From NCBI GenBank assembly GCA_046754165.1, contig JBHHVG010000054.1:1-11543 (forward strand): a stretch of DNA of 11,543 nucleotides. Direction: 5' to 3'. The position numbers and the translations under genes were made by a program. Under the pieces are notes generated by a model that did no database searches, was not told the DNA's origin, and saw only the letters and a list, made by a program, of their open reading frames with translations. Source of the stretch: Myxococcota bacterium. GTDB taxonomy: Bacteria > Myxococcota_A > UBA9160 > SMWR01. Of this stretch, positions 1-11,543 are shown piece after piece; the stretch's first letter is position 1, and every line of letters begins with the position of its first letter.

Positions 1-95
1 TGACGGCCGTGCGAAATGGCCGGAAGATCGTGCTTCAGATCGACGGAACGAAGGATGGCTCCCGGATCGCCATCGCAGTGACCGACGCGGGCTGA
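1..95 (+). CDS. 3' end of an unidentified upstream gene, 5'-partial. The reading frame runs from nt 3, the C-terminus is ...TAVRNGRKIVLQIDGTKDGSRIAIAVTDAG*, and the TGA stop is at 93-95.
   Basis: The open frame runs to the window edge. Third-codon-position GC is high (about 24 of 30 codons), matching the coding bias of the other genes. It is convergent with the SPFH gene, whose stop is at 109-111. Only 31 codons are visible, so no family call is possible. Confidence 0.3.
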   Translation, partial: TAVRNGRKIVLQIDGTKDGSRIAIAVTDAG

Positions 96-108
96 CCCTC
101 CTCTCCGG

Positions 109-888
109 TCACTTCGACTGCTTGAAGAGGGGAAGGTTCGCCTCGGTGGCGACATAGATCACGTTGGGGTTGTCGTTGAGCGTCTTGATCCAGAGGTACT
201 GGAGGTAGGAGTCCGAGAGCGTCGACCGGACGATCTCTTGCGCGCGGGCGGCGCCCTGTGCGCGCGCGACCTCGATCTCGGCGTCCTTCTCGGCCTGCTG
301 CAGCAGGAACTGCTTCTGTTGCACGGCCTGCTCCGCGGTCAGCTTCGCCTCGATGCTCTCCCGGAAGCGCGAGGGGAGCTTGACGTCCCGCAGCAGCACG
401 TCTTCGACGCGAATGCCTCGAGGCTCGAGGTTGACCGTCAGGAACTCCTTGATCTTCGCCGCGATCTCCTTGCGCCCGACCTCGGAGTAGATGTTCTTGA
501 CCGGGTAGCCGCTCACGACGTCGCGCACCGCGTTCCGAAAGTAGGGAACGACGAGGATGTCCACGTAGTTCCAGCCGACTGTCTTGCGGATCGTCGGCGC
601 CTCCTCCGCGACGACCCGGAAGAGCAACGAGGTGTCGAGGCCCACGATCAGGCCCTCGGAAGACGGCACCTGGGCCGTCTCCTTGAGCTCCTGGAGCTTG
701 ATGTTCCAGGTCTCGATCGTGCGGACCACAGGGAACTGCAGGGCGACCCCCTGCTCCACCGGGTCGTCGGAAATGGATCCGAAGCTCTTCGTCACACCGA
801 CTTCACCATCTTCGATCACGACGCAGCCGGATACCAGCGTCAGCGCTGCGAACAGACCCAGGGCGATGATGGGGGTCAAACGATTCAT
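109..888 (-). CDS. SPFH / band-7 (prohibitin/HflC-like) domain lipoprotein, 259 aa
   Basis: This is the C-terminal part of six-frame ORF 109..2577(-). The ATG is at 888-886, preceded on the minus strand by GGAGGAGGG with a 5-nt spacer. The N-terminus MNRLTPIIALGLFAALTLVSGC is a signal peptide ending in the lipobox LVSGC. The body is an SPFH-like beta/alpha domain followed by a coiled-coil-like tail rich in E/A/Q (AEQAVQQKQFLLQQAEKDAEIEVARAQGAARAQEI), as in HflK/C and prohibitins. The stop TGA (revcomp TCA) is at 109-111. The 5' extension of the ORF beyond 888 is an R/G/A-rich shadow frame overlapping the GT gene. Confidence 0.85.
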   Translation of the reverse strand: MNRLTPIIALGLFAALTLVSGCVVIEDGEVGVTKSFGSISDDPVEQGVALQFPVVRTIETWNIKLQELKETAQVPSSEGLIVGLDTSLLFRVVAEEAPTIRKTVGWNYVDILVVPYFRNAVRDVVSGYPVKNIYSEVGRKEIAAKIKEFLTVNLEPRGIRVEDVLLRDVKLPSRFRESIEAKLTAEQAVQQKQFLLQQAEKDAEIEVARAQGAARAQEIVRSTLSDSYLQYLWIKTLNDNPNVIYVATEANLPLFKQSK

Positions 889-901
889 GGAGTCCCTCCT
901 C

Positions 902-929
902 CGAAAGGCCGATTGAATCTCGCCTTTCG
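902..929 (-). other. Intercistronic stem-loop: 8-bp perfect stem CGAAAGGC / GCCTTTCG with a 12-nt loop. It lies between the GT stop (939-941) and the SPFH Shine-Dalgarno sequence.
   Basis: Read directly: 902-909 cgaaaggc and 922-929 gcctttcg are reverse complements. On the minus-strand mRNA the hairpin ends 1 nt 5' of the GGAGGAGGG ribosome-binding site of the SPFH gene. No U-tract follows, so it is not a canonical intrinsic terminator. It is more likely an mRNA processing, stability or translation-modulating element. Confidence 0.25.
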
Positions 930-938
930 CGCCGGAGC

Positions 939-2609
939 TTACCGCACCAACGCGTCGGAGGGTGGTCGCGTGCGATCTCGCCGGCGAAAGACAGCAATCC
1001 AGGCTGCTCGGTCCGCCTGCTTCCAGGCCAACGGCATCAATCCCGTCGCCTCCGCGCCGCCCGCGAATACGTATCCGTCGCCGTCCGCTGCCGGATGGGC
1101 CACGAGCTCCACGCGATAGGCGCGCTCGAGCATCCGTCGGGTGTGCGTGAAGATCGAGTCTGGTGCCCTCGCCAGCGCGCCGGGCGCCGCTGGGGCGGCG
1201 GAGAGAGAGGTCGCCACATTGACCCAGACCACATAGAGGGGACGCGCCGCGTCCACCTCGGCCGCGACCGTGCGCTGGCGTTCTGGCGCATCCGGGAACG
1301 GCCCCGTGAGGGGGTAGAAGAAGATGTAACGGGAAGCGCTCGGACGACCGGCGTAGAACAGGATCTGTGGCTCGGAGCCGACCACGAAGACCCGATCGTC
1401 CGGATCGCTGCGGCTGCGGATGTGTTCTGCAATCCGCAGCGATTCTGGAAACGGGTTCCCGCCGTAGAGGATGCGGGCGATCCGTTCCGGCGTGTCGGCC
1501 GACAGGATCCAGGCGTTCGCGGCGACCGGCGGACCCACGGCGATCGCGACCAGGGCCCCGAGGCCCAGCACCGCCGCGCCCACGTGCCTTTCGTCGAGCC
1601 ACCGGCACGCCAGGCCACCGAGCGCCACCCCGCCCAAGGCCGCGAGGGACGGCAGCATCTGGATGAAGTAGTGGGGGCGAAAGTACAGCCCCGGCGCGAC
1701 GCCGGCGGCGGATGCCAGCAGCCACAGGCCCAGGAACCAGCGGCTGCGACCCGCACGGCCCGGCGCCATCAGGCCCAACGCGGCGGCGCCCGCGAAGGCC
1801 CCCATGCTCGGCCAGAGCACGCCCGCCGCGTTGACGAGCTCGCTCCACCCGGCTGCGGGCGAGCGGACCAGCGCGTAGCGGAAGTTGTGGAGGAGCACGG
1901 CATCGACGAAGGGGGACCAGGCACCGAGCCATGCGAACAGCCCGAGAACCGGCGCGATCACCGCCACGCCGCCCGCCGCGAGAGCCGCGATCGCGCGCAG
2001 GCGTTCGCCCGGGACGCGGCGCAGCGACGCAAACGCGATCGCCGCGACGAAGGCCGCGTTCGCGACGGCCACCTGTTTGAACAGGCACGCAGCGGCCGCA
2101 GTAGCGCCGCACAGCAGCCACCACCGGGAGGAAGACCCCGCCTCGATCGCCCGCAGCAGACAGAACACGGACGCCACCATCGGCAGCAGCATGAAGATCT
2201 CGGTGTTGGCGGCATTTGCGGTGAGGCGCGGATCGGCGCTCGCCACCGCGAAGATCAGGGCCGCGAAGGCGCCGCTCAAGGATCCGGCGAGTCGTCGCAC
2301 GAGCGCGAACAGCAGCGCGGCGGTCGCGGCGCTCCAGACGTGAAGAAAGAGATGAATGCCCTCGCTGGTCTCGCCGAACGCCGCGAAAGCCACGAGGTAT
2401 GCGACGAAGACTCCTGGCGGCTTCTGGTCGAAGACGTCGCGGTATGGGACATCCCCCGCCTGCATGCGCTGGGCGATATACGCGTACTCGCCCTCGTCGC
2501 GCTCGAGCGGCACCGGGAGCAGCGGAACGCGCAGCAGGATGAAGACCGTGGCCGCGACCGCGAGCACCGCCGCACACGCCCAGAGCGTGGGGGCCGTCTC
2601 CTCCCTCAC
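939..2609 (-). CDS. GT-C fold glycosyltransferase, PMT_2 / ArnT-like family (GT39/GT83; polyprenyl-phosphate-sugar dependent). Multi-pass membrane protein, about 556 aa from the proposed GTG start.
   Basis: Six-frame ORF 939..2783(-). The first TM helix (TLWACAAVLAVAATVFILLRV) is followed in the first extracytoplasmic loop by the GT-C catalytic acidic motif ERDEGEYAYIA and the K-P-P motif (FDQKPPGVFVAY) typical of PMT_2/ArnT proteins. There are about 11 or more further hydrophobic helices and a C-terminal soluble domain. The TAA stop is at 939-941. The start is uncertain. The ATG at 2783 would overlap the divergent lipoprotein gene (2681->) by about 100 nt. I favour the in-frame GTG at 2609-2607 (Val59 of the ORF), which is 8 aa before TM1. 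Confidence 0.8.
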   Translation of the reverse strand: MREETAPTLWACAAVLAVAATVFILLRVPLLPVPLERDEGEYAYIAQRMQAGDVPYRDVFDQKPPGVFVAYLVAFAAFGETSEGIHLFLHVWSAATAALLFALVRRLAGSLSGAFAALIFAVASADPRLTANAANTEIFMLLPMVASVFCLLRAIEAGSSSRWWLLCGATAAAACLFKQVAVANAAFVAAIAFASLRRVPGERLRAIAALAAGGVAVIAPVLGLFAWLGAWSPFVDAVLLHNFRYALVRSPAAGWSELVNAAGVLWPSMGAFAGAAALGLMAPGRAGRSRWFLGLWLLASAAGVAPGLYFRPHYFIQMLPSLAALGGVALGGLACRWLDERHVGAAVLGLGALVAIAVGPPVAANAWILSADTPERIARILYGGNPFPESLRIAEHIRSRSDPDDRVFVVGSEPQILFYAGRPSASRYIFFYPLTGPFPDAPERQRTVAAEVDAARPLYVVWVNVATSLSAAPAAPGALARAPDSIFTHTRRMLERAYRVELVAHPAADGDGYVFAGGAEATGLMPLAWKQADRAAWIAVFRRRDRTRPPSDALVR

Positions 2610-2680
2610 CGCGGCATCGGATGCGGCCGTCACGAGCCGAGGAGCTCCATCGAGAGGGATGCTAGCCTCTTCGCTCCAAG
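2610..2680. promoter_or_regulatory. Short divergent intergenic / promoter region between the GT-C gene (-) and the AP-superfamily lipoprotein operon (+)
   Basis: It is about 70 bp between the proposed starts. It contains the 8-bp palindrome GGAGCTCC (2641-2648) and an imperfect dyad GCATCgGATGC (2614-2624). The GAGGG at 2653-2657 is a possible ribosome-binding site, but its 23-nt spacing to the 2681 ATG is longer than typical. No -10/-35 assignment is attempted in this GC-rich context. Confidence 0.3.
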
Positions 2681-4105
2681 ATGGCGGAAGCGCTCCTCCG
2701 TTCGACTGCACCGGGTAGGACCCAACGGCTCCTACTCTCCCTCCCGCTTCTGCTGGTCGGCTGCACTGGAACGCCTCCGGCACCCCGGATCCTCTTGCTC
2801 GTTAGCGTCGACACCCTGCGCGCGGACCACCTCGGCGCCTACGGGGGCACACTCGGCCTCAGCCCGCGCATCGATGCACTGGCCCTCGAGAGCCTCGTCT
2901 TCGACCGGGCGTACGCCCCGACCTCGTTCACCATGCCGTCCATCAGCAGCCTTCTGACCGGGCGCTACCCGGAGGAGATCGGCGTGCTCGGCAATCGATC
3001 GGCGCTCGCGCCGGACATTCCGACCCTCGCCACCGTGTTGCGAGATCACGGATGGGCGACCGCGGCGGTCGTGAGCAACCTGGTCCTGCGCGCCAACTCG
3101 GGCTTGAGCGAGGGTTTCGATCACTACGACGATGTGCTTCCGGGCCGCGAAGCCACGCGTGAATGGTCCGAACGCATCGCCTCGGGCACGACCGACGCCG
3201 CCATCGACGTCCTCGAGGCACTGCCCGCCGACGAGGACACGCGGCTCTTCCTGTGGGTTCACTACCAGGATCCCCACGGACCCTACACGCCGCCCGATGG
3301 GCTGCGCGAGGCGCTGCTCCCGGAGCAGCGAAGACGCCCGGAAGGCCTGCGCCGCCTGACGCCGGCCGAGGGACGCGGTGTTCGCGGGCGGCTCCCGGCC
3401 TACCAGGAGATCGACGGACAGCGCGAGGTCGCCTTCTACCGCGCGGGATACGCCGCCGAGGTGCAGTATCTCGACCGCGAGTTCGGACGACTGCTCGACG
3501 CGCTCTCGGCTCGCGGGCTTGGCGACACGAGCCTCATCGTCTTCACCGCCGACCACGGCGAGAGCCTCGGTGAGCGGGATTACTGGTTTGGCCACGGCGA
3601 GCTGTTGACCGATCCGCTCGTGCGCGTTCCCCTGATGCTGCGGATCCCCGGAGGCGATGCGGGCCGGCGTTCGGATCTCGTGGCCCAGGTCGATCTCTTC
3701 CCCACGCTGCTGCATCTCCTGGAGGGGGTGGCGATCCCCGCCGACGCACGCGGCCGCGACCTGCTGGAAGCCGATGCAGGCTCCGTGGACAGTCTCCCCT
3801 ACCTGGCCAGCCTCGCGAGCTTCCACACCGCGCGATTCGGGATCGTCCTGGGAAATCACAAGCTGATCCTCGTCGAAACCGAACGCGGCTGGCGCCCGGA
3901 GCTGTACCGCCTGGGGCACGAAGACCGCGAGCTCTCCGATCTCGACCCGGAGCGCACCGAGCGCATGCGCGCCGAGCTGCTGGGGCTGCAGGCCGAGCTC
4001 CAGACCGGGCGGCGGGAGAATCTCCAGCGCTTGAGCGACCGCGATCGAAGAAACCTGGAAGCGCTCGGGTACACCGAGAAGCTTTTGGATCCGGGAGTCG
4101 ATTGA
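2681..4105 (+). CDS. Alkaline-phosphatase-superfamily 'sulfatase-like' (PF00884-type) periplasmic lipoprotein, 474 aa. Thr replaces the Cys/Ser formylglycine nucleophile, so it is probably a phosphoester hydrolase/transferase rather than a true sulfatase.
   Basis: The N-terminus MAEALLRSTAPGRTQRLLLSLPLLLVGC has the lipobox LLVGC. The metal-binding block ILLLVSVDTLRADHLGAYGG aligns with the sulfatase N-terminal block (xxLIxxDDLGxxDLGCYG). The nucleophile region PTSFTMPSISSLLTGRYP aligns with sulfatase C-x-P-x-R-AALLTGRYP, but has T-M-P-S-I in place of C-x-P-x-R. Downstream blocks WVHYQDPHGPY and FTADHGESLGERDYWFGHGE correspond to the conserved K/H and DHG metal-site blocks of the superfamily. 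The TGA stop is at 4103-4105. Confidence 0.85.
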   Translation: MAEALLRSTAPGRTQRLLLSLPLLLVGCTGTPPAPRILLLVSVDTLRADHLGAYGGTLGLSPRIDALALESLVFDRAYAPTSFTMPSISSLLTGRYPEEIGVLGNRSALAPDIPTLATVLRDHGWATAAVVSNLVLRANSGLSEGFDHYDDVLPGREATREWSERIASGTTDAAIDVLEALPADEDTRLFLWVHYQDPHGPYTPPDGLREALLPEQRRRPEGLRRLTPAEGRGVRGRLPAYQEIDGQREVAFYRAGYAAEVQYLDREFGRLLDALSARGLGDTSLIVFTADHGESLGERDYWFGHGELLTDPLVRVPLMLRIPGGDAGRRSDLVAQVDLFPTLLHLLEGVAIPADARGRDLLEADAGSVDSLPYLASLASFHTARFGIVLGNHKLILVETERGWRPELYRLGHEDRELSDLDPERTERMRAELLGLQAELQTGRRENLQRLSDRDRRNLEALGYTEKLLDPGVD

Positions 4106-4112
4106 CGGCGCC

Positions 4113-5537
4113 ATGTCCGCACCTTGCCCGTCCGTCCGGAAGCGCCGATCCGCCCCCGCGCGGATCCGCGCCACGCTGGCCGCGTTCGTTCTCCTGCCCG
4201 CTTGTGCGGGTGAACCGGCGCGACCGAACCTGCTGCTGTTGATCACCGTGGACACGCTGCGCGCAGATCGCCTCGGCGCGTTCGGAAGCTCTCTGGGCCT
4301 CACTCCCAATCTCGACGCGCTCGCCGCCCGAAGCGAAGTGTTCACCGCCGCCTATTCCTCCGCTCCCTTCACGCTTCCGTCCGTCGCCGCGATGATGACG
4401 GGCGCCTCCCCAGAAGAGCTCGGCATCGTCGACAACGAATCGGTGCTCCAGGAGACCTTCCCGACACTCGCGTCCATTCTGTGGGAACGCGGCTGGACCA
4501 CCCGGGGCATCGTGGGAAACTTCATTCTGCGCCACAGCAGCGGTATCGACCGGGGCTTCGAACAGTTCGACGACGACTTCGGCCAGTTCGAAGCGGTGCG
4601 GAAGCTGCCGGAACGCGTCGCGGTTTTCACCACCGAAGGCGCCTTGTCCGGACTCGACCAGTGCTCCGCGGCTCCGGCGACACGCTGTTTCATCTGGGTC
4701 CACTACCAGGACCCCCACGGACCCTACACGGCACCGGGAGAGATCCTCGATGCAGAGCTCGAACGGGGGATCGAGCCGCCGGTGCCGAATCCGAACGTTC
4801 CACTGTCGAAGGACCACCTCGGGGTGGGCGGGCTTCCGACCTATCAGGTGCTCGGCGACCACCGCGACGCCGCCTACTACGTCGCGGCCTACCACGCCGA
4901 GATCCGATACGTCGACCGCGAGATCGGACGACTGCTGGACGGGCTCGCGACCCGCGGGCTCGACGCCAGCTCCGTGATCGCGTTCAGCTCGGATCACGGC
5001 GAAGGCCTGGGCGAAGACGACTACTGGTTCGCCCACGGCGAGTACCTGAGCGACGCATTGGTCCGGGTGCCGCTCATGATCCGGGTCCCCGGACGCCCGC
5101 CTGCGGTGCGAACCGACGTGGCCGCGCTCACGGATCTACCCAAGACACTGCTGTCCGCGGTCGGAGCAACCGCACCGGTGCCGCCGCTGGCCGGCCGGGA
5201 CCTGCTCGGCGACGGCGCCGAGAATTCCGAGAGCCGACCCTACATGGCGAACCTCATCGGAGCGACCGGGATCCGCTTCGGGATCGTCGAAGGGGAGTAC
5301 AAGCTGGTGATCACGATGCGCGACGGCGTCTGGGACGGGCGCCTGACGCGCCGCGGCCGCGACGCCATCGACCTCGCCGGAGCGGCCCCCCAGGTCGCCG
5401 CTCCGATGCGCAAGCACCTGAAGCAGATCCGCGCACGCGTGTCCCAGGGGCCGTCGGAGGTCCGCCAGGACCTGTCCACGCAGGACCGCGACGCCCTGCG
5501 CGCCCTCGGTTATCTCGAATCCGCGGAGGGCCGGTGA
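4113..5537 (+). CDS. Second, tandem paralogous AP-superfamily 'sulfatase-like' lipoprotein, also 474 aa, with Thr at the nucleophile position
   Basis: The ATG is at 4113, 7 nt after the upstream stop. The N-terminus ...ATLAAFVLLPACAG has the lipobox LLPAC. The same blocks are present: LLLLITVDTLRADRLGAFGS, APFTLPSVAAMMTG (T-L-P-S-V at the nucleophile site), WVHYQDPHGPY and FSSDHGEGLGEDDYWFAHGE. It is roughly 45-50% identical to the upstream gene over its full length, and both end in ...LGY(T/L)E.... The TGA stop is at 5535-5537. Confidence 0.85.
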   Translation: MSAPCPSVRKRRSAPARIRATLAAFVLLPACAGEPARPNLLLLITVDTLRADRLGAFGSSLGLTPNLDALAARSEVFTAAYSSAPFTLPSVAAMMTGASPEELGIVDNESVLQETFPTLASILWERGWTTRGIVGNFILRHSSGIDRGFEQFDDDFGQFEAVRKLPERVAVFTTEGALSGLDQCSAAPATRCFIWVHYQDPHGPYTAPGEILDAELERGIEPPVPNPNVPLSKDHLGVGGLPTYQVLGDHRDAAYYVAAYHAEIRYVDREIGRLLDGLATRGLDASSVIAFSSDHGEGLGEDDYWFAHGEYLSDALVRVPLMIRVPGRPPAVRTDVAALTDLPKTLLSAVGATAPVPPLAGRDLLGDGAENSESRPYMANLIGATGIRFGIVEGEYKLVITMRDGVWDGRLTRRGRDAIDLAGAAPQVAAPMRKHLKQIRARVSQGPSEVRQDLSTQDRDALRALGYLESAEGR

Positions 5538-7765
5538 CATCTCGGAGCGGCGAGGGAACACCGCTTCGACGCGCACTCGCGGCGGGACGCTCCCGCGACG
5601 CCGCGATCGCCCTGGCCCTCTGCGCCCTCACCTTCGCCGTCTACTTCCAGGTGCGAAACCACGCGTTCGTCGACTACGACGATCGCGTGTACATCCTCGA
5701 CAACCCCAACCTGCGCGATGGACCGAGCCTGAAGACGATCGCGCGCTCGTTCCGCGAGCCCTACGAGACCAACTGGATCCCCCTGACGTGGGTCTCGCTC
5801 CAGCTGGATCACGCCCTGTTCGGCTCCGAGCCAGCGGGCTACCTGCTCGAGAACGTCGCGTTGCACGCGCTGTCGGCCCTGCTGTTGTACCTGGCGCTTG
5901 CGCGAATGACGGGCGCACGGTGGCCCAGCTGCTTCGTCGCCGCCGTCTTCGCGGTGCACCCCCTTCACGTAGAGAGCGTGGCGTGGGCCGCCGAGCGCAA
6001 GGACACGCTCAGCGGGATGTTCTGGATGGCCACCATGGTCGCCTACGCGCACCACGCCGCGCGTCCGGGGATGGGGCGCATGGCCCTGGTGGCGGCGAGC
6101 TTCTCGGCCGGCTTGATGGCGAAGCCCATGCTGGTCTCGCTGCCCCTGGTACTGCTGCTGCTCGACCACTGGCCGCTGGGCCGGCTCCGACGCGATAAGA
6201 GCGGAGCCTTCCCGCCGGCTGGCGGGCCGCGCCGCGTCCTGCTCGAGAAGCTCCCGCTGTTCGCACTTGCCGGCGCCGCGAGCGCCGTCACCCTCGCTGT
6301 GCAGCGCGCGGCGGGCGCGATGTCCCACGACCACCTGCTGCCGCTGTCGGTGCGGCTGTCGAACGCGGTGGTCTCGTACGCCGCCTACCTCCGCGACAGC
6401 CTCTGGCCGGTCGACCTCGCCGTCTTCTACCCGCACCCGCTCAGCCTGCCGCCGCCCGGGACGCTCCTGGTCGCGTCGTCGCTGCTGGTGGGGATCAGCG
6501 CGCTGGCCCTCCGCTGGGCCGGGACGCGGCCGTACTTCGCCGTGGGTTGGCTGTGGTTCCTCCTGACCCTCGTGCCGGTGATCGGAATCGTGCAGGCCGG
6601 CATGCAGGCCCGCGCCGACCGCTACACCTACCTGCCGCAGATCGGGCTGACGATCGCCGCGGCGTGGGGCGCGCACGAAGCCAGCCGCAGCAGGGCTCTG
6701 CGACGCGTTCTGGCCGCCGTAGGAGCCGGCGCCATCGCCGCGCTGGCGGTCACCGCGTGGAACCAGGTCGGACACTGGCGCGATTCGCGCGCACTGTTCG
6801 CCCGGGCGGTCTCTGTTACGCAAGACAACTTCGTTGCCCATCACGGGCTGGGTGAGGCGCTGCTCGAAGCGGGCGACCCCGAGGCTGCGCTCGCGCAGTT
6901 CCTTCGGGCCCGAGCGATCAAGCCGCGCTGGCCCGATGCCCGCGTCGGTGAGGCGGATGCTCGGCTGGCGCTTGGCCAGCTGGAGCCCGCGCTGGAAGGC
7001 TATCGGCGTGCCCTCGAGCTCGACCCGACGCACGCGACGGCGCTCGCGAAGTCTGGGCGGGCGCTCGCTGCGAGCGGACGGACGGACGAGGCGATCCAGC
7101 ACTACCGACGCGCCCTGCGTCTGTTCGGAGACGCCCCGCCGGCCGCGCTCCACGCCTACCTCGGAGCCGCGTTGGCCGACATCGGGGACGACGCCGGGGC
7201 CGAGCAGCAGTTCGAACGGGCGATCGCGATCCGACCGGATTACGCCCGGGCCCACCACTACCTGGGAATGATGCGGCTGCGGACCGGCCGGTTCTCCGAC
7301 GCCCGCGAGCCCCTGCGGATTGCCGCGTCCCTGCTCGGTGAGTCCGCGGAGCTGCACGCCAGCCAGGCTGCCGCCGCGCGTGGCGCCGGGGACGCCCGTG
7401 CCGCACTGGAGCATTACCGCGCCGCTCGGCGCCTGCGCCCGGGCTGGGAAGTCGCCGCGAACAACCTCGCCTGGATCCTCGCGACCCATCCCGACGCGAA
7501 CATCCGCGACCCAGCGGAAGCGGTCCGCATCGCCGAGACGCTCCAGCGCGCCGGTGGCGCGGCCGATCCGCTCCGGTACGACACGTTGGCCGCGGCCTAC
7601 GCGGCCGCCGGACAGTTCGAGCGCGCCGCGCGAACCGCGGCCGAGGCTGCCCGGCTGGCGCGCCGCGATGGTCCGGAAGACCTCATCGTCCAGATCGAGG
7701 AGCGCGCGGCCGGCTACCGGTCGAACCGGCCTTTCATCGATCCCGAGTGGCTCCGAGGCGACTGA
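5534..7765 (+). CDS. TMTC-like GT-C glycosyltransferase: N-terminal DUF1736-type multi-TM domain (about 400 aa) fused to C-terminal TPR repeats (about 340 aa). About 743 aa in total.
   Basis: This is the 3' part of six-frame ORF 4481..7765(+). Its first ~350 aa are an R/P/G-rich shadow frame overlapping the paralog gene. I propose GTG 5534-5536 as the start. It overlaps the upstream TGA (GTGA coupling), and GGAGG at 5525-5529 gives a 4-nt spacer. TM1 is AIALALCALTFAVYFQV. It is followed by the loop-1 acidic motif AFVDYDDRVYILDNPNL (the GT-C DD motif). Then come ...LLENVALHALSALLLYL... and FAVHPLHVESVAWAAERKDTL, the hallmark P-x-H-V-E-S-V-A-W block of DUF1736/TMTC proteins. From about residue 430 there are at least 8 TPR-like 34-aa units (e.g. 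AHHGLGEALLEAGDPEAALAQFLRARAIKP..., AHHYLGMMRLRTGRFSDA...). The TGA stop is at 7763-7765. Confidence 0.8.
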   Translation: MTSRSGEGTPLRRALAAGRSRDAAIALALCALTFAVYFQVRNHAFVDYDDRVYILDNPNLRDGPSLKTIARSFREPYETNWIPLTWVSLQLDHALFGSEPAGYLLENVALHALSALLLYLALARMTGARWPSCFVAAVFAVHPLHVESVAWAAERKDTLSGMFWMATMVAYAHHAARPGMGRMALVAASFSAGLMAKPMLVSLPLVLLLLDHWPLGRLRRDKSGAFPPAGGPRRVLLEKLPLFALAGAASAVTLAVQRAAGAMSHDHLLPLSVRLSNAVVSYAAYLRDSLWPVDLAVFYPHPLSLPPPGTLLVASSLLVGISALALRWAGTRPYFAVGWLWFLLTLVPVIGIVQAGMQARADRYTYLPQIGLTIAAAWGAHEASRSRALRRVLAAVGAGAIAALAVTAWNQVGHWRDSRALFARAVSVTQDNFVAHHGLGEALLEAGDPEAALAQFLRARAIKPRWPDARVGEADARLALGQLEPALEGYRRALELDPTHATALAKSGRALAASGRTDEAIQHYRRALRLFGDAPPAALHAYLGAALADIGDDAGAEQQFERAIAIRPDYARAHHYLGMMRLRTGRFSDAREPLRIAASLLGESAELHASQAAAARGAGDARAALEHYRAARRLRPGWEVAANNLAWILATHPDANIRDPAEAVRIAETLQRAGGAADPLRYDTLAAAYAAAGQFERAARTAAEAARLARRDGPEDLIVQIEERAAGYRSNRPFIDPEWLRGD

Positions 7766-9206
7766 TCTCTGCCCTCGACTCCCACAGCGAGCCGACACAC
7801 GCCATCACCAGGTTCACGACCAGCCCGATCACGCCGAGGTGGACACCTTCGATGCGCTTTACTCCCAGCACCACACCGCCCACCACGATCGCGCTGCCGA
7901 CCACCAGCCCGGCGAGGGCGGGGCGCGCCTTCAGCCGGCGCCAATGAATCGCCAATAGGAAGGCCGGGGCACACTGGATCAGGAGCTCCATCTTGAGTTC
8001 GATGAGCCCCCACAGCGTGATGCCCCGCGCCCACATGGCGAGCCCGGCCATTGCGACCATCACCACCGCGGCAATCCGCTTGCCCGCCGCGGTGGTCGCG
8101 TCATCGTCTCGCGGGCGATCGAGAACGTCGCCCGCCAGTGTCGAGCCCAACGACAGCAGGCACGAATCCGCGGTCGACATGATCGCGGCCAGCGCACCCA
8201 GGAAGACGAAGGTCGCCGCCGCCGCGTGGGCGGTTCCGGCGTCCGCCCACTGCCCGAGCAGCAGCGGCATCACGCGATCCGCCTCGACCACCCCAAGGCC
8301 GGACAGGCGCGGAATCGCGGCCCAGCCGATCCAGGTGACGACGAGCGTGGTCGTGAGCGGCATGAACGTCATCAGCGCGAGCGAACGGCGCAGGGTCGCC
8401 CCGTCGCGCGCCGCGTAGATCCGTTGGATCGCCTGGGGATAGATCACGCTTGCGATTCCCAGCAGCACGATGGTGCTCGCCCAGTTCGTCTGCTCCACGA
8501 TGCCCGGCACGCGCCCGACCTCGGGCCGAACCTCGAGGACCGCGCGGGTAACCGCCCCGACCCCACCCGCCTCCGCCTGCAGCCACGCCGCCAGCGCCAT
8601 CAGACCCACCAACATCATCACGCCCTGGGCGGCGTCCGTCCAGGCGACGGCGCGCATCCCTCCCAACGTCTCGTAGAAGAGGATCATGGCCGCCAGGATG
8701 ACGATGCCGAGCTCGTAGGGGATGGCGCCGCCCGTCACCTGTGCAGCGAGCTCGCCCATGGCCTTGAGCTGGGCGAAGAGGAAGTTGGCCAGCGCGATCG
8801 ACATCAGCACCGCGACGCCCTGCAGCAGGCCCTTCGCGCCCGGTTCGCCCCGAAATCGGTGTCGCACCCAGTCGCCCGGCGTCACGAACCGATGCCGGAC
8901 AGCCACGGGACGGAGCTTCGGCACGAGCGAGTGGAAGACGACAATGATCGACATCATGAACCCGGTCGCCATGACCCACGAGTAACCGCGGCGGTACCCC
9001 TCGCCCGGGTAGCCGAGCAGCGAGTTCCCGCTGTAGGCGGTGGCGTAGAGCGTGAGGAAGAGCACGAATACGCCGAGCTCACGACCACCGAGGAAATGAT
9101 CGGCAGGCGCGTTGCCACGCCGCGCACGGCGCGCGAACTCCGCGATCGCGAACAGCAGCAGCAGGTAACCCGCGAGACCGACGAGGCCCAGCTGCTCGAG
9201 CTTCAT
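7734..9206 (-). CDS. Sodium:solute symporter family (SSF, TC 2.A.21) transporter, 490 aa. Substrate unknown.
   Basis: There are about 13 hydrophobic helices. The N-terminal region DHFLGGRELGVFVLFLTLYATAYSGNSLLGYPGEGY matches the SSF signature region of PutP/PanF-like transporters (D-x-F-L-A-G-R-x-L-G ... S-G ... G-x-P-G). The ATG is at 9206-9204, with GAGGAG about 15 nt upstream on the minus strand. The stop is at 7734-7736. The gene overlaps the convergent TMTC-like gene end by about 32 nt. Confidence 0.85.
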   Translation of the reverse strand: MKLEQLGLVGLAGYLLLLFAIAEFARRARRGNAPADHFLGGRELGVFVLFLTLYATAYSGNSLLGYPGEGYRRGYSWVMATGFMMSIIVVFHSLVPKLRPVAVRHRFVTPGDWVRHRFRGEPGAKGLLQGVAVLMSIALANFLFAQLKAMGELAAQVTGGAIPYELGIVILAAMILFYETLGGMRAVAWTDAAQGVMMLVGLMALAAWLQAEAGGVGAVTRAVLEVRPEVGRVPGIVEQTNWASTIVLLGIASVIYPQAIQRIYAARDGATLRRSLALMTFMPLTTTLVVTWIGWAAIPRLSGLGVVEADRVMPLLLGQWADAGTAHAAAATFVFLGALAAIMSTADSCLLSLGSTLAGDVLDRPRDDDATTAAGKRIAAVVMVAMAGLAMWARGITLWGLIELKMELLIQCAPAFLLAIHWRRLKARPALAGLVVGSAIVVGGVVLGVKRIEGVHLGVIGLVVNLVMACVGSLWESRAEISRLGATRDR

Positions 9207-9442
9207 CGCGGCCCGGGCTCCTCGGGCGAATCATCGTCCGATACTTCGGCGAGCAACCAGGCGGCGGCGTTCAGCACGGCGACCGCCGCGTAGCAGAGGA
9301 TCGCGACGGCGACCCAGTCGGGGAGGCCATGCCATAGGCGCACCTCCGCGCCGGGGGAGCGGTACCACGGAATCGACACGACGTAGAGCACCGCGATCAC
9401 CGCGAGCAGCGCGCGGCGAAGCTGGCGTCGACCCCGCGTCAC
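9203..9442 (-). CDS. Small two-TM membrane protein (DUF3311-like accessory protein of sodium:solute symporters), about 79 aa
   Basis: This is the C-terminal part of six-frame ORF 9203..9985(-). It has two clear hydrophobic helices, LLAVIAVLYVVSIPWY and WVAVAILCYAAVAVLNAAAWLL, and an acidic tail. Its TGA (9205-9203) overlaps the symporter ATG (9206-9204) as ATGA. The proposed GTG start at 9442-9440 overlaps the SRAP TGA (9441-9439) as GTGA. The alternative ATG at 9487 would give 94 aa and overlap SRAP by 49 nt. The upstream remainder of the ORF is R/G/P-rich shadow sequence. The DUF3311 assignment rests on size, topology and position next to an SSF gene, not on a recognisable motif. Confidence 0.55.
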   Translation of the reverse strand: MTRGRRQLRRALLAVIAVLYVVSIPWYRSPGAEVRLWHGLPDWVAVAILCYAAVAVLNAAAWLLAEVSDDDSPEEPGPR

Positions 9443-10131
9443 AACAGCGATCCCTGGGTGGGCGCCGGAGCGGCCGGAAGGACACATTCTGGGCCGTCGT
9501 TTCGCACGTCGTTCACCATTATTCCCACCGTCCAGGCCGACAGCCACGTCTCCGGACAAGGCGCGAGCAGCGCGCGCATCGCCTGCAGATCGCCACCCTC
9601 GGTTTCGAGCCACGGCGCGTACGCCTGGGGATCCACGATCACCGGCATCCGCTGGTGGATCGGCCGCACCACCGCGTTCGCCACGGTGGTGACGATCGTG
9701 CACGACCGGATCTCCTCGCCATCCGGGGAGATCCAGCTCTCCCAGAGACCGGCGAGGGCGAACAGCGCTCCGTCCGTCCGGGCGACGTGGACCGGCTGCT
9801 TCGGGGGCTCCGTCCCGGACCACTCGTAGAAACCGTCGGCCGGGATCAGGCAGCGCCGTGCTCGAAAGGCGCCGCGGAAGGCCGGCTTCTCCGCGATCGT
9901 CTCCGCCCGCGCGTTGATCAGGCGGTTCCCGATCGACGGGTCCTTCGCCCAGGCGGGGATCAGACCCCAGCTGTGGAGAGCGCACACGCGTCTGCTCCCC
10001 TCGGCACGGATCACGGCGACCGGCTGACCGGGAGCGATGTTGTAACGTGCCTCCAGCTCGGGCGGCAGATCGAGTCCGAATTCATCGGCCACGCTTTCCG
10101 GTGACGCGCGCAATGTGAATCGCCCGCACAA
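9439..10131 (-). CDS. SOS-response-associated peptidase (SRAP / YedK / HMCES-like) abasic-site processing protein, 230 aa
   Basis: The N-terminus is (M)CGRFTL..., with the invariant Cys2 nucleophile. Conserved core blocks are present: NIAPGQPVAVIR, FRARRCLIPADGFYEW (catalytic Glu region) and VANAVVRPIHQRMPVIV (catalytic His). The initiation codon is TTG (10131-10129, revcomp CAA). It has a strong GGAGG ribosome-binding site with a 9-nt spacer on the minus strand. The TGA stop is at 9441-9439. Confidence 0.85.
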   Translation of the reverse strand: MCGRFTLRASPESVADEFGLDLPPELEARYNIAPGQPVAVIRAEGSRRVCALHSWGLIPAWAKDPSIGNRLINARAETIAEKPAFRGAFRARRCLIPADGFYEWSGTEPPKQPVHVARTDGALFALAGLWESWISPDGEEIRSCTIVTTVANAVVRPIHQRMPVIVDPQAYAPWLETEGGDLQAMRALLAPCPETWLSAWTVGIMVNDVRNDGPECVLPAAPAPTQGSLL

Positions 10132-10193
10132 GAGTAACGACCTCCGCGCTGCAGCTGCTACAGTACCGCGTCCAAAACGCAGGGGAGAAGGCG
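10132..10193. promoter_or_regulatory. 62-bp divergent intergenic region between SRAP operon (-) and DUF368 gene (+), with a dyad-symmetric element CTGCAGCTGCTACAG (10149-10163; core palindrome GCAGCTGC 10151-10158)
   Basis: Read directly from the sequence. The 15-mer matches its own reverse complement at 12 of 15 positions and has CTG...CAG ends, loosely reminiscent of SOS/LexA-type CTGT-N8-ACAG boxes. It is not a canonical match, and the spacer is 7 nt rather than 8. The ribosome-binding sites for both flanking genes lie within this region. Confidence 0.3.
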
Positions 10194-11204
10194 TTGAGCG
10201 ATTCCACAGAACGCGCCCGCGTTGGCGGCAAGCTGTCGGTCGTGCTGCGCGGCGCCCTGGGCGGCACCTTGATGGGTCTCGCCAACCTGGTGCCCGGCAT
10301 CAGTGGCGGCACGATGTTGCTCGCCGCGGGCGTCTATCCGGGTTTCATCGAGGCGATCGCAGACCTCACGACCTTCCGCTTCCGCCTGCGGCCCGTGCTG
10401 CTGCTGGGGACGATCGTCGCGGCGGCCGCCTTCGGCATCCTGTTGCTCGCGGGCACCGTCAAGTCCCTCGTCGTCGAGCACCGCTGGATCATGTACAGCC
10501 TGTTCATTGGCCTGACCCTGGGCGGCGTGCCGCTGGTGTGGCGCATGGCGCGCCCGGCAACGCCCGCCCTCTCTGCCGGCTGCGTCGTCGCCTTCGGTCT
10601 CATGCTCGCGATGGCCCTCGGCGGCCCGGCGGCGAGCGCCGGGGGGACCAGCATGCTCCTGACGTTTGCGGCCGGTCTCGCCGCCTCCTCTGCGATGATC
10701 CTGCCCGGCGTGAGCGGCGGCTACCTGCTGCTCCTGCTGGGCCAGTACGAGACGATCTTGGGGACCGTCGATCAGCTCAAACGGGGGCTGCTCGGCGACG
10801 GCGCCGCCGGGCCCGACGTGTCGCTGGTCCTCGACGCCATGACCGTGGTGCTCCCCCTCGGTCTCGGCATCGTGGTCGGCGTGGCCGGCGTGAGCAATCT
10901 GCTGAAGTGGCTGTTGCACCGCTACGAGAAGGCGACACTCGGGGCCCTTCTGGGCCTGCTCTTCGGAGCGGTCATCGGACTCTGGCCCTTCCAACAGGGA
11001 ACCACTCCGGAGATCGGAGACACGATCAAGGGCCGAGTCGTCGCCGAGGACAACCTCGCGGAGTTCGCCCCGGAGGACTGGCCGGTGCGGAGCTTCGATC
11101 CCAGCTTCGGACAGGCCGCCGGAGCCGCGGGACTGGTCGTCCTGGGACTGTCGGCCACGCTGCTGATCGGTCGCCTCGGCGGTGGAGATGGAGACGCGGC
11201 CTAG
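10194..11204 (+). CDS. DUF368 family membrane protein (PopT-like polyprenyl/undecaprenyl-phosphate translocase family), 336 aa
   Basis: The TTG start is at 10194, with GGGGAG 7 nt upstream. There are two internal repeats of the DUF368 signature: LRGALGGTLMGLANLVPGISGGTMLLAAG in the N-terminal half and SAMILPGVSGGYLLLLLGQYE in the C-terminal half. This matches the inverted-repeat architecture of the family. There are about 8 or more hydrophobic helices. The TAG stop is at 11202-11204. Confidence 0.85.
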   Translation: MSDSTERARVGGKLSVVLRGALGGTLMGLANLVPGISGGTMLLAAGVYPGFIEAIADLTTFRFRLRPVLLLGTIVAAAAFGILLLAGTVKSLVVEHRWIMYSLFIGLTLGGVPLVWRMARPATPALSAGCVVAFGLMLAMALGGPAASAGGTSMLLTFAAGLAASSAMILPGVSGGYLLLLLGQYETILGTVDQLKRGLLGDGAAGPDVSLVLDAMTVVLPLGLGIVVGVAGVSNLLKWLLHRYEKATLGALLGLLFGAVIGLWPFQQGTTPEIGDTIKGRVVAEDNLAEFAPEDWPVRSFDPSFGQAAGAAGLVVLGLSATLLIGRLGGGDGDAA

Positions 11205-11412
11205 ACGCCCGGGCGGAGACCGGCCAGTTGCCACGAAAGGCCGAAAAACTCCACTTCTTCGGAATTTCTTCACCCCATCACGGCCGCGCAACGAGCGTCC
11301 CTGCCCCCGCGCGAGCGTTGGCGAAAGCGCTGGTCGCGTCCCTCGTGAGCGACCGCGCACGCTTCTTGCAACGACCCTGTCGGGGGGATACGAAGTTTCC
11401 CGAGGGAGTTGT

Positions 11413-11543
11413 ATGCGACGCCGAAAAACGATTTCCGCCCGAGCCGTGCGAGTCGCACTCTCGCTTCTCGCAGCGAGCTCGCTCGGCTGCTTCGCCTACG
11501 GCCACGGCGACACGCACGTCACGGAGACGCCGATCGTCAACAC
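11413..11543 (+). CDS. Putative lipoprotein, 3'-truncated by the window end; function unknown
   Basis: ATG at 11413 is preceded by GAGGGAG (11403-11409). The N-terminus MRRRKTISARAVRVALSLLAASSLGCFAYGHGDTHVTETPIVN has a positively charged n-region, a hydrophobic core and the lipobox SSLGC. Only 43 codons are visible. Confidence 0.5.
   Translation, partial: MRRRKTISARAVRVALSLLAASSLGCFAYGHGDTHVTETPIVN

Follow-up and report, generated by a model that had tools for sequence, protein, structure and literature searches.

A tandem pair of threonine-type sulfatase-like lipoproteins and their GT-C glycosyltransferase neighbours in a Myxococcota genome

Two neighbouring genes in a Myxococcota genome encode sulfatase-like proteins with threonine at the nucleophile position, and they lie beside genes for GT-C membrane glycosyltransferases. 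We consider it somewhat better than an even bet that both proteins transfer phosphoryl groups by way of the threonine, and that they do so in concert with GT-C enzymes, the target being a protein or a glycoconjugate of the envelope. The residues and their conservation, the fold, the operon and the fusions are observations; the chemistry, the metal, the partnership with GT-C enzymes and the choice between transfer and hydrolysis are inferences from them. The threonine itself is not news: a 2016 paper (PMC5066984) had already reported that roughly half of the sequences in the PF00884 seed have Thr and wrongly bear the sulfatase name. What is new is the GT-C context of the Thr-type pair, which takes the form of an operon here and of fusions elsewhere. 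In the literature that we searched, no member of the clade has been characterised and the pairing with GT-C genes is not described; papers on marine alkaline phosphatases and on phosphite-oxidising PhoA turned out to have no bearing on it.

The paralog pair

The window, by which we mean the whole stretch of 11,543 nucleotides that was analysed, contains paralog A (2681..4105, forward strand) and, downstream of it, paralog B (4113..5537, forward strand). Each is an open reading frame of 474 amino acids with the same catalytic set, and the threonine blocks originally read in them, T-M-P-S-I and T-L-P-S-V, were found in place in the open reading frames; profile alignments set Thr84 of A and Thr87 of B on the Cys/formylglycine position, and Ile or Val on the Arg. 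The two proteins are 44% identical over 461 residues (E 2e-122). Both match the Pfam family PF00884, Sulfatase (141.3 bits for A and 134.9 for B against a gathering cut-off of 25, spanning profile positions 3-300 of 301), and the AF2 model of A has a pLDDT of 92.7. Public annotation labels them 'sulfatase' or 'arylsulfatase A-like enzyme', much as had been foreseen. Elsewhere in the window, scans for Rfam families, tRNAs and tandem repeats gave no matches, and a small open reading frame between the symporter and SRAP genes had no significant Pfam match.

Paralog A begins with a signal peptide and a lipobox, LLVG-C28 (2681..2764, forward strand); the signal peptide of B ends in LLPA-C31, and both lipoboxes are conserved in relatives. 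Inspection of the sequences revealed no membrane segment beyond the N-terminal signal peptide in either protein, and with lipidation predicted for both they are most likely periplasmic lipoproteins. (The NCBI version of A, P0001, is 436 residues long because its start lies 38 codons downstream, and the signal peptide and lipobox are lost.) The original prediction of soluble lipoproteins lacking a polytopic domain stands, but its view that this architecture is unusual for the clade does not. Lipoboxes were found in 148 of the 221 relatives whose leader is short, and the lipoprotein is, by these predicted lipoboxes, the majority form in the pair's own clade and no oddity.

That clade is large, with 8,605 representatives (clustered at 50% identity) at E<1e-30, a count that may include true sulfatases. 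Some relatives at about 44% identity have four or five N-terminal TM segments, and in many the Thr domain is fused to TPR repeats. A related genome holds a separate ortholog of each paralog, 57% identical in both cases. Since all the catalytic residues described below are kept in A and B, and each has its own ortholog in that genome, both are probably active, as was first proposed.

A threonine at the nucleophile position

In A, the nucleophile block T84-M-P-S-I88 (2930..2944; this and all the residues that follow are on the forward strand) has Ile in place of the Arg of the formylglycine motif and is followed by SSLLTGRYP. The same block in B, T87-L-P-S-V91 (4371-4385), is followed by AAMMTGASP. 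The metal-binding blocks are intact in both proteins, in agreement with the original prediction. The predicted metal-1 ligand D44 of A (2810..2812) lies within SVDTLRAD and is invariant, and D47 of B occupies the equivalent block, TVDTLRAD. Further predicted metal-1 ligands come from D291-H292-G-E294 of A (3551..3562), which has its counterpart in the DHGE of B (residues 294-297, 4992-5003). A His/Asp block, H194-Y-Q-D197-P-H199 in A (3260..3277), recurs in B as H197..H202 (4701-4718), and H305 of A (in H305-G-E, 3593..3595) is equivalent to H308 of B (in H308-G-E, 5034-5036). Lastly, A has a nearly invariant Asn, N105 (2993..2995), 21 residues past Thr84, a spacing that we take to be NPP-like.

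In the AF2 model, T84 sits at the N-terminus of a helix, and D44, H194 and D291 each lie where a strand ends. DSSP on the same model gives a first β-strand of residues 37-43, with D44 at its end, and a helix of residues 84-93 that starts at T84.

The alignment of the clade comprises 292 domain instances from 270 relatives. Its nucleophile column has 270 non-gap entries, every one of them Thr and none Cys or Ser, and Arg never appears at the column of the formylglycine-motif Arg. Chance does not account for the threonine read in the two proteins. Seven predicted catalytic residues (D44, T84, H194, H199, D291, H292 and H305) are invariant across the 270 relatives and both paralogs.

Sulfatase scaffold, sulfatase residues replaced

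The original prediction set the pair among the clades of EptA, LtaS, OpgB and the NPPs. That placement fails: by profile and by fold, the solved proteins that come closest are S1 sulfatases and phosphonate monoester hydrolases, with which A and B have in common the Pfam family, the Asp/Asp-His metal ligands and the two-subdomain sulfatase fold. What differs is the active-site residues. In phmmer alignments with the formylglycine sulfatases 6hhm, 7oz8, 5fql and 5g2v, T84 falls on the Cys/formylglycine and I88 takes the place of the Arg. In the 5g2v alignment, S132 and V135 (with a one-residue gap between them) stand where the sulfatase GKW-H motif has its Lys and His, and in those of 6hhm and 5fql G304 occupies the position of the Lys downstream of DHG; among the 270 relatives, Lys never occurs at the S132- and G304-equivalent columns. 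A and B also have two invariant His that the S1 enzymes do not, H194 and H305, the second of them right beside the sulfatase Lys position. Neither protein satisfies the C/S-x-P/A-x-R sulfatase signature, and the curated arylsulfatase and choline-sulfatase equivalog models score 119-125 bits against cut-offs of 433-481. With nucleophile, Arg and sulfate-binding Lys/His all replaced, A and B are almost certainly not formylglycine-dependent sulfatases, and on this the original prediction is supported.

A catalytic set like that of phosphoethanolamine transferases

When a 149-sequence profile of the family is compared with MCR-1 by hhalign (probability 96.6%), D44, T84, H194 and H199 align to E246, T285, H390 and H395, and D291, H292 and H305 to D465, H466 and H478. 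Against E. coli EptA (95.7%), T84 again lands on the nucleophile, so the parallel first drawn with Thr-nucleophile phosphotransferases holds in the alignment. T285 of MCR-1 is the phosphorylated nucleophile and E246, D465 and H466 bind Zn1; in LptA, the equivalents of H395 and H478 bind a second Zn (PMC5031297). A and B match the EptA/MCR Thr and Zn1 ligand set, with Asp (D44) replacing Glu, and in the alignment the second-metal His pair is matched by the invariant H199 and H305.

The likeness to EptA/LptA, MCR-1 and EptC goes further, taking in another His at an equivalent position, an HxxxxHGPxY block, an extracytoplasmic location and a DHGESLGE block that in A is identical to that of EptA/MCR-1. 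On the other side of the ledger, A and B have a lipid anchor instead of an N-terminal 5-TM domain and an extra sulfatase-type C-terminal subdomain, and the EptA/MCR family HMMs score them at 18-26 bits against cut-offs of 500-1250. LtaS/LtaP, OpgB and GacH also have a PF00884-type Thr-nucleophile domain active outside the cytoplasmic membrane, but are 5-TM anchored, whereas A and B have no TM domain. The NCBIfam LtaS model, whose cut-off is 970 bits, gives them 22-31; no OpgB model is among the matches listed, and both proteins stay below the cut-off of every curated NCBIfam model. OpgB also exists in a soluble periplasmic form.

From these residues a plausible mechanism can be sketched. D44, D291 and H292 would bind a metal that activates Thr84 (Thr87 in B) for attack on a phosphate ester, likeliest a diester, to give a covalent phospho-Thr intermediate. 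H199 and H305 would provide a second metal site or a phosphate-binding site, with H194, D197, N105 and E294 close by, and the phospho group would then be handed on, with water or the hydroxyl of an acceptor as its recipient.

GT-C neighbours, operon and fusions

The stop codon of B overlaps (GTGA) the GTG start of a gene for a GT-C membrane glycosyltransferase with C-terminal TPR repeats (5534..7765, forward strand), and A, B and this GT-C/TPR gene make up one operon. The product of the GT-C/TPR gene is TMTC/PMT-like. Although its N-domain has no Pfam match even at E<=5, it has in common with the TMTC/PMT O-mannosyltransferases the C-terminal TPR, an invariant DD loop motif and the sequence FAVHPLHVE, close to the 'FAVHPIHT' of TMTC3 (PMC7801869); it differs from them in being bacterial. 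Upstream of A, and divergent, lies a second membrane protein gene of the GT-C type (PMT_2, ArnT/PMT-like; 939..2633, reverse strand; PF13231 53 bits), whose product has an RDEGEY loop motif and whose start is uncertain, with GTG at 2633 or 2609. The original prediction did not mention the glycosyltransferases.

The gene order (PMT_2, two sulfatase-like genes, GT-C/TPR) is repeated at locus L086, and a one-copy version occurs at L001. Among 86 loci whose flanks were fetched for up to 8-10 kb on each side, eight have a GT-C/TPR homolog, in seven cases directly adjoining the sulfatase-like gene; these eight come from MAGs labelled Myxococcota, Planctomycetota and Acidobacteriota. Both neighbours are also found fused to the Thr domain, the GT-C/TPR homolog in P0141 (hhalign 99.3%; HMM E 1.2e-18) and a homolog of the window's PMT_2 protein in P0126 (BLASTP E 2e-23; HMM E 4.6e-43). 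It is on the stop/start overlap, the order at L086 and L001, the eight loci, the two fusions and the TPR fusions that we base the link to GT-C enzymes. LtaS with YfhO, and GacH with GacL, are pairings with GT-C enzymes working on the same polymers. A and B most likely share one extracytoplasmic pathway with the adjoining glycosyltransferases. The pathway would attach a phospho-linked group, for instance phosphoethanolamine or phosphoglycerol, to a glycoconjugate of the envelope or to a protein chosen by the TPR domain, or would take such a group off.

Some observations pull the other way. In overall sequence and fold, true sulfatases are nearer than any phosphotransferase. A and B have no membrane domain, and EptA and LtaS are understood to require theirs for access to lipid donors. 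At L082/L083, in a related genome, the gene sits between Band_7 and a symporter, and GT-C genes are missing from the vicinity. The surroundings at L084 are different and also lack an adjacent GT-C gene, as do most of the 86 loci. The GT-C/TPR family is, moreover, so large that chance could explain some of the adjacency.

Competing explanations

Some of these observations lend weight to another account, to which we give a minority share of our belief: that A and B are stand-alone periplasmic phosphodiesterases or phosphatases, scavenging phosphate from organic esters as PafA, NPP and PhoD do, and that their GT-C neighbours are coincidental. Lipoproteins that are soluble and lack a membrane domain for donor binding, and loci such as L082/L083 and L084, would be expected of such enzymes, as would the tandem paralog arrays common in the family, which are usual for nutrient-acquisition enzymes. 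NPP/PafA-type proteins (PF01663) resemble A and B in soluble or lipoprotein form, Thr nucleophile and the conserved Asn after it, and the PF01663 profile matches the N-terminal DxxRxD plus TxPxx...TG region of A and B (52 and 65 bits), although in A the best stretch covers only residues 38-106 (two stretches pass overall) and the C-terminal half of both proteins is sulfatase/EptA-like. What coincidence accommodates poorly is the translational coupling of B to the GT-C/TPR gene, the fusion of Thr domains with both adjoining GT-C families and the frequency of TPR fusions.

Those fusions also invite a bolder extension of the phosphoryl-transfer reading, one that we regard as rather unlikely as it stands. 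Thr domain and GT-C protein could be parts of a single machine, encoded separately here but joined in P0141 and P0126, and amount to an undescribed periplasmic phospho-modification system. The GT-C module would stand in for the 5-TM donor-binding domain of EptA and LtaS, the TPR repeats would select a protein or glycan acceptor, and phospho-linked sugars or phospho-alcohols would be installed or edited on envelope proteins. In GPI-anchor synthesis, GT-C steps alternate with phosphoethanolamine-transferase steps, and such a machine, if real, would be their bacterial counterpart.

It is very improbable that the pair have kept the fold but lost catalysis and serve in binding or regulation, in the manner of the periplasmic domain of PbgA/YejM, when seven predicted catalytic residues are invariant, which is not expected of a decayed site. 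PbgA/YejM is a 5-TM inner-membrane protein that NCBIfam names an LPS biosynthesis-modulating metalloenzyme, and its model scores A and B at 15-20 bits against a cut-off of 825. Least credible of all is that they are real sulfatases, using Thr directly or another residue converted to formylglycine: S1 enzymes are their best sequence and fold matches and public annotation agrees, but Cys and Ser are absent from the nucleophile column throughout the clade, the Arg and the sulfate-binding Lys and His are missing, formylglycine cannot come from Thr according to the SulfAtlas authors (PMC5066984), no maturase gene was seen among the Pfam-typed open reading frames of the window, and the one supposed non-formylglycine exception that we checked, the NCBIfam 'manganese-dependent arylsulfatase', had to be rejected, the E. 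faecium enzyme using Cys61/formylglycine (PMC12421950).

Wider meaning

Thousands of metagenomic 'arylsulfatase' calls from Myxococcota, Planctomycetota and Acidobacteriota probably belong to the Thr clade, and such miscalls would inflate the estimated sulfatase capacity of sediments and soils. The recurrent GT-C/TPR operons and fusions suggest that phyla with few cultured members have an extracytoplasmic modification pathway yet to be studied. The clade also combines a sulfatase-type scaffold with a catalytic set of the phosphoethanolamine-transferase type, and so would be a natural example, inside one branch of the alkaline-phosphatase superfamily, of formylglycine and threonine being exchanged as nucleophile.

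Threonine in place of formylglycine

The tandem plus-strand paralogs A (2681–4105) and B (4113–5537), 474 amino acids each and assigned to PF00884 by ORF calling and Pfam, are 44% identical, match Pfam Sulfatase with 141 and 135 bits, respectively, and also match PF01663 through their N-terminal 70 residues. The original prediction held that Thr replaces the residue that sulfatases convert to formylglycine (FGly) and that the Arg of the FGly motif is gone. Both points were confirmed, by phmmer alignments to solved formylglycine sulfatases and by the columns of the clade. T84 of A, within TMPSI (2930–2944; TLPSV in B, 4371–4385), aligns with the Cys/FGly, and I88 with the Arg. In the same alignments S132 and V135, with a one-residue gap between, fall opposite the GKW-H Lys and His of sulfatases, and G304 falls opposite the Lys that comes after their DHG. 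We built a profile from 149 aligned relatives and aligned all 270 retrieved relatives to it. Each of the 270 residues (gaps aside) in the nucleophile column was Thr, V, I, L, M or H stood in the Arg column, Lys was absent from both Lys-equivalent columns checked (S132 and G304), and D44, H194, D197, H199, D291, H292, E294 and H305 were invariant or nearly so. Thr at the nucleophile position is thus a trait of the whole clade. An earlier SulfAtlas report counted Thr in 30 of 59 PF00884 seed sequences, a source of false sulfatase annotation (PMC5066984); the one "exception" arylsulfatase checked works with Cys61/FGly (PMC12421950).

A predicted phosphoryl-transfer site on a sulfatase-like scaffold

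Aligned with hhalign, the family profile matched MCR-1 (from plasmid pEC26) with a probability of 96.6%, placing D44, T84, H194, H199, D291, H292 and H305 of A on E246, T285, H390, H395, D465, H466 and H478; E. coli EptA gave the same residue mapping at 95.7%, and the DHGESLGE block of A is identical in both enzymes. T285 is the phosphorylated nucleophile of MCR-1, whose Zn1 is bound by E246, D465 and H466, and equivalents of H395 and H478 bind a second Zn in LptA (PMC5031297). The predicted structure of A has D44, H194 and D291 at the ends of strands and T84 as the first residue of a helix, which is the customary superfamily layout. From alignment and model together, we conclude that A and B would transfer phosphoryl groups by way of the Thr, using one or two metals; how the second metal site is arranged we infer from the aligned residues.

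The scaffold tells another story. Its comparison, in figures that carry no label, gave 30–35 for S1 sulfatases/PMH, 33.5 for PbgA/YejM, 29.2 for VP1736, 28.5 for both EptC and LtaP, 26.9 for LtaS, 26.6 for EptA, 25.9 for PafA, 25.4 for MCR-1 and 24.4 for NPP. By these values the scaffold is sulfatase-like, contrary to the placement with Thr phosphotransferases and phosphodiesterases that had been implied. The original observation stands, and its interpretation is supported in part. No curated NCBIfam model attained its cut-off with A or B.

Probable coupling to GT-C glycosyltransferases

What the original prediction left out was the GT-C context. Only 7 nt separate A from B, and the TGA stop of B overlaps, as GTGA, the GTG start of a gene for a membrane protein with TPR repeats (5534–7765, plus strand). 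Pfam gave no match to the N-domain of this protein. Its close homologs have PMT_2 matches, and its own sequence includes a loop with an invariant DD motif as well as FAVHPLHVE, the latter similar to a TMTC3 motif given in PMC7801869; together these features identify it as a GT-C enzyme of the TMTC/PMT-like type whose TPR repeats are periplasmic. Upstream of A, the divergent gene (939 to about 2633, minus strand) encodes a second GT-C membrane protein, of PMT_2 type, and beyond it lies a Band_7 lipoprotein gene (109–930, minus strand). The remaining genes of the window (G+C about 70%) encode a sodium:solute symporter, a small membrane ORF, an SRAP peptidase and a VCA0040-like (DUF368) protein, the last being undecaprenyl-phosphate translocase-like.

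Among related loci, the full arrangement recurs in L086, both paralogs included, and in L001 with one sulfatase-like copy; in L082/L083 a single copy, with neither GT-C gene, occupies the stretch from Band_7 to the symporter, and the context differs in L084. L086 holds separate orthologs of A and B (57% identity each versus 46–50% across types), so the duplication is old and both copies have been maintained. In an HMM scan, 8 of 86 loci contained a GT-C/TPR homolog, adjoining the sulfatase-like gene in 7 of those 8; they include one from Planctomycetota with four tandem copies and four from Acidobacteriota on the same strand. Fusions join the Thr domain to a GT-C/TPR homolog (P0141) and, in P0126, to a protein homologous to the PMT_2 protein of this window, and direct TPR–Thr domain fusions are frequent among relatives.

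GT-C and phosphoryl-transfer enzymes are paired outside the membrane in ArnT/EptA, YfhO/LtaS and GacL/GacH, and likewise in the GPI pathway, where GPI mannosyltransferases work with GPI phosphoethanolamine transferases. Our best reading is that A and B form a lipid-anchored periplasmic Thr phosphoryl-transfer pair whose target, shared with the GT-C glycosyltransferases, would be a glycoconjugate or protein of the envelope. The main rival, a free-standing phosphate-scavenging esterase, draws on the loci that have no GT-C neighbors. The conservation pattern makes it unlikely that A and B are silent proteins of the PbgA kind or true sulfatases. Coupling to GT-C enzymes is the most promising lead.

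Several further observations concern the neighborhood. The symporter, small ORF, SRAP peptidase and DUF368/VCA0040-like block (7734–11204) keeps its synteny in every related Myxococcota locus (L001, L082, L086); between Band_7 and this block, gene content varies by genome (0–2 GT-C and 1–2 sulfatase-like genes). The GT-C/TPR gene (stop 7765) and the symporter gene (stop 7734) converge, their 3′ ends sharing 32 bases (7734–7765). The small membrane ORF (9203–9485, minus strand; about 80–94 aa), between the symporter and SRAP genes, had no significant Pfam match and keeps its position in L001, L082 and L086 (76–86 aa there). Upstream of the syntenic locus, L001 (1–9857) encodes an oligosaccharyltransferase of the STT3/AglB-like type together with three more PMT_2 proteins, which suggests a larger periplasmic glycosylation island in that genome. 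In L004 (7953–15284), from a Planctomycetota MAG, the four tandem GT-C/TPR paralogs adjoin one sulfatase-like gene of the Thr type, and another sulfatase-like gene lies close by.

Lipoprotein architecture and extent of the clade

A and B each carry a signal peptide with a lipobox (C28 in A, C31 in B). This form had been thought unusual, which is true only against the characterized Thr enzymes; it is typical of the clade, since 148 of 221 relatives with short leaders have a lipobox. Some 24 relatives carry a long extension at the N-terminus, in certain cases with 4–5 TM segments. The NCBI model of A (436 aa) begins too late: relative to the ATG at 2681 it omits the first 38 codons (2681–2794), and with them the signal peptide and the lipobox Cys28, which homologs conserve. 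The clade comprises 8,605 representatives at 50% identity (E<1e-30), a count that may include true sulfatases, and occurs in MAGs labelled Myxococcota, Planctomycetota, Acidobacteriota and others. Seven long relatives of 900–1,550 aa (P0174, P0180, P0215, P0229, P0232, P0236 and P0270) have two Thr-type sulfatase-like domains per chain, frequently with a T-L-P-S-H motif; among three of these two-domain relatives scanned, P0180 was the only one with TPR hits, and it has many repeats.

Follow-up and report, generated by a model that had tools for sequence, protein, structure and literature searches.

Results

The window, meaning the whole 11,543-nucleotide stretch analysed, comes from an uncultured Myxococcota bacterium and carries a gene for a GT-C glycosyltransferase of the TMTC type (Table 1). 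Two tandem AP-superfamily genes lie upstream of it, and a DUF368 gene is located 2.4 kb downstream in a separate transcription unit. No gene for a polyprenyl-phosphate sugar synthase was identified in the window.

Table 1. Genes and features in the window.
Feature	Position	Strand	Details
Second GT-C enzyme, PF13231 PMT_2	939..2504	-	Divergently transcribed; start coordinate approximate
AP-superfamily lipoprotein 1	2681..4105	+	Lipobox LVGC; FTMPSI; 44% identity to enzyme 2, its tandem paralogue
AP-superfamily (PF00884) secreted enzyme 2	4113..5537	+	Thr at formylglycine position, FTLPSV
'Shadow' extension of six-frame ORF, non-coding	4481..5533	+	351 R/P/G-rich codons; GC3 phase switch at its end
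GGAGG, Shine-Dalgarno-like	5525..5529	+	4-nt spacer to GTG
TMTC-type GT-C glycosyltransferase gene, C-terminal TPR domain	5534..7765	+	743 aa; NCBI MFQ5416155.1
GTGA start/stop overlap	5534..5537	+	GTG 5534-5536; TGA 5535-5537 of gene 4113..5537
Membrane GT-C domain, residues 1-413	5534..6772	+	11 predicted TM helices; N-terminus cytoplasmic
DYDD, periplasmic loop 1, residues 47-50	5672..5683	+	D49-D50 = TMTC M1 'DD' (TMTC1 D52/D53)
FAVHPLHVESVAWAAERKD, loop 2 and start of TM4	5948..6004	+	TMTC counterpart FAVHPIHTEAVAGIVGRAD; M3 'RxD' = R155, D157
AKPMLVS, loop 3	6119..6139	+	K197 = Lys of TMTC M4 'KE(T/Q)xxT'; Glu replaced by Pro
Loop 4, TMTC DUF1736 position	6386..6436	+	Y285-x6-P292-x7-P300; TMTC 'DW' replaced by P300-H301
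ADRYTYLP, loop 5	6614..6637	+	TMTC M7 'ERxxY' counterpart: D362, R363, Y366
Periplasmic TPR domain, residues 418-729	6785..7720	+	18 helices, ~9 hairpins, superhelix (AF2)
DUF368/VCA0040-like, PF04018 'undecaprenyl phosphate translocase-like'	10194..11204	+	Syntenic in 4/4 orthologous loci

The six-frame open reading frame that contains the gene spans 4481 to 7765 (1094 aa), and the original prediction that it is artificially extended by about 350 codons holds. The 351 upstream codons are in the wrong phase, the GC3 peak moving from the frame of the upstream gene to that of the transferase between the windows that start at 5463 and 5613. These codons sit within the upstream gene in a different frame, and relatives have no homology to them, or to anything upstream of TM1. 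The in-frame ATG, GTG and TTG codons are, in full, 4481, 4661, 5534, 5651 and 5687; the first candidate downstream of 5534, codon 5651, is 3' of TM1. Judged from the sequence, GTG 5534 is the only usable start, as had been proposed, with GGAGG just upstream and an NCBI record identical to the product from that codon. Initiation elsewhere, at a non-canonical codon nearer TM1 or by a frameshift fusion to the upstream product, is highly improbable. The GGAGG-GTG spacer is admittedly short, the Shine-Dalgarno-like site is not kept in the orthologous loci L082 or L084, and the 23-residue tail before TM1 exceeds that of the two closest syntenic relatives; however, tails in homologues span 0-35 residues, GTG 5534 is the sole ATG, GTG or TTG between 4661 and TM1, the GC3 switch falls at the junction, relatives begin at the same overlapped position, and the NCBI gene call matches exactly.

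The predicted GTGA overlap with the stop codon of the second AP-superfamily gene is present. The same junction occurs as GTGA in L082/L083 and as TTGA in L084, where the overlapped genes are orthologues of the AP-superfamily gene in the window (49-53% identity). In GC-rich operons, four-nucleotide start/stop overlaps are more frequent than any other type of gene junction. Conservation of the overlap in two orthologous loci supports co-expression of the two genes, and with the transferase starting inside the end of the upstream gene, the pair would be co-transcribed and is probably translationally coupled. The matched stoichiometry that was also read into this arrangement is unproven, since a fourth syntenic locus (L001) has no AP-superfamily partner, and hence no such junction, while just one of the two tandem partners in the window overlaps the transferase.

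The protein is predicted to place its N-terminus in the cytoplasm and, after 11 TM helices, its TPRs in the periplasm. This topology is based on the helices of the AF2 models (pLDDT 93.3 and pTM 0.88 at full length; 90.8 and 0.91 for the membrane domain alone), the K/R-rich N-terminal tail and cytoplasmic loops, and the odd number of TM helices. The TPR domain has about nine TPR-like hairpins, in support of the expected count of about eight repeats. Foldseek searches with the full-length model gave only TPR proteins, so a model of the membrane domain alone was made; its best fold matches were Pmt4, STT3B, Pmt2 and AglB. The multi-pass membrane domain has the GT-C fold and belongs to that superfamily. 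The GT-C-like topology on which the original prediction depended is present in the model.

The conserved residues of the membrane domain were compared with the TMTC motifs of Eisenhaber et al. 2021 (PMC7801869), with conservation calculated over 156 copies from many phyla. D49 and D50 follow TM1, in the first extracytoplasmic loop where GT-C enzymes carry an acidic DD, DE or DxD; they match the TMTC 'DD', are conserved in 96% and 95% of the relatives and are invariant in 53 close relatives, in agreement with the suggestion that DYDD is an acidic motif of the catalytic type. Across the M1 DD, M3 RxD, M4 Lys and M7 (D/E)RxxY, conservation is 87-98%, except that D157 is kept in 78% and is Asn in a further 16%. 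Residues 139-157, FAVHPLHVESVAWAAER(KD), are highly conserved, as is K197 (98%). In TMTC M4 the Lys is proposed to bind phosphate and the Glu metal (PMC7801869); here the Glu position is Pro198, as in 75% of the relatives, and the aligned M4 Thr is Ser/Thr. Two proposed TMTC metal-binding residues are therefore missing, the Glu of 'KE' and the Asp of 'DW'. The periplasmic face of loops 1-5 forms a putative active site in the model, with D49-D50, H142-P143...E147...R155-K156-D157, K197, R274, Y285, P292, Y299-P300 and D362-R363...Y366.

The FAVHPLHVESVAWAAERKD block had been taken for the hallmark of DUF1736, but it is the TMTC loop-2 block, HPxHxE...RxD, of the EL2/M3 region. The PF08409 (TMTC_DUF1736) match in human TMTC1 and TMTC3, which served as positive controls (E 5e-31 and 1e-31), is a loop about 135 residues downstream of the FAVHP block. 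PF08409 matched neither the transferase nor the membrane domains of 18 relatives, even at E<=10; conservation is lowest in the DUF1736 loop, where none is detectable. When the complete protein and its first 400 residues were scanned against Pfam and NCBIfam, TPR models alone were returned, with no significant match to the Pfam GT-C models PMT and PMT_2. Among relatives, PF13231 PMT_2 matches 18 of 53 full-length proteins and, weakly, 4 of 18 membrane domains (best E 3e-6). In PDB sequence searches the membrane domain had no counterpart: used as a single query, the protein picked up TPR proteins alone, and a profile of 18 membrane domains had zero matches.

The missing metal ligands and the lack of a Pfam GT-C match would fit a catalytically dead scaffold or chaperone whose TPR domain holds periplasmic clients, and TMTC1/2 were once regarded as ER adaptors. 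PMTs, however, need no bound metal, and residues of the DD, RKD, K197 and DRxxY type line the donor and acceptor site in GT-C enzymes. Their retention in 87-98% of copies from many phyla is hard to explain without catalysis, making an inactive protein very unlikely.

Alignment with metazoan TMTC1-4, using sequences from the supplement of PMC7801869, gave an hhalign probability of 99.7 (E 4.4e-27, 374 columns), and hmmsearch scored the match to the TMTC N-terminal domain at 74.4 bits; the significant similarity runs along the full length. The TMTC-like architecture recognised in the original prediction thus reflects real homology: by sequence comparison, the transferase and the human TMTC protein O-mannosyltransferases are truly related. 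The bacterial protein is a new member of a huge bacterial family, already noticed but unstudied. A search with a profile of the membrane domain recovers about 105,000 clusters (50% identity) at E<=1e-3, and 29,471 when the cut-off is tightened to E<=1e-30.

Formylglycine-dependent (type I) sulfatases have a (C/S)-x-P-x-R signature at the nucleophile position; in the two upstream partners the Cys/Ser is Thr and the Arg is Val/Ile, as judged by aligning them with choline sulfatase 7oz8 and arylsulfatase 6hhm. With Thr where formylglycine would form, neither partner is a true sulfatase. The second had been described as an AP-superfamily lipoprotein; the superfamily assignment stands, while its lipidation is uncertain, as the LLPAC box is atypical and ACA|G also fits signal peptidase I. 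A family-wide association with sulfatases was considered and rejected, homologues of the AP-superfamily genes lying within 10 kb in just 5 of the 80 genome loci examined. The neighbours of four other close relatives are unrelated, and the AP-superfamily link is confined to one orthologous subgroup plus scattered Thr-type neighbours. The upstream PMT_2 gene was likewise rejected as a close paralogue of the transferase (hhalign probability 1.8%, from a single sequence and little informative beyond that).

Discussion

The protein is probably a TMTC-lineage GT-C glycosyltransferase of the inner membrane that transfers a single sugar to an acceptor selected by its TPR domain. By analogy with the TMTC, PMT and ArnT families, the donor would be a sugar carried on polyprenyl (undecaprenyl) phosphate and used at the periplasmic face, and the TPR-selected acceptor most likely a Ser or Thr of a secreted or envelope protein. 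Undecaprenyl phosphate would be released, and a DUF368-type translocase could return it to the cytoplasmic side. Weighing against this mechanism are the missing metal-binding residues, the undetected DUF1736 loop and the lack of a Pfam GT-C match, together with a window in which no sugar synthase gene was identified and a DUF368 gene in another transcription unit. As to a protein acceptor, periplasmic TPR domains also act as scaffolds in polysaccharide export.

Alternatively, the GT-C enzyme might decorate exopolysaccharide, LPS or another envelope polymer, its TPR domain docking the AP-superfamily enzyme or export machinery. Such a role would suit the second PMT_2 GT-C gene nearby, the sugar-nucleotide genes (epimerase and PGM/PMM) upstream in L082 and L084, the exosortase EpsH gene beside one relative (L088), the sulfotransferase gene beside another (L085), and the recurrence of Thr-type PF00884 neighbours, a class that includes LtaS, EptA, OpgB and BcsG, which place phospho-substituents onto glycans and lipids. 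Yet TMTC is the sole family with significant sequence similarity, the best fold matches all glycosylate proteins, and pilin is the target of TfpW, so far the only bacterial GT-C with TPRs in the periplasm to have been characterised; a glycan or lipid acceptor is therefore possible but rather unlikely.

Human TMTC1-4 O-mannosylate cadherins and TMTC3 mutation leads to cobblestone lissencephaly (PMC7801869), while TMTC4 is a deafness gene (PMC10807715). Among solved structures, no TMTC was found. True TMTC homologues are very numerous in bacteria, with most catalytic-site motifs common to both, and a tractable bacterial member could open the way to the structure and mechanism of the TMTC lineage as a whole. 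It might also bring to light an envelope glycosylation activity that is widespread but unstudied. The concrete lead from this gene, otherwise an ordinary family member, is its conserved, translationally overlapped AP-superfamily partner. It is conceivable, though we consider it quite unlikely, that the transferase and the Thr-nucleophile enzyme form a conserved two-enzyme periplasmic module and that the family is a large unrecognised system of client-specific O-glycosylation. Such a module might build a compound modification on selected envelope proteins or glycans, for instance a glycosyl-phosphate or a sugar combined with a phospho-substituent. The family's massive tandem expansion in Verrucomicrobiota, Planctomycetota, Myxococcota and Desulfobacterota would then represent client-specific O-glycosylation, with TPR variants picking clients, and the bacterial family would be the bacterial root of the animal TMTC pathway.

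Compared with TMTC1-4, the transferase has the same layout, an 11-TM GT-C domain followed by TPRs on the non-cytoplasmic side, and shares FVxxDD in loop 1, FAVHP(I/L)HxE(A/S)VA...RxD in loop 2, a Lys in loop 3 and (E/D)RxxYxP in loop 5. It differs in having no detectable PF08409, P-H for 'DW' and Pro for the Glu of 'KE', and at M2 only Pro (P83) is common to TMTC SHKSYRP (EL1) and ETNWIPL, i.e. (E)xNWIPL. Furthermore, its donor would be undecaprenyl-linked rather than dolichyl-linked, and its gene is in an operon with an AP-superfamily enzyme. We know of no cadherin-type substrates in bacteria. Prokaryotic full-length TMTC homologues were reported in 2021, e.g. AMJ42_05695 from Deltaproteobacteria bacterium DG_8 (PMC7801869), which likewise combine a sugar-transferase domain with TPRs and come from poorly characterised bacteria. 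To that single BLAST example (PMC7801869) we add a motif map, structure, gene context and family size.

With the PMT family (yeast Pmt1/2/4 and actinobacterial Pmt) and ArnT, the transferase shares the acidic pair in loop 1, but it has TPRs in place of a MIR domain and identity is 11-14%. The donor in PMT and ArnT is a polyprenyl-phosphate-monosaccharide. TfpW of P. aeruginosa Pa5196/PA7, a 646-aa pilin O-arabinofuranosyltransferase, is described with the same architecture: its N-terminus is cytoplasmic, 11 TM helices are predicted, the TPR domain at its C-terminus is periplasmic, and a DDx motif is essential (bioRxiv 10.1101/2020.04.19.049825). The tfpW gene is directly downstream of pilA; no pilin gene is among those in the window. 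The Y-x6-P-F-x7-P proline motif in periplasmic loop 4 of TfpW (bioRxiv 10.1101/2020.04.19.049825) resembles, going by its published description, the loop-4 pattern of the transferase.

Gene content and translation start

The window, which is the entire 11,543-bp contig of an uncultured Myxococcota bacterium, has a G+C content of about 70%. The gene list below was obtained after removal of the shadow ORFs typical of high-GC DNA, and four of its products are identical letter for letter to NCBI MFQ5416154-56 and MFQ5416159. The shadow ORFs, antisense or out-of-frame, reach 822 aa (5510-7798 (-), 109-2577 (-), 1095-2957 (+), 8226-9293 (+)); those scanned full-length against Pfam gave no match except where the frame is shared with a real gene. 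The TMTC-like and SSF symporter genes converge, with 3' ends overlapping by 32 nt in the window (7734-7765) and by 4 nt in the related loci L082 and L084. Just upstream of the symporter gene, and overlapping its start by 4 nt (9203-9206), is a gene for a small hydrophobic protein, probably a symporter-associated small subunit, that is also found in L082 (77 aa) and L084 (80 aa).

Genes of the window (nucleotide positions) and TMTC motifs in the TMTC-like product (residues)
Feature	Position	Strand	Remark
Band_7/SPFH	109-~1020	-	
PMT_2 GT-C	939-~2504	-	PF13231 PMT_2, E 1e-13
PF00884 alkaline-phosphatase-superfamily gene 1	2681-4105	+	
PF00884 alkaline-phosphatase-superfamily gene 2	4113-5537	+	
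TMTC-like gene (target)	5534-7765	+	
SSF symporter	7734-9206	-	
Small membrane protein, hydrophobic	~9203-9436	-	
SRAP	9439-10131	-	
DUF368/VCA0040-like	10194-11204	+	PF04018; NCBI MFQ5416159.1
M1 'DD'	D49-D50		conserved
M2 SHKSYRP	ETNWIPL		not conserved
Loop-2 block FAVHPIHTEAVAGIVGRAD, containing M3 'RxD'	FAVHPLHVESVAWAAERKD (139-157)		conserved
M4 'KE(T/Q)xxT'	K197-P198...S202		Lys kept, Glu lost
M5 'DW', TM7-TM8 loop	P300-H301		not conserved
M7 'ERxxY'	D362-R363-Y-T-Y366		conserved

The original prediction placed the start of the TMTC-like gene at a GTG that overlaps the stop codon of the upstream gene, with GGAGG just ahead. Both features are present: GTG 5534-5536 shares bases with TGA 5535-5537, and GGAGG lies at 5525-5529, 4 bases ahead of the GTG. 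The six-frame ORF reaches back to 4481, and its extra 351 codons are, as predicted, a shadow frame, R/P/G-rich and in the wrong phase: a G+C content of 80-94% marks the third codon position of the upstream gene through the interval starting at 5463 and that of the target frame from the interval starting at 5613. The only in-frame canonical start codons of this ORF are at 4481, 4661, 5534, 5651 and 5687. Start codon 5651 lies downstream of the first transmembrane helix, and the N-termini of relatives lie 0-35 residues ahead of that helix. The NCBI pipeline calls the same 743-residue product. Given the overlap, the phase, the start codons, the N-termini of relatives and the NCBI call, GTG 5534 is as good a start as sequence analysis allows.

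Homology to the TMTC membrane domain

Pfam and NCBIfam recognize only TPR models in the target product, and a PDB sequence search with a profile of 18 membrane domains gave zero matches. As reference for the metazoan O-mannosyltransferases TMTC1-4, 12 sequences (human, zebrafish and fly) of the published N-domain alignment were used (PMC7801869 supplement; Eisenhaber et al. 2021). The TMTC1-4 N-domain HMM gives the target product 74.4 bits (E 5e-25 when a single sequence is searched) and each of the 18 relatives 63-110 bits, and profile-profile alignment with TMTC covers 374 of ~400 columns (probability 99.7%, E 4.4e-27). By these scores the membrane domain is truly homologous to the TMTC domain over its full length, and far nearer to it than to any Pfam GT-C model. 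The TMTC-like reading of the original prediction holds and is now well supported.

The AlphaFold2 model (53 aligned relatives; pLDDT 93.3, pTM 0.88) has eleven predicted membrane helices (residues ~24-413), after which come 18 helices forming nine TPR-like hairpins (418-729). As Lys and Arg cluster in the N-terminal tail and the predicted cytoplasmic loops, and the number of membrane helices is odd, the TPR domain is placed in the periplasm. Foldseek returned the same families as the best fold matches (Pmt4, STT3B, Pmt2 and AglB), with no TMTC structure among the matches.

The TMTC motifs, named after PMC7801869, are retained in part (see table). Two residues proposed as metal ligands in TMTCs are lost, which suggests metal-independent catalysis or another ligand set. 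The loop-2 FAVHP block had been taken for the hallmark of DUF1736 (PF08409). It is a true TMTC hallmark but was misnamed, as the region that Pfam calls DUF1736 is the TM7-TM8 loop: PF08409 does not match the target product or the membrane domain of any of the 18 relatives even at E<=10, and in the positive controls human TMTC1 (E 5e-31) and TMTC3 (E 1e-31) it matches ~135 residues downstream of the block. The DUF1736 loop is itself the least conserved part.

In the 156 copies of the family taken from 80 species-level genomes, D49 is conserved in 96%, D50 in 95%, H142 and P143 in 97%, and E147 in 92%. Conservation is similarly high at R155 (90%), K156 (94%), K197 (98%), R274 (92%), Y285, P292 and Y299 (97% each), D362 (94%), R363 (87%) and Y366 (97%). 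This pattern argues for an active enzyme.

The upstream junction and its partner genes

The window and loci L001, L082/L083 and L084 are orthologous, since downstream all four have an SSF symporter, a small protein, SRAP and DUF368 in the same order. L082/L083 and L084 each encode a single PF00884 protein, 49-53% identical to the window's two copies. The last four bases of the PF00884 gene fall within the TMTC-like gene, the junction being GTGA in the window and in L082/L083 and TTGA in L084; this recurrence indicates that the overlap is conserved. Co-transcription, with re-initiation likely, is a fair way to read this. The matched stoichiometry of the two products that had also been proposed is not supported: 4-nt overlaps are the most frequent kind of junction in GC-rich operons, the SD-like GGAGG site is not conserved in the orthologous junctions, the window's tandem duplicate, gene 1 (44% identity), does not overlap the target, and L001 entirely lacks the partner, its TMTC-like gene directly facing an orthologue of the window's PMT_2 gene. 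Other close relatives have unrelated neighbours beside their TMTC-like genes, and homologues of the window's partners lie within 10 kb in only 5 of the 80 loci.

Both partners have Thr at the formylglycine (Cys/Ser) position of type I sulfatases, and the Arg of the motif is missing as well (FTMPSI and FTLPSV vs (C/S)xPxR). 'Sulfatase', the name given by NCBI, is thus probably a misnomer; they resemble alkaline-phosphatase-superfamily enzymes that carry out phosphoryl transfer with a Thr nucleophile. The lipobox of the second partner is atypical (LLPAC), and the protein may therefore not be a lipoprotein. Thr-type relatives also adjoin TMTC-like genes in a Pirellulales MAG (L043, where a PMT_2 gene is also present), L041, L052 and L010, and in L081 as a 656-residue membrane-anchored form, a recurrence that is suggestive but modest.

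A proposed reaction

A reaction can be proposed from the observed fold, topology, conserved periplasmic-face residues, TPR domain and operon junction, with the other steps modelled on the TMTC, PMT and ArnT families. The donor would be an undecaprenyl-phosphate-linked monosaccharide, its phosphate held by K197 and R363/Y366, while D49/D50 would position and activate the acceptor hydroxyl. The acceptor, most probably a protein that is secreted or part of the envelope, would be chosen by the TPR superhelix. A serious rival is a glycan or lipid acceptor, favoured by the adjoining second GT-C gene, by sugar-nucleotide genes upstream in L082 and L084, and by exosortase or sulfotransferase neighbours at other loci. 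Those upstream genes (L082 2436-5746, L084 1384-4674), on the same strand, encode an NAD-dependent epimerase/dehydratase and an unusually long (~728 aa) PGM/PMM phosphohexomutase; absent from the window, they hint at a hexose, possibly mannose, pathway. The window's PMT_2 gene, a second GT-C glycosyltransferase, is divergent from the operon, and genes like it are found close to the TMTC-like genes of L043, L020 and L036.

The released undecaprenyl phosphate would have to return to the cytoplasmic leaflet. The PF04018 gene ('undecaprenyl phosphate translocase-like' per Pfam), 2.4 kb downstream of the target and in a separate transcription unit, keeps synteny with the TMTC-like gene at each of the four orthologous loci, and its product is a possible lipid-carrier recycling partner.

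A large bacterial family and its nearest characterised counterpart by architecture

The family is very large: clusters at 90% identity that reach the scoring cap number over 8,000, and more than 596 matches come from species-representative genomes (Myxococcota, Verrucomicrobiota, Planctomycetota, Desulfobacterota, Acidobacteriota, Nitrospinota and other groups). Searching with the membrane-domain profile yields 104,991 representatives (50% identity) at E<=1e-3 and 29,471 at E<=1e-30. Paralogy is strong, with two to seven copies in 36 of the 80 loci (each at most 22 kb). Tandem arrays occur among the 156 copies, L039, L024 and L076 included, the largest having up to 7 copies in a planctomycetotal locus (L055) and 6 each in Geobacter (L067) and Verrucomicrobiia (L049). 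Source annotations call these proteins only 'tetratricopeptide repeat protein'. Full-length homologues, with transferase and TPRs, had been noted in many poorly characterised prokaryotes, including one deltaproteobacterial example (Eisenhaber et al., PMC7801869), and no functional study of a bacterial member was found in the literature searched. The target adds one member to a bacterial branch of the TMTC lineage that was already known and is very large but experimentally untouched. A single such gene is unsurprising by itself; the family merits study for the access it would give to TMTC mechanism and to an unexplored activity in envelope glycosylation, and the conserved, overlapped alkaline-phosphatase-superfamily partner is a useful lead.

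Among characterised bacterial proteins, TfpW of P. aeruginosa is the nearest by architecture, as compared by published description: it puts D-arabinofuranose on pilin, and it combines 11 TM helices and periplasmic TPRs with an essential DDx motif and a loop-4 Y-x6-P-F-x7-P (bioRxiv 10.1101/2020.04.19.049825). Loop 4 of the window protein has a similar Y285-x6-P292-x7-P300.
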